From: Vulcanimicrobiota bacterium
GTDB taxonomy: Bacteria > Vulcanimicrobiota > Vulcanimicrobiia > Vulcanimicrobiales > Vulcanimicrobiaceae
Assembly (NCBI GenBank): GCA_963723515.1
Contig: CAVRQT010000003.1
Span: forward strand, 992,001-1,056,000
DNA: 64,000 nt
Direction of reading: 5' to 3'
In this document: in pieces, positions 1-64,000 of the stretch
Layout of the letters: the number at the start of each line of letters is the position of its first letter
Numbering within the stretch: the first letter of the stretch is position 1
Program-made: the position numbers and the translations under genes
Notes under the pieces: generated by a model
What the model saw: only the letters and a program-made list of their open reading frames with translations
The model's database searches: none
Told to the model about the DNA's origin: nothing

Positions 1-82
1 CGAAAGAGCCCGATTTCATCGTTTGATGGAGGCGGACTTTGGGCAAGTTTGACTGCAAAACTCACTCTGGTGGAGGACTAGC

Positions 83-463
83 ATGCCCCGCAAATCGAGC
101 AGACGCAAGGCCACTTCACGTACCGCAGGGCGCGCGAAAACGCAGCGCAAGCGCTCGGGCGGCGGCGTCAAGAAGGCCGTCGGACGCAGCGCGAAGGGCG
201 CACGCAAGGCAGTCGGACGAACCGCAAAGGGCGCGAAGAAAGCCGCCCGCGGTGCCGCAAAGGCCGTCTCCAAAACGGCTACGACTGCGACGCGCACCGT
301 CAAGAAAGCAGCCTCTAACGTCAAGGCAGGGACAGGACGCGCGCGCGAAGTCGGGCGAGCCATGACGACCGCCGGCGTCATCATTCAAGAAAGCGCCGAC
401 GTGATCGATTCGATGGCCGACCGCGCCAAGAAAAAGACGCGAGAACTCAAAAAAGAGCGCTGA
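83..463 (+). CDS. Lys/Arg/Ala-rich basic protein, histone H1-like / putative nucleoid-associated
   Basis: 126 aa ORF with GGAGG RBS; repeated KKAVGR/KGAKKA motifs. Confidence 0.6.
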   Translation: MPRKSSRRKATSRTAGRAKTQRKRSGGGVKKAVGRSAKGARKAVGRTAKGAKKAARGAAKAVSKTATTATRTVKKAASNVKAGTGRAREVGRAMTTAGVIIQESADVIDSMADRAKKKTRELKKER

Positions 464-470
464 GCATTTC

Positions 471-1346
471 GTGAAGCTGCGCGACATCGGCGCGCTGCTG
501 AAAGCGACCTTCCAGCAATGGAGCGAGCATAAGTCGCCGCGGCTTGCCGCGGCGCTCGCTTACTATACGGTCTTTGCGATCGCGCCGCTACTGATTATCG
601 TCATTGCTATCGCGGGTCTGGTCTTCGGGCACGATGCGGCCGCAAAACAGGTTCTCGGGCAGATCGGCTCACTGACGGGACACAATACGCAAGCGCAGTT
701 GAGTGGCATGATCGCGGCTGCAAGCCGCCCGAAGGCCGGTATCATCGCCACAGTTCTTGGGGTAGTTACGCTGATCTTGGCGGCATCGGGGGTCGTCATT
801 CAACTGCAAGACGCACTCGACGTCATCTGGGATGTGGAAGAGAAAGCGAGCGGCGGACTCTGGCAGACGATCCGTACACGTCTGCTCTCGATCGGCATGT
901 TGCTCGGACTAACGTTTCTGCTGATCGCCTCACTTGCCGTCAGCGCCGGACTCTCGGCTGTCAATACGTACACCAGCGCACTCGTTCCCGCGGCCGCTTA
1001 CGGCATGCAGTTCCTCAACGTCATCTTCGATATCGTGATCCTCTCCCTGCTCTTTGCAATCATCTACAAGTATTTGCCGAAGGCGGAAGTGTCGTGGAAA
1101 GACGTGCGGTTCGGCGCCGTGATGACGGCGGTACTTTTCATCATCGGTCAGTTCATCATTACACTCTACCTTGGCAAATTGAACGCCAGCTCGCCGTACG
1201 GGGATGCCGGAGCGCTGATCATTCTCTTATTGTGGGTCTATTATTCGGCGCAGCTGCTGCTCTTCGGCGCGGAGTTCACGAATGTTTGGGCTGAAAAGTA
1301 CGGCGACCGCATCGCGCCCGCCAGCTCGAAGAAACAAAGGAAGTAA
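471..1346 (+). CDS. YihY/virulence factor BrkB family membrane protein
   Basis: AAALAYY..F, YKYLP and YG.AG.LIILLLWVYYSAQLLLFGAE motifs; multiple TM helices. Confidence 0.9.
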   Translation: MKLRDIGALLKATFQQWSEHKSPRLAAALAYYTVFAIAPLLIIVIAIAGLVFGHDAAAKQVLGQIGSLTGHNTQAQLSGMIAAASRPKAGIIATVLGVVTLILAASGVVIQLQDALDVIWDVEEKASGGLWQTIRTRLLSIGMLLGLTFLLIASLAVSAGLSAVNTYTSALVPAAAYGMQFLNVIFDIVILSLLFAIIYKYLPKAEVSWKDVRFGAVMTAVLFIIGQFIITLYLGKLNASSPYGDAGALIILLLWVYYSAQLLLFGAEFTNVWAEKYGDRIAPASSKKQRK

Positions 1347-1395
1347 TCATACTTTACCGCTCGAGGGTAAAGAATCACTTTCGCATTCGGAGGTT

Positions 1396-1893
1396 GTGCA
1401 TGGCATCATACTTAGAACCGGTTTGGCAGTGATAAGCCTAGTGCTCCCGCTTCTTCTCGTCGGCGCAAAGCCTGCGGCGCATCAGCCGTCGCACAACAAG
1501 CAGATCATGCATCAGCTGGTCAAGATCAACATGGACCTCGACTTTAAGCCCCATCGGCGTTCTTCATTCGGCAAGCTGCAAGGGTACGACCCGGTTGAAG
1601 TTCACGTGCATCAGAACGACCAGATTCAATTCATCAACACGGACGATCAGGCACACACCGCCACAGGCATGTCGTATACCGGCCAAACTGCGCCTTCACA
1701 TTACCAATTTCACGGTGATCTGACCAAATCGCATGGGCGCATTATCGACTCGACCGAGTGGAGCACCGGCAATGTGCGCGCGCACGGCGGCAAGTCGCAG
1801 ATTTTCATCGCCAAAACCGTTGGGCATTATTTCTACGGTTGCGCCTACCATATCGGCAATGGCATGATGGGCGTCATCGTGGTCGGCCCGTAA
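1396..1893 (+). CDS. Secreted cupredoxin (type-1 copper, plastocyanin/azurin-like)
   Basis: GTG start after GGAGG; signal peptide; H(TAT) and C-x2-H-x4-M (YGCAYHIGNGMMG) ligands. Confidence 0.8.
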   Translation: MHGIILRTGLAVISLVLPLLLVGAKPAAHQPSHNKQIMHQLVKINMDLDFKPHRRSSFGKLQGYDPVEVHVHQNDQIQFINTDDQAHTATGMSYTGQTAPSHYQFHGDLTKSHGRIIDSTEWSTGNVRAHGGKSQIFIAKTVGHYFYGCAYHIGNGMMGVIVVGP

Positions 1894-1914
1894 AGAAAAA
1901 ACTAGACCGAAGAG

Positions 1915-2781
1915 CTACGCCGCAGCGGCGATTCGGTCGCGATCCTCTTCACTGAGCTCGATCGTCGCCGCTGCGACGTTTTCTTCAAGATGTTCAAGCG
2001 ACGAAGTTCCCGGAATCGGCAACATCAGGTTGCTGCGGTGGAGAAGCCAGGCGATTGCGATCTGATGCGGACTGACGCCCTTCTTGCGCGCAACCTCAGC
2101 GATTTTTTCGGCTTCCTGAATGTCTCCGGCGTCGAGCGGAAACCACGGGATGAAGACGATGCCATGGCGCTCGCACTCCTCTAAGACCCCCTCGGAATGA
2201 CGATCCGCAGCGTTGTAGCGGTTCTGCACCGAGACGATCGTCGCGACGGAACGCGCAATCGCAAGTTCTTCTTCGTTAACGTTGGAAACGCCGATGTAAC
2301 GGATCTTGCCTTGCGTTTGCAGGTCCCGTAGGGCGCCAATTTGCTCGCTGTATGGCACGGCCGGATCGACGGCATGCAATTGGTAGAGCTCGATGCAATC
2401 GAGCCGCAGGCGGCGCAAACTTCCTTCAGCGGCCTTCTTCAACTCGGCCGGGCGGCAGTCGCGACCCCATTGGCCGGGACCTGTGCGCGTCGAACCGCCT
2501 TTGGTTGCAATCACGAGGTCGGCCGGATACGGATAGAGCGCTTGCGCGATCTGCTCTTCATTAATATCGGGGCCGTAGGCGTTCGCCGTATCGATGAAGT
2601 TGACGCCGAGCGCGACGGCACGTCGCAACACCGCTAGCGCATTTTCAGGATCGGTGGGAGGTCCCCAGACACCCGGCCCGCACAGGCGCATCGCGCCGAA
2701 GCCGAGCCGATTGACGGTTCGTTCGCCGATCTGAATCTGACCGGCCGCTGCTGCACTGACTGCTGTTTCCATACGAGCCAT
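1915..2781 (-). CDS. Aldo/keto reductase
   Basis: RLGFGAMRL, FIDTANAYG, GKIRYIGVSN and PIPGTSS motifs. Confidence 0.92.
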   Translation of the reverse strand: MARMETAVSAAAAGQIQIGERTVNRLGFGAMRLCGPGVWGPPTDPENALAVLRRAVALGVNFIDTANAYGPDINEEQIAQALYPYPADLVIATKGGSTRTGPGQWGRDCRPAELKKAAEGSLRRLRLDCIELYQLHAVDPAVPYSEQIGALRDLQTQGKIRYIGVSNVNEEELAIARSVATIVSVQNRYNAADRHSEGVLEECERHGIVFIPWFPLDAGDIQEAEKIAEVARKKGVSPHQIAIAWLLHRSNLMLPIPGTSSLEHLEENVAAATIELSEEDRDRIAAAA

Positions 2782-2809
2782 TATGCCCGCAGAAGCCAGA
2801 AGGTTGCGC

Positions 2810-3511
2810 TTAGGTCGGCGTTCCGATGAACCGGATCACGAGCACGAGCAGACCCAAGCCAACCACACCCGCGATGAAGCCTTCGGCGACCGGACCAAGC
2901 TGGCCCAGCGAAAAACCGCCGTAGTTGTACGGTTGTGTCTGCAGCCAATTGACGTATCGCACGACATCGAGCAGATCGCGTTGCGGCAGCGTGCGTTGGT
3001 CAAAGCGCGGCATCTCTCCCGGTCCGACGCGAATCGCTTCGGCAACCTGTTCGACGCTGGCGTGCATCAGCGATGGCGCGTAGGCGCCATATCCGATCGC
3101 GTTGCCGACGCCTCCCGCACTGTGGCACGCCTCGCAATTGCTTGCGAAGAGCTCCCGCCCGCGCGGTAGATTGCCCGTATTGTCAACGTGTGGAATCGGC
3201 GGTCCGCCGTTCGTTCTTGCCGTAATGAATGATTCCAGCGCTTCGATTTGCCCGGCGTCGAACTTCGGCGGCTGACGAGCCGCTTGGCGCGTCGGATCCT
3301 CGACCGGCATGCGCCCCGTCGTCAGCATGAAGTCGACCGCCGCTGCACCCGATTGCTCGAGTGAGGGTCCTTGCGCCGTTCCTTTGAGATCGACACCGTG
3401 GCAGCTCGAGCAGTTCGTTTGATACAACACCGCCCCGCTATCGGCAAAGACAGGCGAGCGCAACGCGCACAGCATTCCAATCAAGAGCAAGAATCGTCGC
3501 GCGAGGGTCAT
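2810..3511 (-). CDS. qcrC: Diheme cytochrome c subunit of bcc complex
   Basis: Two CxxCH motifs (CSSCH, CEACH); TGRMP, GPGEMP and GPVAEG motifs with a C-terminal TM helix. Confidence 0.88.
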   Translation of the reverse strand: MTLARRFLLLIGMLCALRSPVFADSGAVLYQTNCSSCHGVDLKGTAQGPSLEQSGAAAVDFMLTTGRMPVEDPTRQAARQPPKFDAGQIEALESFITARTNGGPPIPHVDNTGNLPRGRELFASNCEACHSAGGVGNAIGYGAYAPSLMHASVEQVAEAIRVGPGEMPRFDQRTLPQRDLLDVVRYVNWLQTQPYNYGGFSLGQLGPVAEGFIAGVVGLGLLVLVIRFIGTPT

Positions 3512-3885
3512 CGGCTTTCTCGAACGAGCGCCCACAAGACGGCGAGCATCAAGACAAAGCCAACTACACCGAAGAACGGGAAGATGATGAAGCCGCCGAG
3601 CGTCAACGCGGCGCACACCGCAAGCAATATCGGCCAAGGGCTGCGCGTGGTGAAGATGCCGACGCGTTCTCCGGCTCCGTGATCGAGGCGCGCGGTTGGA
3701 TCATCCGCTGCGAGTTGCGCGCCGCGTTCGGCAAAGAAGACATAAACCGCGATGAATCCCATCGCGACAGCCATCAGCCCAAGGAGCAACAATCCGGCGT
3801 ATTCACGCGCCCATCCCCAGTAAATTGCTGCGACGACCGCACTGAAGACCAGCGACGATATGAACACTTGAACCGCCGCCTTCAT
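3508..3885 (-). CDS. ctaF: Cytochrome c oxidase subunit 4 (CtaF-like)
   Basis: Small hydrophobic ORF coupled to ctaD; F...SPWP motif. Confidence 0.7.
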   Translation of the reverse strand: MKAAVQVFISSLVFSAVVAAIYWGWAREYAGLLLLGLMAVAMGFIAVYVFFAERGAQLAADDPTARLDHGAGERVGIFTTRSPWPILLAVCAALTLGGFIIFPFFGVVGFVLMLAVLWALVRESR

Positions 3886-5510
3886 GTGCTGTGCGCCAAC
3901 TCCGGATGTTTTGCATCGAAGACGGGCCGCTCCGAGCGAATAGCCGGGAGCGACGTGAAATTCAGCTTTGGCGGCGGCGACGTCGTGCCCCACTCCAAGG
4001 AATATCCGCCCCAAGGATCATCGCCGGCGGGCTCCGCTCTGCGAAGCGTGACGGCGACGTCGATGATGAAAACGACGACGGCTGCCGCAAAGATAAAGGC
4101 ACCCAGCGTTGAGATTCCATTCAAGATGCCCCAACCGGAGAGATCCGGATACGTGTAAACGCGTCGAGGCATTCCGAGCGCGCCAAGCAGATGCATCGGC
4201 AGAAAGATCACGTTAAACCCGATCAGCGCGAGCCAAAAAACCCACCGTCCAAGCCGCTCTTGCAAACGGTAGCCGAAGATCTTCGGAAACCAAAAGTAGA
4301 TTGCGGCGAAGATCGCAAACATGCTTCCGCCGCCGAGCACATAATGAAAGTGAGCGACTAAGAAGTAGCTATCTTCGGCGTGAAAGTCGATCGGCGGCGA
4401 GGCGACCATCACGCCCATGATGCCGCCGATCAAGAAATTCAGCATGAAGCCGATCGTGAAGAGCATCGGCGTATCGAATGCAATCGAGCCGCGCCACATC
4501 GTGCCGATCCAATTGAAGAATTTGATTCCGGTCGGTACGGCGATCAAGAACGACATCGCCGAGAAGAACGGATTGAGCACGGCGCCCGTCGTGAACATAT
4601 GGTGCGCCCAGACGCCCATCGAGAGTCCCGCGATCGCAAAAGCCGAGAGAACGAGTCCGAAGTAGCCGAAGATCGGCTTGCGAGAAAAGACGGCGACGAT
4701 CTCGCTGACGACACCGAAATACGGCAGAATCATTACGTAAACTTCGGGGTGCCCGAAAAACCAAAACAGATGTTGGTAGAGAACCGGGCTGCCGCCGGCC
4801 GACGCATCGAAGAAGTGGCCGCCGAGCCGTCGATCGATCAACAGCATTGCCAGCACCGTCGCCAGCGGCGGAAACGCCATCAAGATCAACAGCGACGTCG
4901 CTACCATTTCCCAGGTGAAGATCGGAATGCGCCACATCGTCATGCCCGGAGCGCGGTAGATGAAGATCGTCGTCAAGAAATTCACGGCGGTCATGATGCC
5001 CGAAACGCTCGTTAACGCGAGTCCGATCGCCCAAAGATCTTGCCCCGTGCCGCCGTCGATCTGGACGCTGGAGAGCGGCGCGAATGCCGTCCACCCTGCG
5101 GACGCACCGCCTTCTGCCGTCAGCAAACCGGCGAAGACGGTCAGCCCGCCGCACAGAAACATCCAATAGCTTAAGGCATTTAATCGCGGAAACGCCATAT
5201 CGGCAGCGCCGATCTGCAACGGAATCAGATAATTCGCAAGTCCCAATCCAAAGGGCGCCACGAAAAAGAAGATCATCGCCGTTCCGTGCAGCGTGAACAG
5301 GACGGCGTAGAGATGCGGCGATACAAGCGCGGCCCCCGGCCGAGCCAACTGCATACGAATCAGCAGCGCAAGAATGCCGGCGAGAAAAAAGAAGGCAACG
5401 CTCGTCGTCATGTACAGCACGCCGATTTTCTTGTGATCGGTAGCGGTCAGCCAAGATAGCAAACCAGATTCCAGCGGCGAGGGCGCCTGGTGCACGGCCG
5501 TTGCGTTCAT
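3882..5510 (-). CDS. ctaD: Cytochrome c oxidase subunit I (aa3, A1 type)
   Basis: DHKKIG, WFFGHPEVY, WAHHMF and VAHFHY motifs. Confidence 0.97.
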   Translation of the reverse strand: MNATAVHQAPSPLESGLLSWLTATDHKKIGVLYMTTSVAFFFLAGILALLIRMQLARPGAALVSPHLYAVLFTLHGTAMIFFFVAPFGLGLANYLIPLQIGAADMAFPRLNALSYWMFLCGGLTVFAGLLTAEGGASAGWTAFAPLSSVQIDGGTGQDLWAIGLALTSVSGIMTAVNFLTTIFIYRAPGMTMWRIPIFTWEMVATSLLILMAFPPLATVLAMLLIDRRLGGHFFDASAGGSPVLYQHLFWFFGHPEVYVMILPYFGVVSEIVAVFSRKPIFGYFGLVLSAFAIAGLSMGVWAHHMFTTGAVLNPFFSAMSFLIAVPTGIKFFNWIGTMWRGSIAFDTPMLFTIGFMLNFLIGGIMGVMVASPPIDFHAEDSYFLVAHFHYVLGGGSMFAIFAAIYFWFPKIFGYRLQERLGRWVFWLALIGFNVIFLPMHLLGALGMPRRVYTYPDLSGWGILNGISTLGAFIFAAAVVVFIIDVAVTLRRAEPAGDDPWGGYSLEWGTTSPPPKLNFTSLPAIRSERPVFDAKHPELAHST

Positions 5511-6181
5511 CGATGAGCCGCCGTGCTACGTTTCTGCGCGGCCATCCAACGATTGAAATCGGGCGGCGAAAGCACGCGGACTTTAAAGGTCATCAGCGCA
5601 TGGTTGAGGCCGCAGAACTCAGCGCAGACGCCGCGGTATTCGCCCACCACTTTGGGCTCGAGATCGAAGCGATTGATGATGCCGGCGATCGCATCTCGCT
5701 TGAAGAGAAAGGCCGGAATCCAAAACGCATGGTTGACGTCGGTCGTGGAGAGTTCAATTTGGGTTGTCTCTCCCGCAGGCAGCACAAGTTCGGCCGGTCG
5801 CGTGAAGGTCCCAACGAAGGCGGCGCCGCTTTGCGGGTAGTCGAACCGCCAATTCCACCGGAAAGCCGTTACCTTGACGATCGCGGCCGGCCGAGCGCTG
5901 ATGCGCTCAACGTCCGCTTCAACGTGATACGTCAGCCAAAAGAGCCCGGCGACGATGAGCAGCGGCACGATCGTGTACGTCAGCTCAAGCACCGTGTTCT
6001 CTTTAAACTGCATCGGATACGCTTCAGAGCGACGACGGTAGCGGATCAAGCACCAAAAGATCAGCCCGTAAACGATCAGCGCGACGAGCGCACCTACGAA
6101 CGTGAAAATACCCCAAACCCGCGCCATCTCTTGGGCTTGCGTGGTCGTATGCACCGCGCTGAAAAGCCGGTCAATCCCCAC
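5507..6181 (-). CDS. ctaC: Cytochrome c oxidase subunit II
   Basis: DVNHAFWIP and CAEFCGLNHALM CuA motif; two TM helices. Confidence 0.93.
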   Translation of the reverse strand: MGIDRLFSAVHTTTQAQEMARVWGIFTFVGALVALIVYGLIFWCLIRYRRRSEAYPMQFKENTVLELTYTIVPLLIVAGLFWLTYHVEADVERISARPAAIVKVTAFRWNWRFDYPQSGAAFVGTFTRPAELVLPAGETTQIELSTTDVNHAFWIPAFLFKRDAIAGIINRFDLEPKVVGEYRGVCAEFCGLNHALMTFKVRVLSPPDFNRWMAAQKRSTAAHR

Positions 6182-6238
6182 GAGAGGAAACTACCCAGAA
6201 AACGCGGCTCTAAGAGCATCGGAGGGTATAGAACGGCG

Positions 6239-6805
6239 GTGAAGGGCTCGCGAGCGCTACCGTTGCGGACGCATCCGCTCGTCTTCGGCGTCGTCGTTTT
6301 CTTGGCGTCGGAGCTGATGTTTTTTGCCGCTCTCTTTGCGGCGTATTACAACCTTCGCTCGTTGAACTCGCCGTGGCCACCGCCCGGCGTCCACCTACGG
6401 CTCCTTGAGTCGAGCATCGGCACGGCGCTGCTCGCGCTTTCAAGCTTTTCGATGATCATGGTCTCACGCTACTTGGCGCGAGAGCGCGTTGCCATGAGCC
6501 GTGGCTGGCTTGGCATCACGATTGTTTTGGGGACGGTGTTCTTTGCGATTGCGATGCATGGTTGGGCCGGTAACACGTTTCGCATCGACACAAACGCGTA
6601 CGGCTCGCTCTTCTACACGATGACGGGGTTCCACGCGCTTCACGTCATCGTCGGGATCATTTTGATGGTCGGACTTTTCGCAGGAATGCGCAGGCCGGCG
6701 TTTCTGACGCAAGGACGCGCCGGCGCGGAAGCGATCTCATATTACTGGCACTTTGTCTTCGTCGTTTGGCTCGGCATTTGGGGCTCGATCTACCTAATCC
6801 GCTGA
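6239..6805 (+). CDS. ctaE: Cytochrome c oxidase subunit III
   Basis: FLASELMFF, TGFHALHV and YYWHFV motifs; GTG start after GGAGG. Confidence 0.9.
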   Translation: MKGSRALPLRTHPLVFGVVVFLASELMFFAALFAAYYNLRSLNSPWPPPGVHLRLLESSIGTALLALSSFSMIMVSRYLARERVAMSRGWLGITIVLGTVFFAIAMHGWAGNTFRIDTNAYGSLFYTMTGFHALHVIVGIILMVGLFAGMRRPAFLTQGRAGAEAISYYWHFVFVVWLGIWGSIYLIR

Positions 6806-6809
6806 ACCG

Positions 6810-7635
6810 ATGAAGAGCGTGAGCGCCGTTTGCCTTGCCGCATTGTTTACCTCACTGCTCGGCAGCATCGGCTTTGCTTTCGCGTATGCTTCGCGGCGGG
6901 AGCGAAGCGCTGCAAGGCCTGGCACTGGGGGCAAGCTGCATGGGCTTAGCGATCTTCTTCATTACCTACGGCAAATTCGGGGTCGAACAGCGGCAAGTTG
7001 TGGAGTCTCGTCGACACCAGGACGACCCGAACGCACTGCAGGCGTCCGATTTAGACCTCAACGACGCGAGGGTGCCGCGCTATCGCCTTCTGCATGGTTT
7101 GCTCTACGGCGCGCTTGGCATGTTTGCCGTTGCGTTGCTCTTTCCGATTCGCTCGCTCGGCTCACGGATGACATCCGCTCAGAGCCGGACGGGTTGGGGC
7201 CGGGGTGTGCGCGTCGTGCGTTCTGACGGCTCGGCGGTGCACAAAGACGATCTCGAAGTTGGATCGATGGTGACCGTCTTTCCGCAAGGCGAGATCGATA
7301 ACGCAAATGCGCAAACAGTGCTGATTCATCTGGGAAGTGCAGCGGGTGAACTTCCGAACGGTCGCGCATCGTGGAGCGCCGCCGGCTATGTCGCGTTTTC
7401 GAAAGTTTGCACGCATGCCGGCTGTCCCGTCGGCCTCTATCGTTCAGCCGCAGCGCAGCTGCTCTGCCCGTGCCATCAATCGGTTTTCGATGTTCGAGCC
7501 GCGGCGCAGCCGATCTCAGGTCCGGCAGCAAGAGCGCTGCCGCAATTGCCGCTCGAGATTGCCGCGGACGGAACGCTGATCGCCGCCGGTGATTTTAGCG
7601 ACGCGATCGGCCCCGACCGCTGGAACTACCTGTGA
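6810..7635 (+). CDS. qcrA: Rieske Fe-S subunit of bcc complex (frameshift near 6895)
   Basis: SKVCTHAGCP and LLCPCHQSVF Rieske boxes; GPAARALPQLP. Confidence 0.9.
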
Positions 7636-9006
7636 TCAAAGCGTTCGTTTTTTGGCTCGAGCGGCGAATCGACGCACATTCATGGACGAAAAAAGCGCTC
7701 GACAAAGCATTTCCCGATCACTGGTCGTTCATGCTCGGGGAGATCGCACTCTATGCGTTTCTGTTCTTAATCGCGAGCGGCACGTTCTTGGGTTTGCTTT
7801 TCGAGCCATCGGGAAACCGTGAGGTGTATAACGGCCCATACCAGCCCTTGCGAGGTGCGCACGTTTCCGGCGCCTTTGCATCGATCTTGCGACTCTCGCT
7901 CGAGACGCCGGCGGGTTTGCTGCTTCGGCAAGCGCACCATTGGGCCGCGCTGATCTTCGCCGGCGCGATCGTCGTCCACATGAGCCGCATCTTCTTTACC
8001 GGCGCATTTCGACGACCGCGCGAAATCAATTGGATCGTCGGCTTGACGCTCTTTTTGCTTGCGCTCGTCGCCGGCTTTACCGGCTATTCGCTTCCTGACG
8101 ACGCGCTCTCCGGTACCGGACTCAAAATCGCCCAAGCGATCGTGCTTTCCATGCCCATCCTCGGCGGTTGGGCGTCATGGATCTTTTTTGGCGGCTCCTT
8201 TCCGAATCCAAATGTGCCGGGACGGCTATTCTTCGAGCATGTCTTCTTGCTGCCGGCGGCAATTGCAAGCGCAATTGCGATCCATCTCTTCGTGATCTGG
8301 CGACAGAAGCACACGCAATTTCGAGCCGACGGGACGTTCCGAGAACAACGTCGTCGGCTCGCCGCTGTGGCCGAATTACGCACTGAAGTCGATCGGCTTG
8401 CTCTTTGCGGTGTCGGCGGTAGCGCTTTTTCTCGGTGCGTTCGTGCAAATCAACCCAGTATGGCTGTACGGGCCATACGTTCCATATCAAGTCAGTGCGC
8501 CCGCGCAGCCCGATTGGTTCGTCGGCTGGCTCGACGGCGCGCTGCGCCTTGGACCGCCGTGGCTCTTGCGCATTTCACATTACGCGATTCCGCCGCAGTT
8601 TTGGCCTGGCGTATTGATGCCGGCGGTGCTCTTTGCGCTGCTCTATCTCTATCCGTTCCTCGAAGCGCGCGCGATGAAGGACCGTAGCGCCCATCATCTT
8701 CTGGACCGGGCGCGCGACGCGCCGGTGCGTTCGGGGATCGGCTTTGCCGTTTTGGCATACGCGCTCGTGTTGCTGATGGCGGGCAGCGACGACATCCAAG
8801 CCCGCGTCCTACACGTTCCAATCGAAAGCTTCACGACGTTATATCGAGTCCTGGTCATCGTCGCGCCGGTACTGGCAGGCCTCATCGGCTATCGCGTTTG
8901 CAGGGAATTGCGCGCCCGCGAGCCGCTGTTAGCGGCGCACCCGCCGGCGGAACGGCTCGTACGCACCGCAACCGGCGGCTATGAGGAAGAGCCGGTGCGG
9001 CAATGA
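7632..9006 (+). CDS. qcrB: Cytochrome b of bcc complex (frameshift near 8325-8340)
   Basis: FPDHWSFMLGEIALY, HHWAA, FRRPREINW; continues in the 8398..9006 frame with INPVWLYGPY and QPDWF. Confidence 0.92.
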
Positions 9007-9789
9007 TTGCTATCGTCCTGCTCTTGGGGTTTGAAGTAGCGTATGAGTTCGCGCTCGTGCGCTATAGACGGCGGTTTCCCGGCAAGCGAGTGCAATCTGC
9101 ATGGTTCTTCCGAGCCGGCATCTTCGCGGCTGCGGCACTGCTTTCTCCGTGGTTCGACCGTCTGGCGGACGCTTCGTTTTCTATCCACATGTTGCAACAT
9201 CTCGGCCTCATGCTGATCGTACCGCCGCTCATTTTAGCGGCTGGGCCGCTGCCCGTCTTCATCGCGGCGTTGCCCCACAAAGTGGCGCGGCTTATCGGCA
9301 AGGCATTTGGTGCCGGCCTCATCGGCGCGCTGCTCGGCTCCGCGGTGCTCGCCTGGTGCGCGTTCATTGCAGCGATGTGGGCAACGCACTATTCACCGCT
9401 GTACGATGCCGCGTTGCAATCCTCGAGCGGTCCATGCCCTCGAGCACAGCCCTCTATTTATTCGCGGCGATCTGGTTTTGGACACCAATCTTCGGAGCCG
9501 CTCCGGCGCACGTACTTCCTTATCCGGCAAGGACGCTCTATGTCTTCGCGTCGATTCCACCCTGGCGCTGCTCGGTTTTACGTTATACGCTGCACCGCAC
9601 GTGTTGTACGAGCACTACACGATCGTCAACAATCCACTGGGACTCTCGCCCATCGAAGACCAGCACCTTGGCGGCTTGATCATGTGGAGTGCCGGCGGCC
9701 TTGTGCTGTTCGTCGCGATGCTCGCCACAATCGTGGCCTGGCGCCGCCTTGACCTGATGAAGGCCGCCGCACTTCCGCAAGAAAGCTAA
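9003..9789 (+). CDS. ctaG: Cytochrome c oxidase assembly factor CtaG (caa3-type; frameshifted)
   Basis: FSIHMLQHL, HALEH and DQHLGGLIMW motifs spread over three frames. Confidence 0.82.
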
Positions 9790-9809
9790 CCCGACGCTAG
9801 GAGGCATCG

Positions 9810-12800
9810 ATGAAGCGTCTTCTCTGGCCGGCTCTGCGCCAACTGAACGGCGACCCGCTTGCCTTAGGCAGGGCCGCGCAATCCGAGCATTCTGAAACGC
9901 TGGAGGCGCGCACGAAAAACGCCGACCGCGTCGTCAAATCGGTTTGTCCGTACTGCGCCGTTGGTTGCGGACAGAACGTCTACGTGAAAGACGAGCGCAT
10001 CATTCAAATCGAAGGCGACCCGAATAGCCCGATTTCGCGCGGGCGCCTCTGTCCCAAAGGTTCCGCGACGCGCGAGCTCGTTACGAGCCCACGACGCGAA
10101 TATCACGTCAAATATCGGCGCCCGTATGGAACGCGCTGGGAAGCGTTACCGCTCGAGCGCGCGATCGACATGATCGCCGATCGCGTGATTGCCACCCGGG
10201 AACAGACATGGGAGGATCGGACGCCCGACGGCAAGCTGCTCAACCGCACGATGGGGATCGCCAGTCTCGGCGGCGCGACGCTCGATAACGAAGAGAATTA
10301 TCTGATGAAAAAGCTCTACACGGCGCTCGGCGTCGTGCAGGTCGAAAATCAGGCGCGTATATGACATAGCTCGACCGTCCCCAGTTTGGGGACCTCATTC
10401 GGCCGTGGCGGAGCGACGACGTTTCAGCAAGATCTGCAAAACGCCGACTGTATTCTCATCATGGGCTCCAACATGGCGGAGAACCACCCCGTCGGCTTTC
10501 AGTGGGTAATGGAAGCGCGTGAACGCGGGGCAACGGTCGTTCATGTGGACCCTCGGTTCACCCGCACGAGCGCCGTTGCGAATTTGTATCTGTCGATACG
10601 CGCCGGCAGCGACATTGCGTTCCTCGGCGGCATCATTCGCTACATCTTAGAGAATCGGCGCGAGTTCACCGAGTATGTCGTCAACTACACGAACGCGCCG
10701 TTCATCATCGACGAACGCTTCCGCGACACCGAAGATTTGGCCGGCTTCTTCTCCGGCTGGGACGCTTCGAAGAACGCGTATGATGTGGAAAGCTGGCAGT
10801 ACAAAAACATGCCGGTGCATGCGGCTGCGGGCAGGCGCGCGAGAGAAACAGCGGCGGCGGGCGAAGCGACTGGCGGCCACGGTCATCCGATCGCGCACCA
10901 TGATGCCGAATGCGACGAGACACTGCAGCACCCGAACTGCGTCTTTCAGCTGCTGCGTAAGCACTTTGCGCGCTACACGCCGGAAATGGTGTCGCAGATC
11001 TGCGGCATTTCAGCCAGCGAGCTTCGAACGAGTAGCGCAATTGCTGTGCGAAAATTCGGGACGCGAAAGAACGACGGCCTTCGTCTATTCCGTCGGCTGG
11101 ACTCAGCACACCGTCGGCGTGCAATACATCCGCACAGCGGCAATCATTCAACTGCTGCTCGGCAACATCGGACGCCCCGGCGGCGGCATCATGGCCTTGC
11201 GCGGACACACCTCGATTCAAGGTTCGACCGACATCCCGACGCTTTACGATCTTCTGCCAGGGTACATCCCGATGCCGCAAGCGGGCGATCATGACGATCT
11301 GCAAACGTTCATCGAACATAATGCTTCAAAGACGGGTTTCTGGGCACACATGGACGCCTATACGGTTAGTCTGCTCAAAGCGTACTTCGGCGAGGCCGCG
11401 ACCGCGCAGAACGAATTTTGCTTCAGATATTTGCCGCGCATCACCGGCGATCACTCGCACTACCGCACGACTTTCGACATGCTCGACGGCAAAGTCAAAG
11501 GCTTCTTTTTAGCGGGTGAAAACCCGGCCGTTGGTTCAGCGCATGGCGGCTTACAACGACGTGCGATGGCGAATCTTGATTGGCTCGTCGTGCGGGATCT
11601 CGTTGAGATCGAAAGCGCGTCGTTCTGGTATGAAGGGCCGGAAATCGAGAGCGGCGAGCTGCGCCCGGAAGCGATCAAGACGGAAATTTTCTTCCTTCCG
11701 GCTGCCGCGCATACCGAGAAAGACGGTTCGTTCACGAACACGCAGCGCTTGCTGCAGTGGCATCATCAGGCGGTTAAGCCACACGGCGATTGCCAATCGG
11801 ATCTTGACTTCTACTACCATCTTGGCAAACGGATTAAAGAGAAGCTTGCGGAATTCAAAAGAGCCGCGCGACCGTGCGATTCAGGCGCTGACCTGGAACT
11901 ATCCGACCGCTGGCGAGCGGCAAGAAGTTGATGCGCAAGCGGTTCTCGCGGAAATCAATGGCCTCGATGCGCACGGCAAACCGCTTTCGAGCTATTCACA
12001 GCTCACGTCGGACGGATCGACGGCATGCGGATGCTGGATCTACTGCGGCGTTTTCGCGGGCGGACTGAACCGCGCGGCTGCCCGCACGCCCGGCCACGAT
12101 CAACATTGGGTTGCGCCACATTGGGGCTGGGCGTGGCCCGCGAATCGCCGCATGCTCTACAATCGCGCTTCGGCAGACCCGAACGGTCATCCATGGAGCG
12201 ACCGCAAGAAATACGTTTGGTGGGATGCGCAACTCAAGGAGTGGACCGGTTACGATGCGCCCGATTTCGAGCTGAAAAAGGACCCGCAATACGAACCGCC
12301 GCGCGACGCTCGCGCGGAAGACGCGATCGGCGGCGCGGAGCCCTTCATCATGCAAGCCGACGGCGTTGGATGGATTTGGGCGCCCGGCGGCTTGCGTGAC
12401 GGACCATTGCCGGCGCACTACGAGCCTGAGGAATCGCCGGTCAAGAATTTACTTTACGCGCAAAATTGCAATCCGGTACGCCAAAAATTCGAGCGGCCTG
12501 AGAATCCCTACAACGTCCCGGACACTTCGAACGAATTTCCGTATGTTTTCACGACGTATCGGCTAACCGAGCACCACACCGCTGGCGGCATGACGCGCAC
12601 GCTTCCGCACCTCTCCGAACTGCAGCCGGAATTCTTCTGCGAGGTGAGCCCTGAGCTCGCGGCAGAATGCGGCCTGGAAAACGGTGGCTGGGCGACGCTG
12701 GTCACATCCCGTGCGGCAATAGAAGCCCGGGTGCTCGTCACAAAGCGCATGAAACCGCTGCGCATCGGAGAGCGGATCGTGCATCAGATCGGCGTGCCTT

Positions 12801-12940
12801 ACCACTGGGGCTACAAAGGCATCTCGGTCGGCGATAGCGGCAACGATCTTCTCCCGGTCGCGCTCGATCCAAACGTGCACATCCAAGAGGCCAAGGCGGC
12901 GACATGCGACATCCGTCCGGGACGCAAACGGAACGCATGA
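9810..12940 (+). CDS. fdhA: Selenocysteine-containing formate dehydrogenase alpha subunit (Mo/W-bisPGD); Sec at TGA 10362-10364; frameshifts near 11025 and 11850
   Basis: CPYCAVGCG and LCPKG; ENQARI-U-HSSTVPSLG; MGSNMAENHP, EKDGSFTN and TYRLTEHH motifs. Confidence 0.93.
10377..10393 (+). promoter_or_regulatory. Bacterial SECIS hairpin
   Basis: GTCCCCA-GTT-TGGGGAC stem 12 nt downstream of the in-frame TGA. Confidence 0.75.
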
Positions 12941-13788
12941 GTTTCCAAACGCTGACCTCAGCGAATGCGGAGATGGCGACCTACGATCTGACGGGCGAGC
13001 GCATGGGGTTTTTCACCGATACGACGCTGTGCATCGGATGCAAAGCGTGCGAAGTCGCTTGCAAAGAGTGGAATCAACTGCCCGCGGACGGCTACGAGTT
13101 CACCGGACAGTCGTACGACAACACCGGCGCGCTCGGCGCCACGACCTGGCGTCATGTCGCCTTCGTCGAGCAGTTCGACGGCGAAGCAAAGGATCTGGTC
13201 GCGCCGCTTTCTTTCGAAGGCGACCGCTGGCTGATGTCATCCGATGTTTGCAAGCACTGCACCCATGCTGCCTGTCTCGACGTCTGTCCGACCGGCGCGC
13301 TGTTCCGCACGGAATTTGGAACGGTCGTGGTGCAAGATGACGTCTGCAACGGTTGCGGCTATTGCGTGCCGGCGTGTCCCTTCGGCGTGATCGATCGGCG
13401 CCCCGATACAGGGCGCGCCGCAAAATGCACGCTGTGCTACGACCGCTTGAAGGACGGGCAAACACCCGCATGCGCTAAGGCGTGCCCGACGGAGTCGATC
13501 CAGTTCGGCAAGCTTTCGGAGTTGCGGGAGCGCGCGCAAACGCGTCTGGAAAGAGTTGGAGCGATCAACGCTGGAGCGCGTTTGTATGGCGCGGATCAAG
13601 ATGACGGCGTCGGCGGCTTCGGCGCATTCTTTTTGCTGACCGACGATCCCGAAGTGTATGGATTACCGCCCGACCCGCGCGTAACGACGCGTGATTTGCC
13701 CGCGATGTGGAAAGCTGCCGCATTGGCCGGCGCTGCATTGGCGGCCGCAGTTTTCGCTTCTGCCATTGGATCGCGCGATGACGGCTAA
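12937..13788 (+). CDS. fdhB: Formate dehydrogenase beta (4Fe-4S dicluster) subunit
   Basis: CIGCKACEVAC, CKHCTHAACLDVC, CNGCGYCVPAC and KCTLC..CAKACP; C-terminal TM helix. Confidence 0.92.
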   Translation: MSFQTLTSANAEMATYDLTGERMGFFTDTTLCIGCKACEVACKEWNQLPADGYEFTGQSYDNTGALGATTWRHVAFVEQFDGEAKDLVAPLSFEGDRWLMSSDVCKHCTHAACLDVCPTGALFRTEFGTVVVQDDVCNGCGYCVPACPFGVIDRRPDTGRAAKCTLCYDRLKDGQTPACAKACPTESIQFGKLSELRERAQTRLERVGAINAGARLYGADQDDGVGGFGAFFLLTDDPEVYGLPPDPRVTTRDLPAMWKAAALAGAALAAAVFASAIGSRDDG

Positions 13789-14642
13789 GAGCCGCTCGTA
13801 CTATGGGCGACCGATCCTCAAATCGCATATTTGGAAGGATTACATCGCCGGATATCTCTTCATCGGCGGTTTGGCCGGTGCGAGTGCAACACTCGGCGTG
13901 GCGGCACGCGCAAAAAAGAACGACGCCGCTTGCGCGCAGCTGCACGTTAAGCGCTGCGGGCGGCGCCGCGGTGAGCGCCGTGTTGTTGATCGCCGACCTC
14001 GGTGATCCGGGCAGATTCCTCCATATGCTGCGCGTCGTGAAGCCGACGTCGCCGATGAACGTCGGCACCTGGATTCTGAGCGCATTCGGCTTGGCGAGCG
14101 GCGTCGCGGCTACCGCGGAAATGGCCGGAAAGCACAACGCGATAGCGTCAACGTTGACCGGAATCCTCGGCATTCCACTGTCGACATACACGGCCGTGCT
14201 GATTGCGGACACCGCCACGCCGGTTTGGCACGAAGCACATTCGACGCTGCCGTTCCTCTTCGCGGCCAGCGCGGCGCTTAGTGCCGGTGCATGGAATTCG
14301 CTCTTCGTTTCACACCGCGATGGCGCGATTGCGAGACGCCTGATGGTTCTCGCCGGGATTTGCGAACTCGCCGCGCACCGCAGGATGGTTCATCAATTGG
14401 GATCCTTACTTGGCGAGCCGTATCAAGTCGGCCGCGCGGGACACTATGCAAAGATTGCGCGCGCCTTGACGACGACTGCAGTCGTCACAACCGCAGTTCT
14501 CGGCAAACGCTGCCGTGTCGCCGCGATGCTTGGCTCCTTGAGTGCCCTGGCAGGCGCGCTCTGCGAACGTTTGAGCGTCTTTTATGCGGGAACGCAATCC
14601 GCGCTCGATCCGAAGTACGTCGTTGAAAGCCAGCGCCGCTAA
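13778..14642 (+). CDS. NrfD/PsrC family membrane anchor (frameshift near 13925)
   Basis: SYYGRPILK..W, YLFIGGLAG, LIADLG.P.RF.HML, SPMNVGTW and YTAVLIADTATPVW. Confidence 0.88.
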
Positions 14643-14676
14643 GGGAAAGATTTCTTAAAAGCCAAAGAACGCCGTA

Positions 14677-16417
14677 ATGTCTACGGTCAAAGGCGAGCCG
14701 CGCCCGACGACGCTCGCCGAACTTCGGCACACGGCTGCGCACGTGCTCGCGTATGCAGTGCAAGATCTCTTTCCCGATGCGAAGCCGACGATCGGCCCCG
14801 CAATCGAGAACGGCTTCTATTACGATTTCGAGCGCGCTGAGCCGTTCACGCCCGACGACCTCCTGCGCCTCGAAGCGCGGATGAAAGAGATCATCGCTGC
14901 CGGACATCCGATGGTCGGCATGACGGTCTCGCGCGAACGTGCGATCGACTGCTTTAAAGACAATCCGTACAAAGTTGAAATCGCATCTGAGATTCCGCCG
15001 GATGAACCGATCACGCTGTACACGATCGGCGAGTTTACGGATCTCTGTCGCGGCGGACACGCGCCGTCAACGGCCGACATTGGGGCGGTCAAATTGACGA
15101 ATGTCGCCGGTGCATATTGGCGAGGCGACGAGCATCGGCCGATGCTGCAACGGATCTATGGAACGGCGTGGCCGACGCAAGCGGAGCTCGACGCCTATTT
15201 GGTCTTCCTCGATGAAGCGGCGAAGCGCGACCATCGCAAACTCGGCGTGGAGCTGGACCTCTTCTCGATCCAGGAAGAAGCGGGCGGCGGCCTCGTCTTC
15301 TGGCACCCAAAAGGCACGGTGATGCGCGAAATCGTGCAAGATTTCATTCGGCAAGGTTTGCGCGAGCGCGGTTACGAGGCCGTGGTCACGCCGCACATCT
15401 TTGCCGAGAAGCTCTTCGAGATCTCGGGCCATCTCGAAAATTTCTCCGACAGCATGTACGGGCCGCTCGAGGTGGAGGAGCAGCGCTTTCGATTAAAACC
15501 GATGAATTGCCCGGGCCACATTTTGATCTACAAGAGCCACGCGCATTCATACCGTGAGCTGCCGATCCGGTACGCGGAATTCGGCACGGTATACCGGTTC
15601 GAGCGCAGCGGAACGCTGCATGGAGTGACGCGCGTGCGTGGATTCACGCAGGACGACGCGCACCTCTTCTGCATGCCCGAGCAACTGCAAGGCGAATTCG
15701 AGCAGACGCTCGGCGAGGCGTTGCGCCTGATGCGCGCCTTTGCGTTCAGCGACTTTGAATATTTTCTCTCGCGACGCGAGCCGCATCTTCGCGTCGAGAC
15801 GCGACGCGATCGCGGAAGACGCGATTCGCGCCGCACTGGAGAAATTTGATTTGCCGTACGCGATCGACGAGGGCGGCGGCGCGTTCTACGGTCCCAAGCT
15901 CGACATCAACCTGCACGATGCGATCGGCCGGAAATGGCAGCTCGGCACGGTGCAAGTAGACTTCATGCTTCCGCAGCGCTTCGACGTGAAATATCGCGGC
16001 AGCGACGGCTCAGATCATCGGCCGGTGATGATCCATCGCGCGCTGGCCGGCTCGCTCGAGCGCTTCTTCGGCGTGTTGATCGAGCATTTCGCCGGTAACT
16101 TTCCGGCGTGGCTCGCGCCGGTTCAAGCGGTCATCGCGCCTGTTTCGGAGCATCAATTCGACTATGCTCGGCAGATCGAGCAACAGCTCGCAGGGCAGAG
16201 CTTCCGCGTCGAGCTCGATAGATCAAATGAGAAACTCGGGTACAAGATTCGACATTGGAAGACGCAGAAGGTGCCCTACATCTTGGTCGTCGGGAAAAAC
16301 GAAGCCGCCGCCGGAACCGTTAACGTCAACGAACGCGGTTCTCTGGAAAGCCGCCCGCCGATCAGCGTAGCGGCGTTCGCCGAAGAACTGCAAGAACGAA
16401 TCGAGGAGAAGCGATGA
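14677..16417 (+). CDS. thrS: Threonine-tRNA ligase (frameshift near 15795)
   Basis: LRHTAAH, DLCRGGH, KRDHRKLG, KPMNCPGH, AFYGPKLD and IHRALAGSLERF. Confidence 0.97.
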
Positions 16418-17275
16418 ACTGCCTTCTGCGCGCCGGCGCTATTATTTGCATGCTAGGATTCCTGACGGCATGTCAGGGCAGCTTGAGTTCCGGTCCAACG
16501 CTGCCGTTCACGCCGCCGCCCGGCGGCAATCCGGCTTCTGAAGGGGCGCCTCAGCCGGGCCAAACGTCGGCGCCGATGACAACCGACACGGTGACGTATG
16601 CGTTCGATGCAGCGCCCGACGGTTTTGCATGCCCGCAGAGCAGCGGCGGTTTCAGTTGCGTGCTGCGTTTCAACATGCCGCCTGAGAAGCCCAAAGCGGC
16701 AACGCAAAGCAAGGTCGGCGCCAAACCGCAAACGCCCGCCCCAAGCGCATCGCCGATTTCTCCGCTCGAGAATGCGCTCGCGAACCCGAGCGCGCCGCCC
16801 AGCGCAGCGTCGACGCCAAGCGGACCAACGATGGCTTTGACGATGACGGCGATGCCGAACGACGCCCCGAAGATGGTGATCAACAGCAAGACGCCGATTC
16901 CGACGACGGCGCTGATTCGCGTTATGCTCGTGCCGTCGGAGGACTTCACATTAACCGGCGCGGCGCTCGCGCAATTTACGTTGCCCCAGACGGAAATTGA
17001 AAAGCGGGGATTTGCGGTGCAGCTCTTCACTGAGAACGTGCACGGCAAGAGGCACGATTGGAATCCTGTCGCTGACGATTGCGCATTCATCGCTCGATGG
17101 TGCAACGCTGGCGTTTCGTTTTATGCCGCCGAAGATGACGCTTCCAAAAGATCATCGGTATTTGGCCGTGCTTTACGGTGACGCGCGACCGTCAACGCCG
17201 CCTCCGCCGCCAACGACGGCGCCCTACACGCCCAACCCGTTCATGAGTCCATCGCCTCGGCCGCCGGGGTTCTAA
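16414..17275 (+). CDS. Pro-rich putative lipoprotein, unknown function (frameshift near 17065)
   Basis: Lipobox-like LTAC; coupled to the thrS stop; C-terminus continues in the 16997..17275 frame. Confidence 0.55.
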
Positions 17276-17276
17276 T

Positions 17277-18677
17277 TTGAGCGCCGCCGTAGCGGCGCGG
17301 CCGCTGACGCGCGCAGAACGCAACACCTTCGTCGCCAGCTTCCTTGGCTGGACGCTCGACGCGTTCGATTTCTTTCTCGTCACCTTCGTCGTCGTTCAGC
17401 TCGCCAAAGACTTCCGGCACACGATTCCGCAGGTTGCATTTGCGATCACGGTGACGCTGATGCTGCGCCCGGTCGGCGCGTTTATCTTCGGCTACTTTGC
17501 GGACAAGTACGGACGGCGCGTGCCGCTGATGGTCGACATCGCGTTCTACTCCGTGATCGAATTGCTGACGGCTTTCTCGCCGAATTTCACCGTCTTCATC
17601 ATCTTGCGAGCGCTCTATGGGATCGGAATGGGCGGCGAGTGGGGCGTCGGCTCGGCGCTCGCCATGGAAAATCTGCCTCCGGAGCGGCGCGGCTTTTTCT
17701 CCGGCGTGCTGCAAGAAGGCTACGCGCTCGGCTTCCTTCTCGCCGGCGGCGTCTTCTTCGCAATGTCACATTTCTTCCCGCAGCATACGTGGCGCGCGAT
17801 GTTCGTCGTGGGCGTGTTGCCGGCGTTGCTCGTGCTCTTCATTCGTGCGCACGTTCCCGAATCCGCAGCCTGGCTAGCGCAGCGCGCGTCGGGAAAATTG
17901 AGCGGACCGACGCCGGTACAGGGCTATGCGATCGGCTTGCTCGTTGCGGGGGGCCTGTTCTATCTCGTCTTAGCGTTCGCGCCGGCCTTTACGTGGATTG
18001 CGTTAATCGTCGCGCTTGCGATCGTCGCGTTTTCGATCGTCCGGTTCACGAAGAGCGGCGAAGGCTCGCGAAATTGGCCGCTATTTTTGTATGCTGTGTT
18101 GCTGATGGCGTGCTTCAACTTCATGTCGCACGGCACGCAAGATCTCTACCCGACGTTTCTGCAGAAGCAGCACGGCTTCGACTCGGGCAAGGTGTTCTTG
18201 ATCAACTCGATTGCGAACATCGGCGCGATTCTTGGAGGCATGCTGTTCGGCGCGGTCTCGCAGCGAATTGGGCGGCGGCTTGCCATTACGGTGGCAGCGA
18301 TCCTCGGTATCTTGATGATTCCGCTTTGGGCATTTTCAGCAACGCTCGTGCTGCTGGCGGTCGGCGGTTTCCTGATGCAGTTCATGGTGCAAGGCGCGTG
18401 GGGCATCATTCCCGCCCATTTGAACGAACTGTCGCCATCTGAAGCGCGCGGCACGTTTCCCGGCTTCGTCTACCAATTCGGCAATTTCTTATCCGCGGGC
18501 GCGGCGCAGATCGAAGCGCAATTCGCGACGACGCGCTTTGCGCTCTCGAACGGCAAGGCGGATTACGCGCACGCGATGTCGGTCATCGCGGTCATCGTCT
18601 TTGTGGCGGTAATCTTCTTCACGTTGATCGGCAAAGAAGCGCGCAACGTCGTGTTTGGCGCGCCCGCCACTCGATGA
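17277..18677 (+). CDS. MFS transporter (sialate/carboxylate:H+ symporter, NanT/Jen1-like)
   Basis: GWTLDAFDFF, ADKYGRR, GMGGEWG, NFMSHGTQDLYPTFL and IPAHLNELSP. Confidence 0.92.
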   Translation: MSAAVAARPLTRAERNTFVASFLGWTLDAFDFFLVTFVVVQLAKDFRHTIPQVAFAITVTLMLRPVGAFIFGYFADKYGRRVPLMVDIAFYSVIELLTAFSPNFTVFIILRALYGIGMGGEWGVGSALAMENLPPERRGFFSGVLQEGYALGFLLAGGVFFAMSHFFPQHTWRAMFVVGVLPALLVLFIRAHVPESAAWLAQRASGKLSGPTPVQGYAIGLLVAGGLFYLVLAFAPAFTWIALIVALAIVAFSIVRFTKSGEGSRNWPLFLYAVLLMACFNFMSHGTQDLYPTFLQKQHGFDSGKVFLINSIANIGAILGGMLFGAVSQRIGRRLAITVAAILGILMIPLWAFSATLVLLAVGGFLMQFMVQGAWGIIPAHLNELSPSEARGTFPGFVYQFGNFLSAGAAQIEAQFATTRFALSNGKADYAHAMSVIAVIVFVAVIFFTLIGKEARNVVFGAPATR

Positions 18678-18691
18678 GCGCGCAGTGACTC

Positions 18692-18896
18692 GTGTCACCA
18701 TTGAGCTGTCGGGATGTCGACATCGGGCAACGGCTTCGTCAGCGCTCGCTCAGGCAAGCTCAATGTGACACAGTGGACCATGCTCAGCATGATGAACGGT
18801 CATCGCGTTGTCAGCATTCGCCAACGACGGTGGCGCTTCGACAGGCTCAGCGTGACACATATTCTCGTGGCCCTTCGACAAGCTCAGGGTGACAGG
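18692..18896. repeat. REP-like hairpin repeat cluster
   Basis: Copies of CTTCGACA(A/G)GCTCAG(C/G)GTGACA, e.g. 18836-18857 and 18871-18894. Confidence 0.8.
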
Positions 18897-18922
18897 TGAA
18901 CGATCTCGAAACTGAACGCGCT

Positions 18923-19943
18923 GTGCTGATTCTTGGGATTGAGACCTCATGCGATGATACGTCGGCTGCCGTTGTGCGCGACGGCGCGGCACGTGCTTTC
19001 CAACGTCGCTACGAACCAAGATGAGTTCCACAAGAAATTCGGCGGAATCGTGCCGGAAATCGCGAGCCGGCAGCATGTCGCGCTCCTCTCGGCCGCGGTT
19101 GAAGACGCCGTCGATCGCGCCGGCGTCTCACTCGACGACATCGAGGCAATCGCCGTCACCAAAGGCCCCGGTTTGATCGGAAGCCTCGTTGTCGGCGTTG
19201 CACATGCCAAGGCGCTGGCGTTTGCGCTTGAGCGACCGCTCTACGGTGTCAATCACTTGCACGGTCATATCTTTGCGGCATATCTCGATCGCGACGAAGA
19301 GCCGCAGTATCCGCTCCTCGTCTTGCTCGTTTCCGGAGGACATACGCAACTGGTCGCCGTGCACAGCGCCGTCGAGATGGAGATCCTCGGGCGAACCCGT
19401 GACGATGCAGCCGGTGAGGCCTATGACAAAACGGCGCGGCTTTTGGGGCTTGAGTTTCCCGGCGGCCCGCAACTCGATCGGCTCGCGCGCGATGGCGATC
19501 CAACCGCAGTTCGCTTTCCGCGACATCGAGCGGCGGGAGATTCGCTCGACATGTCCTTTTCAGGGCTCAAGACATCGGTGCGCTACTATCTGGAATCGCA
19601 GATCGAAGGGTTGGGCGCGCCCGCGTGCGACGTTGCCGCTTCGTTTCAAGCAGCGGTCATCGACGTGTTGATGGACCGTGTGCGAAAGGCATGGGAACGC
19701 GAGGCATATTCGGCGGTGATTGTTTCCGGCGGCGTTGCTGCAAACTCGGCGCTGCAATCCGAAATGAAGCGGTGGGGCCGAGCCGGCAATATTGCGGTCT
19801 TGATTCCGCCGCCCAAGTACTGCACCGACAACGCCGCGATGATCGCCGCGGCGGCGTACTATCAGGGCGAAAGCGTTCGGGCCGACCCGCTTACGCTGAC
19901 GGCCGACCCGAATCTGCCTTTCGAGATTCCGCTTCCCGTCTAG
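18923..19943 (+). CDS. tsaD: tRNA N6-adenosine threonylcarbamoyltransferase (frameshift near 18985)
   Basis: ILGIETSCDDT, GGIVPEIASRQH, NHLHGH, VSGGHT, DDAAGEAYDK and CTDNAAMIA. Confidence 0.95.
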
Positions 19944-22548
19944 CCGCCCGTCGGCGTCACCGGAACGACGGAACGTGTTTCAAGCGCCCGGCCCAGGTCG
20001 GCGTTGAGCGCTTCCAAATGGGCGCGCGTCAGCAGATCGAGATGGCCGCCTCTGAGCGCAACGCGAACATCGCTGCGAACCTGCCCGAGTTCGTGGCGCG
20101 CCAACGCCTGAGCGTCCGGCGGCGTCCCCTTTGCGGGCGCATTCGCGAGCCGCGAAAGCAGCTGTGCGTAGTTGCGTTGCAAGTTGCGATGCACGAGCGT
20201 CATCGTTGCCGGATGCGACAGATCGCCGTACACGCTGGATTGCATCCATTCGAAGAGATCGGTTAGGCCCATTGTCTTGTGGCCGTACACGCTTGACATG
20301 TCATCGAGCCGCTGCAGCATCGTCGGCGAGAAGAAATTGCTGTAAATCGACGATTGCAGTGAGGCGGCCAGCACCGATGCCGAAACGCCGTGGAGCGGCG
20401 GCGGATTATAGCCCCAGTCGCTCTCCCGCTCGGTGTAAACTAACTTGTTCATGAGCGACGGTGAGAAATTCCAGGCCCGCGACGAGAAAACGTAGCGATC
20501 CAGCCCTGCAAAGGCACGCCGCTGCTGCGCCAAAGGAACGTAGCTCAGCGGCGCCGCTGCATGCGGATCGCCGCGATGCGCACGCGAGAGGTACTCGCCG
20601 CCGATGTAGTGTGCGAGAATGCGAGCGCAGACCGCATAGTGGCCGACCAAACGTCCGAAGGCCACGCGCTCTTCTTCGTACGGCTGCTCGACTGTCGGAA
20701 ACCGGCGATCGAGGGTGCCGATCAAGCCATGCGCCATGTTCATCTGCGTCTGGCACCATGAAATGTTGTCGTTTGTGAGATCCCATTGAGCGACGCGCGG
20801 ATCGACGGCATGTCCGCCGAGCCACTCCACATCTTCATCCGATGCAAGGCGGTAACGCGGATTCGTCCATTGCGACGCCCATCGGTCGAGCGTCGGCTTC
20901 TCTTGATCCGGCGAGTGCGCGCCGGCAATGCGGCCATAGCCCCATTGAATGACGTGGTAATCGTATGGGCCGAGCACTGTTTGGAAGTAGTCGCCGTTCG
21001 GCGTTCCCTTCGGCCAGAGATTCAGGGGCGAATATTCCATTACGCTGGTCGCGACACCGTACTGGCGCGTGAACGTTTTGCTCTGCAGTTGCTTTGCGGT
21101 ATAGGCTTCGGAGCCGATGAAGTTATGCATGAGGCCGAAGTCATGGCCCGATTCATGCAAGACGATCGACTTTAGGAAATCGTACGAATACGCTTGCGGA
21201 ATTCGGTCGGCATCGAGTCCGTTCATCAATGAGAGCGCCAGCATTCCATAGGCGTATTGCTCCTGAGCGGCGCTCGCGTAATAGGGATCCGTGAAGTGGC
21301 CGCGCACCGGCGCTGCCCGCTCCGGCTGCGCCAAGTCAAGATATTCGAGCTTTCCGCCGCGCATGAGATCGCTATCGATCACAATCTGCGACCGGAAGAT
21401 CTGTCCGGTGTAGGGATTATAGAGGACCTGCGCTTCCGCAAAGCCGCCGCTATTCGATTCAGAGAGCCAGCGCACAACGTTGTAGCGGATGTCGTCCGGA
21501 TCCCAATCGGATCGTTCGGTTGGTCCTTGACCACGACGGCATTCGATATGCCGACCCGCGCGAACGCGTGGTTCCATGTCAGAATCGCGTCTCGGATTGC
21601 GCCGCGATATTGCTCCGGGATCGTGTTGCTCAAGTAGTACACGATCGGCGTTTTCGCCGGTGACATACGCGCCGTCGGATCCGACGGCTGAACGTCCCAA
21701 CGCAGAATGTAGTGCACGCGATTGTCTCGGCGGTAGTCGCGCGAGAAGTCGACATGTGCGTTGTCCCAGTAGCCGACCCGATCGTCGAAGATTCGCGGCA
21801 TGTAATTCGGATCGGCCGGCAACTCGGCGAGATTATAGTGCACCTTAATTTGCACGCTCCGCGGATCGGGTACCGTGTCGATGACCGCCGGCTTAAACGA
21901 CGCAAACGTCTGATCTGCCTCGATCAAGACGTTCTTCGGAAATGCTTTCGCGGGACCGAAATACGTTCGGTCGGGATCGAGCCGGTAGTTCGTCCGCGGA
22001 TCTTGCGGATCGGCAATCGATTGATTGAGGACGTCGGTCATGTCCATGACGTCGCCCAAGAGCCCCGAGACGTCAAAGACGACGTTGCCGGTCAGCGGAT
22101 CCACAGACATCACTTTGGCAACCGTCACGACCGAATCGGGCGTTGAAGCGCGCACGGAGTTCGCAATCGGCGTATCAGGCGTCGCCATAAAGCGCGTATG
22201 CGGCCAGATGATGGCGACGGTTCGGTCGCTCGTCCGTAAGAAGCGCACGATGCGCGCCTCCTGCCAATCGGTCTGACCGGAGGTGACGAAGTACCCGCCC
22301 AGCCCATTGATCGGCACGGCCGTTTCCACAAAATCCTTATTGAATTGGTCCGGCCGCAACTCCAAGGCCACACGGCCGTTGTGCTGCCAGACGGTGAAGA
22401 GGCCATGCTGCGGCTGCTCCATCTTTGCGAAGAGCGCGTACGGCACGAGGCCGCTGCTCTCTGCGTCCGATTGTGCGAACGCAGGTGCCATCGCGGCAAG
22501 AAAAACAAAAAGACACGCGCTCCAAGCGCGGACGAACTTCAGCTCCAT
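19940..22548 (-). CDS. Secreted zinc-dependent metalloprotease (DUF5117/DUF4953-type; frameshift near 21510)
   Basis: Signal peptide; PRIFDDRVGY; HESGHDFGLMHNF zincin motif; SVMEY Met-turn. Confidence 0.88.
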
Positions 22549-22650
22549 TGCTCTACCTGGTTCCTCAGTACAAGCAATCTTCTCTACCAGTATGCGCCTG
22601 CACTGGCTTGAAATGTCATCAAAACGGCCTCAAAAGGCCACTTTGAAGCG

Positions 22651-23775
22651 CTACGGTCTTTCGAAGACCCAGCGCATAATACCGCTTAAGAGCGACTGAT
22701 GTTCCACGGGCCGGACGTGCTGCATCACTTCATCTTCAGACTTTGCGCCCGGCACGTGGACCGGGCGGCGCGTCAAGATCGGGCCGCGGTCGCTTTGAAC
22801 GATCACCCGATGGACCGACGCCCCAAACCATGCGCTGCCGGCCGCCAACGCGTCGCGGACCGCATGCGCCCCGCGAAAAGCCGGCAGTGTTGAGCCGTCG
22901 GGCAGTTCGACCGTCGCGCTGCTCTGATCCAAGGGCAAGAATGCGGGATGGATGTTGATCGTCTCCGCAAAGGCGGCAATGAAGCGCTCCGGCAAGATGT
23001 GCATCCAGCCGAGCAGCAAGACGAGCTCCGGTTCAGTTTGCCGGATCGCATGCAAAAGGCGCTCATCATAGGTTTCGCGCGACTCGATGGCGCGATCCCA
23101 AACGACGTTCACAACCGTTGGAACGCCGCCATGAGGGCGCGCGAGAGGACTGGCGCGCCCGTCTTTGTTCGCGATCAAAGCGTTGATCTTCAGCGGAATC
23201 TTTCCCGCATGAGCGGCATCCAAGACCGCTTGAAAATTCGTGCCGTTGCCCGATGCGAGAATCGTCGTTGCGATGCTCGCCGCCGTCCAGCGCCGCATAT
23301 CGAACTCCTCGACCACGCGCGCACCGCTTTCGCTCTCGTAATACTCAACGAGTTTCTGATCTCGCACGGCTGGAATGAGCGCGAAATCGTAGCCAAGCGT
23401 GCGTAGTTCTATCAACGCTGCGCGCAGCAGATTACGTCCGAGCGGTGTGCCCCGAAAGCGCTTCGCCACGCCGAAAGGTCCAAAGATGCCGACGTCTTTG
23501 CGCTCGATCCAATTCCGAAGCCAGGCATATCGTAATCCGCTCGGCGCATAGGTAACAAAACCCGCGAAGTCGCCATCGCGCCGTGCGACGATGTTTCGCC
23601 CCACGAATGCTTCCGACGACCAGCTGCCGCCAAATTCCTGATCGATCCACGCCAGAGCCGCTCCCGAGGCGGCACTTTCAAGGGTGAATCCCGCGTTACG
23701 AATTTCGGCGAACGCCTTATCGCGTTGCTGAGATGCAAATCGCTCGTCGCGGAGATCGACGAGCAGATTCAACAA
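22651..23775 (-). CDS. purN: GNAT acetyltransferase fused to phosphoribosylglycinamide formyltransferase
   Basis: N-terminal FGPFGVAKRFRGTPLG acetyl-CoA motif; C-terminal ILASGNGTNFQA, INIHPAFLP and DRGPIL in one frame. Confidence 0.85.
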   Translation of the reverse strand: MLNLLVDLRDERFASQQRDKAFAEIRNAGFTLESAASGAALAWIDQEFGGSWSSEAFVGRNIVARRDGDFAGFVTYAPSGLRYAWLRNWIERKDVGIFGPFGVAKRFRGTPLGRNLLRAALIELRTLGYDFALIPAVRDQKLVEYYESESGARVVEEFDMRRWTAASIATTILASGNGTNFQAVLDAAHAGKIPLKINALIANKDGRASPLARPHGGVPTVVNVVWDRAIESRETYDERLLHAIRQTEPELVLLLGWMHILPERFIAAFAETINIHPAFLPLDQSSATVELPDGSTLPAFRGAHAVRDALAAGSAWFGASVHRVIVQSDRGPILTRRPVHVPGAKSEDEVMQHVRPVEHQSLLSGIMRWVFERP

Positions 23776-23788
23776 GGGATTTGCGCTG

Positions 23789-24806
23789 TTAATCGCGCGC
23801 GGGATGAACGGTGACCGCCGGCTCACCTTCGTGACGCTCTTCGATCCAACCGACGATCTTCGCGCCGCGAACTGCGTCTTTGGCGCGCTGAGCATCGGCC
23901 AGCGGCACGATCATCGTAAAGCCGATTCCCATGTTGAAGATTCGATACCGTTCCTCGTGGCTGAGGTCGCCGCGTCTGCAGAGTTCTTCGATGAGCGGCG
24001 GTACGCGCCACCGAGATTGTTCGAAGATTGCCTTAAGGTTCGAAGGCAACGTTCGCGGCACGTTCTCAAGCAAGCCGCCACCGGTGATATGGGCCATCGC
24101 TTTTACGTTGGCGACATGTTGAATGGCGCGTACGTCTTCATGATACGAGGGGTGTTCGGCCAGCAGAGCGTCGGCGAATGTGGCGCTATCGAAACGATCG
24201 CCCCATTCTTCTTTGGCGACGAGCTTGCGCGCGAGCGTATAGCCGTTCGTGTGCAAGCCCACCGAAGGCAAACCGATAATTGCGTCGCCCGCGCAGACGC
24301 TTTCCGCGCTTCGGAATCGTTGAAACGTTGACGGAACCGACGATCGTACCGGCGAGATCGAATTGCTCGTTCTCGTAGAGGTCCGGCATCTCGGCCGTCT
24401 CTCCGCCCAAGAGCGCACAGTTGTGCTTTTGACATGCGCTTTGGATGCCGGCAACAATATCGGCTGCCGCATTGGGATTGAGTTTGCCGACGGCAAGGTA
24501 ATCTAAGAAAAACAACGGATCTGCGTTAACAACCAAGATGTCATTGACGCAATGGTTGACGAGATCGGCGCCGACGGTTGCGTACCGGCCCAATTCCGAC
24601 GCGATGATCACTTTCGTGCCGACGCCGTCCGTTGACGCCGCAAGCGCGCGCGATGGATCGCCGGGCATCTCGAAAAGCCCTCCGAACCCTCCAAGCGCGT
24701 CGAGCTGTGCGGGATGGCGCCATCGTGCAGTAATCGTTTGGTAACGCCGGACCGCTTCGTTGCCGGCCTCGATATCGACCCCGGCAATCTTGTATGCGTC
24801 GGTCAA
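23789..24806 (-). CDS. purM: AIR synthetase (frameshift near 24325)
   Basis: YKIAGVDIEAG, TDGVGTK, GGETAEMP, GLHTNGY, HITGGG and FNMGIG. Confidence 0.95.
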
Positions 24807-24896
24807 GAGTGTCGTTTCGAAGGGTCCCGCAAGTGCGGCGCGCAATGAAAATCGACGGGCATATAAGGTTTCATTCACTTTTCTGAAAGGTTGACC

Positions 24897-26439
24897 ATGC
24901 AAGTTCGTGTTCTGACGGACGCGCCTGCTTCCGTCCGCACTGGAGCGCTCGTGCTGCCCATCTTCTCCGGCAGCGATCTTAGCGGCGTTGCGAAGACGAC
25001 CGACGATGCGTTAGGCGGCGCAATTGCGGACGTCCTGAGTAGCGGCGAGATCAGCGCAAAGCCGTTCGAGCTTTCGCTCGTGCACGCAAAAGGACAGAAC
25101 TATTCCAGAGTGCTTCTCGTCGGACTCGGCGAGCAAGAGAAGTTTGAGCCCAGCGTATTGGCACGCTACGCAGGCGCAGCGGTTCGCTATCTCGGCAAGA
25201 GAAAGGTAAGAGACATCGCGTTCGTTCTTCCGGAACGTCGCCAAAGGCAACGAAACGGCGGCTGCGTCGTTCATCGTCGAAGGCGCGCTGACCGGCACGA
25301 TCGATACGACGATCTATCAAAACGAGCCGGACCGCGCGATCGACATTGAACAGATCACGATCTTCGGTGAAGGCTTCGATCGCGCAGCGCTCGAGCGCGG
25401 AGCGGCACGCGGCCAGATTATCGGCGAAGCGGTCAACGCAGCGCGTCGCATGGCATTGACTCCGGCGAACGACATGACGCCAACGCATATGGCGGCGCGT
25501 GCGCGCGAGCTTGCGCAGGACGCTGGTCTAGAAATCGAGGTTCTCGATGAAGAGCGGATGCGTTCGCTCGGCATGGGTTCGCTGCTGAGCGTCGCGCAAG
25601 GCACCGACCAACCGGCGACGATGACGATTCTGACGTACAAAGGCGATCCGGGCAGCAAAGAAGTGCTCGCGCTTGTCGGCAAGGGCATCACCTTCGATTC
25701 GGGCGGCATCTCGATCAAACCGGCCGAGAAGATGCACGAGATGAAGTACGACATGTCTGGAGCTGCGGGCGTCATCGCGGCAATGCACGCGATCGGCAAA
25801 TTGCGGCCGAAGGTCAACGTCATCGGAATCGCTCCCGCAACTGAAAACCTGCCCGGACCGCGCGCAACGAAGCCCGGCGACATTTTCCGAGCGATGAACG
25901 GCAAGACGATCGAGGTGATCAATACGGACGCCGAAGGGCGTTTGATTTTGGCAGACGGACTCTGCTACGCAAACAAACTCGGCGCAACAAAGATTGTCGA
26001 TGCGGCGACCTTGACCGGCGCCTGCGTGATTGCCCTCGGACACGCGGCGAGCGCAGCGATGGGCAACGACGAGGATTTCATGCAGCAATTTCTCGCCGCC
26101 GCGAAACCGACCGGCGAGCGATATTGGCAGATGCCGCTGTACGACGACTACTCGACGGCGGTCAAGAGCGAGATCGCGGATCTTTCAAACTCCGCCGGTC
26201 GACCGGCGGGAACATTGACGGCGGGCGCATTCTTGAAAGCGTTCGTCGATAAGACGCCGTGGGTGCATCTGGATATCGCCGGCACCGCATACCTCGACAG
26301 CGAGTCGGCATGGCAGGCAAAAGGGCCGACCGGCACGCCGGTGCGCGCGTTCATCGCGCTCGCCGAAGCGCTTGCCGGCGGCGACGGCAAAGTGCGGCCG
26401 AACGGTGCGACCGCGACGGTAAAAGCCGGGGCAGCCTAG
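24897..26439 (+). CDS. pepA: Leucyl aminopeptidase (frameshift near 25235)
   Basis: VGKGITFDSGG, MKYDMSGAA, NTDAEGRL and WVHLDIAG. Confidence 0.95.
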
Positions 26440-26442
26440 ACC

Positions 26443-26466
26443 TGTCACGCTGAGCTCGTCGAAGCG
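26443..26466 (+). repeat. Single REP-like hairpin copy
   Basis: TGTCACGCTGAGCTCGTCGAAGCG. Confidence 0.8.
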
Positions 26467-26485
26467 CCGCGAAAGGCGTTAAATA

Positions 26486-27340
26486 ATGGCTACACAAATC
26501 GAAACTACGCCTAAAGCGGCTGAGCGTGAAACGCGGGTAAAGCGTGCGCGCCGTGTAACTGCGATCAACATCGCGCGGCGCAAGAATGCGGCTGAACCGT
26601 TCGCGGTGATGACCGCTTACGATGCCGCCTTTGCGCGCTGCGCCGAAGAAGCCGGCATCGACATCCTTCTCGTCGGCGATAGCGTTGGCACGGTCGTCTT
26701 GGGCTACGATTCGACGGTGCCGGTGACGCTCGAAGATATGATCCATCACACGGCGGCGGTTGCGCGCGGAACAAAGCACGCGCACATCATCGGCGACATG
26801 CCCTTCGGTTCGTATCAAACGAGCGACGCCGAAGCGGTGCGTTCAGCCAGCCGGCTGGTTCAAGAGGGACGCGCTTCGTCGGTGAAACTCGAAGGCGGCG
26901 TTCGCGCCGCGGACCGCATTCGCGCGATCGTCGCGGCGGGGATTCCCGTCATGGGGCATATCGGCGTGTTGCCGCAAACGGCAGGCTTGGGACCTGGATT
27001 CAAAATGCGCACGAATCGCGAGCGGCTGCTCGACGATGCGCGCGCCGTGCAAGACGCAGGCGCCTACGCGATCGTGCTTGAGGTTGTCGGCAGCGATATC
27101 GCGGAGCAAATCACGCGTGAGTTAAAAATTCCAACGATCGGCATCGGTTCGGGGCCGGCATGCGACGGTCAGGTGCTCGTGCTCTACGACATGTTAGGGC
27201 TCTACGAAGAGCCGCCGTCGTTCGTTAAACAATATGCTGATCTCGGCACGCAAGCGGTTCGCGCGCTGGAGCAATTCGCGGCAGGACGTCGCCTCCCGCA
27301 AATACCCCCACAGTCACGCGAGCTACCCGTGTCACGCTGA
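26486..27340 (+). CDS. panB: 3-methyl-2-oxobutanoate hydroxymethyltransferase
   Basis: MTAYDA, LVGDS, DMPFGSY, VKLEGG and IGIGSG..CDGQVLV. Confidence 0.96.
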   Translation: MATQIETTPKAAERETRVKRARRVTAINIARRKNAAEPFAVMTAYDAAFARCAEEAGIDILLVGDSVGTVVLGYDSTVPVTLEDMIHHTAAVARGTKHAHIIGDMPFGSYQTSDAEAVRSASRLVQEGRASSVKLEGGVRAADRIRAIVAAGIPVMGHIGVLPQTAGLGPGFKMRTNRERLLDDARAVQDAGAYAIVLEVVGSDIAEQITRELKIPTIGIGSGPACDGQVLVLYDMLGLYEEPPSFVKQYADLGTQAVRALEQFAAGRRLPQIPPQSRELPVSR

Positions 27341-27853
27341 GCTTGTCACGCTGCATGACCGTGCTGAGCCTGTCGAAGCATCGAAGGGCTTGATCGAAGC
27401 ACCGCGATGCTGCGATAGTCCCGTGTCACATTGAGCTTGTCGAATTGCGCCAGCCATGCTTCGCGCGCGCATGACACTGTCACGCTGAGCTTGTCGATAG
27501 TCGCTCTCGACTGACCGACGCGTTTTCTGTGTCACCTGAGCTGTCGAAGCGCCGCGATGACCGCGCGTTTTCTCTGTCACGCTGAGCTTGTCGAAGCGCC
27601 AGCGACATCGCGACTGTTGCGATAGTCCCAGTGTCACATTGAGCTTGTCGAAATGTGACGTTGCTTCCCAGCCATGCTTCGACAAGCTCAGCATGACACT
27701 GGGACAACCGTAAAGTATTACGATTACGGTTGCGCTTCGCGAAGCTCAGCATGACACCGGGACAACCGTAAATTATTACGATTACGGTTGCCCTTCGACA
27801 AGCTCAGGGTGACAGAGTGAGCTCAGGGTGACAGAGTGAGCTCAGGGTGACAC
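27330..27853. repeat. Large REP-like array: about 7 forward copies, then inverted copies and tandem half-copies
   Basis: TGTCAnnnTGAGCTTGTCGAAnnn units at about 27330, 27424, 27478, 27530, 27575 and 27632; inverted at about 27675, 27733 and 27791; three GAGCTCAGGGTGACAGAGT-type units. Confidence 0.88.
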
Positions 27854-27871
27854 CGGGAGCGTCAGCCATTC

Positions 27872-28460
27872 CTAAAGCGACGTTGCCGCGGCTATGGCCG
27901 CCGCCATTGCGAGCTTGTGATCTTTGTTCCATGGCGGCCCGAGCGTGCTGCGCATTCGAACAAAGTGAGCATCGAAGTTCTCGACGTGTAACGCCTTGCT
28001 CGCCTTATCTAGCACGTTTTTCGTGTCGTACCAGTAAACGGGCCAGCCCCGCGTTTGCGCAGCGGCAGCAATCGCTTTGCGATACATCACCCAATCGGCA
28101 AGGTTTCTTGAACGATAATCTTTGATTCGTTCGGCAATCGTGGCCGGAAGATCCGGACAACTTCGAAGGGCGACACCGATGATATGCGGTACCGCCGCGC
28201 GCCACGGCGTCCAGCGCGAGTACCGCATGTCGCTCTGCCGAAACGCGCACGCGATCAACCAGCGCGACAGCTGCGTCGATCGGCATCATTTGGCCTTCAT
28301 GGTGATGAGGAAGCGCCGGCAGCGCGTCGTCAACAAGCTCGACGCGGCGGCGATCGAGCAGCGTCCCATCGCGCGCTATTGTCACCAACACCGCCCAGCC
28401 GCCGTGATCGGATACGCCGATGATGCCTTTCTTGGACGCGTTCTTACTTCGATGGAGCAT
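27872..28460 (-). CDS. Hypothetical protein (frameshift near 28205)
   Basis: Two overlapping ORFs join into about 190 aa: IIGVSDHGGWAVLV...LDRRRVELVD...GPPWNKDHKLAMAAA. Confidence 0.6.
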
Positions 28461-28471
28461 GATAGCGGTGG

Positions 28472-28550
28472 CGCTTCGACAAGCTCAGCGTGACACAGCG
28501 CTCAGCGTGACACACACTGCTCAGGGTGACAGAGCGTACTCAGCGTGACA
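28472..28550 (-). repeat. REP copy followed by three tandem half-REP units
   Basis: GCGCTTCGACAAGCTCAGCGTGACA then CTCAG(C/G)GTGACA three times. Confidence 0.8.
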
Positions 28551-28577
28551 CGAAGCGGGCCGCTGTGCGGTTCTAAC

Positions 28578-29945
28578 TTAGCTCGCGGCGGAGCGAGGTT
28601 GATGCGTTGAAGGCACGTTCGGATATTTGCCCGTGAGGCAACCAAGACACATTTCTTCTCGCTTACGACCCGTGGCGCGCACCAGACCCTCAAGGCTCAA
28701 ATATCCAAGTGAATCGGCGCCGATCCGTTCGCGAATCTCCGGCACCGAGTAGTTGGCGGCGATTAATTCATCGTACGTCGCCATATCCACGCCCAAGTAG
28801 CACGGATGTTTGATCGGCGGAGAGTGAACACGCACGTGAACCTCCGTGGCCCCCGCTTCCCGCAACAATTGCACGATATGAGGCTTCGTGGTAGCGCGCA
28901 CGATCGAGTCATCAACGACGACGACGCGTTGTCCCTGTAAATTCTCAACAACCGGATTGAACTTCAGCTGTACGCCGCGGTTGCGCATCTGTTGATCCGG
29001 GCTGATGAACGTACGTCCGATATAGCGGTTCTTGATCAACCCTTCGATGTACGGCAGCCCACTTTCCATTGCGTAGCCCAAGCCGCCGGGAATCGCAGAA
29101 TCCGGGACGGCCATAACGACATCGGCGTTGGCCGGATGCTCTTTGGCGAGTTCCCGCCCCATCGCGTAACGAGCCATGTAGATCGTTCGCCCGTCGAGCG
29201 TCGAATCGGGACGCGCGAAGTAGATGTACTCGAACATGCAAAATCCCGGCGTCACATCGCTCTCGACTCTGCGGCTCTCAACGCCGCTCTTGCTGATACG
29301 AACGACTTCGCCGCGCTCCAACTCGCGAATATACTTTGCGCCAACCGTCGCGAGCGCACACGACTCAGAAGCGAGCACATAGACTCCATCGCCCAACTGG
29401 CCAAGGCAGAGCGGTCGCACGCCCCAAGAATCGCGGAAGCCGTACAGCTCGTCGCGCGTGCACAAAACCACCGAGTATGCGCCGCGGGCACGGTTCATGA
29501 CACCGCAGATCCGCTCCATCATCGTGCCCTCGCCCTCGACGATCAGCTTCGCGAGGACTTCCGAGTCAGATGTGGCTTGTAAGATCGTCGTTGGCGCGAG
29601 CGTTTCGCGTAATTCATCGGTGTTCGTCAAGTTGCCGTTGTGCGCGAACGCAAAATCGCCGACTTCACTGCTTTCAAGCAGCGGCTGCGCATTGACGACG
29701 ATCGAGGACCCGCTCGTCGAGTAACGCGTGTGCCCTACGGCGATGTAGCCGCTGAGCTGCGAGAGGATCTCTTCATCGAAGATTGCCGAGAGCAGCCCCA
29801 TCTCGCGATGCGAGCGGATCGTGCCGCCATCCGAAACGGCGATTCCGGCGGACTCTTGGCCGCGGTGCTGCAGCGCATACAGTCCGAAGAACGCGAGGCG
29901 CGCTGCATCATGCCCGGGAGCAAAAACCCCCGTGATGCCGCACAT
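28578..29945 (-). CDS. purF: Amidophosphoribosyltransferase
   Basis: N-terminal MCGI, LQHRGQESAG, HNGNL and VVVVDDSIVR. Confidence 0.97.
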   Translation of the reverse strand: MCGITGVFAPGHDAARLAFFGLYALQHRGQESAGIAVSDGGTIRSHREMGLLSAIFDEEILSQLSGYIAVGHTRYSTSGSSIVVNAQPLLESSEVGDFAFAHNGNLTNTDELRETLAPTTILQATSDSEVLAKLIVEGEGTMMERICGVMNRARGAYSVVLCTRDELYGFRDSWGVRPLCLGQLGDGVYVLASESCALATVGAKYIRELERGEVVRISKSGVESRRVESDVTPGFCMFEYIYFARPDSTLDGRTIYMARYAMGRELAKEHPANADVVMAVPDSAIPGGLGYAMESGLPYIEGLIKNRYIGRTFISPDQQMRNRGVQLKFNPVVENLQGQRVVVVDDSIVRATTKPHIVQLLREAGATEVHVRVHSPPIKHPCYLGVDMATYDELIAANYSVPEIRERIGADSLGYLSLEGLVRATGRKREEMCLGCLTGKYPNVPSTHQPRSAAS

Positions 29946-30017
29946 AACTTAGCCGGCGCTCTCGGTCCGCATTACACTCATTGTAACACCCTGGGCACTG
30001 CCAGCGGCTGCAAGGCC

Positions 30018-31295
30018 CTAGTCGAGGCGGCCGATGTCCGTGCGATACGTGAGCAAAGAGGCCTCGCCGTCAAACCGCTTGGCCAGCGCTTGGACCCCCT
30101 CGTAAGCACGGCTTCGTGCACGCTCGATTGTCTCTCCAAGCGCGCGTCACCGTGATGACACGGCCTCCAGCCGCGTCGACAGCGCCGTCGTGAAGTGCCG
30201 AACCGCCCCAAAACGCTTGCGTACTTTCCGCCAACACAATATCCGCCGGCAAAGCCTTCAACGGCGTACTGCGGGCCGGGTAGTCGGCCGTCGCCAAGAC
30301 GACCCCAACGCATGCCTTCTCGGAGAAGGACGTCAAGCTTGGATCCATCGCGCCGTCCGCGACACTCTTGAGAAAGGCCGCGAAGTCGCCGCTCACCCGC
30401 GGCATCAGCACTTGCGTTTCCGGATCGCCGAAACGTGCATTGAATTCAATCACCGCGGGTCCGCCTTGCGTCCACATCAGCCCGCAATAAAGAACGCCGA
30501 TGTAGCGTTCACCTTCGGCCAACAACCCTCGCAATACCGGACCAAGAATTTGCTCGCGTACGCGATCGGTTAGATCTTCCGGAAAGCCGTGCGGCGGCGA
30601 GTACGCACCCATGCCGCCCGTGTTTGGACCGGTGTCGCCGTCCCCGGCGCGCTTGTAGTCGCACGCCGACGCAAACGGCAACATCGCGCGCCCATCGCAA
30701 ATGGCGAAGACGCTGACTTCTCGGCCCTCAAGCCGCTCCTCAAGCAATAGGGCGCTCCCGCCGCCGGGTATGCTGTTGTGCTCGTACCACTCCGCCACAA
30801 CAGCGCGCGCGGCAGAAACGTCCGGCGCAACGACAACGCCCTTCCCTGCCGCTAAACCGTCGGCTTTGATGACGCAGGAGCCGCTCCACTGATCGAGCGC
30901 GCTCTTTGCCGCATCAAGAGAATGGATGACAACGGCGCGCGCCGTCGGCACACCGTGTCGTTCCATGAAGCGCTTCGCAAAGATCTTGCTCGATTCAAGG
31001 CGGCCGCCCGAACGATCCGGCCCGAAGGTCGCGATCCCGTTCGCGCGGAGGTGATCTGCCGACACCGGCAGCGATTGCAGTTTCCGGACCGACAACGACG
31101 AGATCGATGCGCTCTTCGCGAGCACGTTTGGCGAGCGCCTTGCCGTTGGTCGGCGTCGATTTCCCAGTTGGCGCCACGCGTTGCTGTTCCCGCATTTCCG
31201 GGCGCGGCAAAAATCGCTTCACATGAGGGCGAAGCGGCCAGCCGCCAAGACAGCGCATCCTCGCGCGCGCCGTTTCCGATAACAAGGATTCGCAT
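30018..31295 (-). CDS. purD: Phosphoribosylamine-glycine ligase (frameshifted)
   Basis: MRILVIGNGARE, LESSKIFAK, IKADGLAAGKGV, GPNTGGMGAY and EFNARFGDPE; ends TYRTDIGRLD*. Confidence 0.95.
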
Positions 31296-31318
31296 GAATT
31301 CGCTAGCGGTTCGGCGTC

Positions 31319-31713
31319 CTAACCCGCTACCTGCTCAAGCAGTGATTGCGTCGTCTTGAGCAGCGCGTCGGCATCTGCATCAGGATTTTGAACGAACGCG
31401 ATCACATTTGATTGTCCTCTCACGCTCCCGCTCACAAGACGAGCGCGAATTTCATTTCCGTTGATCGTATCACGCAAGTCGAATCGTTTCGGTTGTCCTG
31501 CCAAACGGCTTCGGATTTTGTCTTGTAGCGCTTTCGCGGTCCTCGCCGGCAATTGTATTGGCGCACTGGCGATCACGATCAACGTCTTGCCGTGCGGCAC
31601 AGTCGTCCTCAAGCCCATCTTGCAATCGTTCAATAAACCCAAGTGCGACTCTTATCGAACCGCAAACCGCGTTTCGCCAGGCGGTTTTGCTCCAAAAGAC
31701 GCCGGTTGATCAT
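31319..31713 (-). CDS. Hypothetical protein (probable frameshift near the 5' end)
   Basis: ORF 31319..31642 fills the gap between guaA and purD; probable ATG overlaps the guaA stop. Confidence 0.45.
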
Positions 31714-33299
31714 TCCCATTCCACCGTCGAGGGCGGCTTCGAGGTGATGTCATACGCCACGCGATTGACTCCCGGCACTTCGTTGACGATTCGGCTACTG
31801 ATTCGTTCGAGCAGCGATTCCGGAAGCCGCGCCCAATCCGCCGTCATACCGTCTTGGCTCGTGATCGCGCGCACCGCGACGAGGTTCGCATACGTTCGGC
31901 CATCGCCCATCACGCCAACGCTGAGCAGCGGCGTCAAAACGGCAAAATATTGCCACGGCTTCGGATCGAGTTTTGCGCGCTCGATTTCATCGCGCACGAT
32001 CGCATCGGCCTCGCGCACGATCGTCAAGCGCTCTTCCGAAACCGCGCCAAGAACGCGGACCGCAAGTCCTGGGCCTGGAAACGGCTGGCGCTCCACGATA
32101 TGCGCCGGCAATCCCAAAACGCGCCCCACAGCTCGAACTTCATCTTTAAAGAGCGAGCGCAGGGGCTCAACGAGTTCCAGCGACATGACTTCGGGCAGAC
32201 CGCCGACGTTATGATGCGATTTGATCTTGTGCCCTGCTTGCGACTGCGGCGTCTTCGACTCGATCACGTCCGGATAGAGCGTACCCTGAACGAGAAACTT
32301 GACGTTGGGAATCTTCGCCGCTTCTTCCTCGAAGATCGTAATGAACTCGTGACCGATTCGAATCCGTTTCTCTTCCGGATCGACAATACCGGCGAGACGT
32401 TCGAGGAATCGGTTGCGCGCATCGACGGCGACGACGTTGAGATGCATGACGTCGCCGAAGGCCTGCACGACACTGCTCGCCTCATTCTTGCGCAGCAGGC
32501 CGTTGTCAACGAAGATACACGTCAATTGTTCACCGACCGCCTGCGAGACAAGCGTGGCGGCAACGGCTGAATCGACGCCGCCCGAGAGGGCGCAGATGAC
32601 TTTCGAATCGCCAACCTGCTCGCGAATCTCGGCGATCGCACGCTCGACGAACGACTCCATGCGCCACTCGTCACCGATCTCGGCAATTCGATGCAGGAAG
32701 TTGTCCAGGATCTGCGTTCCATATTCCGTTTGCACGACTTCGGGATGGAATTGCACGCCGTAAATCCGCCGCTCATCGTCACCCATCGCGGCGATGTTGC
32801 AACGATCTGTCGAGGCAAGCGTTTGAAATCCGGAAGGCGGTTCGAGAACGGAGTCGCCGTGCGACATCCACACGCGCGATCGAGCGGCAACGCCGGCGAA
32901 GAGCGGGCTTTCGGGGCGCTCAACGCGCAACTCCGCTGGACCGTATTCGCGACGTTCTAAGGGAACCAGATTCGCGTGCAGGTGACGCGCAATCAATTGC
33001 ATGCCGTAGCAGATGCCGAGCATCGGCACGCCGCTTTGCACGATTTCGGGATCCATCGCCGGCGCATTTGGCACGAGCACGCTTTCCGGTCCACCGGTCA
33101 AGATGATCGCGGCAGGCGAACGCGCCGCGAGCTCTCTCCACGGCGTGTTGTGCGGAACGATTTCGCAATACACGTGCGCTTCGCGCGTCCGGCGCGCGAT
33201 CAGTTGACTGTACTGGGCGCCGAAATCGAGGATGAAGACCGTTGCCGGAAGCTTCGACGAATGCCGATCTTCGCGAGCGGGGGATATCATCTGTTCCAA
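31710..33299 (-). CDS. guaA: GMP synthase (glutamine-hydrolysing)
   Basis: LDFGAQY, GICYGMQ, QFHPEV, LSGGVDS, IKSHHNVGG and ITSKPPSTVEWE. Confidence 0.98.
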   Translation of the reverse strand: MEQMISPAREDRHSSKLPATVFILDFGAQYSQLIARRTREAHVYCEIVPHNTPWRELAARSPAAIILTGGPESVLVPNAPAMDPEIVQSGVPMLGICYGMQLIARHLHANLVPLERREYGPAELRVERPESPLFAGVAARSRVWMSHGDSVLEPPSGFQTLASTDRCNIAAMGDDERRIYGVQFHPEVVQTEYGTQILDNFLHRIAEIGDEWRMESFVERAIAEIREQVGDSKVICALSGGVDSAVAATLVSQAVGEQLTCIFVDNGLLRKNEASSVVQAFGDVMHLNVVAVDARNRFLERLAGIVDPEEKRIRIGHEFITIFEEEAAKIPNVKFLVQGTLYPDVIESKTPQSQAGHKIKSHHNVGGLPEVMSLELVEPLRSLFKDEVRAVGRVLGLPAHIVERQPFPGPGLAVRVLGAVSEERLTIVREADAIVRDEIERAKLDPKPWQYFAVLTPLLSVGVMGDGRTYANLVAVRAITSQDGMTADWARLPESLLERISSRIVNEVPGVNRVAYDITSKPPSTVEWE

Positions 33300-33306
33300 T
33301 TCGGGG

Positions 33307-34424
33307 CTAGGTGACGATGTCCGTTAGACGGCCGGCATCGCGCGCAAAAACGACTTCCATCGCGATGCGCTCGCCGACCGAAACATCGCGCCCCCATCGA
33401 TACGCGGAGTACGGCGTGAAGCGCGTGCCGGGCGATCCCGGTATGCGCAAAGAGACATCGTAACAGACAAACTCCTTCGGCGGGCCGGCGACGATGACGC
33501 ACTGCAACGCGAAGGGCCCGATGATTCCGGGCGCATGAGCTTCGGCCGCGGCTGCGACAAATCGCTCTCCCATCGCAAACGCCTGCTCGAGCATCGACTC
33601 GGTCAGCGTCGTTGAGATGTGGCCCGCTTCTTCCATCCGCACCGCGACATCCATAACGTCCGCAAGCGCTGCCGGCGGAACGCCTCGCAACCCTTCGAGA
33701 TTCGTTTGCCGCCGCGTATCGGTGCCGGAGAGTTCGAGTTCGCGTAAGATCGGTGAATAAAAGAAATTCAAATTGACCGAAGGACCAAGCGCATACTCCT
33801 CGATCCGCGCCGCTTGCAGCGACGCTTCGGTCAGCACGCCGCCCGCGATCAATCGCTGCGAGATCTCATCGATATTGCTTGGGCGAGGAACAGAGAAAGA
33901 AAGCGCGTTCAAACGATACTTGCGCATGCGCCGCCTTCACGATAACGAGGCGATCGATCTCATCCGCCGACGCGAATTGAATCGGATGCCGAACCTGCGC
34001 TCGACGCATCAATCCGTACTGGTTCTCCGCTTCTTCCCGCTCTTCGGCCCGCAGCAGCTTGCGATTGCCGAAGATCGGAACGCGCATCCCCTGCTCGATT
34101 TGATCGTAGGTGTACTTCTGGTGCAGATAGACTTCGAAGGAACGGTTCGGAACAAAGATTACTTGCTCTGCGATCAGCCGCTGTTGAATCGCATCGTCGA
34201 GCAATTCGGTGAAATTCTGCTAGCTCGAGCGTCTGATCGACGCAGCCACGCCGCGGGTCTTCACGGTTCTTGAAGTACTGCGTGTAGGTTTTTTCGCGCC
34301 CCCTAGCGGTGACGATCAAGTTTCGCAGACCGCAGGCTCGAGCGCCGGCAGCAACCTCTAAAGCGGAGTGGCTGCCGATCGAGCAGAGGGTTAAACGGCT
34401 CGGATCATACTGTGCAATGTCCAC
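33307..34424 (-). CDS. PurP-like ATP-grasp protein, paralog 2 (DUF1246/DUF1297; frameshifted)
   Basis: IGSHSALEV, FVPNRSF, PIFGNRKLLRAEER, GIIGPFALQ and DVSLRIPGSPG. Confidence 0.82.
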
Positions 34425-35501
34425 TTACGAAGACAAGAGCTCGCGCGCTTGCTGCGTATCTTGATATTCAACCGTCAAAATCGTTCGCAAATGCGTCGCA
34501 CTGCTGTGCGCCTCCGGGGTCTGGATTCTTTCCAATGCCTTATACGTTGCGAGCAACAGCGCGGGCAATTCGTGGTCGCGCGGATACACTCTGTGCAGAT
34601 CGTCGACCGATTCGGCCAAAAGGACGCCCGCTTGCGACTCATGTGAACCCCAACCGGCATCGAGATAGGCGTTGAGACGATGCAACTCGTTGCGCATGCC
34701 CAGCACCGACATCCCGGTTCGGCCGAAATACTCATCGGCGGGCGCGGTGATCGTCAGATATTTTTCATGGCTGATGATGTTGACGCTGCCGACGAGATGC
34801 AGCGGATCGACCGCTTTTAGTCGCGCCAGTAGCCGCCTTGCGTTGAACTGGTCGTCCAGCGTATACGGCGGAACGCCGTTTGAAGCGTTGCGCGCCGCGT
34901 TGAGAAAATCCGAGCCCCACGTCGTGGGCAGTTGGGCGATCGGAAACGTTGATTTGGCGGCGCGCGAAAAGGCGAGGCTGCGCCACGAAGCGTCACGCGT
35001 GAGCAGATATCCGCGCCAATCAGCCTCGACTTGCTGAATCAAAGCGTCGGGATCGTGCGCATAGGTCTGCAGATTGGCGGTTGCGTCTTGATCGGCGAGG
35101 CGCGCCAGGGTCTGCGGATCTTCTTCGGCATCCACGCGACGTATTAATTCGCTCGCCTTCTGCGCTTCATCGCCGGGATCGTGCTGCTGCATGTACAGTG
35201 CCGCTTCACGCACGTACCACGTTGCGGCATCATGGTTCGTGAGCGGATTGTAGTGCAGCCTCGAACCAACATCCACGGTCAGTTGCGCCACTTCGGCGTA
35301 GTTTGGATCGTCGGGCGATTGCAGCGAGTACGCGCGCCCGGCATTAAAAATCGCCGCCAAATAATACAGTTGATCGACGAATTGCCAGCCGTGCGCCGCG
35401 CCTTTTTCAAACGAGGCCTTCATGTCGTTGTAGAGTGTTTGCGGATCCGCAACAAGCGCGGCCGATGCCCGCAGGGGAAGCACGAGAGCAGCCGCCAGCA
35501 C
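34425..35501 (-). CDS. Hypothetical exported helical protein
   Basis: 358 aa ORF with signal-peptide-like N-terminus; no recognised motif. Confidence 0.6.
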   Translation of the reverse strand: MLAAALVLPLRASAALVADPQTLYNDMKASFEKGAAHGWQFVDQLYYLAAIFNAGRAYSLQSPDDPNYAEVAQLTVDVGSRLHYNPLTNHDAATWYVREAALYMQQHDPGDEAQKASELIRRVDAEEDPQTLARLADQDATANLQTYAHDPDALIQQVEADWRGYLLTRDASWRSLAFSRAAKSTFPIAQLPTTWGSDFLNAARNASNGVPPYTLDDQFNARRLLARLKAVDPLHLVGSVNIISHEKYLTITAPADEYFGRTGMSVLGMRNELHRLNAYLDAGWGSHESQAGVLLAESVDDLHRVYPRDHELPALLLATYKALERIQTPEAHSSATHLRTILTVEYQDTQQARELLSS

Positions 35502-35519
35502 GGCTAGCCGTGGCGAACT

Positions 35520-36587
35520 CTAGAGAACGCTCGAGTCATCAAGCACATAACGCAACGAGTTTGACAGAAGTGCGTTCTTGAGCTCGCGCGCGATGCGCCT
35601 TCCCGTCGACATCGGCTCGCTGTAATTGAGGTACGAGTACGGTGAGCCGTCGATGAAGAGGTTGGTCCCCGCGACGATCCGTGCAGAAATCTCCATGACA
35701 TAGAACTGCGTGTCGGGCGTGATGATCGTTTCGATGCAAAACGCGCCGAAGAGACCTTTCGGCGGACAAATCTCTTTGCTGACGCGCACAACTTCTTCGC
35801 CCATGTGATACGCTTCCGCGAGCATCGATTCACGCAACGAGAGCGGCGCATTGCCGACGACGACGTATGAGGGTTGGAGGTCGAGGCCTTCTTGCGCATT
35901 GGCAGGGATGCGACCGAGCGAATCGACGTTCGTTTCGTACCGCCGATCCATCGACATAATTTCAAGCCGGCCGGTCAGCGGCGAATAGAAATAATGAATG
36001 TAGAGCGGCACGCCGATGATGTATTCTTGAATGATGTAATTGCGTCGCGCTACGAGGCCGGCTCGCTCTTCGAAATCGTGCGCATCGCGCAGGAACATGT
36101 AGCCTTTGCCGCCTTGAGCGCCGTAGAGTTTCACGATGACGGGCCGATCGATCTCGCTGCCGTTGCGGAATTGGCGCGGCAGATTCAAACCGGCTGCGGA
36201 AAGCCACTGTCGTTGCAATTCGCGGCTCGCCTCCCAATCGAGGATCGCTTTGTTGCCGAAGTAGGGAATCGTCATTCGCTTATGATCTTCAAGCGATAGG
36301 TAGGCGACGAACGAGCCGTGCGGGACGATGATGATCTTGCGGTTGCCGAGCAGATCAACGTGCTGCGGAAAATCCTCATAGCGCGGAATGCCGATGACTT
36401 CATCGACGAAATTGAAGGAACGGTAGAGACGTTCGGTCTGGCGGTTCGCAATGGCGAGCGTCCGAAAGCCTTCGTCGTGCGCGCCTTTGAGAATTTGCAG
36501 CGCGGAATGCGATCCCAGCGTCGCAATCGTGTAGAATTCGGCCGTCTTTGCCTCAAAGAGTGGTTCGACTTTTTCCGCAAGCATCAT
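35520..36587 (-). CDS. purP: Formate-dependent AICAR formyltransferase (formate-phosphoribosylaminoimidazolecarboxamide ligase)
   Basis: IATLGSHSALQILKGA, IVPHGSFVAY, MDRRYETNVD and EISARIVAGTN. Confidence 0.9.
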   Translation of the reverse strand: MMLAEKVEPLFEAKTAEFYTIATLGSHSALQILKGAHDEGFRTLAIANRQTERLYRSFNFVDEVIGIPRYEDFPQHVDLLGNRKIIIVPHGSFVAYLSLEDHKRMTIPYFGNKAILDWEASRELQRQWLSAAGLNLPRQFRNGSEIDRPVIVKLYGAQGGKGYMFLRDAHDFEERAGLVARRNYIIQEYIIGVPLYIHYFYSPLTGRLEIMSMDRRYETNVDSLGRIPANAQEGLDLQPSYVVVGNAPLSLRESMLAEAYHMGEEVVRVSKEICPPKGLFGAFCIETIITPDTQFYVMEISARIVAGTNLFIDGSPYSYLNYSEPMSTGRRIARELKNALLSNSLRYVLDDSSVL

Positions 36588-37030
36588 GACAAGATCGCCC
36601 TCTCGATCGCCGGATTACACAACAACACATCAGCTGCGGTTTTCACGACCGCTTGCTCCGCCGGAGCGCCGTTTTCATCGAAGAGTTGCCAGCCACGCAC
36701 TCGTTTTGCAGAACGGACGCCGGAAATCATCTTGCCGCCGAGCTGCGCCCGCAGACTAGGGTCTTGGCCGAGCTCCTCAACCCACAGCTCGCCTTCGAGC
36801 GGGTCTGCGCCCGCACGTTCGCTCAGCGTGTGCTTGTTCGGATTGAAGAGCAGCTCGTTCGCTTGCACCGCTTCCAGCAAACCGTCGCTCTGCTCGGTTT
36901 CGAAGAGCCAGATGTCGGCGCGTTCCAGTTGTGAAACCGGGACGCGCAGACGTTGCAGCGTCATCAGGGCCGTGAAGGCTTCATTGTCGGGAATCTTGAG
37001 CGTGATCGCGACGCAGCGCACGTGACTCAT
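36584..37030 (-). CDS. purS: Tandem-domain PurS-like protein
   Basis: 148 aa directly after purQ; two LL.NP motifs (LFNPNKH, LLCNPAIE). Confidence 0.65.
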   Translation of the reverse strand: MSHVRCVAITLKIPDNEAFTALMTLQRLRVPVSQLERADIWLFETEQSDGLLEAVQANELLFNPNKHTLSERAGADPLEGELWVEELGQDPSLRAQLGGKMISGVRSAKRVRGWQLFDENGAPAEQAVVKTAADVLLCNPAIERAILS

Positions 37031-37813
37031 CGTAATGCCTTGGCAAAGCTCTCGAAGAGCAGCGAACCGCCCGATGGCGCGAGAGCCGCCGCGGCATTGC
37101 CGAACGCGGATCGGCCGATTTGCGAAGTTGGATGATTGAACGTCCACGCATCGCGCTCCGGATGCGGCATGATCGCAAGCACATTGCCGGCTTTGTTCGT
37201 GAGCGCCGGCTGCACCGAGGGCTGAGCCGTTAGGATTCGCGGCTTCGTTCGCAATGCCGTCGGCGCGCGCATAGACAAACGCGATGTGGTCGCCCGATTG
37301 AATCTCGGCGAGATGCGCATCGGTTGCCGCGAGCCGGCCCTCGCCGTGCGCCGCCCACGCCGGAATCAGCACATCGCGCTGTAGTGCGGCGGTAATCGCA
37401 CACCGGTCCGGCGCGATCACGAGGCGGACATAGACATGCCGGCAGATGAACTTGCCGAGCGGCGCGTTCTTTGTGAATGCCGCGGTCGGACGCCGTGCCG
37501 CGCCGGTTCCTGGAACGAGTCCTGCTTCCAGAAGAATTTGTGCGCCGTTGCAGATGCCCAACACGACTTTGCCGGCCTGCGCCGCTTCGATGACGGCGTC
37601 GGTCAAGCGATCGTGCGCCGCGATCGCACCGGCGCGGATGCGATCTTCGTACGCGAATCCGCCCGGCAGAACGTAGGCGTCATAGCTTCCGAGCGTTTCG
37701 GCGCGGCTCCAATGCACCAGCTGCGCGTCGATGCCGACGTCGCGCAGGATGCGCAGCGTTTCATCTTCGCTGTTTGTGCCTGGATAAATCAATACGGCGA
37801 CGCGAGCGCTCAC
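37027..37813 (-). CDS. purQ: FGAM synthase glutaminase subunit (frameshift near 37205)
   Basis: PGTNSE, PGGFAYED, LGICNGAQIL, AHGEG, NPNGS and MPHPER. Confidence 0.93.
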
Positions 37814-39987
37814 GCATAAACCTCAGCGAGCGGTTCGGACCATTGCTCGAACAGTACGTTGAGCGGATATTCTCGATCACCAAGGATCAGCGATGGGCTG
37901 TCGATCGTTTGACCGATCTTTTGCACGCCGGGAATCCGTTCAAGCGCGTTATCGCCTTCAACGACGAACGCAATCTCGCCGGCGAGGCTCGGTGCGTCGA
38001 TGCGCGCGCCAATTGTTAATCCGGCTTCCTGCGATCCGTTAGCCAACTTTACTACTGCGGCAATCACTCCGCCGTCGAACGTCACGGAGCAGGCGCGTAC
38101 GGTTCCCTTTGCCATCGCACCACCAATGTGCGGAATTGCGTCCGGCGTTGCGGCGTAAATCGTTGAGCCGGCCTCTTTGAAAGCGGGCGTGATTGTCTTA
38201 GAAACGTCTTGAAGCGCTCCCGCGCAGCCGACAATCGCTGAGGCCGGAATCGCCTTACCTTCAGCGGACTCATTGTAGAAACTGACGTTGCCCGAAACGA
38301 ACGGCAGCTCGAAATCCAGCGCGGCTTTCCTCAGACCTTCAACAGCGGCGACGAATTGCGAATAATGGTCCTCTTTGCGGGGATTTCCAAAGTTCAAGCA
38401 ATCCGTAAGTCCGAGCGGAGTTGCGCCGACGGCGACGACTTTGCAAACCGCTTCAACGACCGCCTGATACGCCGCCTCAAAAGCGCGATCGGCGTTCGGC
38501 TCCGGCTTACCGGCAACGGCAACTGCAAAGCCGAGCGACGTCCCCGGTACGATCATAACGCCCGCGTCATTATTACGCGCAATTACCGTTGCGCCGCGCA
38601 CAACGGCATCATACTGCTTATAGAGCGGCTCTCTCGAACAGATGTTGAGATCGCTCAGCTATCGATGGCCTTCTGTCACGCTGTCGACCCTGAGCGACGT
38701 CTCGGTGCATCGCAACGCCGCGCGTTCGCCGCTCGACATAGCACTTCGCGCCATCAGCGTTTCGTCGAAAGGCAGGTCGTCGGTGATTTGGCCCGTTAGG
38801 AAGTCGATATCAACGTCCATCACGATGTCGTTGCCCGTCCGCAGAACGTAGCGTTTTTCTTTCTGGACCGCGCCGATCACCGCGGCGCATGCACCGCGCG
38901 CTATCTGCGGCAGCGAAAATTCTTCATTATATATGCGCAGCACGTTCGCGGTTGCTTCAGGGGGCAACACCCATGCCAGCCGTTCTTGCGTTTCGCCGAC
39001 CGCAATCACGGCTGGCGGAAGATTTTCTTGTGCGGTCGACACGTCGTCGAGATCGATGATCGCGCCGAATCCACCGGCTGCGCACAGTTCCGCCGTGCAC
39101 CCCATGATGCCGCCGGCGCCGAGGTCTTTGAAACCCGCCGTGATCTTGCGCTCTCGCAAGTACTCAAAGACACGATATGTTGCGCGCATGATCACATTTT
39201 TCAAGAACGGATCCGGCACTTGAACCGCCCCTTTGTTCGCTTCCGCGTCGGCAGCATCGAGCGTCAGCGAAGCAAAGGCGGCTCCTCCGAATCCGCTCGC
39301 ATCGGTCGCCTTACCGACGAGCACAATGTCCCACCCGGCCGAGTCCGGCGGCGCCTTCGAATGAATGATGTCGTTCTCTTTAAGGATGCCGAGCGCGATG
39401 ACGTTGACCAAACAATTCTCGTTGAAACGCTCATCGAAATACACGTCGCCCGCGATATTTGGAACGCCGATCGCGTTGCCGTAGGCCGCGATGCCGTCAA
39501 CCGCGCTTGTGGCTACATATCGCTGATGTGAATCAGCGTCGTCAACGCGACCGAATCGCAACGCATCGGCGATCGCAACCACTTCCGCACCCATGCAAAG
39601 CACGTCCCGGACGATGCCGCCGACGCCGGTTGCGGCGCCTTCAAACGGCACGACTTGCGATGGATGGTTGTGCGATTCGTGCGCGACGACGATCGCATAG
39701 CGCTCGCCGTTGTGCTCGCCGAGCCGTAAAATGCCGGCGTCTTCGCCGGGTCCCAAAATCACTTGCGGCGCTTTTGTCGGCAGCCGCTTTAAATGCTGAC
39801 GGCTACTCTTGTAACTGCAGTGCTCGCTCCACTGCGCCGCAAAAGCATGCGCTTCAACGATCGATGGATTGCGTCCAAGGCCGGCGGCGACTCGGCGCAG
39901 TTCATCGACGCGAAACCCGAGGCCGGCGTCGCGGGCAGCAGCATGAAGCTCTTCGTCGTCTCGTTCTCGGACGACGAAATCAGGCAA
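37810..39987 (-). CDS. purL: FGAM synthase large subunit (frameshift near 38655)
   Basis: WSEHCSYKSS, ESHNHPS, GAATGVGGI, DLGAGG, TDCLNFGNP and VSGNVSFYNE. Confidence 0.95.
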
Positions 39988-41173
39988 GCGTCGGGTTTTG
40001 GGGTGGCGCGTTCACATTCGCGTCGGCTTGCAAGATGGCGGTTCTGGCGTTCGTTTGCACCAAAAGCGTTCGTCCGAAGAGCACAGTATCGTCGATCGCA
40101 AAGGCCTTCGCCGCTCGCAGCGCGATACTGTCAGCCACGTCGTTTCCGTCGAAGACGAGACTCGCCGTCGCGTTTTCAATCATGCCGCGCAACGCGCCGT
40201 CCGGTCCACCCAGCGCAATGTAAATGAGCCGCGGAAATGATGTGTCGAGCTGTTGCACCATCTGCAAGACGTAGCCGGGCGTGCGAATTGCCGAAGCAAC
40301 GCGGCGAACCGACGGCAAGCCGAAGCTCTGCAGCGCCTGAACGATTCCCTTGGCTGCTTCCTCAAATTCCGGACCCTCCGTCACGACTGCCACCATCCCG
40401 GGACGCATTTGCGGAAACGTGCCGACTTGTTCGGCGACATTCTCATACGCAGTCTTAACGCGCATGAGGTCTTCGGGCTTGACGCTTTCCAAGTTGCGAT
40501 AGAGTTGCTTGTCGAGCATCAGCTCCTCGCGACCCTGCGGCCAAACGCGCCACGAATCGTTATCGATCACGTCCGCAATGACGAGGTTGCCCTTGTTCTC
40601 TCCGCCGGTCAGCCGGCCGAATTCGATTTTCAGATCGACCAGCAACGTATCGCGCTTGCGCCAAGCGTGCGCCAATATTTCGAACGTCAGGCGCGCAATC
40701 TCGGTCATGATCCCGACTTCGACCGGCGTTGCCAGGTCGCGACTGATGATTTCATCAACGGTGATCAGCGGATCGTGGTTCGCGTCATCTTTAAAGAAGA
40801 ACTCAACCATCCGCGGTACGATCAGTGCGCCGCGCTGCAGCCCCGGATTGCGCTTGATGAGCGAGCCGGCCGCGACGCCTCGTGTAACGACCTCGAGCGG
40901 AATCATATTGCAGCGCCGCACGAGCATCTCGTTGTTGTCATCGTCTTCACCGCCGCTGATGTAGTGCGTCGGTAATCCGCACAGATTCAGCAGCCGAAAG
41001 ACGCGCGCCGTCGTTTGCGCGGCAAGCCGCCCTTTTCCGGCAATCTCATTGCGGCGTGCGCCGTCGCCCGCTGAAATCTGATCGGTTTGGGCGGTGACAA
41101 GAACATCCGGCTGACCCGGCTGCTCGTACAGTACCTTCGTCTTGCCTCGAGCGATCTCGATGCCTTTGTTCAC
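39980..41173 (-). CDS. purC: SAICAR synthetase fused to a degenerate PurE-like domain (PAICS architecture)
   Basis: GKTKVLY, MIPLEVVTR, LVDLKIEFG and IADVIDNDSWRVWP; C-terminal RVASAIRTP PurE-like region. Confidence 0.9.
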   Translation of the reverse strand: MNKGIEIARGKTKVLYEQPGQPDVLVTAQTDQISAGDGARRNEIAGKGRLAAQTTARVFRLLNLCGLPTHYISGGEDDDNNEMLVRRCNMIPLEVVTRGVAAGSLIKRNPGLQRGALIVPRMVEFFFKDDANHDPLITVDEIISRDLATPVEVGIMTEIARLTFEILAHAWRKRDTLLVDLKIEFGRLTGGENKGNLVIADVIDNDSWRVWPQGREELMLDKQLYRNLESVKPEDLMRVKTAYENVAEQVGTFPQMRPGMVAVVTEGPEFEEAAKGIVQALQSFGLPSVRRVASAIRTPGYVLQMVQQLDTSFPRLIYIALGGPDGALRGMIENATASLVFDGNDVADSIALRAAKAFAIDDTVLFGRTLLVQTNARTAILQADANVNAPPQNPTLA

Positions 41174-42587
41174 GCTGTAACCTCTTGTTGAACGGGAAAG
41201 GGCGGTAAGTGATCGATTTTTTCGGCGACGGCAAGCGCGCGTTGTTCCGCCGTGCCGACGTGCTTGCCGGGATCGAGCAACCGGCGAATCTCCGCGGGAT
41301 CGAGCCGCTCCGTCAGCTCTTGTTCTTCCGTCAGCAAGCGCGCCAGCGGGTTGTCCTCACCGCGCGAAAGGGCGCCCCACGACGTCATGGCAGCCGTCCG
41401 AACCGTCTCGTGCAAAACTTGGCGATCTCCCCCGGAGCGCACCGCTTCCATCATGACGGCTTCCGTCCCCGCGAACGGCCCATACGTGCGCAAATTTTCG
41501 GCAATCCGGCGCGTGTTTACGCTGAGTCCGTCGACAATGCGCCTGGCGAGCGAAACTAATTCATCTGCGCAAAGCATCGCTTCCGGCAAGATCGTGCGGC
41601 GATTTGCACTGTCGTCGAGCGTGCGCTCGAGATAATTTGTGGCCGCATTCTGCCAAGCAACGTCGGCGTAGGCCGGCAGCAGGCGTGCAAGCGAGCAGAT
41701 GCGCTCGGAAAGGATCGGGTTCCGCTTGAACGGCATCGCCGAACTGCCGACTTGCGATTTCGCAAACGGCTCTTGCAACTCGCCGAATTCTGGAGAACTT
41801 AACACGCGAATGTCCGCGGCGAATTTTGAAAGCGAGGCGCCCAACCCTGCGAGAGAGGCGACGAGCAAGTAATCGAGCTTTCGCGGATAGGTCTGCGTGC
41901 TCACATCTCTCGCCGCCAGACCCAGCTTATCGAGAATAACGCGCTCTTGCTCGCGCAGATGCGCCAGGCCGTTGCAGCAAACGTTCGTATGATGCCGACG
42001 TCCCAACGGCGCCGCGGATGCCTTTCGCGGTCAAGTTCTCAAACGCAAAGCGCAACGCTGCGTCGTCGATCAACAGATCCTGGGCGTAAACCGCGAAGCG
42101 ATGACCGATCGTTGTTGGTTCTGCGGGCTGCAAATGCGTGAAGCCCATGCACACGTTGCCCGCAAACTCGCGGACCCGCTTGGCAAACGCTTCCAGCACC
42201 CCATGCAGCGCAGCGCCGATGAACGACGAGAGCGCGCCGCAGACGGTAGACCTCGACATTATCTTCGATGTCCATCGATGTCGCGCCCAGATGCAGCTTG
42301 CCGCCGCCGACCGGCGCCTGTTTCGCGAAGACGCGAATCTCCGCCATCAAATCGTGATGAATTTGCGCTTCGATCTCATGTGCGGCATCCAAATCGATGT
42401 CGTTGCGATGCGCGCGCAGATCGGCGACCTCTTCCGGCGTGACGAGTCCCGCGTCGGCTTGCGCTTCCGCCAGCGCGACCCAAACGGTGCGCCACAAACG
42501 CCTGCGTTCGTGCTCCGAAAAGAGCGCACGAAGTTCAGGCCTCCCATATCTCCATGAAAACGGAGAGGCGTAGGTGCGATGATTCAT
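41170..42587 (-). CDS. purB: Adenylosuccinate lyase (frameshifted)
   Basis: HDLMAE, HLGATS, GFTHLQPAEPTT and GSSAMPFKRNP. Confidence 0.94.
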
Positions 42588-42613
42588 TCGGTCTTAGCCG
42601 CTTCTGGCAACCT

Positions 42614-43622
42614 TTACGCCGAGCCTGGTTTGGCTTGCACGCTTGGCCGGCTTGAGAGCCCTGCGAGCTCGGCCGTTAACATCTCGACAAGCAATCGCTG
42701 GTCGTCGATCTTGCCGGTGACGAGCGCTTCAAAGGCTCGCACGGCGCGCTCATATGCATTTCTGCGCGCGACGCTCACCGACGCGCGCCGCAACCGGACG
42801 CAAAAACCGTTCGCGCCACTTTGCACGCGGCGGCAGCGTGCCTCCCGGTCGAGCCAATTCCCACAGCAAGCTCAATTCAGTCGCCAGCGCTGCAATCAAC
42901 GGCACACCGGCCTTGCGCGGATCCTGTTCGAAGAGATCCGTTGCGATCTCGAAGCGCCGCATCGACGTTGCCCTCGACGAGCGCGCTCGCATATTTGTAC
43001 GCCTTCGGATCCTCAACCGCGAGGCTCTCCCGCTCCAGATCCGCATACGAGATTTTCTTGTGCGTCAAAGCGAGCTTTTCAAGATCGTTGCGAATTGCGG
43101 CGAGCTCCGCCGTCGCTGAGGAAAGCTGATCGATAACGCGCGCTTCCGCTTTGACGCCCGAGCGTCTCGAGCAGCTCTTCGAATGTAGCGCTCGCGCACC
43201 GGAGCATTCGCCGTCGTGTCGATACGCAGAGCATTGCGGCCCGCCAAAACGCCAAAGGGTTCCGGCCGTTTCGCGCGCGGCGAGAGCAGATCGCAAAGCA
43301 CCAGCGTGTTCCCCTCGGGCGTCTGCTCGGCGACCTCCCACAACTCTCGACGTAACGGCGTCTTCATCGTTTGCGCGTCGGTCACGACAATCACGCGCCG
43401 GTCGGCCAAGAACGGCATCGCGCTCACCGCCTCAGCGATGCGCGCCGTATCTTCGATCTCGGGGCCGTGAAAGCGGTCGACGTTTAGCGCTCGCGCCTCG
43501 GCCGGCAGCGCGCGATCGAGCAGAAGTTCCAAGGCGCGTTCGGCCAACGTGCGTTCCGTGCCCTCGATGATGACGAGCTTTGCGAGCTTCGGGGCCTTGT
43601 CGATGAACTCGTAGTACTTCAT
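42614..43622 (-). CDS. holA: DNA polymerase III delta subunit (frameshifted)
   Basis: [20 protein letters not shown] and NDLEKL motifs. Confidence 0.75.
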
Positions 43623-44623
43623 GCGAACGCTGCGACGCTGGGGCGATTCGCGAGATCGCGGAATTGATTCCGAGTATGGCGGTTGCAGAATTCCGTATTC
43701 GGTGATGAAGGCCGTAATCAATCGCGCCGGCGTCACGTCGAACGCCGGATTGTAGGCGCGCGTACCGCTGTCCGTGCTCGAGGCGCCCGCGAAGGTGCGA
43801 ACTTCATCGCCGCTGCGCTCTTCGATCGGAATCTTCGCGCCGCTTTCCAGCGTCAAGTCGAACGACGAGCGTGGCGCGGCAACATAAAACGGAATGCCGT
43901 GATGCGCGGCCGCGATTGCGAGCCCATAGGTGCCAATCTTATTTGCCGTATCGCCATTGCGCGCGATGCGATCGGCGCCGACGATGACGAGGTCAACGTT
44001 TTTTTGCTGCATCGTGACGGCTGCCGCACTGTCAACGATCAGCGTCGCATCGATTCCGGCGTGCTTTGAGCTCATACATCGTTAGGCGAGCGCCTTGCAG
44101 CAGCGGTCGCGTTTCGCAGGCGTAGACCTGCAAGATTCTTGTGAATCTTGCCGCGGCAATAATCGCGCCCAGCGCCGTTCCGCCGCCGGCGGTTGCGATT
44201 GGGCCGGTATTGCAATGCGTCAAGACGCGCGACACGCCTGAAAAGATGGGCAACGCCGCTTCCGCGATCAGGCGGTCGATCGCGCGCTGCTCCTCGTGGA
44301 TCGCATCTGCCTCGGCCAACATATCTTGCGCAGCGCAGTACCCGATCCACGGCCCAACTCAAATTCACGGCCGTCGGCCGCGCGATGCGAATGCGCTGCA
44401 CTGCGGCATTGAACTGATCGTCGTCTGTGATGTTCCGGCGCAACAGCACAACCGCATAAGCGCCGAAAACACCGAGCGCGGGCGCGCCACGAATTGCCAA
44501 GCTCTTGATCGCCGACTCGAACTCGTCAACGGTCTGCGCGCGAACGACGACCGTTTCGTGCGGCAAGCGACGCTGATCGAGATATTCGATCGCATCGCCT
44601 GCCCAACGTAACGCTTCCTTCAC
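43619..44623 (-). CDS. mtnA: S-methyl-5-thioribose-1-phosphate isomerase (frameshifted)
   Basis: [57 protein letters not shown] and NPAFDVTP. Confidence 0.93.
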
Positions 44624-45084
44624 GCCGGAATTTGCAAGACGCTCGCGGCGGCCATCGCGCGCAGCATAGCCTTTGTTGCCGCGTTTCGGATCGGCACGCT
44701 CCGCGGCTTGTTCGTACGTATTCGGTCGTGAGAATGCCGAAGCCGATTGGACGTCCGGTTTCCAACTGCACGTTCATCAGCCCGCGCGCACATTCGGCCG
44801 CGATGTACTCAAAATGCGGCGTCTGGCCGCGAATGACGGCGCCGAGCGCGACAAGGCCATCGCAGCCGCCCGCGAGCGATAACGCGCGCGGCTGCGATCG
44901 GCAGTTCAAAGCATCCGGCGACGTCGTAGGTCGTGACGTGTCTCGATGCCGCGCCGCACTCGTGCAGTGCAGCCTTCGCGCCTTCCAAGAGCTGATCCGC
45001 AAGATCCGGATAAAAGCGTGCGCAGACGACCGCAATGCGCTTTCCGCGAAGACTGTAGCGCTGCTGCTGTGCAGCATGCTTCAC
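44620..45084 (-). CDS. ribH: 6,7-dimethyl-8-ribityllumazine synthase (frameshifted)
   Basis: RIAVVCARF, VAGCFELP and ALGAVIRGQTPHFEYI. Confidence 0.9.
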
Positions 45085-46491
45085 TGCGAGACGGCTTCCG
45101 CCGAGAAGAGATGTCCTAACTTCGAACGTTTGGTTTCGATGTAACCGGAGTTAAACGCAGTCGGCGGCGGTTTGAATCGGGACGCGGTCGATGATGCGCA
45201 AGCCATAGCCCTCCAATCCGAAAATCTTCTTCGGGTTGTTCGTCATCACGCGCATTTCGCGAACGCCAAGATCGAAGAGAATCTGGGAGCCGATTCCGTA
45301 GTCGCGTTTGTCAATGGGAAGTCCGAGCGCCACGTTGGCCTCGACGGTGTCCATGCCGCGATCTTGCAATTCATAGGCGCGCAGCTTGTTGGCAAGGCCG
45401 ATGCCGCGTCCTTCTTGGTGCAGGTAGAGAAAGACGCCGCGCCCTTCCTCGGCGATCATGGCCAGCGCGCCGTCGCGTTGTGCGGCGCAGTCGCAGCGGA
45501 TTGAATGCAACGCATCGCCGGTGAGACATTCGGAATGCACGCGAACGAGGATATTCTTGCCGTCGCCGATCTCGCCCATAATCGCCGCCACGTGGGTCAA
45601 GCCGTCGATCGCGCTTTCGTACGCAACGCCTTGAAAACTGCCGAACGTCGTCGGCAATGCGAAATCTGCAATGCGCTGCACGAGCTTTTCATTACGCATG
45701 CGATAGGCGATCAAATCTTTGACGGTGATGAGGCGCAGATGATGGTTCTTTGCAAAGACGCGCAGCTTGTCGAGACGCGCCATCGTGCCGTCATCCGCCA
45801 TGATTTCGCAGATCACGCCGGCGGGATAGAGGCCGGCAAGTCGAGCGAGATCAACGGCGGCTTCAGTTTGTCCCGCGCGCACGAGCACGCCGCCGTCGCG
45901 GGCTCGCAACGGAAATGTGTGGCCCGGCCGCAAGAAATCGGCTGGACGTGCATTCGGATCGATGAGCGCGGAAATCGTCGCGGCGCGATCGTAGGCCGAG
46001 ATACCGGTCGTCGTTCGGCCACGCGCTTCAACGGAGATCGTGAACGCCGTTTCATGGACGGCGGTGTTTTCGGAAACCATCTGCGGCAGCTGCAGCTCCT
46101 CGAGCCGCTTGCCGGTCATCGGGACGCAAATCAGGCCGCCGGCTTCTTTGCGCATGAAGTTGATCGCTTCGGGCGTGACCATCTGCGCAGCCATGACGAG
46201 ATCGCCTTCGTTTTCGCGATCCTCGTCATCGAGCACGACGACCATCTTGCCGTCGCGGATATCTTTGATAGCAGAGTCGATCGTGTCGAATGCCGATGCG
46301 TCCGGTGGCTTCGCTAAGTCGGGCAGCACCGTCGAAAGGCGCTGCAGCGAGCGGAACGACGGCTCGCGCTGGCCCGAGCGGAGGTAGGAAATCGCGGATT
46401 CTGTTAAGCCGGAGCGCTCGGCCAGCTCGGCCGCGTTGAGGCCGGCGGCATCCATGGCGGATTTGAGAGCGTCAGCGAAGGTGAGCGGCAC
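45081..46491 (-). CDS. ribBA: XRE-family HTH fused to DHBP synthase / GTP cyclohydrolase II (C-terminal frameshift near 45165)
   Basis: N-terminal AELAERSGLTESAISYLRSGQREPS; DDEDRENEGD, RVHSECLTGD, QEGRGIGL and MTNNPKK. Confidence 0.93.
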
Positions 46492-46499
46492 GGAAATTT

Positions 46500-46528
46500 A
46501 GCGTAGGACGCGACTTAACAGATGTCAA
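46500..46528 (-). promoter_or_regulatory. Sigma70-type promoter of HTH-ribBA with a palindrome over the -35
   Basis: Minus strand TTGACA-N17-TACGCT, 8 nt before the GTG start; TTAACA-GA-TGTCAA imperfect inverted repeat at 46515-46528. Confidence 0.65.
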
Positions 46529-46560
46529 CTACCTAGGTGTGACGTGAGCCACGCACCTTC

Positions 46561-46584
46561 TGTCACGCTGAGCTTGTCGAAGCG
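46561..46584 (+). repeat. Single REP-like hairpin copy
   Basis: TGTCACGCTGAGCTTGTCGAAGCG. Confidence 0.85.
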
Positions 46585-46595
46585 CCACCGCCGAT

Positions 46596-46624
46596 ATGAA
46601 AGAGCCGCCCGTTAAGGGCGGCTC
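46596..46624 (-). terminator. Intrinsic terminator
   Basis: Minus strand GAGCCGCCC-TTAAC-GGGCGGCTC (9-bp perfect stem) followed by TTTCAT. Confidence 0.7.
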
Positions 46625-46652
46625 ACGCTGCTGGTAGCAGTAGCACCGTCTT
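46596..46652 (-). ncRNA. Putative ~55-nt sRNA antisense to the adjacent tRNA-like RNA
   Basis: Extended -10 TG-G-TATGAT (TATGAT at 46657-46662), then GACGGTGCTACTGCTACCAGCAG complementary to the tRNA-like D-arm and anticodon, then the terminator. Confidence 0.5.
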
Positions 46653-46680
46653 GACTATCATACCACAGCGGAGCCGCGGT

Positions 46681-46748
46681 TGGAGGTTACGGGAATCGAA
46701 CCCGCCAGCCGGCATTGACGGTGCTACTGCTGCACCAGCAGAACCCCC
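46681..46748 (-). tRNA. Non-canonical compact tRNA-like gene (68 nt; G3:U70/A73; GTC at the anticodon position)
   Basis: GGGGGTT/AACCTCC-A acceptor stem; GCGGG-TTCGATT-CCCGT T-arm; TGCT-GGTGC-AGCA D-arm; TAGCA-CCGTCAA-TGCCG anticodon arm with one mismatch. Confidence 0.65.
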
Positions 46749-46899
46749 GACTGTTCAATCACGGCCCAACCGACGCTGCCAAGTGGCGTAACGATTCACA
46801 TGATCTGCGTGGCGTGACAGTCACGCGCCTCTCCTACGGCCTGGGCGCTGCTCGGGACAAGCGCAAAGCGTAGCGTGACGCAGTAGCAAACATCGCCCA

Positions 46900-48091
46900 A
46901 TGACCACGTTGCTGCAGCGATGGAGATGGCGGCCGGCAGTCGTCATCTATGGCGCCGGCATGCTGCAGGGCTTTGCCTTCACGCTCGTGCCGGCGTTGGC
47001 AACGGTCTTCGCGGCGGCGCCGTATCACATCAATTCACGCGGCTTCGGCATTCTTTTCATTCCGCTGACCGTCGGCGCAATTATCGGCGCTGCCTTAACG
47101 CCGAAACTCGCGGCGAAAACCGACACTGTAACGGTATTGCGCGCCGGCGTTGCTGCCAACATCGCCGCGCTTGGTCGCGCTTCTGATCGCCTCCACGAAC
47201 GCCCGGCAGCGCTGCTTATGTCTTGCTGCTCGTTGATACAACCGCGCTTGGCCTCGGCTTCGGCCTCAATTTCTCGGCGGTCAACGAGCTTGCATCAAAG
47301 CTCTCAGCCAACGAAACGGCTTCCGTCACGATCGCCAACGTTCTCACCGGCCTCGGAACGAGCTTGACGCCGATTATTCTCGGCGCATTTATCGTCCGTT
47401 ACGCGTGGTGGCTATGGCCGGCGCTGCTGTTGATCGCGTTCGCTGCTGTGCTCGTGCTCTCGTCGCGCTGGCGCGAAGCTCGATCGTCTTCAATCGTTCG
47501 TGCGCGCGGCGTTTCACGAACGCTCGATCTTGTTCGGCGTCGCCGCGCTGCTCTACGCGTTTTGCGAAGGAACGTTTTCGAGTTGGGCAACGACGTTTGC
47601 GCACCTCGATCGCGGTTTCTCGCTCGCTACGGGAGAGGCGGCGCTCACCGCTTTTTGGCTCGCGCTGACCGTAACACGCTTAGCGCGCCGCATTCGCGAC
47701 GCGCGTTGTGCCGCCGCGCACGGCGTTCGTCATCTTTCCGGTTCTTATCGCTGCGGCGTTCTTCTGCTTGCCGCTCTGGAAAACCGCAACGCTGCTCGTC
47801 GTCGGATTCGCGCTCGGCGGCGTCGCCTGCAGCATCGTCTTCCCATTTGCAATGTCGTTGGCGCTCGATGCGATGCCCACTGATGCCGATCGCGTCGCCG
47901 GCGTTATGGTGGCGGCGCTGATGACGGGCGAAGGGTTCGGAACGTTCCTTGTCGGCGCACTGCACTCTGACGCGCATCTGTCGCTTGCGGCGATCTACCG
48001 CATCGCGGCCGTCGTTGCGTTCGCCTTGGCGATCGTCTCAATGCTTGCCCGAAGCGCCTCTCGCGAAAGTGCGGTGAACGTCAGATCGTAA
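46900..48091 (+). CDS. MFS sugar transporter (frameshifted)
   Basis: Hydrophobic helices over four frames; LLYAFCEGTFSSW and SIVFP motifs resemble FucP-like MFS. Confidence 0.75.
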
Positions 48092-49102
48092 ACGCGGGCC
48101 TGCCCTGGATCGAGAAACGGCAGCATGCGATGCGCTAAGCGCATACTCGCGTCCTTGAATCGCCGCGGTATTGGCCGGCTCGACCGACATCACGTAATCG
48201 CCGAAGTCCAACTTGCGCCACGTAAAGAGCGCGGGCAGCGCGTTTGGATCGAACGCGATTTCAAATCCGAGTCCGGCGCCCTCCAGCAACTCTTCATTGG
48301 ACGATCGCAGCGCGGGCTTTGAGATCGGCGCACTCGCGCGGCTTATGAATAAAGACTTGCTCCGCGAAGCCGGCCTGCGGCTCGCCGCCGCGATCCCACA
48401 CAGATAATCCCGCCTGCGCTTGCGGATCGCGCGGCTCAACGTTCGTATGCGAGACATGAACGCGCGTCTGCGCGTGAGAGCAGCGGAAAGCCGGCGTTGC
48501 AATGGTAGAGGATCATGTGCGGCGTGCGCGTGCCGCCCTCATTGATGACGACGTCGCGCAAATGGAGCGTCGCGCTGCCAAGTTCGGTCTGCCAGCGCCG
48601 ATGCAGCACGAGCTTTTCGCCGAGCGCTTTCGTTTCACGCATCCGTCCCTCGACCTCAAGGATGCAACGATCGCCATCCCAGTACGTCTTCGTCGAGTAG
48701 TTTTCGCGCCGGCAGATTGTTGATGCGGCCGTGCTGCCCAAAGGTTCCCCACTGATCGCTACCCGGCGGCCCAAAATTTGCTAGCCCGCAAGTCGTCAGC
48801 CAACCGCCAAAAAACGAACGCAGCCATTCATCGCCCGCGGCTTCGTAAAACGCCGGCGCCGCGATATCGTTTGCGCTGCGCCAAACGAACGGCGTGCCGC
48901 GATATGCTGCATGCGCAATATCAAGCGCGCGATCGATGACGATCTCGACGGAGAGCACGCCGGTATCGACGCGCACCGCGCGGACGCCGCGGCCGCGACC
49001 GGACGCATACTCAAACTCCGTGATTCCGCCGACCTGCGCCAGCGAACCAACGCGCGCTTGCAGGTCGTCGCGCGTCAGTTTTTCACCGAAGAGTTCTGGC
49101 AC
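47995..49102 (-). CDS. Aldose 1-epimerase family protein (DUF4432; frameshifted)
   Basis: DRALDI, WLRSFFGGWLTTCGL..FG, HGRINN, PHMILYHCNAGFPLL and YVMSVEPAN. Confidence 0.82.
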
Positions 49103-49111
49103 GGCTCGGCT

Positions 49112-51574
49112 CTACGGCGGCTTGATTTCGAGAATCGCAAACCCGTGGGCATCGATGACGACGGGAATTCCGTCCAAAATCGCCTGCTTTTGGAGTTTTC
49201 CGAGATCTTCCCAGTCGTTCCAAACGCTTGAGAACGTGCGCACGGAATGTTCGTCCGCCGGCAAATCGGATAGCGCGGCCGCCGTCGTTGACGTGCGCGG
49301 GCTCGAGTTTCCGATAAAGATAACCGTGCGGTCGTCATTCGCGAACCCGACGACCGTAACGCGCGGATCGGCAACGCGCACGCTGTCGGTGATGTCGCGC
49401 GCATATTTCGTGATCGGAACGTCCGAACTGAGGTCCGAGGTCGTGTGCAACTGCAGACCATCGGGCATGCGGCACGCAATCCATGCGATCGACTTGCCGC
49501 GAAACGGGACGTTGACCGCGGTCAGCCACCGCCAATCGGCCGCCAAATTTGGATTGATCTTCGCGTCCAACCCAAAGACGTTCAGGCCGCCGGCGCCCTC
49601 GATCGCCGCCCAGAGATAGCGCGGCGCATCCCAGGGGGAGAGCATCATGCCCTGATTGACCAGAATCTCGCCGTGCAGCCACTCCGAAAATTGCCCCGGC
49701 ACCGTGTTGTTGCGGCGCGGATCGCTTGAAAAGTGGCGGAAGCTGCTCGCAAGCGCATGCGCCATGAACGCCGGATCGTGTTTCGCGGCGGCAAACGCAT
49801 ACCAAAATGTGACCGCAACCCAAACGCCGCCGAGCAGTCCATAGCCGTTGACCGGACCGTACGTGAGATCGTCGCGCGGCACGGTACGAATGCCGGCGTC
49901 CGTCCAAAAGCTGGCTTCGCTCAGCGTGCTGATGATGCGCGCGGCGCGGTCTTGCGGAGCAACGCCGAAGAGAACCGGAAAGACGAGATCCGCCGTGATG
50001 TCGGTTCGCTTCGAGCCATCGACGTCGATGTTCAGGTAGTAAAGATCGTTGTCGGGATTGACGAGCTTCGTATTGATCGCCTCACGTAACGCTTCGGCTT
50101 CGCGATCGAAGCGCTGCGCAACGTCAGCCTCGCCAAGGATCTTCGCCATGCCGGAGAGCGCGCGCAAGGCTGCATAGCACTCCGAATTGACTTCCGTCGA
50201 CGCGCCGCTCAAGCGGTAGTTGTCGATGACGTTACGCCATCCGATGATGCCCCAATCTTGGGTCGCCGTCGATGTGCACCAAATGAGTCCGTCCTCGTTG
50301 CGCTGCGAGAGCATGTAGTCCATGGCCTTCACGGCGGCCGGGAACCGTTGTTGGACGAACTCTCTGTTGGCGGTCGCGCCAAAATGGTGCGCGAGCGCAA
50401 TGACGACGAGCGGAGTATTGTCGTTGACGTTGAGGCCGTAATCTTCCCACTTGTCGTTGCGAACGTCGTAATACTCGACGATTTTGCCGTCGGGCTCTTG
50501 CACTCGAAAATATGCATCGAGGGATTGATGCGCGAATTCATGGTTGAGGTAGTCGGCGCCAAAAGACATCCAGGCGGTGTCGCGTCCGACGCTGTTGTTG
50601 CTGCGCGTCGGGTCGTTCGTGAAGCACCAGCCTGTCGGCGCATACGTTTGGACGCGCAACATGTTGGCCTTCGCCCACAAAACGCCCTGATTGACGTCAT
50701 GCGAGGGCGTGCGCAACACCGAACGTCGCAAGTATTGCCAATAGTATTCGCTCGTGCGCCGCTTTGCTTCAGCTCCGTCAGGGCAGCGTTTGCGCGACGC
50801 CGCGAGATCCTCACGAGATTGCGCCGAGAGCACGCAGATAAAATCGACCGCCTGCGTTGCGCCTGGTTTGAGGTCGATCGCAACATGCAGCGCGCCGACC
50901 GGATCGGGCCCGATGTTGACGATGCGGTTGGCGAGCTGGCCCGGAGAAAGCCGCGCCACGACCTTCCCGCGGTCTGAGTTTACTTCCCAGCCATCGCACC
51001 GATCGACCGTTGCAAAGAGGCGGGTCTGCGAAGGATTGGTGCCATTCCAGACGACGATGCCGCCCAGTTCGGCGTCATATTCGGCCTCGATGTCGTGCGC
51101 CGTATTGCCACGCAACTCCGCAAAGCCGTAGGCGTCAAACGAAACCGGCGACTGCGTCGAGTTGGTGAATTCGACGCGATAGTAGACCGCCGGCGGTGGA
51201 ATTTCCGACGTCTTGGTCCACGTGTCGTTGTAGGGAAAGACTTGCTCGTGGACGTCGACGCCGTTGTCGAGCAAGAAACGGTGGTCTTGTCTTTCCGGAT
51301 GGATATGGAATTGGCCGTTGCGCTCGCCCATGCGAATGCGGCTCGTACGATCCCAATAATGCACCGAAACCGCGCCGAAAAAATCATAGCCCGCATCCGG
51401 ACAGTAGATCTTTTGGACGTCGCCCGTTGGTTTGATGATGATGCAGCAGCGCGGCGCGCCGATCGTGCTGCCTTGCGCCATCTCTTCGTCGTTGAGAATG
51501 TACGCGAACTGCGGATCGACGACGGTGCCGCGCGAAACGTCGGCGCCGGTCTCAACGAATGTCGGGAGCGCCAC
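49112..51574 (-). CDS. Six-hairpin glycoside hydrolase (amylo-alpha-1,6-glucosidase/trehalase-like)
   Basis: GRDTAW, E.NSECYAAL, YYLNID, GGVWVAV and FSEWLHG (alpha/alpha)6-type motifs. Confidence 0.75.
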   Translation of the reverse strand: MALPTFVETGADVSRGTVVDPQFAYILNDEEMAQGSTIGAPRCCIIIKPTGDVQKIYCPDAGYDFFGAVSVHYWDRTSRIRMGERNGQFHIHPERQDHRFLLDNGVDVHEQVFPYNDTWTKTSEIPPPAVYYRVEFTNSTQSPVSFDAYGFAELRGNTAHDIEAEYDAELGGIVVWNGTNPSQTRLFATVDRCDGWEVNSDRGKVVARLSPGQLANRIVNIGPDPVGALHVAIDLKPGATQAVDFICVLSAQSREDLAASRKRCPDGAEAKRRTSEYYWQYLRRSVLRTPSHDVNQGVLWAKANMLRVQTYAPTGWCFTNDPTRSNNSVGRDTAWMSFGADYLNHEFAHQSLDAYFRVQEPDGKIVEYYDVRNDKWEDYGLNVNDNTPLVVIALAHHFGATANREFVQQRFPAAVKAMDYMLSQRNEDGLIWCTSTATQDWGIIGWRNVIDNYRLSGASTEVNSECYAALRALSGMAKILGEADVAQRFDREAEALREAINTKLVNPDNDLYYLNIDVDGSKRTDITADLVFPVLFGVAPQDRAARIISTLSEASFWTDAGIRTVPRDDLTYGPVNGYGLLGGVWVAVTFWYAFAAAKHDPAFMAHALASSFRHFSSDPRRNNTVPGQFSEWLHGEILVNQGMMLSPWDAPRYLWAAIEGAGGLNVFGLDAKINPNLAADWRWLTAVNVPFRGKSIAWIACRMPDGLQLHTTSDLSSDVPITKYARDITDSVRVADPRVTVVGFANDDRTVIFIGNSSPRTSTTAAALSDLPADEHSVRTFSSVWNDWEDLGKLQKQAILDGIPVVIDAHGFAILEIKPP

Positions 51575-52353
51575 TAGAGCGAGCCGGCCTGACGCATCAT
51601 GCCGCCGTCGATAAACATCGTCGTCCCCGTGATGTAGGATGCCGCATCGCTGCACAGATACGCGACAAGCGCGGCGATTTCTGGCGGTTCCGCCCAGCGG
51701 CGCAATGGAATTTCACTGAGCAGCTCCTGATCGAGCACCGGATTGCGCTTCGTCGCCTCGTCCATCGGCGTGTCGACGGCACCGGGGCCAACGTTGTTGA
51801 CGGTGATTTTGTACGGCGCCAACTCGACGGCAATCGTGCGCATCAACATGCGCACTGCGCCTTTTGTGGCACAGTAAGGCGCATTTGTCGGCGCGGTCAC
51901 GTCTTCATGAATCGAGGAGATGTTGACGATACGTCCGCCGCGGCCTTGCGCGATCATCTGTTTTGCGGCCGCTTTGCTGCAGAGGTACGCGCCGGTCAGA
52001 TTGACGGCAATGACGAGGTCCCAAACTTCATCGGGCGTGTCGACGAATGGATAGCGATGCTCGATGCCGGCATTGTTGATCATGATGTCCAGCGAGCCGT
52101 AGGCCTTCACGCACGCCGCAACGAGGTTCTCAACATCGGCGGCCTTCGAGACATCCGCCTCAACGGCGATCGCTTTCTGTCCGTTCTTCTCAAGTTCTGC
52201 GACGAGCGTTTGCGCCGGCGTGGCATCGCCGACGTAGTCAACCACAACGTTCGCGCCCTGCGCAGCCAGCGTGCGCACGATCGCCGCGCCGATGCCGGTA
52301 TCGCCGCCGGTGACGATCGCGCCTTTGCCGGCGAGCACGCCGTTCACGTGCAT
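51574..52353 (-). CDS. SDR oxidoreductase, glucose 1-dehydrogenase-like
   Basis: TGGDTGIG, NNAGIE, NISSIHE and YCATK. Confidence 0.9.
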   Translation of the reverse strand: MHVNGVLAGKGAIVTGGDTGIGAAIVRTLAAQGANVVVDYVGDATPAQTLVAELEKNGQKAIAVEADVSKAADVENLVAACVKAYGSLDIMINNAGIEHRYPFVDTPDEVWDLVIAVNLTGAYLCSKAAAKQMIAQGRGGRIVNISSIHEDVTAPTNAPYCATKGAVRMLMRTIAVELAPYKITVNNVGPGAVDTPMDEATKRNPVLDQELLSEIPLRRWAEPPEIAALVAYLCSDAASYITGTTMFIDGGMMRQAGSL

Positions 52354-52782
52354 GCCAGCAGCGCCGCGCGCAACTCGGCCGGAATCGGCCGGCTCTTCAT
52401 CTTCTTACGCTCGACCGTTGCGACGATCAGCGTGCATGAGGCATCGATTTCATCGGTCGCAGCATCGTGCACGTCGATCTTCAAAGTGATTGACGACGTG
52501 CCGATCTTCCCTATGCGCGTGCGCACGACCAGCTCGTCATCCATGCGTGCGGGACGGCGAAAATCGAAATCAAGGTGGACGCGCGGCAGCCAAACGTCGA
52601 GCTGTTCGAACATTCTTGCATACGGGAAGCCAAGTTCGCGGAAGAGCTCCGTTTCGGCAAGTTCGATGAAGCGTACATACGCGCCAAAATAGATGATGCC
52701 GGCGATATCGACGTCGCTCCAGCGAACGCGATCGCGAACTTCAAAGATGCGGCCGCTCGCCTCGTTGCGCTTCAGATTTCAT
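52344..52782 (-). CDS. Acyl-CoA thioesterase (4HBT/YbgC family; start uncertain)
   Basis: RVRWSDVDIAGIIYFGAYVRFIELAE in frame upstream of the 52344..52613 ORF. Confidence 0.85.
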
Positions 52783-53401
52783 GCGCCCATTCGAGCTCCG
52801 CGGCACGCGCTTCACCATCAATCGCAGCGGCCGCGTAGCGTGCTAGCGGATCGACTTCCAGGTTGAGAAGGTCGCCGGCGTTTCGCTCGCCGAGCGTCGT
52901 GCGGCGAAGGGTTTCCGGAATCACAACAACTTCGAATTGCGCCGATCCGACGGAAGCAACCGTGAAACTCACGCCGTCAAGTGCGATGAAACCCTTGTTG
53001 CAAATGAATCGCGCGACGTGCGCCGGTCTCTCGACGGTAAGGCGCGCGCCTTGGCCTTCACTGCGTCGCTGCAGAACCTTCGCCGTGCCATCCACATGGC
53101 CGTAGACAAAATGTCCACCGATCCGATCTCCCACGCGGAGCGCAAGTTCGAGATTAACGCGCTCGCCCTTCTGCAGTCTGCCAAGTGCGGATCGCGCGAG
53201 CGTTTCAGGAACGACATCAAAGCGAATCGCTTCGCCTTCGACGGCGGTCGCGGTCAAGCAAACGCCGTTGACGCAAACTGAATCTTTGGGAGCAACCTCC
53301 GCGGCGATTTCGGGGGCGGTGACGAATAGGGTCATGCCGCCATTCGAGAGCATCTCCGTACGCGCCACGGCGCCGCGATGTTCGATAAGGCCGCTAAACA
53401 G
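52772..53401 (-). CDS. ribE: Riboflavin synthase alpha chain
   Basis: FSGLIE, DSVCVNGVCLT, VNLELAL, GGHFVYGHVDG and IPETLRRTTLG. Confidence 0.93.
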   Translation of the reverse strand: MFSGLIEHRGAVARTEMLSNGGMTLFVTAPEIAAEVAPKDSVCVNGVCLTATAVEGEAIRFDVVPETLARSALGRLQKGERVNLELALRVGDRIGGHFVYGHVDGTAKVLQRRSEGQGARLTVERPAHVARFICNKGFIALDGVSFTVASVGSAQFEVVVIPETLRRTTLGERNAGDLLNLEVDPLARYAAAAIDGEARAAELEWAHEI

Positions 53402-54507
53402 CGCGCACGATTCCGATCGCAAGCATATCTTCGCCGAGCGATTCGACGCGTTCAAACTCGATGCTTGGCAGCATGCTATCCGCGCCTTGCGTCAACGCCG
53501 GTACCGCATCTGCCGAGCCGATTTTTGCCGGCGAGGTGAGCCAGTAGACACGATCGATACAACCTTGCTGCGAGCAGCCGAGCGGCCAGCGTTGGGCCGC
53601 CTTCGCATAGCACACTCTCGATGCCGTGGCTTCGCAGCGCCTGCATCGCTGCTTGAAGATCGAGCTGCGTGTCGTTCTCCGCACCGACGAAGATGACGTC
53701 GGCGACTTCTCGCAGCGGTTCGAAGAGCATTGTGCGGCCGGCCGGCGCAAGCACGATGGTTCGTTGGTAATTCTCGACGGACGCAAACACGCGCGCAGTT
53801 GACGGTACTGTAGCCGTCTCGCAAACAATGACGCGCGCATATGGCTTCGCGCGATCGTGTGGCGGACGAACGGTCAGGAGCGGATCATCGACGCGAATCG
53901 TGCCCGCGCCGACCATCACCGCATCATGAGCAATGCGAAGTTCGCGGACGTACCGGCGTGCATCTTCGCCCGTAAGCCACTGCATTTGACCTTTGCGCGA
54001 TGCGATAAAACCGTCCGCCGATGAGGCCATCTTGAGCGCGATATATGGACGGGCCGATGTGACGGCTCTTCGAAACGGCTCGATAAGCTCGAGCGCTTCA
54101 GGATCGTCGCAAACATCAACGGTGATGCCGGCGTTCTGAAGGGCTGCGATTCCGCCACCGTTCGTCACGGGATTTGGGTCTCGCGCTCCGATAACAACTC
54201 GTGCAAGACGCGCTTCGATCAACGCTTGCGTGCACGGCGGTGTCTTGCCGGCATGGTTGCATGGCTCCAACGAAACGTACATCGTCGCGCCGCTCGAGTC
54301 TCCCGCCGATTGCAAGGCCTCAATTTCGGCGTGCGGCTCACCGGCTCGATGATGGTATCCTTCGCCGATAATCGCGCCATCCTTGACCAACACCGCGCCA
54401 ACGGGCGGATTCGGCGACGTGCTGCCAAGCCCGCGCCTCGCTAACTCATATGCGCGTTCCAAAAAAAGGCGATCTACGCCGTTTAACGGTGGCTTGAATG
54501 CTTGCAA
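53394..54507 (-). CDS. ribD: Riboflavin biosynthesis deaminase/reductase (frameshift near 53570)
   Basis: PNPPVGAV, PHAEIEAL, LEPCNH.GKTPPC and VLCEGGPTL. Confidence 0.94.
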
Positions 54508-54535
54508 GGGGAGTAGCTTCTACGCGCTCGTTCCC

Positions 54536-54753
54536 TGTCACCCTGAGCTCAGCTTGCACTGAGCGGGGTCGAAGGGTCGAAGCGCCATGACAATGTTGCG
54601 CTCCGAGAAGGTCCCTGTGTCACACTGAGCTTGTCGAAGTGCGCCCGGTCACGCTGAGCAGTGCGCCTGTGCTGAGCGGCGTCGAAGCGTCGAAGCGCAC
54701 GACAATGTTGCACTCCGAGAAGGTCCCTGTGTCACACTGAGCTTGTCGAAGTG
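54536..54753 (+). repeat. REP-like cluster with a 53-bp direct duplication and nested copies
   Basis: 54589-54641 and 54701-54753 differ at one base; each ends in TGTCACACTGAGCTTGTCGAAGTG. Confidence 0.85.
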
Positions 54754-55340
54754 TGGCTTGCCTGCCCTGTTGCGATAGCGACGACGATCGCTTTGCAAAC
54801 GGCGCCGTTGGAGGCACGCAACGTCGCGGCGCAATCTTCTAGCGTGCTGCCCGTCGTCATGACGTCATCGATCAGAACAAATTCGCGCCCGCCGAGATCG
54901 CGTTCGCGGCAGGCGAAGCGACCATGTGCGGCAAGCCGTGCTTGACGGTTGCGTCCGCGTTGCGCGTCGCCGGAAATCTGTGACAGCAAGTTGTGCGCAT
55001 GAGCTCCAGAGGCCCTAGCGCAGACAGCCGCAAGCAATTCGGCGCCATCGAAGCCGCGCACCGCTTTCCGAATCCGCGTTGTTGGGACCGGGACGAGTTG
55101 CATGCTCGCATCTGCCAATTCGGCCAAACGCGAGCCCATGCTGCGCGCGACGTCGCGGCGACCGTCCTTCAGGGCGAGGATCGCTTGGCGCAAACGGTCA
55201 GCGTACATTCCGAGTGCGCGCACCTCTAGCGTCGCGATTTTGACCGAATGCTGGCCCGATCGCGGCGCGCACTCGTCGCACAAGCCAGTGCCGAATGCGT
55301 CGCAGCCGCCGCATTGAGGCGGAAACAGCCAATCGAGTAT
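54732..55340 (-). CDS. comF: ComF family phosphoribosyltransferase
   Basis: LDWLFPPQCGGC..LCDEC Zn motif; LVPVP, RGFD and LIDDVMTTGSTL; start uncertain. Confidence 0.85.
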   Translation of the reverse strand: MLDWLFPPQCGGCDAFGTGLCDECAPRSGQHSVKIATLEVRALGMYADRLRQAILALKDGRRDVARSMGSRLAELADASMQLVPVPTTRIRKAVRGFDGAELLAAVCARASGAHAHNLLSQISGDAQRGRNRQARLAAHGRFACRERDLGGREFVLIDDVMTTGSTLEDCAATLRASNGAVCKAIVVAIATGQASHTSTSSV

Positions 55341-55382
55341 TGCCGACGGCTTTACGTTGAAGATGAGCCACTATCACGGCTT

Positions 55383-55618
55383 GGTCACACTTCGACAAGC
55401 TCAGTGTGACACTGGGACCGCCTCGTACGGCGACACAGTGGCGTCCGCAACGTTTTCGCGGTCCTTCGACAAGCTCAGTGTGACACTGGGACGATCTCGT
55501 TGCGGCAAGATGTGATTGCATCTCGGCAAGTTCAACTCTGTCACGCTGAGCTAGTCGAAGCGCCACCGTAATCGCCGCGTCCAACGGTTTTCGCGGCACT
55601 TCGACAGCGTCAGCGACA
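55383..55618. repeat. REP-like cluster
   Basis: CTTCGACAAGCTCAGTGTGACACTGGGAC twice, plus TGTCACGCTGAGCTAGTCGAAGCG. Confidence 0.85.
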
Positions 55619-56653
55619 CTAGGCGACGGGGAGTGGTTCCTCGTTGGCCACGACGCTGTCGTCCAAGTTGGCGTCAGCCGCAACGTTATAGCCGGCGCCC
55701 ACGATCGTATGCGTTAAGCGCGCGCCTTCGCCCACAACCGCGCCGTCCCACAAGATCGAATTCTCAACCCGCGCATTTGCGCCGATGCGAACGTCCTGCG
55801 AGACACCGTCGGCCCAATAATGCACGCATTGTCCTCGATCACCGCGCGCTCGCCGATCAGCACATCGCCGTCAATGACCGCAGACGGTGCAACGATCGCC
55901 GACTCATCGATGCCCGTTGCAGGCGTATCGGGAATATGAAAGCGCCCCGTTAAGACATCGGTGCTCGCGCGCCAATACTCATCGATCGTTCCGATGTCGC
56001 ACCAGTACGCATCCTCGGCATCGTAACCATAGAAAGCAGCGTTTGACTGCTGCAGCGCCGGAAAAACATCTTTGCCGAAATCGATAAACGTCGCCGGCGG
56101 AATATGTTCGAAAATTCTTGGGCTGAAAACATACACGCCCGTATTGACCGCCTTCGATCGCTCGGTTCCGGGCGACCGGCTTCTCTTGAAAGCCCGTTAT
56201 GCGGCCATCACGCGCCGTCAATACGACGCCATATTGCTCGACGCGCTCGCGCGGAACGAGCCCGATCGTCGCGAGCGCTTTGCGCTCTCGATGAAATTCC
56301 ACCAGCACGTTGAGCGGCAGATCGGTCAAATCATCACACCCGATGACGACGAAATCATCGTCCGAGAGAAATTCTTCCATCTGCTTGACCGCGCCGGCGC
56401 TTCCGAGCAGTTCCGGCTCGTGAAGATAATGCAGCCGCACGCCATAAGCCGAGCCATCGCCGAGCCGATCGACGATCGCTTTAGAGTGGTAATAGACGTT
56501 CAGCGCGATTTCGTCGTAACCGAACGATGCCAAATACCGAATGACATGCACTGCATTTGGGGCAAGCGCAACCGGCACGAGCGGTTTAGGAACTTGTTTG
56601 GTCAGCGGATAGAGCCGCGTGCTCAAGCCGCCGGCTAGGATCATCGCTTTCAT
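55619..56653 (-). CDS. NDP-sugar synthase (mannose-1-phosphate guanylyltransferase-like; frameshifted)
   Basis: MILAGGLSTRLYPLT..PKPL, FQEKP, YWCDIG and C-terminal hexapeptide repeats. Confidence 0.9.
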
Positions 56654-57391
56654 GTCGATGAAGTGCTGCGCCGCAACGAATCGGTCAGCACGAGCCAGAC
56701 AAACTGCGGGAGCGCGAGTTGGCGGCGCCAGCGGTGCGGCTCGCTGACCAGCCGATAAAGCCACTCCAATCCCAAGCGCTGCCAAATTCCCGGCGCGCGC
56801 TTGACTTTGCCGCTGATCACGTCGAACGAGCCGCCCACGCCGATCCCGACGCCGCAGCCGGTAGCGGCAAGATTGCGCGCAAGCCAAAATTCTTGCCGTG
56901 GAAATCCCAAGCCGGCGAAGAGAATCGCCGCGCCGCTCGCCGCGATCTGCTGCGCGATTTCACCGCTTTGTGCGTCGTCGAAGTATCCATGCTGGACTCC
57001 GGCAATTTGCAATGCCGGATAGCGCGTCCGCAATGACGTCCGCTGCGGAAGCCGCAACGCCGGATGCACCACCGAATAAAAAGATCCGCAGGCCCAGCCG
57101 CGCAGCGCCCTGGCAGATATCGTCGATCAGTTCAACGCCGGTCACGCGCGTGCGTAAACGTGAGCCGCGAAAGCGCGCAACGAGCAGCAATCCGATCGTA
57201 TCGCACAGCGAAAGCGCGCTCTGATTGACGACTACTTTGTATTCCGGATCGCGCTGCGCGTAAACGATCATCTCGGTCCCGAGCGTTACGACCTGCGCTT
57301 TGGCGCCGTTTTGAGCGAATTGCAGAATGCGATCCGTCGCCGCCGCCGCATCGAGCTCATCGACGCGGCAGCCGAGGATCTCTAAACTCAA
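56650..57391 (-). CDS. WecB/TagA/CpsF family glycosyltransferase (frameshifted)
   Basis: RVTGVEL, HGYF, GLGFPRQE, GVGGSFDV and GLEWLYRL. Confidence 0.9.
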
Positions 57392-58282
57392 ACGGCGACG
57401 CTCTCGCGGTAACGATGAATCAATGCGCGCAGATGCGGTTTGTTCGCTTCCGGCATCGGCCCTAACGGCGAACGCGGCAAACCGACGTCGAACCCAAGCT
57501 CGCGCATCGCCCACTTGATTGGAATCGGGCTGCTCGTCGCAAAGAGCGCCTTGAAGAGCGGGATCAGCTCAAAGTGAATTTTCGCAGCGTCGGCAATGCG
57601 CCCGTCGTGCACCGCCTTGGCCATTGCTTGGAATTCGGCTGAACAGAGATGCGTCGCGACGCCGACGACACCATCCGCGCCCATCGCAAGCGACGGCAAA
57701 AAGAGATGGTCATCGCCGCAAAAGAAAACAAAATCTTTGGGACGGTCGCGCAAAATGTCGCCGAATTGCGCCAGGTCGCCGCTCGATTCTTTGACGCCGC
57801 GAATGTTTTCATGGCGATGCGCCAGCTCGAGCAGCGTTGATGCCAACATGTTGGCGCCGGTGCGGCCTGGAATGTTGTAGATGAAGACCGGCTTCACGCA
57901 CGCCTTTGCGACCTCACCGAAGTGCGCGATCATTCCATCTTGCGTCGGCTTGTTGTAATACGGGACGACGCTCAAAATCGCATCGACCGCGCCTTCTTCG
58001 CTAATCTCCCGCGCGAGCGCCACCGCGGTGTGCGTGTCGTTCGTGCCGCAATTTCCAATAACGGCCGCGCGATCGCCGACGGCGGCCTTGACGGATCTGA
58101 AGAGGCCCATGCGCTCGTCAACATTGAGCGTCGGTCCTTCGCCGGTCGTTCCGGCGACGAACCAGTCCATCGTTGCCGCGATCGACGAGCCACTTCGCGA
58201 TGCGTCCGGCTTCCTCATAATTGACCGTTCCATCATCGGCGAAAGGCGTCACCATCGCGGTGACAATGCCGCCAAGCTTCAT
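57388..58282 (-). CDS. dapA: 4-hydroxy-tetrahydrodipicolinate synthase (frameshift near 58165)
   Basis: TAMVTPF, GTTGEGPTL, PYYNKP, YNIPGRT and GVKESSG. Confidence 0.95.
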
Positions 58283-59489
58283 GCGCTCTCTATCCTTCCC
58301 AGTTCGAAACGATCGTGAACCGCTCGCTCCGCGCGCTCGATATCGTTTTCCGGAATGAGCACGGAAATCGTAATGTTGCTGTCCGTGCAGTGGATCACTT
58401 CGACATTCGCTTCCGAGAGCGCCGCGAGAATTCGGTGCATCACGCCGGGCTGTCCACGCATGCCGGCACCGACAACGGATAGTTTCGCGCAACCGGCGCG
58501 CTCTTCGATCTTAAGCGGAAGCGGGGCTAGCGCTTCACGGACGGCAAGCGCCGACTCCGTACGGACAGCAAAAAAGATTCCGGCGGCATTCACGTTGATC
58601 TGATCGAGCGAGATACGGGCCAGCCGCTCGAAGATTTCAAGGTCCAGCTGCATGCCGGGATCGGCTGCGCGCTTTTTTCTCGATGGCGACAAAGGAGAGA
58701 TCGCCGGTCGACGTGACGCCGGTGACCGGTTGATCGAGGACGACACGATCGTCGACGACGGTTCCGCGATCGGTTTCGAAATGTTTGATCGCATACGGCG
58801 TTTTGGTCACGCGCGCATATTCCGCGGCTTTGGCATGCATGACGGCGGCCCCATACTGCGCGAATTCGCTGATTTCGAGCAGCTGCGCGCGATCGATCGT
58901 GCGCGCGTTGGGAACGCGCTGCGGATCGGCGGACATCGCTCCGTTGACGTTGGTGTAAATGTCGATGCTCTGCGCGCCGAGCGCATGACCGAGCGCAATC
59001 GCACTCAAGTCCGTGCCGCCGCGGCCGAGCGTTGTGATTTCTCCGGTCGTTGTCATTCCTTGAAATCCCGCGACGACCGGCACTTTGCCCTCGTCAATCA
59101 ATTCGCGGACTCGAACCGGCTCGACCCGTAAAATGTGCGCGTTTCCAAAGCTATTGTCGGTGATGATGCCGGCTTGCGCTCCGGTGAGCGCTCGCGCCGG
59201 CGTGCCGGAGTTTTCAAGTTGCGCTGCAAAGCATGCGGCGGAAATCAATTCGCCGGAGGCGAGAAGCAGATCGGAATTCGCATCCGCCTTTTGTTCGGCG
59301 GCCATCTGCAAAAGGGTATCGGTCGCATAGGGTTCGGGCGCACGGCCCATCGCCGAACAAACCACGACCGGCGAGAAACCTCGCTCGAGCACTTCGCGCA
59401 CCCGCGCGGCAGCAATCTCTCGCGCGCGTTGGGTCGCCAGCGACGTTCCGCCGAATTTTAAGACGCTGATCTGCAGCGACGGCTTTCAT
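58279..59489 (-). CDS. lysC: Aspartate kinase (frameshifted)
   Basis: KFGGTS, VVCSAMG, VAGFQG, TLGRGGTD and ACT domain VVGAGMRGQPG. Confidence 0.92.
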
Positions 59490-60489
59490 CGGTTCACAAT
59501 GCCGCGTTCGATCAGCATCTCGAGAATCTGCACGCCATTGGTGGCCGCGCCTTTGCGGACCTGATCGCCACAGACCCACATTGCGAAACGCTTGCCGGAG
59601 TCGTCTTCTGAACGCAATCGCGCGACGTGGACGTCGTCCGTGCCTTCAACTTCACGGGGCGTAACGATGCCGCGCTCATGAAAGACGATGCCGGGCGCCG
59701 AGTTTCAATGCATCGTCAAGTTCAGCGAAGTCGATGTCGCACGGTCGGTTTCAAAGAAAACAGCGGCTGAATGCGCGAATCGCACCGGAACGCGCACCGA
59801 CATCACCGCGCAATCGAGGTCGGGAAGCGAGAGAATCTTGCGCAACTCCGCTTGGATCTTGCCTTCTTCTACCGAGTAGCCGCGTTCATCGATGTCGCCG
59901 ATCTGCGGAACGACATTCCGCGCAATCTGCGCTGCGAACGCAATGCGGCGCCGGCTCCTCTTCCTCGGCGTTCAGCGCGCGTTCGGCCGCCTCGAATTCT
60001 TCCAAGCCGGCGCGTCCTGCGCCGCTGACGGCTTGATACGTCGCCGCGTGAATGCTTCGAAGGCCCGCGCGATCTCGCAATCGGGCCGAGTGCGACGCTC
60101 AAGATGATGGCCGTGCAATTCGCGACCGGAAAAACTTTTTGTCCATCTCGAAGCGCTGCGCCGTTGACTTCGGGCACGATCAACGCCAATTTCGGATCGA
60201 GTCGGAATGTCGCGCTGTTGTCGATGACGACGCAGCCGTTTCCTGAAATCTTCGGGACGAGCTCGGCGCTCGGTTCATCGCCACCGGCAAAAAAAATCGC
60301 GTCGAATCCGCGAAGCGCCTCGGCGCTCGTCGGCTGCACATCAAGTCGAGCGCCGCGAAAGGTCGCCGCTGCGGTGCGAGGACGATTCGCGAAAGCGGAC
60401 ACGGATGAAACCGGGATGGCGCGCTCTTCGAGCACACGCAGCAACATCTCACCCACAAGTCCCGTGGCACCGACGACCGCGATTTTCAT
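59486..60489 (-). CDS. asd: Aspartate-semialdehyde dehydrogenase (frameshifted)
   Basis: VVGATGLVG, IDNSATFR, VPEVN, ANCT, TYQAVSGAG and DQVRKGAATN. Confidence 0.93.
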
Positions 60490-61188
60490 ACCTGTTCCAG
60501 GAGACCGTCGAGCCCGATCTGCAGCGATTTGAGTTTGCCGACATGGCGCACTGCGAAGAGTATGCCGGCGACGTACGATTCACGCGAGATCGTATCGTGC
60601 CGAATCGTCAGCGTTTCGCCGGCGTTTCCGAACATCACCGCTTGATGCGCCAGCAAACCCTGAAGACGAACGCTATGCACGGGAACTTCTTTGCGCATCA
60701 CCGTGCCCAAACGGTCGGCGGTCAACCGCGCCGTTCCGCTCGGTTTATCTTTCTTCTGATCGTGATGCATCTCCAAAATTTCTGCCGCCGGGAAATAGCG
60801 CGCCGCCATCTCGCTCAGGCGCAGCATCACGGCAGCGCCAAGCGCAAAATTGGGCACGAGGATCGCGCCGATTTGGTGTTCGTCGGCAAGCGCGCGCAGC
60901 GTTTCTACGTCATCTGCGCCCCAGCCGGTGGCGCCGATCACCGGCGAAACACGGTGCACGATGCATTGCGTGGCGACTTCAACGGTCTTGGGATGCGTCG
61001 TGAAATCGATGAGGACTTGCGGGCTTCGTTTCTTCGATCAGGCGCTGGACGTCGTCGAACGTCTGCTCCGCCGGGTGCGCTTCGCGCGCAAATCCGCCGA
61101 CGTACTCGAGGTCGTTCGCAAAACGAACCGCACTGGCGGTAAGCTCGCCCATCCGGCCCTTCACGCCGGCCACAGCCACTCTGATCAT
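60486..61188 (-). CDS. dapB: 4-hydroxy-tetrahydrodipicolinate reductase (frameshifted)
   Basis: VAGVKGRMG, PNFALGA, EMHHDQKKDKPSGTA and TIRHD. Confidence 0.93.
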
Positions 61189-61205
61189 CGCCGCTTGCTA
61201 AGCCA

Positions 61206-61322
61206 TGCTTCGACAAGCTCAGCGTGACACTCGGCGCACTGTCATGAGCCGATAGAGCGACATGTTGCAATCGCGCCACACGAGGGGCGTCCCGGTGTCA
61301 CACTGAGCTCGTCGAAGTGTGA
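61206..61322. repeat. Pair of REP-like copies in opposite orientation
   Basis: TGCTTCGACAAGCTCAGCGTGACA ... TGTCACACTGAGCTCGTCGAAGTG. Confidence 0.85.
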
Positions 61323-61340
61323 CCTAAGGAATTCGCGCGC

Positions 61341-63497
61341 TTAGACTTTTTCCAAGGGTGCATACTTGAGCATCACCATCTTCTGTCCGACGTTCGGAAA
61401 ATTGATGGTGAGCAAGCCGTCGCCGCCTGCGCCGATGATCGACTCGACGGCGCCTTCGCCCCACTTCGGATGGCGGACCCGATCGCCGGGCTGAAGACCC
61501 ATGGCGACGCCGGCGCCGGCGCTATCGTGAATCGCGACTTCGCGCCAGCGGCCGCCGGCCGGGCGCGGCATGAGTTGCCCGCCGACCATCTCGACCATCG
61601 GCATCTCTTCCAAGAAGCGCGACTTCGGATGCGCGAACGTGTTGCCGAAAAGCGTGCGGCGCTCGGCATAGGATAAGTACAACTTGTCTATCGCGCGCGT
61701 AATGCCGACATACGCGAGCCGGCGCTCTTCTTCTAACTCATCCATTTCGATCAGCGCGCGACTATGCGGGAAGACGCCTTCCTCTAAGCCGGTCAAGAAG
61801 ACCGTCGGAAATTCCAATCCCTTCGCGCCGTGCATCGTCATCAGCGTCACGTACGATGCAGACGGATCGAGCGCATCGAGGTCGCTTATCAGCGCGATGT
61901 TGCCGAGGAAATCCGCCAGCGTCCCATCGGGCTCGTTCATCTCGAACTCGCGCGCGACACCGACGAGCTCTTGTAAGTTCTCCAAACGCGTGCGGGCGTC
62001 GTTCGTGTCTTCGTTCTGCAGCTCGCGCACGTAGCCGGATTCTTCCATCACGGCCACAAGCAGATCCGGAATCGTGAAGCCGTCGAACCGGCTGCGCAAG
62101 CTCGCGATCAGCTCACCGAACCGCTCGAGCTCGCGTTGCTTCTTCGGAACCGCGACTTTGAGCAGTTCGTGATCGAACACCGCCTCGCCGACGGACATCT
62201 TCGCTTTGGTCGCCGCCTCGACGAGACTCGCGAGCGTCTGCGCGCCGATGCTGCGCCGCGGCACGTTGACGATGCGCTTGAACGCGATCGCATCCGCCGG
62301 ATTCAAAATGTAGCGCAAGTACGAGATGATGTCTTTGATCTCTTGGCGGGCGTAAAATCCGACGCCGCCGACGACGCGATACGGAATGCCGTCGGAGATC
62401 ATCGCTTCTTCAAACACACGCGATTGCGCGTTGGTGCGATAGAGAATCAGGAAATCGCGATACGCCGAGCCCTCGCGCACTGCCGCCTTGATTTTCTCAA
62501 CGACGTAACGCGCCTCGGCCCTCTCCGTCTCGGCGCAAAATGCCGTGATGCTATCGCCTGCGCTTCGATTCGTGAAGAGCTTCTTCTCTTGCCGGGTCTT
62601 GTTGTTCGCAACGAGCGCCGAGGCGCAGTCCAGAATCGTCTGCGTGCTGCGATAGTTCTCTTCCAATTTGAAGATTTTGGCGCCGGCGAAATCTTTCTCA
62701 AAGCGCAGGATCATGCGATAGTCGCTGCCGCGCCATGAGTAGATCGACTGATCGTCATCGCCGACGGCCGTCAAGTTCTTGTGCTCGCCGGCAAAGAGCG
62801 TCAGCAGTTTGTATTGCGCGTAGTTGACGTCCTGATACTCATCGACGAGGACGTAGCGGAATTTGTTCTGATACCGCGTGCGGACTTCTTTATCGCTTTC
62901 GAGCAGATCGATCGTCTTGGCGATGAGATCGTCGAAGTCGAGACTGTTCGATTCGCTCAGACGGCGCTCGTATTCCTTAAAGACGTTCCCGTAGCGCTCG
63001 CCGATGAACGACTCGTGCGAAGCCAGATACTGATCCGGCGTCTGCAGCAAATTCTTCGCCTTCGAAATTTCCGAAAGCGCGGCGCCGGGCGTGATCTGCC
63101 GATCGTCGTAATCGAGATCCGCCAGAATGTCTTTGATCAGCGCGCGCTGATCGGCTTCATCAATGATGGCAAAGTTCGATGAGATGCCGATCTTGCGCCC
63201 ATCGCGGCGCAAAATTCGCACGCACATCGAGTGAAAGGTGCCAACCCAAATGTCGCGCGCGGCGGTGCCGACCATGCGCTCGAGACGGCTCTTCATCTCG
63301 CCGGCGGCCTTGTTCGTGAACGTTACGGCGAGGATGCGATCCGGAAAGACGTCGAGCTCGGTCAAAAGGTGCGCGATGCGATGCGTCAAGACTCGCGTCT
63401 TTCCGCTTCCAGCACCGGCGAAAATTAAAACAGGGCCGTCCGTATGGCGGACGGCATCAAGTTGGACGTCGTTTAAACGTTCAGTTTCCGCTATCAT
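61341..63497 (-). CDS. pcrA: ATP-dependent DNA helicase PcrA/UvrD
   Basis: AGAGSGKT, VDEYQD, VGDDDQSIY, LEENYRS, HGAKGLEF and EERRLAYVGITRA; C-terminal Tudor-like domain. Confidence 0.97.
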   Translation of the reverse strand: MIAETERLNDVQLDAVRHTDGPVLIFAGAGSGKTRVLTHRIAHLLTELDVFPDRILAVTFTNKAAGEMKSRLERMVGTAARDIWVGTFHSMCVRILRRDGRKIGISSNFAIIDEADQRALIKDILADLDYDDRQITPGAALSEISKAKNLLQTPDQYLASHESFIGERYGNVFKEYERRLSESNSLDFDDLIAKTIDLLESDKEVRTRYQNKFRYVLVDEYQDVNYAQYKLLTLFAGEHKNLTAVGDDDQSIYSWRGSDYRMILRFEKDFAGAKIFKLEENYRSTQTILDCASALVANNKTRQEKKLFTNRSAGDSITAFCAETERAEARYVVEKIKAAVREGSAYRDFLILYRTNAQSRVFEEAMISDGIPYRVVGGVGFYARQEIKDIISYLRYILNPADAIAFKRIVNVPRRSIGAQTLASLVEAATKAKMSVGEAVFDHELLKVAVPKKQRELERFGELIASLRSRFDGFTIPDLLVAVMEESGYVRELQNEDTNDARTRLENLQELVGVAREFEMNEPDGTLADFLGNIALISDLDALDPSASYVTLMTMHGAKGLEFPTVFLTGLEEGVFPHSRALIEMDELEEERRLAYVGITRAIDKLYLSYAERRTLFGNTFAHPKSRFLEEMPMVEMVGGQLMPRPAGGRWREVAIHDSAGAGVAMGLQPGDRVRHPKWGEGAVESIIGAGGDGLLTINFPNVGQKMVMLKYAPLEKV

Positions 63498-64000
63498 TGA
63501 ACGCTTACGTTCGCCGTAAACGCGTTTTCTGCCTCGCTCATCGTCGCTGCTGCTGACAAATATGCGAGCGTTGACTCCGCGCCCATGTTCGCGTTGACCG
63601 AATTTTCATCGATTCCGTCGTGGCATGCGCCGTCTTCGACCATTGTCGCAGCGGCGGTGTTCTGTCCGTAGTACCAGAGCCAGCCGGCCCGGGCGGCGGT
63701 TAAGAATGCAGGATCGTTCGAGCGCTCGTAGGCCGCGAGGCCCGCGTCGATCAGCGCAACGCCTTCGAGCGGCTGCTGCCCGTAAAGAGCGCGTTTGTGG
63801 CCGCGCTGATACCATCCCTGATTGCCGATCGGCACGAAGATGCCGTCCTCGACAACGATACTAATGTAGAAACGGAGCGACTCGAGCCCGATTTCGACCA
63901 ACCCTGGGTCGCGCAGCGCCTCGCCTGCGTAGAGCGCCGCTTCGCAAAGTCGCGGGTTATCGTAGGTCATGGCCTCTTCGAACCAGCGCCAATCTTCGGC
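63494..64000 (-). CDS. C-terminal part of a glycosyltransferase-associated six-hairpin protein (partial)
   Basis: WRWFEE.MTYDN, PIGNQGW, QQPLE and NMGAESTLA motifs; truncated by the window edge. Confidence 0.7.
   Translation of the reverse strand, partial: AEDWRWFEEAMTYDNPRLCEAALYAGEALRDPGLVEIGLESLRFYISIVVEDGIFVPIGNQGWYQRGHKRALYGQQPLEGVALIDAGLAAYERSNDPAFLTAARAGWLWYYGQNTAAATMVEDGACHDGIDENSVNANMGAESTLAYLSAAATMSEAENAFTANVSVQ

Follow-up and report, generated by a model that had tools for sequence, protein, structure and literature searches.

The window analysed here, a 64-kb stretch of DNA, holds purine, riboflavin and lysine biosynthesis genes and, on its minus strand at positions 46748->46598, a module of two small RNA genes that is one of three copies in the source genome. 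The first gene, RNA1 (46681-46748; this and all features below are on the minus strand), is a 68-nt alanine-identity tRNA mimic that scores 74.7 bits with the covariance model R2. Its 7-bp acceptor stem (46748-46742 / 46688-46682) contains G3:U70 and encloses a D-like arm (46741-46730), an anticodon-like arm (46729-46706) with the loop CCGTCAA and a canonical T arm (46705-46689); the discriminator A lies at 46681. Direct reading of this copy gives all of G1:C72, G2:C71, G3:U70 and A73. The putative RNA1 promoter, P1, consists of a -35-like hexamer, TTGGCA (46777-46782), which is a consensus match only, and a -10-like hexamer, GATTGA (46755-46760), 16 nt past the -35 and 6 nt ahead of RNA1 nt 1.

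The second gene, RNA2 (46598-46651), is a predicted antisense sRNA of about 53 nt, its start being placed by promoter spacing. Its promoter, P2, has the extended -10 TGGTATGAT (46657-46665), a TGnTAnnnT motif in which TATGAT (46662->46657) is preceded by TGG, and the -35 of this copy reads as a weak CTCCAA. Six nucleotides after the -10 begins a 23-mer, X′ (46650-46628), which is followed by a 3-nt linker, a 9-bp GC terminator hairpin detected by a terminator scan (46624-46602) and, directly after the hairpin, a TTTC tail (46601-46598). X′ is complementary to the target segment X, RNA1 nt 8-32 (46717-46741), which spans the D-like arm, the 5′ strand of the anticodon-like stem and the first five loop bases. 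An earlier note on this DNA had placed a tRNA-like RNA, an extended -10, the 23-mer and a GC terminator hairpin on the minus strand, and re-reading the sequence located each of them at these positions. On the module's strand, no ORF of at least 40 aa lies within it.

This copy adjoins genes for an MFS transporter and ribBA, inside an insertion of ~320 nt (approximate extent 46533-46853) that a comparison of upstream regions found to be absent from the same site in G001, a genome of the same genus. G001 has about 90 nt between the MFS and ribBA starts, and no module. Outside the module and directly after it, still within the insertion, lies a 30-nt REP-like dispersed repeat (46560-46591), which has about 98 further blastn matches in the genome and many copies in G001, G025 and G006.

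The earlier note described the 23-mer as matching nt 8-32 of RNA1 (46741->46717) in reverse complement except for a 2-nt bulge, and this proved correct. A repeat search returned a complementary core of 15 nt with a 100% match and arms 66 nt apart. A 14-mer core occurs at just two sites in the 64-kb window (0 of 100 shuffles), and a search of the 2.1-Mb genome that tolerated up to 4 errors found neither complementary arm a second time. A 165-nt stretch folds at -85.5 kcal/mol, compared with -60.0 ± 4.5 kcal/mol in shuffles (z -5.7). We conclude that the inverted complementarity at this locus is far beyond chance. The heterodimer of RNA1 and RNA2 is predicted to be 15.1 kcal/mol more stable here than the separate RNAs, and energy prediction for four modules favours it by 15-29 kcal/mol. 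Because the source assembly has many split genes, features at single-base resolution, the 2-nt bulge among them, are known with less certainty here; the same 2-nt bulge is also present in genome G184.

A family of coupled RNA genes

Blastn across 400 genomes of the phylum detected homologues of the whole module (for example in G184, at E 2.8e-10). The family set gathered from related genomes comprises 96 module copies from dozens of independent assemblies, and the relatives carry both the tRNA-like gene and the complementary segment, the latter downstream of RNA1 in 95 of 96 copies. The locus is thus a member of a conserved, protein-free, two-gene RNA module. R2 gave 89 matches of at least 49 bits in 53 of 151 family genomes. 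A strong match was missing in about two thirds of the family genomes searched, and since so many of them lack one, the module is dispensable. Eleven loci hold two to three copies inside about 3 kb, in a tandem-type arrangement, and chromosomal sites are conserved, for example beside rlmN, or with an acyl-CoA dehydrogenase gene on one side and sucC on the other.

The distribution of the family appears to be confined to a single class, in a phylum, probably Vulcanimicrobiota/Eremiobacterota, whose members are known almost entirely through metagenomes. There were no R2 matches in five further genomes, or in 151 genomes from each of two other phyla (seed loci titled Armatimonadetes and Acidimicrobiales). 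The D-arm/T-loop pattern of the main subclass had no match in viral contigs, and blastn with one module found none in a plasmid collection. Other pattern scans were too narrow because the acceptor sequence had been fixed to this single copy; the phylum blastn later found the family. Among these scans, an exact 26-base T-arm/acceptor pattern matched nothing in genome contigs or viral contigs, a degenerate acceptor/T-loop pattern hit 64 loci in genome contigs (62 ordinary tRNA-Ala genes and 2 unrelated odd tRNA-like loci), and a short-length version hit 6 metagenome loci, all compact tRNA-Ala(TGC) genes.

The module had been proposed to lack a protein gene, and this was borne out: there is no protein partner among the flanking ORFs scanned and no conserved ORF inside. 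In a Pfam scan covering the first 95 of 174 flanking-ORF references, the flanking ORFs were housekeeping genes; these 95 included no integrase, transposase, reverse transcriptase or toxin/antitoxin (TA) protein, and no universal protein neighbour of the module. In the 72-nt class (68 copies), start positions of the longest sense ORF are scattered, the commonest being used in 16 of 68, and two copies have no ORF.

RNA1 is 68-72 nt long across the family, and its cloverleaf is under selection. Over the 96 copies, pairing is kept in 94.5% of 2264 cells and double changes occur in 20 of 24 pairs; none of 500 shuffles reached the observed value, and slid alignments were 37-55% paired. Covariation is found in all four helices, including 4/4 pairs of the D-like stem and 8/8 of the anticodon-like stem, and the architecture is 7/5 (a 7-bp acceptor and a 5-bp T stem). 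The top of the acceptor stem is nearly fixed, with G1:C72 in 94/96 copies, G2:C71 in 94/96, G3:U70 in 92/96 and A73 in 95/96, while acceptor pairs 5-7 co-vary freely, the pattern expected if alanyl-tRNA synthetase (AlaRS) reads the stem top. The G3:U70-based identity rule of tRNA-Ala is established knowledge and is quoted in a review (PMC11415595). The T loop is TTCGATT in 67 of 96 copies and the D loop TGGTG in 50 of 96. Together, the identity set, canonical T loop and GG-containing D loop suggest that RNA1 is probably processed, CCA-tailed and alanylated in the manner of a tRNA.

Calling RNA1 tRNA-like is apt for its acceptor stem, T arm and general cloverleaf, and inapt where acceptance by tRNA detectors is concerned. 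ARAGORN found no tRNA in the 64-kb window, and RNA1 scores 17.7 bits with the Rfam tRNA model RF00005 (cut-off 29), whose 43 other matches in the genome are ordinary tRNA genes of at least 49.5 bits each. ARAGORN does call some relatives, 2 of the 15 tested, and labels the source-genome copy at C2:101828 as tRNA-Ile. The anticodon-like stem has 8 positions with a bulge, two of its pairs being unpaired in 47 and 42 of 95 rows, and 0-2 nt separate the arm from the T arm, leaving the variable region almost absent. Among the 91 seven-nucleotide loops, position 33 is U in 57 and C in 34, G34 is present in 87 and A37 in 81. RNA1 therefore departs from a canonical elongator, with its 5-bp anticodon stem, 7-nt loop with U33 and a purine at 37, and variable region of 4-5 nt, and the irregular stem, C33 in place of U33 and near absence of a variable region make efficient decoding doubtful. 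The anticodon-like triplets are GAU in 46 of the 96 copies, GUC in 17, GAC in 14, GAG in 5 and GAA in 3. The earlier note had the complementarity end on a GTC anticodon; the reach into the anticodon-like loop holds, and GTC itself is not a conserved feature of the family (17 copies, versus 46 with GAT). Upstream of RNA1, base counts at each position in 94 regions yield a G-A-T-n-G-A consensus about 8-9 nt before +1, a non-canonical -10 that lacks the final T, and consensus matching places a TTGTCA-like -35 16-17 nt before it.

RNA2 lies on the same strand as RNA1, across a spacer with a median of 50 nt (range 13-87 nt). In 84 of 95 modules X′ is preceded, at a distance of 0-14 nt, by a TGnTAnnnT motif (5-7 nt in 62 of the 84), against a background expectation of 0.007 per such window, and 79 of these 84 also have a -35-like hexamer 16-18 nt upstream. 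The TTG, TG, TA and T columns of the spacer are invariant or nearly so, and the rest of it is variable. Terminator hairpin sequences are alike in many RNA2 copies. The promoter and terminator signals and the family comparison thus uphold the proposal that the 23-mer belongs to a separately promoted and terminated sRNA gene. We found no terminator between RNA1 and RNA2, so transcripts from P1 probably read through and carry both arms in cis.

The complementary stretch takes up the 5′ 22-29 nt of RNA2 and extends over RNA1 from nt 8 as far as the anticodon-like loop. Covariation of this helix was computed on a MAFFT alignment of 62 modules, in which 89.7% of 866 cells keep the pairing and double changes are seen at 13 of 14 pairs. 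There were 179 double-change cells, compared with 52.0 ± 5.6 in shuffles (0 of 500 reached the observed number), and slid controls were 24-36% paired. The family alignment therefore bears out the predicted covariation of the 23-mer with the tRNA-like RNA, complementarity being kept. Partner choice is specific: over the variable 18-nt segment, the cognate RNA2 is the best of 96 partners in 75 cases and among the top three in 89, and the mean pairing energy is -25.5 kcal/mol for cognate pairs compared with -12.4 ± 4.1 kcal/mol for non-cognate ones. The three modules of the source genome are mutually orthogonal in predicted pairing.

Proposed antisense control and alternative readings

The explanation we favour, with somewhat better than even confidence, is that RNA1 is a tRNA mimic able to accept alanine and that the antisense sRNA unfolds or destroys it, in the manner of an RNA-only toxin/antitoxin or gate. 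A strong sigma-70-type promoter of its own, some 50 nt downstream of RNA1, would drive RNA2, and the intrinsic terminator would end it. Its single-stranded 5′ end would nucleate on the anticodon-like loop of its own RNA1 and zip up along the 5′ strand of the anticodon-like stem and the D-like arm, giving 22-29 bp in total and unfolding the cloverleaf. Paired RNA1 would be unable to act as a tRNA-shaped molecule, and the long duplex would be a substrate for RNase III, which the source genome encodes. Every copy comes with an orthogonal partner of its own, a trait shared with multi-copy type I toxin/antitoxin families. Free RNA1 may be harmful or need tight gating, with RNA2 as the antitoxin or gate; RNA1 could do harm by competing or mis-decoding in translation, or by tying up AlaRS or EF-Tu. 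That the genes are transcribed, that RNA1 is alanylated, that the duplex forms in vivo and that there is any toxicity are all inferred, as is the toxic or mistranslating tRNA with an sRNA antitoxin that the earlier note suggested.

A variant that we consider possible, though unlikely, is that RNA1 genes are antisense-gated mis-decoding tRNAs. When the sRNA is depleted, RNA1, alanylated via G3:U70, would decode codons for Ile, Asp, Val, Leu or Phe, which, if true, would amount to a switchable proteome-wide substitution by alanine. Such a switch could serve as an RNA-only toxin/antitoxin, for example by stopping growth under stress or phage attack, or for programmed mistranslation. The retention of G34 (87/91) and A37 (81/91), even though RNA2 could pair with any loop sequence, speaks for this variant; the doubts about decoding raised above apply to it.

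Rather less probable is that the RNA1:RNA2 heteroduplex is itself active, as a two-piece functional RNA for ribosome rescue or alanyl transfer, in which an alanine-accepting minihelix, a rigid 25-bp helix and a hairpin would resemble the tRNA-like domain and P2 of tmRNA. The sole significant sub-threshold Rfam match is indeed to tmRNA, covering the acceptor stem and T arm only (21.1 bits; L150, 28.2). RNA1 and RNA2 are obligatorily linked (95/96), like parts of one machine, and the segment bound by RNA2 excludes the acceptor stem and T arm, leaving room for a charged minihelix to persist in the duplex. However, the acceptor stem is opened in predicted heterodimers, and the internal covariation of RNA1 places its cloverleaf alone under selection, which would be pointless if RNA1 were always in duplex. 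There is no messenger part or tag reading frame, and the genome already has an ordinary tmRNA (C1:47840-48193, 92.3 bits), encoded elsewhere and different in sequence. An odd -10 for RNA1 against a near-consensus extended -10 for RNA2 also fits an excess of regulator better than 1:1 subunits.

Cis fold-back of a trailer was the second option of the earlier note; we give a similarly low probability to a mechanism that works by cis fold-back only, with P2 playing a minor part. Here intramolecular pairing in the P1 read-through transcript would lock the precursor until it is processed; fold-back inhibition of hok mRNA is the model. The terminator-free distance from RNA1 to X′ (median 50 nt, range 13-87) would suit such a precursor, as would the folding of the 165-nt stretch as one long hairpin (z -5.7), and covariation does not distinguish pairing in cis from pairing in trans. 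Against it stands the complete promoter (TTG, 17 nt, TGnTAnnnT) at a fixed distance from X′ in a spacer that is otherwise variable. The conservation of P2 argues that X′ is also made as an RNA of its own, and cis fold-back cannot therefore be the whole story. The cis and trans modes of pairing are compatible with each other.

E. coli has tRNA spacer fragments that sponge sRNAs, and RNA1 could by analogy be a tRNA-shaped sponge or decoy, with RNA2 as a real regulator of other targets. RNA2 has the layout of a trans-acting sRNA: a seed at the 5′ end and, behind it, a terminator hairpin whose sequence is similar across many copies. The seed, however, varies among paralogues and genera and tracks its own RNA1, whereas a seed for a conserved mRNA would stay conserved. 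Nor would a sponge role account for the conserved alanine identity set of RNA1 or for its T and D loops. We regard this reading as very improbable.

Least credible are readings of the locus as a tRNA-Ala or tmRNA pseudogene in decay, its inverted duplication due to chance or template switching, or as an assembly artefact, an attachment-site remnant or a type I toxin locus for a small peptide: this copy does lie in a ~320-nt lineage-specific insertion beside a REP-like repeat, the assembly has many split genes and tRNA detectors reject RNA1, but in 96 copies, drawn from dozens of independent assemblies, both genes, both helices and both promoters are preserved with compensatory changes, no integrase or phage gene was found nearby and the sense ORFs within the module are inconsistent.

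As a full explanation, decay or artefact is refuted by the comparative data, and several further candidates were rejected. For a known RNA family, Rfam and ARAGORN gave nothing at threshold for the module. A fragment of the host tmRNA or tRNA-Ala was discarded, as the sequences differ beyond the shared identity elements. A dispersed repeat or MITE does not fit, the arms and the T arm being unique in the genome and only the REP-like piece after the terminator repeated; nor does a prophage or island attachment remnant, in a window that has no integrase and holds biosynthesis genes. For a conserved ribBA leader, a T-loop motif or tRNA call was found in 0 of 28 other ribBA upstream regions examined. 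A Y RNA (YrlA) was set aside because there was no Rfam match and the Ro/Rsr TROVE domain (PF05731) was not found in the source genome, which is 88% complete. A small toxic peptide of type I was likewise rejected, there being no consistent ORF and RNA-type compensatory changes throughout the region.

Relation to known systems

No Rfam family exists for RNA1 or RNA2, and in literature searches and passages of related papers we found no report of an aminoacylatable tRNA mimic accompanied by a dedicated antisense sRNA gene. The recurrence of a protein-free pair across one class suggests a so far undescribed mechanism for gating a tRNA look-alike. If the favoured reading is true, the module would be a new class of RNA-only control module, possibly containing the first tRNA-shaped RNA toxin or a natural mistranslation switch. 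It would also supply a small, clean set of orthogonal RNA-RNA pairs, three of them in the source genome alone. Annotation misses or miscalls such genes, as with the source-genome copy that ARAGORN labelled tRNA-Ile. With two short transcripts, the roles of non-decoding tRNA look-alikes and the antisense disassembly of a folded tRNA would become testable.

Among tRNA relatives, the allo-tRNAs are odd cloverleaves of soil bacteria, some with G3:U70 and non-alanine anticodons; their authors discuss them as possible missense suppressors or regulatory RNAs and link some to transposable elements or TA systems (PMC5389517, PMC7609411). RNA1 resembles them in combining the alanine identity pair with a non-alanine anticodon on an odd cloverleaf. 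It differs from their 8/4 or 9/3 acceptor/T architecture, as given in PMC5389517, in its covariation-backed 7/5 form, and from the allo-tRNAs in its tiny D loop and long, irregular anticodon-like stem. The word 'antisense' occurs nowhere in the two papers (PMC5389517, PMC7609411), which describe no partner sRNA. The Streptomyces tRNA-ProX family consists of encoded mistranslating tRNAs (PMC10404621; reviewed in PMC11415595). These too are extra genes whose acceptor identity disagrees with the anticodon; unlike RNA1, they are otherwise canonical, and some have a dedicated synthetase. 'Antisense' again has no occurrence in the review, which mentions no dedicated antisense RNA (PMC11415595).

With the tRNA-like domain of tmRNA (RF00023), RNA1 shares G3:U70, A73, a GGTTCGA T loop and the minihelix of acceptor and T arm. 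Unlike tmRNA, it has no pseudoknots or tag reading frame, is 68-72 nt long and, at 21.1 bits for this copy, falls short of the cut-off of 47. The C4 antisense RNA of phages P1 and P7 is small and structured, is said to mature in tRNA fashion and has a same-strand target downstream. There the structured RNA regulates an mRNA leader, whereas here the downstream element is a terminated sRNA; Rfam returned no match of the module to any C4-type family.

Multi-copy type I systems (Ibs/Sib, Ldr/Rdl and hok/sok) are closer in organization, being small chromosomal modules, often in tandem, each with its own antisense RNA. The likeness extends to predicted loop-first pairing, a regulator promoter nearer to consensus than that of the target and a possible fold-back precursor. 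It stops at the target, which here is not an mRNA and has no conserved peptide ORF. The conserved chromosomal sites also set the family apart from classical TA modules, and one query each found no copy in the plasmid collection or viral contigs.

Type VIII toxin/antitoxin systems pair an RNA toxin with an RNA antitoxin, as in SdsR/RyeA and CreT/CreA. The present module is like them in that both partners are RNA, no protein is encoded and the second RNA is proposed to neutralize the first. Pairing of antitoxin RNA with toxin RNA marks that type; what we find is covarying, cognate-specific complementarity, from which we infer pairing in vivo. RyeA is encoded opposite its target, on the other strand of the same DNA, and CreA works by way of Cascade, whereas the antisense RNA here is a separate same-strand gene with an inverted copy of its target, and that target, a putative toxin, is a cloverleaf with an aminoacylation identity set.

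A tRNA-like gene with a downstream complementary segment

Reading the minus strand of the window directly, we found every feature that the earlier note had described for this module. The tRNA-like RNA, RNA1 (46748->46681, minus strand), is 68 nt long and has a 7-bp acceptor stem in which GGGGGTT pairs with AACCTCC, G3:U70 wobble included. Its discriminator base is A, and its T arm is canonical (loop TTCGATT). Its predicted promoter reads TTGGCA, 16 nt, GATTGA, 6 nt, G+1 (minus strand). The extended −10 element of the promoter of RNA2, the predicted antisense sRNA, follows on the same strand (TGGTATGAT, 46665->46657). Starting 6 nt past it is a 23-mer (46650->46628, minus strand) that is the reverse complement of RNA1 nucleotides 8–32 except for a 2-nt bulge, and a terminator scan located a 9-bp GC hairpin (46624->46602, minus strand) followed by TTTC. 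An inverted-repeat search of the module returned a perfect 15-nt repeat with arms 66 nt apart; its 14-nt core has two sites in the window, the two arms, and no others (0/100 shuffles), and neither arm recurs in the 2.1-Mb genome even when up to 4 errors are allowed. A 165-nt stretch folded 5.7 SD better than shuffles, and folding of the RNA1 68-mer alone was not unusual against shuffles (z = −1.4). The flanks of RNA1 (46663–46683 and 46766–46786) are 71% complementary over 21 nt, and might form a leader–trailer helix or be complementary by chance. As the assembly has many split genes, the picture from the family is more secure than any single-base detail of the window copy.

ARAGORN called no tRNA in the window, and Rfam gave no match there at gathering thresholds. 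Below threshold, the Rfam tmRNA model scored 21.1 bits (cut-off 47), aligning the acceptor stem and T arm only, and the Rfam tRNA model gave RNA1 17.7 bits, whereas the 43 other matches, the ordinary tRNA genes of the genome, all scored at least 49.5 bits. The genome has a separate, normal tmRNA (Rfam, 92.3 bits) with a sequence unlike RNA1, as well as three tRNA-Ala genes and normal tRNA-Asp(GTC), tRNA-Val(GAC) and tRNA-Ile(GAT) genes. Since the detectors reject RNA1 and these genes are already present, RNA1 is an extra gene and not a standard tRNA; its earlier description as a tRNA-like gene is borne out by the acceptor stem, T arm and overall cloverleaf, but by neither tRNA detector. The normal tmRNA (C1:47840–48193; L001 1501–1854), found by Rfam, was missed by ARAGORN; its T-loop region reads oddly, possibly owing to assembly errors.

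The window is core chromosome, with purine, riboflavin and lysine biosynthesis genes and no integrase or phage genes, and the module is flanked by ribBA and a divergent MFS transporter gene. These two genes are ~90 nt apart in a genome of the same genus (G001), so ~320 nt (roughly 46853->46533) are specific to the genome under study; nothing similar to the module was found in 28 other ribBA upstream regions from relatives (0/28). The end of the insertion is a REP-like repeat of ~30 nt (46560–46591, minus strand) with ~98 further blastn matches in the genome. Examples of this repeat in the window are at 27574–27604, 28465–28495 and 55538–55568; relatives carry many copies, and one, G006, has long tandem arrays with 27-nt spacing. 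The genome carries three modules, the other two, also complete, being at C2:835158–835229 (minus strand, L224, anticodon-like triplet GAC) and C2:101829–101900 (plus strand, L225, triplet GAT). The last, called tRNA-Ile(gat) by ARAGORN, lies tail-to-tail with rlmN.

Two further observations concern the surroundings. Genes split in overlapping frames (43065–44623, 44526–45084, 46900–48091 and 48038–49102; mtnA-like, ribH, MFS transporter and DUF4432) reflect either indel errors of the 4-contig assembly or a pseudogene-rich genome. RibBA (45151–46491, minus strand) has an N-terminal HTH_3 domain of ~65 aa that aligns in most family- and order-level genomes searched, and 19 of 30 ribBA upstream regions have a palindromic TTGACAnnTGTnAA (46515–46528, minus strand, in the window) 29–38 nt ahead of the start codon. 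These features suggest that the riboflavin gene is autoregulated and nearly leaderless, with this control replacing an FMN riboswitch; Rfam detected no riboswitch in the window.

The RNA1 family in related genomes

Scans with a pattern fixing the acceptor sequence of the window copy returned ordinary or compact tRNA-Ala genes only. A blastn search of 265 nt against 400 genomes of the phylum found homologues, one of which (in G184) spans the whole module at 71% identity (E = 2.8e-10), several others covering the tRNA-like part. The loci share a layout of tRNA-like gene, spacer, TGnTAnnnT, segment complementary to RNA1, and hairpin with T run; in the blastn and covariance comparison of relatives that the earlier note had proposed, the complementary segment is kept while its bases change from genome to genome. 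We built a covariance model, R1, from four ungapped copies, and rebuilt it as R2 from 20 copies realigned with R1. R2 gave 89 matches of at least 49 bits in 53 of 151 family genomes (tallied from the result table), then a few intermediate matches and a cluster near 41–43 bits that we took to be ordinary tRNAs. In an even sample of the phylum (E ≤ 1e-7), 31 of 71 genomes of family f1 and 4 of 9 of f3, in the same class, had matches, and none of 70 genomes from 19 other families did. At the same threshold there were none in 5 other genomes or in 151 genomes from each of two other phyla, absence outside f1 and f3 meaning not found in the sampled genomes. Three of the 96 copies analysed below (L139, L169 and L178) and several tallied genomes are flagged unpublished, and dropping them would alter no conclusion. 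Other non-canonical tRNA-like genes with an alanine acceptor stem were seen at L113 (Chitinophagales MAG, 70 nt), L127 (Bacteroidales MAG, 77 nt) and, at 68 nt each, on metagenome contigs at L133 and L134. One of them stands isolated, a 70-nt gene lacking a normal anticodon arm; the rest are compact tRNA-Ala(TGC) genes in tRNA arrays. L113 and L127, the two that were folded, had no obvious downstream complementary sRNA.

We aligned 96 RNA1 copies to R2, a fit to the model that favours structure: 94.5% of 2264 cloverleaf cells were paired and both sides vary in 20 of the 24 pairs, measures that none of 500 shuffles reached, with slid controls at 37–55% paired. RNA1 is 72 nt long in 68 copies and 68 nt in ten, the window copy among them. 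The acceptor top is nearly invariant (G1:C72 and G2:C71 in 94/96 each, G3:U70 in 92/96, A73 in 95/96), and pairs 5–7 co-vary freely. Because the wobble pair is conserved inside an otherwise co-varying helix, RNA1 carries the alanyl-tRNA synthetase identity signature, an established rule quoted in PMC11415595. The T loop is TTCGATT in 67/96 copies, and the D loop has 4–5 nt (TGGTG in 50/96).

The anticodon-like arm is non-canonical, having eight positions with a bulge and almost no variable region after it; two of the pairs are left open in 47 and 42 of the 95 rows. Its 7-nt loop has the consensus C-Y-G-N-Y-A-M (G34 in 87, A37 in 81, U33 in 57 and C33 in 34 of 91 loops). Triplets vary (GAT 46, GTC 17, GAC 14, GAG 5, GAA 3), so the GTC anticodon of the earlier note, present in the window copy, is one variant among several. 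Conserved G34 and A37 favour an anticodon-loop-like function. Arguing against efficient decoding are the irregular stem and the presence of C33 in one third of the copies. Sense ORFs inside the module are inconsistent among copies, in agreement with the earlier view that it holds no protein-coding gene.

Among 95 flanking ORFs run against Pfam (the first 95 of 174 references), Radical SAM (10), Acyl-CoA dehydrogenase (7), SucC (5), Thioredoxin-like (3) and Dus (2) recurred, with no integrase, transposase, reverse transcriptase or TA protein. As these housekeeping neighbours recur, modules occupy several conserved chromosomal sites; two or three lie within ~3 kb at eleven loci. All four Radical SAM neighbours that were checked (L163, L158, L180 and L225) proved to be RlmN. 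Genes for tRNA-modifying enzymes are frequent neighbours. Modules adjoin rlmN at L158, L161, L163, L171, L173, L180, L187, L192, L195, L196 and L225, convergently in the cases checked, and other tRNA-modification genes at L166 and L194 (dus) and L138 (truA). RlmN methylates A37 of tRNAs and A2503 of 23S rRNA; the proximity may hint at function or reflect nothing more than synteny.

Pairing, covariation and transcription signals of RNA2

A segment pairing with RNA1 is present downstream in 95 of 96 copies, the exception being a damaged 91-nt copy. It begins a median of 50 nt past RNA1 (range 13–87) and forms a median of 25 pairs; these start at about nucleotide 8 of RNA1, span the D-like arm and the 5′ strand of the anticodon-like stem, and take in the entire loop. 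Covariation was scored in a MAFFT alignment of 62 complete 72-nt-class modules, fitted to no structure. Within a 14-pair helix, 89.7% of 866 cells were paired, a percentage biased upwards by choosing the helix on pairing fraction. The earlier note had proposed looking for the two segments to change together while staying complementary, and they do: 13 of 14 pairs change on both sides, with 179 double-change cells against 52.0 ± 5.6 in shuffles. None of 500 shuffles reached the observed value on four of five measures, and 7 did on the fifth (pairs with double change); slid controls had 24–36% paired and covariation scores of 0.04–0.14, against 0.584 observed. The pairing is also private. Judged on a variable 18-nt segment, 75 of the 96 copies had their cognate downstream region as the best of all 96 partners; it ranked among the top 3 for 89 copies and the top 10 for 94. 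Mean pairing energy was −25.5 kcal/mol for cognates versus −12.4 ± 4.1 for non-cognates. The three modules of the genome under study do not cross-pair (diagonal −20.6 to −28.6, off-diagonal −7.7 to −13.2).

In 84 of 95 modules a TGnTAnnnT motif ends 0–14 nt ahead of the first paired base (5–7 nt ahead in 62 of the 84); at its background frequency in these loci, 0.007 would be expected per such window. Of the 84, 79 also have a −35-like hexamer 16–18 nt upstream (at 17 nt in 65), and the MAFFT module alignment shows little or no variation in the TTG, TG, TA and final T columns, the remaining spacer being variable. A stable fold with a T-rich run follows the pairing segment in 91 of 95. Since promoter and terminator of its own are conserved, RNA2 is best read as an independent sRNA of ~55–65 nt whose extreme 5′ end would pair with the RNA1 loop. 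Downstream genes vary by locus and are often convergent with the module (in the rlmN-adjacent copies examined), so the complementary segment is not the leader of a conserved mRNA. The RNA1 promoter has, across copies, a good TTGTCA-like −35, 16–17 nt, then a conserved odd −10 (G-A-T-n-G-A, final T missing), with GCT directly ahead of +1 in most. No terminator separates RNA1 from RNA2, so transcripts from the RNA1 promoter should extend to the terminator that both genes share and could form an intramolecular fold-back. Purely cis fold-back control by such transcripts is a possible reading, in part compatible with an antisense RNA2 that has its own promoter.

Proposed mechanism and comparison with known systems

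Comparison of the copies shows two linked genes, with selection acting on both helices, private pairing, and signals for promoter and terminator. In the mechanism we propose, RNA1 would fold as a cloverleaf, mature and be alanylated; the 5′ end of RNA2 would bind its loop and zip through the stem and D-like arm; the tRNA shape would be lost and the duplex would become a substrate for RNase III, which the genome encodes. The RNA2 promoter is closer to consensus than that of RNA1, and the predicted heterodimer is favoured by 15–29 kcal/mol. Free RNA1 might either decode, placing Ala at Ile, Asp, Val, Leu and Phe codons, or only compete for translation factors. Alternatively, the two RNAs may form a two-piece functional RNA similar to the tRNA-like domain of tmRNA, its helix being provided in trans, a possible reading that, like cis fold-back, is partly compatible with antisense control. 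RNA1 acting as a sponge for RNA2 is a further rival. A pseudogene, an artefact and a peptide toxin are ruled out by the comparative data.

Type VIII and type I TA systems, tRNA-spacer sponges and C4 RNA provide the comparisons. Unusual tRNAs that combine G3:U70 with a mismatched anticodon have been described, namely allo-tRNAs of 8/4 or 9/3 architecture (PMC5389517, PMC7609411), and encoded mistranslating tRNAs are also known (PMC11415595); the word 'antisense' is absent from all three texts. Among the papers listed by full-text searches of the literature, none described a tRNA-like gene with a dedicated antisense sRNA, in line with the earlier note, which knew of no described system with this layout. 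It is type I toxin/antitoxin repeats that the orthogonal private partners, tandem copies, promoter asymmetry and possible fold-back precursor recall, and because of this likeness an RNA1 that is harmful when free would fit the module.

What the first reader, a model, noticed from the sequence alone, without database searches (positions are those of the whole stretch)
46681..46748. Compact non-canonical tRNA with Ala acceptor identity but Asp anticodon
Seen: GGGGGTT C TGCT GGTGC AGCA G TAGCA CCGTCAA TGCCG GCTG GCGGG TTCGATT CCCGT AACCTCC A. It has a 7-bp acceptor stem with G3:U70 and discriminator A73, the established AlaRS determinants (tRNA-Asp normally has G73). The 7-nt loop centres on GTC (Asp), and the T-stem GCGGG/CCCGT matches what I recall for bacterial tRNA-Asp. 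The 1-nt acceptor-D linker and 5-nt D-loop resemble tRNA-Pyl geometry. It has C33 instead of U33, one anticodon-stem mismatch, and no encoded CCA. Inference: it could insert Ala at Asp codons, serve as a non-ribosomal Ala donor, act as a decoy for AlaRS or anticodon nucleases, or be a tmRNA-like acceptor domain without a message.
Basis: partly seen in the sequence, partly recalled or inferred. Interest (0 to 1): 0.8.

Follow-up and report, generated by a model that had tools for sequence, protein, structure and literature searches.

The report
tRNA-like RNA with built-in antisense partner
The odd "tRNA" is real and belongs to a previously undescribed, conserved family of small-RNA cassettes in one class of Vulcanimicrobiota (Eremiobacterota) bacteria, in which an alanine-type tRNA look-alike is followed by its own matching antisense RNA.

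Summary
It has a 7-bp acceptor stem with G3:U70, A73, a canonical T-arm, a CCGUCAA loop and no encoded CCA. ARAGORN and Rfam do not call it.

It is not a decayed tRNA. It is the 5' domain of a ~190-nt cassette (46782-46594). After the tRNA-like domain come an extended -10 element, a 23-nt segment complementary to tRNA-like nt 8-32, and a terminator.

Two further cassettes lie in the same genome. Covariance models find the family in 69 of 151 genomes of the class, and in 0 of 70 genomes from other families of the phylum. Named records are Vulcanimicrobiaceae (Eremiobacterota/WPS-2).

G3:U70 is kept in 99 of 101 members and A73 in 100 of 101. Both the cloverleaf and the long-range antisense helix show compensatory changes.

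Best reading: an AlaRS-type tRNA mimic whose fold is controlled by a cognate antisense segment or short RNA. Its downstream function is unknown. No Rfam family or paper found matches it.

The parts
46754..46782 (-). Conserved promoter-like region upstream of the tRNA-like RNA: TTGGCA (46782-46777), 17 nt, then TG-A-TTGAA (46761-46754). G1 lies 6 nt after it.
   Evidence: Read. Most of the 20 parsed members have CTTGTC/CTTGAC, about 17 nt, then TGAT(T/G)GA about 6-9 nt before G1. The -10 part is non-canonical, and the strict scan does not call it.
46681..46748 (-). tRNA-like domain, 68 nt:
- acceptor 5' strand 46748-46742
- D-arm 46741-46730
- extended anticodon-like arm 46729-46706, with loop CCGUCAA at 46721-46715
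- T-arm 46705-46689
- acceptor 3' strand 46688-46682
- A73 at 46681
   Evidence: MFE cloverleaf, -27.4 kcal/mol. R1 gives 22.3 bits, E 0.005. R2 gives 59.6 bits against 35.6 or less for real tRNAs, though R2 was trained on a set that includes this element. Cloverleaf covariation.
46662..46680 (-). Small hairpin directly after A73 (8 pairs including G-U pairs, 3-nt loop).
   Evidence: A hairpin at this place recurs in family members, with compensatory changes in 3 pairs (helix 13).
46657..46665 (-). Internal extended -10 element TG-G-TATGAT. There is no good -35 in this member.
   Evidence: Family-wide, the best sigma70-like site in the trailer ends from 9 nt inside to 8 nt before the antisense segment in 101 of 101 members, with score mean 8.5 against 5.3 shuffled. 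The finding itself was not among those 101. The strict two-hexamer scan finds none at this locus.
46628..46650 (-). Antisense segment GACGGTGCTACTGCTACCAGCAG, complementary to tRNA-like nt 8-32 (D-arm, 5' strand of the anticodon-like stem, and the loop up to GUC).
   Evidence: Perfect 15-nt inverted repeat 46636-46650 / 46717-46731. In the MFE the long helix forms, z = -6.4. Local-alignment score 40 against a shuffle maximum of 31. Compensatory changes relative to G128.
46594..46624 (-). Intrinsic terminator: GAGCCGCCC TTAAC GGGCGGCTC, then TTTCATAT.
   Evidence: 9 pairs, 8 of them G-C, minus strand only.

Best explanation
The element is a working gene for the 5' domain of a two-part small-RNA cassette (window 46782-46594, minus strand). 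The cassette belongs to a conserved family found so far only in one class of Vulcanimicrobiota (Eremiobacterota/WPS-2).

Part 1 is a compact tRNA mimic. It has a 7/5 acceptor/T branch, a GG-containing mini D-arm, a 7-8-bp anticodon-like stem and an anticodon-like 7-nt loop. It carries the complete alanine identity set.

Part 2 lies on the same strand. It has a promoter-like element, then a 20-40-nt segment complementary to the mimic from about nt 4-8 through the loop, then a terminator.

Shown:
- the architecture and its conservation;
- compensatory evolution of both the cloverleaf and the long-range pairing;
- cognate specificity of paralogous cassettes within a genome.

Inferred mechanism:
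1. The mimic folds first during transcription.
2. It is matured like a tRNA. The 3' cut falls after A73, and CCA is added by the genome's CCA-adding enzyme.
3. AlaRS charges it.
4. The complementary segment nucleates on the exposed anticodon-like loop and strand-invades the D-arm and the acceptor 5' strand. It acts in cis in read-through transcripts, and in trans as a ~55-nt RNA from the internal promoter.
5. This unfolds the mimic and switches it off, probably marking the duplex for RNase III.

The cassette therefore sets the amount of free, chargeable tRNA mimic. What the free mimic does is not known.
For: Family and architecture:
- Three cassettes occur in the own genome.
- R1 finds the family in 22 of 61 relatives.
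- R2 finds it in 69 of 151 genomes of the class and 38 of 151 of the phylum sample, with no hit outside families f1 and f3 (0 of 70).
- 60 of 80 listed named records carry the domain, mostly Vulcanimicrobiaceae.

Alanine identity:
- G1-C72, G2-C71, G3:U70, G4-C69 and A73 are invariant in 20 of 20 members, while pairs 5-7 covary.
- G3:U70 is kept in 99 of 101 and A73 in 100 of 101.
- The same five features occur in the genome's three tRNA-Ala genes.
- AlaRS and a CCA-adding-type enzyme are present.

Cloverleaf:
- 93.9% of cells are paired against 80.5% shuffled (0 of 500).
- 13 of 24 pairs have double changes.
- Covariation score is 0.353 against 0.11 or less in slid controls.

Antisense pairing:
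- Present in 20 of 20 parsed members, with 22-42 pairs; 15 of 20 exceed all 200 shuffles.
- Median 31 pairs over 101 members.
- On 72 distinct sequences the helix core has 9 of 9 pairs with double changes and is 96.3% paired. The whole structure scores 0.320 against 0.056 or less when slid.
- G-U pairs fit RNA on this strand only.
- The cognate pair scores best in 11 of 11 within-genome rows.

Internal promoter:
- Score 8 or more in 91 of 101 trailers against 123 of 2020 shuffles, always abutting the antisense start.
- A perfect TATAAT occurs in distant members.

Energetics at this locus: the long-helix form is 17.2 kcal/mol more stable than the cloverleaf form, and trans binding gains 18.6 kcal/mol.

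The finding itself: compensatory changes against G128 in all helices.
Against: - There are no expression data of any kind. Transcript ends, CCA addition, charging and the existence of a separate short RNA are all inferred.
- At this locus the strict promoter scan finds nothing. The internal element has only an extended -10, and the upstream -10 is non-canonical throughout the family.
- In the full-length transcript the cloverleaf is the less stable fold by 17 kcal/mol, so the mimic may rarely form unless processing is fast.
- This member has C33, as do about a quarter of the family. It scores only 22.3 bits with the independent model R1.
- R2 was trained on a set that includes it.
- The alignment behind one search was fitted to the model's structure, which favours that structure.
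- For 5 of 20 members the antisense score did not exceed the best shuffle.
- No conserved protein partner was found. The only recurrent neighbour is housekeeping rlmN, at one subtype.
- The assembly has indel errors.
Confidence: 0.6

Rival explanations
1. RNA-only toxin-antitoxin-like module. The free mimic is a decoding tRNA charged with alanine that reads Asp (here), Ile or Val codons, or jams the ribosome. This is harmful. The short antisense RNA is a labile antidote that keeps it unfolded, and loss of transcription frees the toxin.
For: - The loops copy real anticodon loops of tRNA-Ile, tRNA-Val and tRNA-Asp, including positions 32, 37 and 38.
- ARAGORN reads 19 of the 24 members it calls as Ile(gat), Val(gac) or Asp(gtc).
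- The alanine identity set is invariant.
- The internal promoter is near consensus while the upstream one is weak.
- Genomes carry 1-5 copies, sometimes in tandem arrays, and the distribution is patchy (58 of 115 genomes in f1).
- Cognate pairs are orthogonal.
- The finding's subtype is not syntenic with its relatives.
Against: - About a quarter of members, including this one, have C33. From established knowledge, U33 is near-universal in decoding tRNAs.
- The anticodon stem is 7-8 bp with a bulge instead of 5 bp.
- One subtype sits next to rlmN in seven genomes, which suggests vertical inheritance more than a selfish element.
- It was not found on viral contigs.
- Toxicity is untested.
Confidence: 0.15
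2. The short 3' RNA is the real effector: a trans-acting regulatory sRNA with a 5' seed and a terminator hairpin. The tRNA-like domain is its dedicated sponge, or a processing and stability handle.
For: - The predicted short RNA has the usual sRNA build: a ~25-35-nt 5' region plus a terminator hairpin.
- Its promoter is strong.
- From established knowledge, tRNA-precursor spacers acting as sRNA sponges are known in E. coli (recalled, not checked here).
Against: - The would-be seed varies freely and co-varies with the mimic, even between orthologous rlmN-linked loci. That is not expected if it had to match conserved mRNA targets.
- A sponge would not need an invariant G3:U70/A73 set or a canonical T-loop.
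Confidence: 0.1
3. A single RNA acting as a conformational switch. There is no separate short RNA. The promoter-like motif is an RNA motif or a coincidence, and the transcript toggles between cloverleaf and long hairpin, for example to sense tRNA-processing or AlaRS capacity.
For: - There is no terminator between the two halves, so read-through transcripts must carry both.
- Both folds are under selection.
- This locus lacks a -35.
Against: - The -35, 17-nt spacer and TG-extended -10 are kept at a fixed distance from the antisense start in members that share no other trailer sequence. These include perfect TATAAT sites.
Confidence: 0.1
4. Message-less tmRNA-like domain. The alanine-charged mimic acts with SmpB on stalled ribosomes, or titrates SmpB.
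For: - G3:U70/A73 and the T-arm are as in tmRNA.
- Some members get sub-threshold tmRNA hits of 27-31 bits, and the finding gets 21.1 bits.
Against: - All scores are below the gathering score of 47.
- The genome's tRNA-Ala genes score as high or higher with the tmRNA model (22.8-36.6 bits).
- A D-stem and an anticodon-like arm are present where tmRNA has none.
- There is no tag frame and no pseudoknots.
- A normal tmRNA exists at G000:C1:47840-48193.
Confidence: 0.03
5. Decayed pseudo-tRNA or integration-site remnant with a chance inverted repeat.
For: - tRNA finders and Rfam do not call it.
- It is single-copy by BLAST.
- No BLAST-level homologue was found in 40 relatives.
Against: - More than 100 structural homologues share its architecture.
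- Compensatory changes occur in all helices.
- No genuine tRNA of the genome shares its 3' half.
Confidence: 0.02

Closest known systems
tRNA-Ala and the AlaRS identity set
   Same: G1-C72, G2-C71, G3:U70, G4-C69 and A73, a 7/5 acceptor/T branch, and a T-loop TTCGATT. By global alignment the closest tRNA in the genome is tRNA-Ala(GGC).
   Different: No Ala anticodon. Mini D-arm, 0-1-nt linker, 7-8-bp anticodon-like stem and a 1-2-nt variable region. Not called by ARAGORN or Rfam tRNA. It is followed by a cognate antisense segment.
tmRNA tRNA-like domain (Rfam RF00023)
   Same: Alanine identity and T-arm. Weak full-length matches to the tmRNA model (21-31 bits).
   Different: Below the gathering score. 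It has a D-stem and an anticodon-like arm, and no message, pseudoknots or tag. The genome has a separate normal tmRNA.
Allo-tRNAs with G3:U70 and other natural mistranslating tRNAs (PMC5389517 and PMC7609411, passages read; tRNA-ProA recalled only)
   Same: Bacterial tRNAs whose acceptor identity disagrees with the anticodon. Some are linked by their authors to toxin-antitoxin or mobile contexts (passages).
   Different: Allo-tRNAs have 8/4 or 9/3 acceptor/T branches, whereas this family is 7/5. No cis-encoded antisense partner is mentioned in the passages I read.
Antisense-RNA control pairs (type I and type VIII toxin-antitoxin systems, plasmid copy-control RNAs)
   Same: A short RNA with a strong promoter pairs extensively with a partner RNA, probably nucleating at an exposed hairpin loop. 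Cognate pairs are specific.
   Different: Both RNAs are on the same strand, so complementarity comes from an inverted repeat and not from overlapping transcription. The target is a tRNA mimic and not an mRNA. No peptide frame is conserved.
Bacterial Y-RNA-like YrlA (a long stem plus a tRNA-like module)
   Same: A long helix combined with a T-arm-containing tRNA-like part.
   Different: No Rfam match at E<=10. No Ro/TROVE protein gene was found in the genome, which is 88% complete. Here the acceptor ends are open, and the long helix competes with the tRNA-like fold instead of extending it.

Membership tests
Canonical elongator tRNA | Recognised by tRNA finders or Rfam RF00005 at gathering score | tested here: not met
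   ARAGORN finds 0 genes in the window. Rfam gathering gives 0. At E<=10 the only hit is tRNA-Sec at 22.6 bits against 47. ARAGORN of 105 family members, not this one.
Canonical elongator tRNA | Cloverleaf with a 7-bp acceptor, a 5-bp T-stem and a 7-nt T-loop | tested here: met
Canonical elongator tRNA | U33, purine 37, 5-bp anticodon stem, 2-nt acceptor-D linker, variable loop of 4 nt or more | tested here: not met
   C33 and A37; a 3+4-bp stem with an internal loop; 0-1-nt linker; no variable loop.
AlaRS substrate (alanine identity) | G3:U70 wobble pair, A73, and G-C pairs at 1-72, 2-71 and 4-69 | tested here: met
   Present here. Invariant in 20 of 20. G3:U70 in 99 of 101 and A73 in 100 of 101.
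AlaRS substrate (alanine identity) | Actually aminoacylated with alanine after CCA addition | not testable with these tools
   AlaRS and a CCA-adding-type enzyme are encoded. No RNA run was listed.
tmRNA (RF00023 / RF01849 / permuted) | Rfam gathering score; tag reading frame and pseudoknots between the two halves of the tRNA-like domain | tested here: not met
   21.1 bits against 47. No alpha_tmRNA hit. Only the T-arm matches the permuted model. The 68 nt leave no room for a message.
tRNA-Sec (RF01852) | Gathering score, 13-bp acceptor/T branch, UCA anticodon | tested here: not met
   22.6 bits against 47. The branch is 7/5 and the loop reads GUC. A genuine tRNA-Sec lies at G000:C2:402559-402653.
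Allo-tRNA | 8/4 or 9/3 acceptor/T branch | tested here: not met
   7/5 in all 20 parsed members. The definition is taken from PMC5389517 (abstract and passages).
YrlA / bacterial Y RNA | Rfam model match; linked Ro60 (TROVE) gene | tested here: not met
   No hit at E<=10. PF05731 was not found in the 88%-complete genome.
   R1 (trained without this element) gives 22.3 bits, E 0.005 genome-wide. R2 gives 59.6 bits. All parts are present. This member has only an extended -10, no -35.
Antisense toxin-antitoxin-like pair (type I / VIII) | Separate short antisense transcript; harmful partner | not testable with these tools
   There is promoter-like conservation only. No transcript or toxicity data exist.

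The most novel reading that the evidence does not exclude
An RNA-only addiction or defence module of a new type. The 'toxin' is an alanine-accepting tRNA mimic that carries a genuine Asp, Ile or Val anticodon loop. It would mistranslate or stall ribosomes. The 'antitoxin' is a short, strongly transcribed anti-tRNA RNA that docks on the anticodon loop and unzips the cloverleaf. Paralogous cassettes are kept orthogonal by co-varying helix sequences.
Probability: 0.15. Interest if true: 0.92.

Novelty: new variant of a known kind. Interest (0 to 1): 0.8.

Why it matters
tRNA mimics with alanine identity are known (tmRNA, some allo-tRNAs), and so are antisense RNA pairs. I found no known system that couples a tRNA mimic to its own same-strand anti-tRNA RNA. 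Neither Rfam 15 nor five full-text searches turned up a match.

The family is common in an almost uncultured soil and peat phylum. It is present in about half of the sampled genomes of one family, at 1-5 copies each.

It is also a clean natural case in which one stretch of RNA is under selection for two mutually exclusive pairings.

If the mimic is charged and used, this is a new route to regulated mistranslation, alanine donation or RNA-based toxicity. If it is not, it is still a new class of structured RNA that genome annotation currently misses, or miscalls as tRNA-Ile, tRNA-Val or tRNA-Asp.

NCBI places the cultured genus Vulcanimicrobium in the same family, so tests may be possible in a living host.

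Tried and rejected
- **BLAST of the 211-nt locus.** It is single-copy in the own genome. In 40 relatives only T-arm-sized hits appeared. Sequence search alone would have suggested an orphan.
- **MAFFT alignments.** They slipped the 5' register of shorter members. I used anchored parsing and model-based alignment instead.
- **RNAduplex on whole trailers.** It gave sloppy global duplexes and was replaced by a local-alignment scan.
- **RNA data.** No RNA holder was listed for the locus.
- **Y-RNA idea.** No TROVE gene and no Rfam hit.
- **Cis-regulator of the downstream gene.** Rejected, because neighbours differ between loci and the rlmN-linked subtype is convergent with its neighbour.
- **Small-peptide idea.** A frame starting in the D-loop of locus 2 is not kept in locus 3 (read).
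- **tmRNA-like tag frame in the 3' segment.** Not conserved between loci (read).
- **DNA-level palindrome or att site.** Rejected because of G-U pairs, strand-specific terminators, and covariation of the local hairpin.
- **Viral contigs.** Three pattern matches, none with the domain.
- **Metagenome scan for the finding's subtype.** Of 80 listed loci, one carries the domain clearly (58.3 bits) and one marginally (43.2 bits, below my ~45-bit working cut-off). The other 78 are chance matches.
- **Synteny of the finding's subtype with ribBA.** Not kept in G163 and not assessable in G128.
- **Earlier findings of this scan.** Nothing was on record.
Full report
**Observation**

It has these features:
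- a 7-bp acceptor GGGGGTT/AACCTCC with G3:U70, and A73;
- a T-arm GCGGG-TTCGATT-CCCGT;
- a 7-nt loop CCGTCAA;
- ACC, not CCA, after A73.

Folded alone it gives a cloverleaf as its MFE, at -27.4 kcal/mol.

Standard detectors reject it:
- ARAGORN finds no tRNA or tmRNA in the whole window.
- Rfam 15 gives nothing at gathering scores.
- At E<=10 the best hit is tRNA-Sec at 22.6 bits against a cut-off of 47. A tmRNA-type match covers the T-arm only.

The missing CCA is unremarkable. Many of the genome's 45 ARAGORN tRNA genes, including all three tRNA-Ala, lack it. The genome also has a canonical tRNA-Asp(GTC), a tRNA-Sec and a normal tmRNA elsewhere. By global alignment the nearest tRNA is tRNA-Ala(GGC), which has the same first five acceptor pairs and A73.

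**The element is half of something larger**

A perfect 15-nt inverted repeat (46636-46650 / 46717-46731) links the body of the 'tRNA' to a segment 30 nt downstream of A73. Extended, it pairs nt 8-32 with 23 nt. A terminator follows at 46624-46602, with its T-run on the minus strand only.

The 159-nt stretch folds at -84.7 kcal/mol, with z = -6.4 against shuffles. In that fold the long helix replaces the D- and anticodon-like arms.

A descriptor scan of the 2.1-Mb genome gave 47 hits. Five of these were not ordinary tRNAs, and three of those share this architecture:
- the finding;
- G000:C2:101829-101900, which ARAGORN miscalls as tRNA-Ile(gat);
- G000:C2:835158-835229.

All three have the tRNA-like domain, a spacer with a TG-n-TAT-nnT motif, a segment complementary to their own body, and a strong terminator. 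The helix sequences differ between loci but stay complementary. RNAalifold on loci 2 and 3 finds 9 pairs with double changes.

**A conserved family**

Model R1 was built only from loci 2 and 3. It finds the finding's element at 22.3 bits, E 0.005 genome-wide. It matches 22 of 61 genomes in the relatives sample, G000 included, at E<=0.1, many of them at E below 1e-20, and one genome has three tandem copies. That tally includes the unpublished G022 and G045, whose sequences I did not use.

I parsed 20 members: 3 from G000 and 17 from 14 other genomes.
- All have a 7-bp acceptor in which G1-C72, G2-C71, G3:U70, G4-C69 and A73 never vary.
- Pairs 5-7 and T-stem pair 49-65 covary.
- The T-loop is TTCGATT in 17 of 20.
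- None encodes CCA.

The cloverleaf is supported on this alignment. Cells are 93.9% paired against 80.5% in shuffles (0 of 500). Thirteen of 24 pairs have double changes, 7 of 8 of them in the anticodon-like stem. The covariation score is 0.353 against 0.05-0.11 for slid controls.

Model R2 covers the tRNA-like domain. In the own genome it scores the three cassettes at 59.6-89.7 bits and genuine tRNAs at 35.6 or less, though the three were part of its training set.

With R2 at E<=1e-7:
- 69 of 151 genomes sampled from the class have it: f1 58 of 115, f3 10 of 32, f2 0 of 3. This tally includes the unpublished G150.
- Genomes carry 1-5 copies, some in tandem arrays about 310 nt apart.
- In a phylum-wide sample 38 of 151 have it, all in f1 or f3, and 0 of 70 in the 19 other families.

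A motif scan of named genome records returned 119 stretches, of which 80 were listed. Of those 80, 60 carry the full domain at 54-95 bits:
- 50 are named Eremiobacterota or Vulcanimicrobiota lineages, which NCBI places in Vulcanimicrobiaceae;
- 5 are labelled just 'bacterium';
- 5 are MAG contigs labelled as other groups.

The other 20 listed loci lack the full domain and are probably chance pattern matches. I therefore infer, but was not told, that the window comes from this phylum.

**The finding's own subtype**

Genomes G128 and G163 (both f1) and two metagenome contigs (one only marginal, at 43.2 bits) carry close relatives. They share the GGGGG-Y-T acceptor, the CTGC-YGGT-GCAG D-arm, a short trailer with an extended -10, the antisense segment and a terminator.

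Between the finding and G128, compensatory changes occur in the acceptor (T6-A67 to C6-G67), the T-stem, the anticodon-like stem and the long-range helix. The finding is therefore a maintained gene, despite the indel errors visible elsewhere in this assembly.

G128 and one metagenome copy have U33 (CUGUCAC, CUGUCAA) where the finding has C33.

**The antisense half**

In 20 of 20 parsed members a downstream segment forms 22-42 pairs with the body of the tRNA-like domain. It usually runs from nt 4 through the loop. Fifteen of 20 exceed all 200 shuffles, and 5 do not.

I compiled 105 distinct members and analysed 101 of them. Four were dropped: two for an atypical T-loop, and two, including the finding, because the stored trailer was too short. 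Over the 101:
- G3:U70 holds in 99 and A73 in 100.
- The antisense segment has a median of 31 pairs.

On 72 distinct full-length members aligned to R1:
- the structure is 91.5% paired against 81.1% shuffled (0 of 500);
- the covariation score is 0.320 against 0.056 or less for slid controls;
- the core of the long-range helix has double changes in 9 of 9 pairs;
- many G-U pairs occur, which only make sense as RNA on this strand.

That alignment was fitted to the model's structure, which favours it.

Within genomes that hold 3-4 cassettes, each body pairs best with its own segment in 11 of 11 rows.

**A second promoter**

The best sigma70-like site anywhere in the trailer scores 8 or more (maximum 13) in 91 of 101 members, against 123 of 2020 shuffles. 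It always ends between 9 nt inside and 8 nt before the antisense segment. TTGCGA-like -35 hexamers at 17-nt spacing and a TG extension are common. Distant members have perfect TATAAT sites.

This suggests that the antisense segment plus terminator is also made as a separate RNA of about 50-65 nt.

At the finding's locus only TG-G-TATGAT is present, and the strict two-hexamer scan reports no promoter.

A conserved CTTGTC/CTTGAC, about 17 nt, then TGAT(T/G)GA motif lies 6-9 nt upstream of G1. It may be the first promoter, but its -10 part is non-canonical.

**Mechanism (inferred)**

The same 5' strand is under selection to pair with two partners: the local 3' strand (cloverleaf) and the distal segment (long helix).
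- At this locus the long-helix form is 17.2 kcal/mol more stable in the full transcript.
- The short RNA would gain 18.6 kcal/mol on binding the free mimic.
- The distal segment begins with the complement of the 7-nt loop, which is the only long single-stranded stretch of the cloverleaf. It ends over the D-arm and acceptor nt 4-7, so binding must unfold the mimic.

I propose the following sequence:
1. The cloverleaf folds first.
2. It is cut after A73 and given CCA. A CCA-adding-type enzyme is encoded.
3. AlaRS charges it, as the invariant identity set implies.
4. The antisense segment or short RNA titrates it.

**What the free mimic does is open**

The loops look like true anticodon loops of tRNA-Ile (YUGAUAM), tRNA-Val (YUGACAC) and tRNA-Asp (CUGUCAC, identical to the genome's own tRNA-Asp loop). 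ARAGORN reads 19 of the 24 members it calls accordingly. This keeps alive a mistranslating or toxic tRNA with an RNA antidote.

Against decoding are C33 in about a quarter of members and the 7-8-bp bulged stem.

No protein partner emerged. One subtype sits convergent to rlmN in seven genomes, which looks like plain synteny. The finding's subtype is not syntenic with its relatives.

**Comparison with known families**

- It fails membership tests for tRNA (detectors), tmRNA, tRNA-Sec, allo-tRNA (whose branch is 8/4 or 9/3) and YrlA.
- It meets the sequence rules for AlaRS recognition.
- Ten members scanned against Rfam at E<=1 gave only sub-threshold tmRNA, tRNA and tRNA-Sec hits.
- Full-text searches found no description. 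The searches covered tRNA-like/AlaRS/tmRNA, allo-tRNA, Eremiobacterota with tRNA, tRNA-like/antisense/RNA toxin, and tRNA-like/structured ncRNA/WPS-2.
- For PMC5389517 and PMC7609411 I read only matched passages. For all other papers I saw only listings and abstract starts.

**Verdict**

The real object is a new, lineage-restricted family of tRNA-mimic/antisense cassettes. Confidence is high for the family and architecture, moderate for antisense control and alanylation, and low for any specific downstream function.

Noticed in passing
window 45151-46491 (-): The ORF just downstream of the cassette joins an N-terminal XRE-type HTH domain (residues 9-56) to RibBA (DHBP synthase plus GTP cyclohydrolase II). 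Relatives have similarly long open frames (469 and 456 aa), so the fusion may be real. No FMN riboswitch was found anywhere in the window.
   Followed up: partly
window 43065-44623, 44526-45077 and 46900-47921; G000:C2:554031-555559: Several genes are split or truncated across frames: an IF-2B-family gene, DMRL synthase, an MFS transporter, and AlaRS (in three frames, with 4 in-frame TGA in one piece). This points to indel errors in the assembly.
   Followed up: partly
G000:C1:47840-48193 (+): Rfam's tmRNA model finds a standard tmRNA at 92.3 bits, but ARAGORN run with tmRNA detection reports none in the genome.
   Followed up: no
L035 and L037 (G033, G037); L209-L211 (G091): In members from family f3 the trailer carries an extra hairpin whose loop is also complementary to the anticodon-like loop region. 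This gives a possible second, kissing-type contact before the antisense segment.
   Followed up: no
L014, L015, L018-L026 (family f1 cassettes): The shared terminator hairpin is unusually conserved across genera and is capped by a GNRA-type tetraloop (GUAA, GCAA, GAAA). This suggests more than a plain terminator.
   Followed up: no
L084, L091, L092, L144, L153: Five MAG contigs deposited under other labels (Babeliales, Gammaproteobacteria, Acidoferrum, Acidiferrales, Alphaproteobacteria) carry high-scoring cassettes (85-93 bits). They may be mis-binned or mislabelled, or the RNA may occur outside the phylum.
   Followed up: no
G073:C3:689510-690516; G019:C87:79387-80156: Some genomes hold tandem arrays of three or four complete cassettes at a spacing of about 310 nt.
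   Followed up: partly
L019:738-1280 and L031:2104-3078: DUF4760 proteins flank cassettes in two unrelated loci. This may be coincidence.
   Followed up: no
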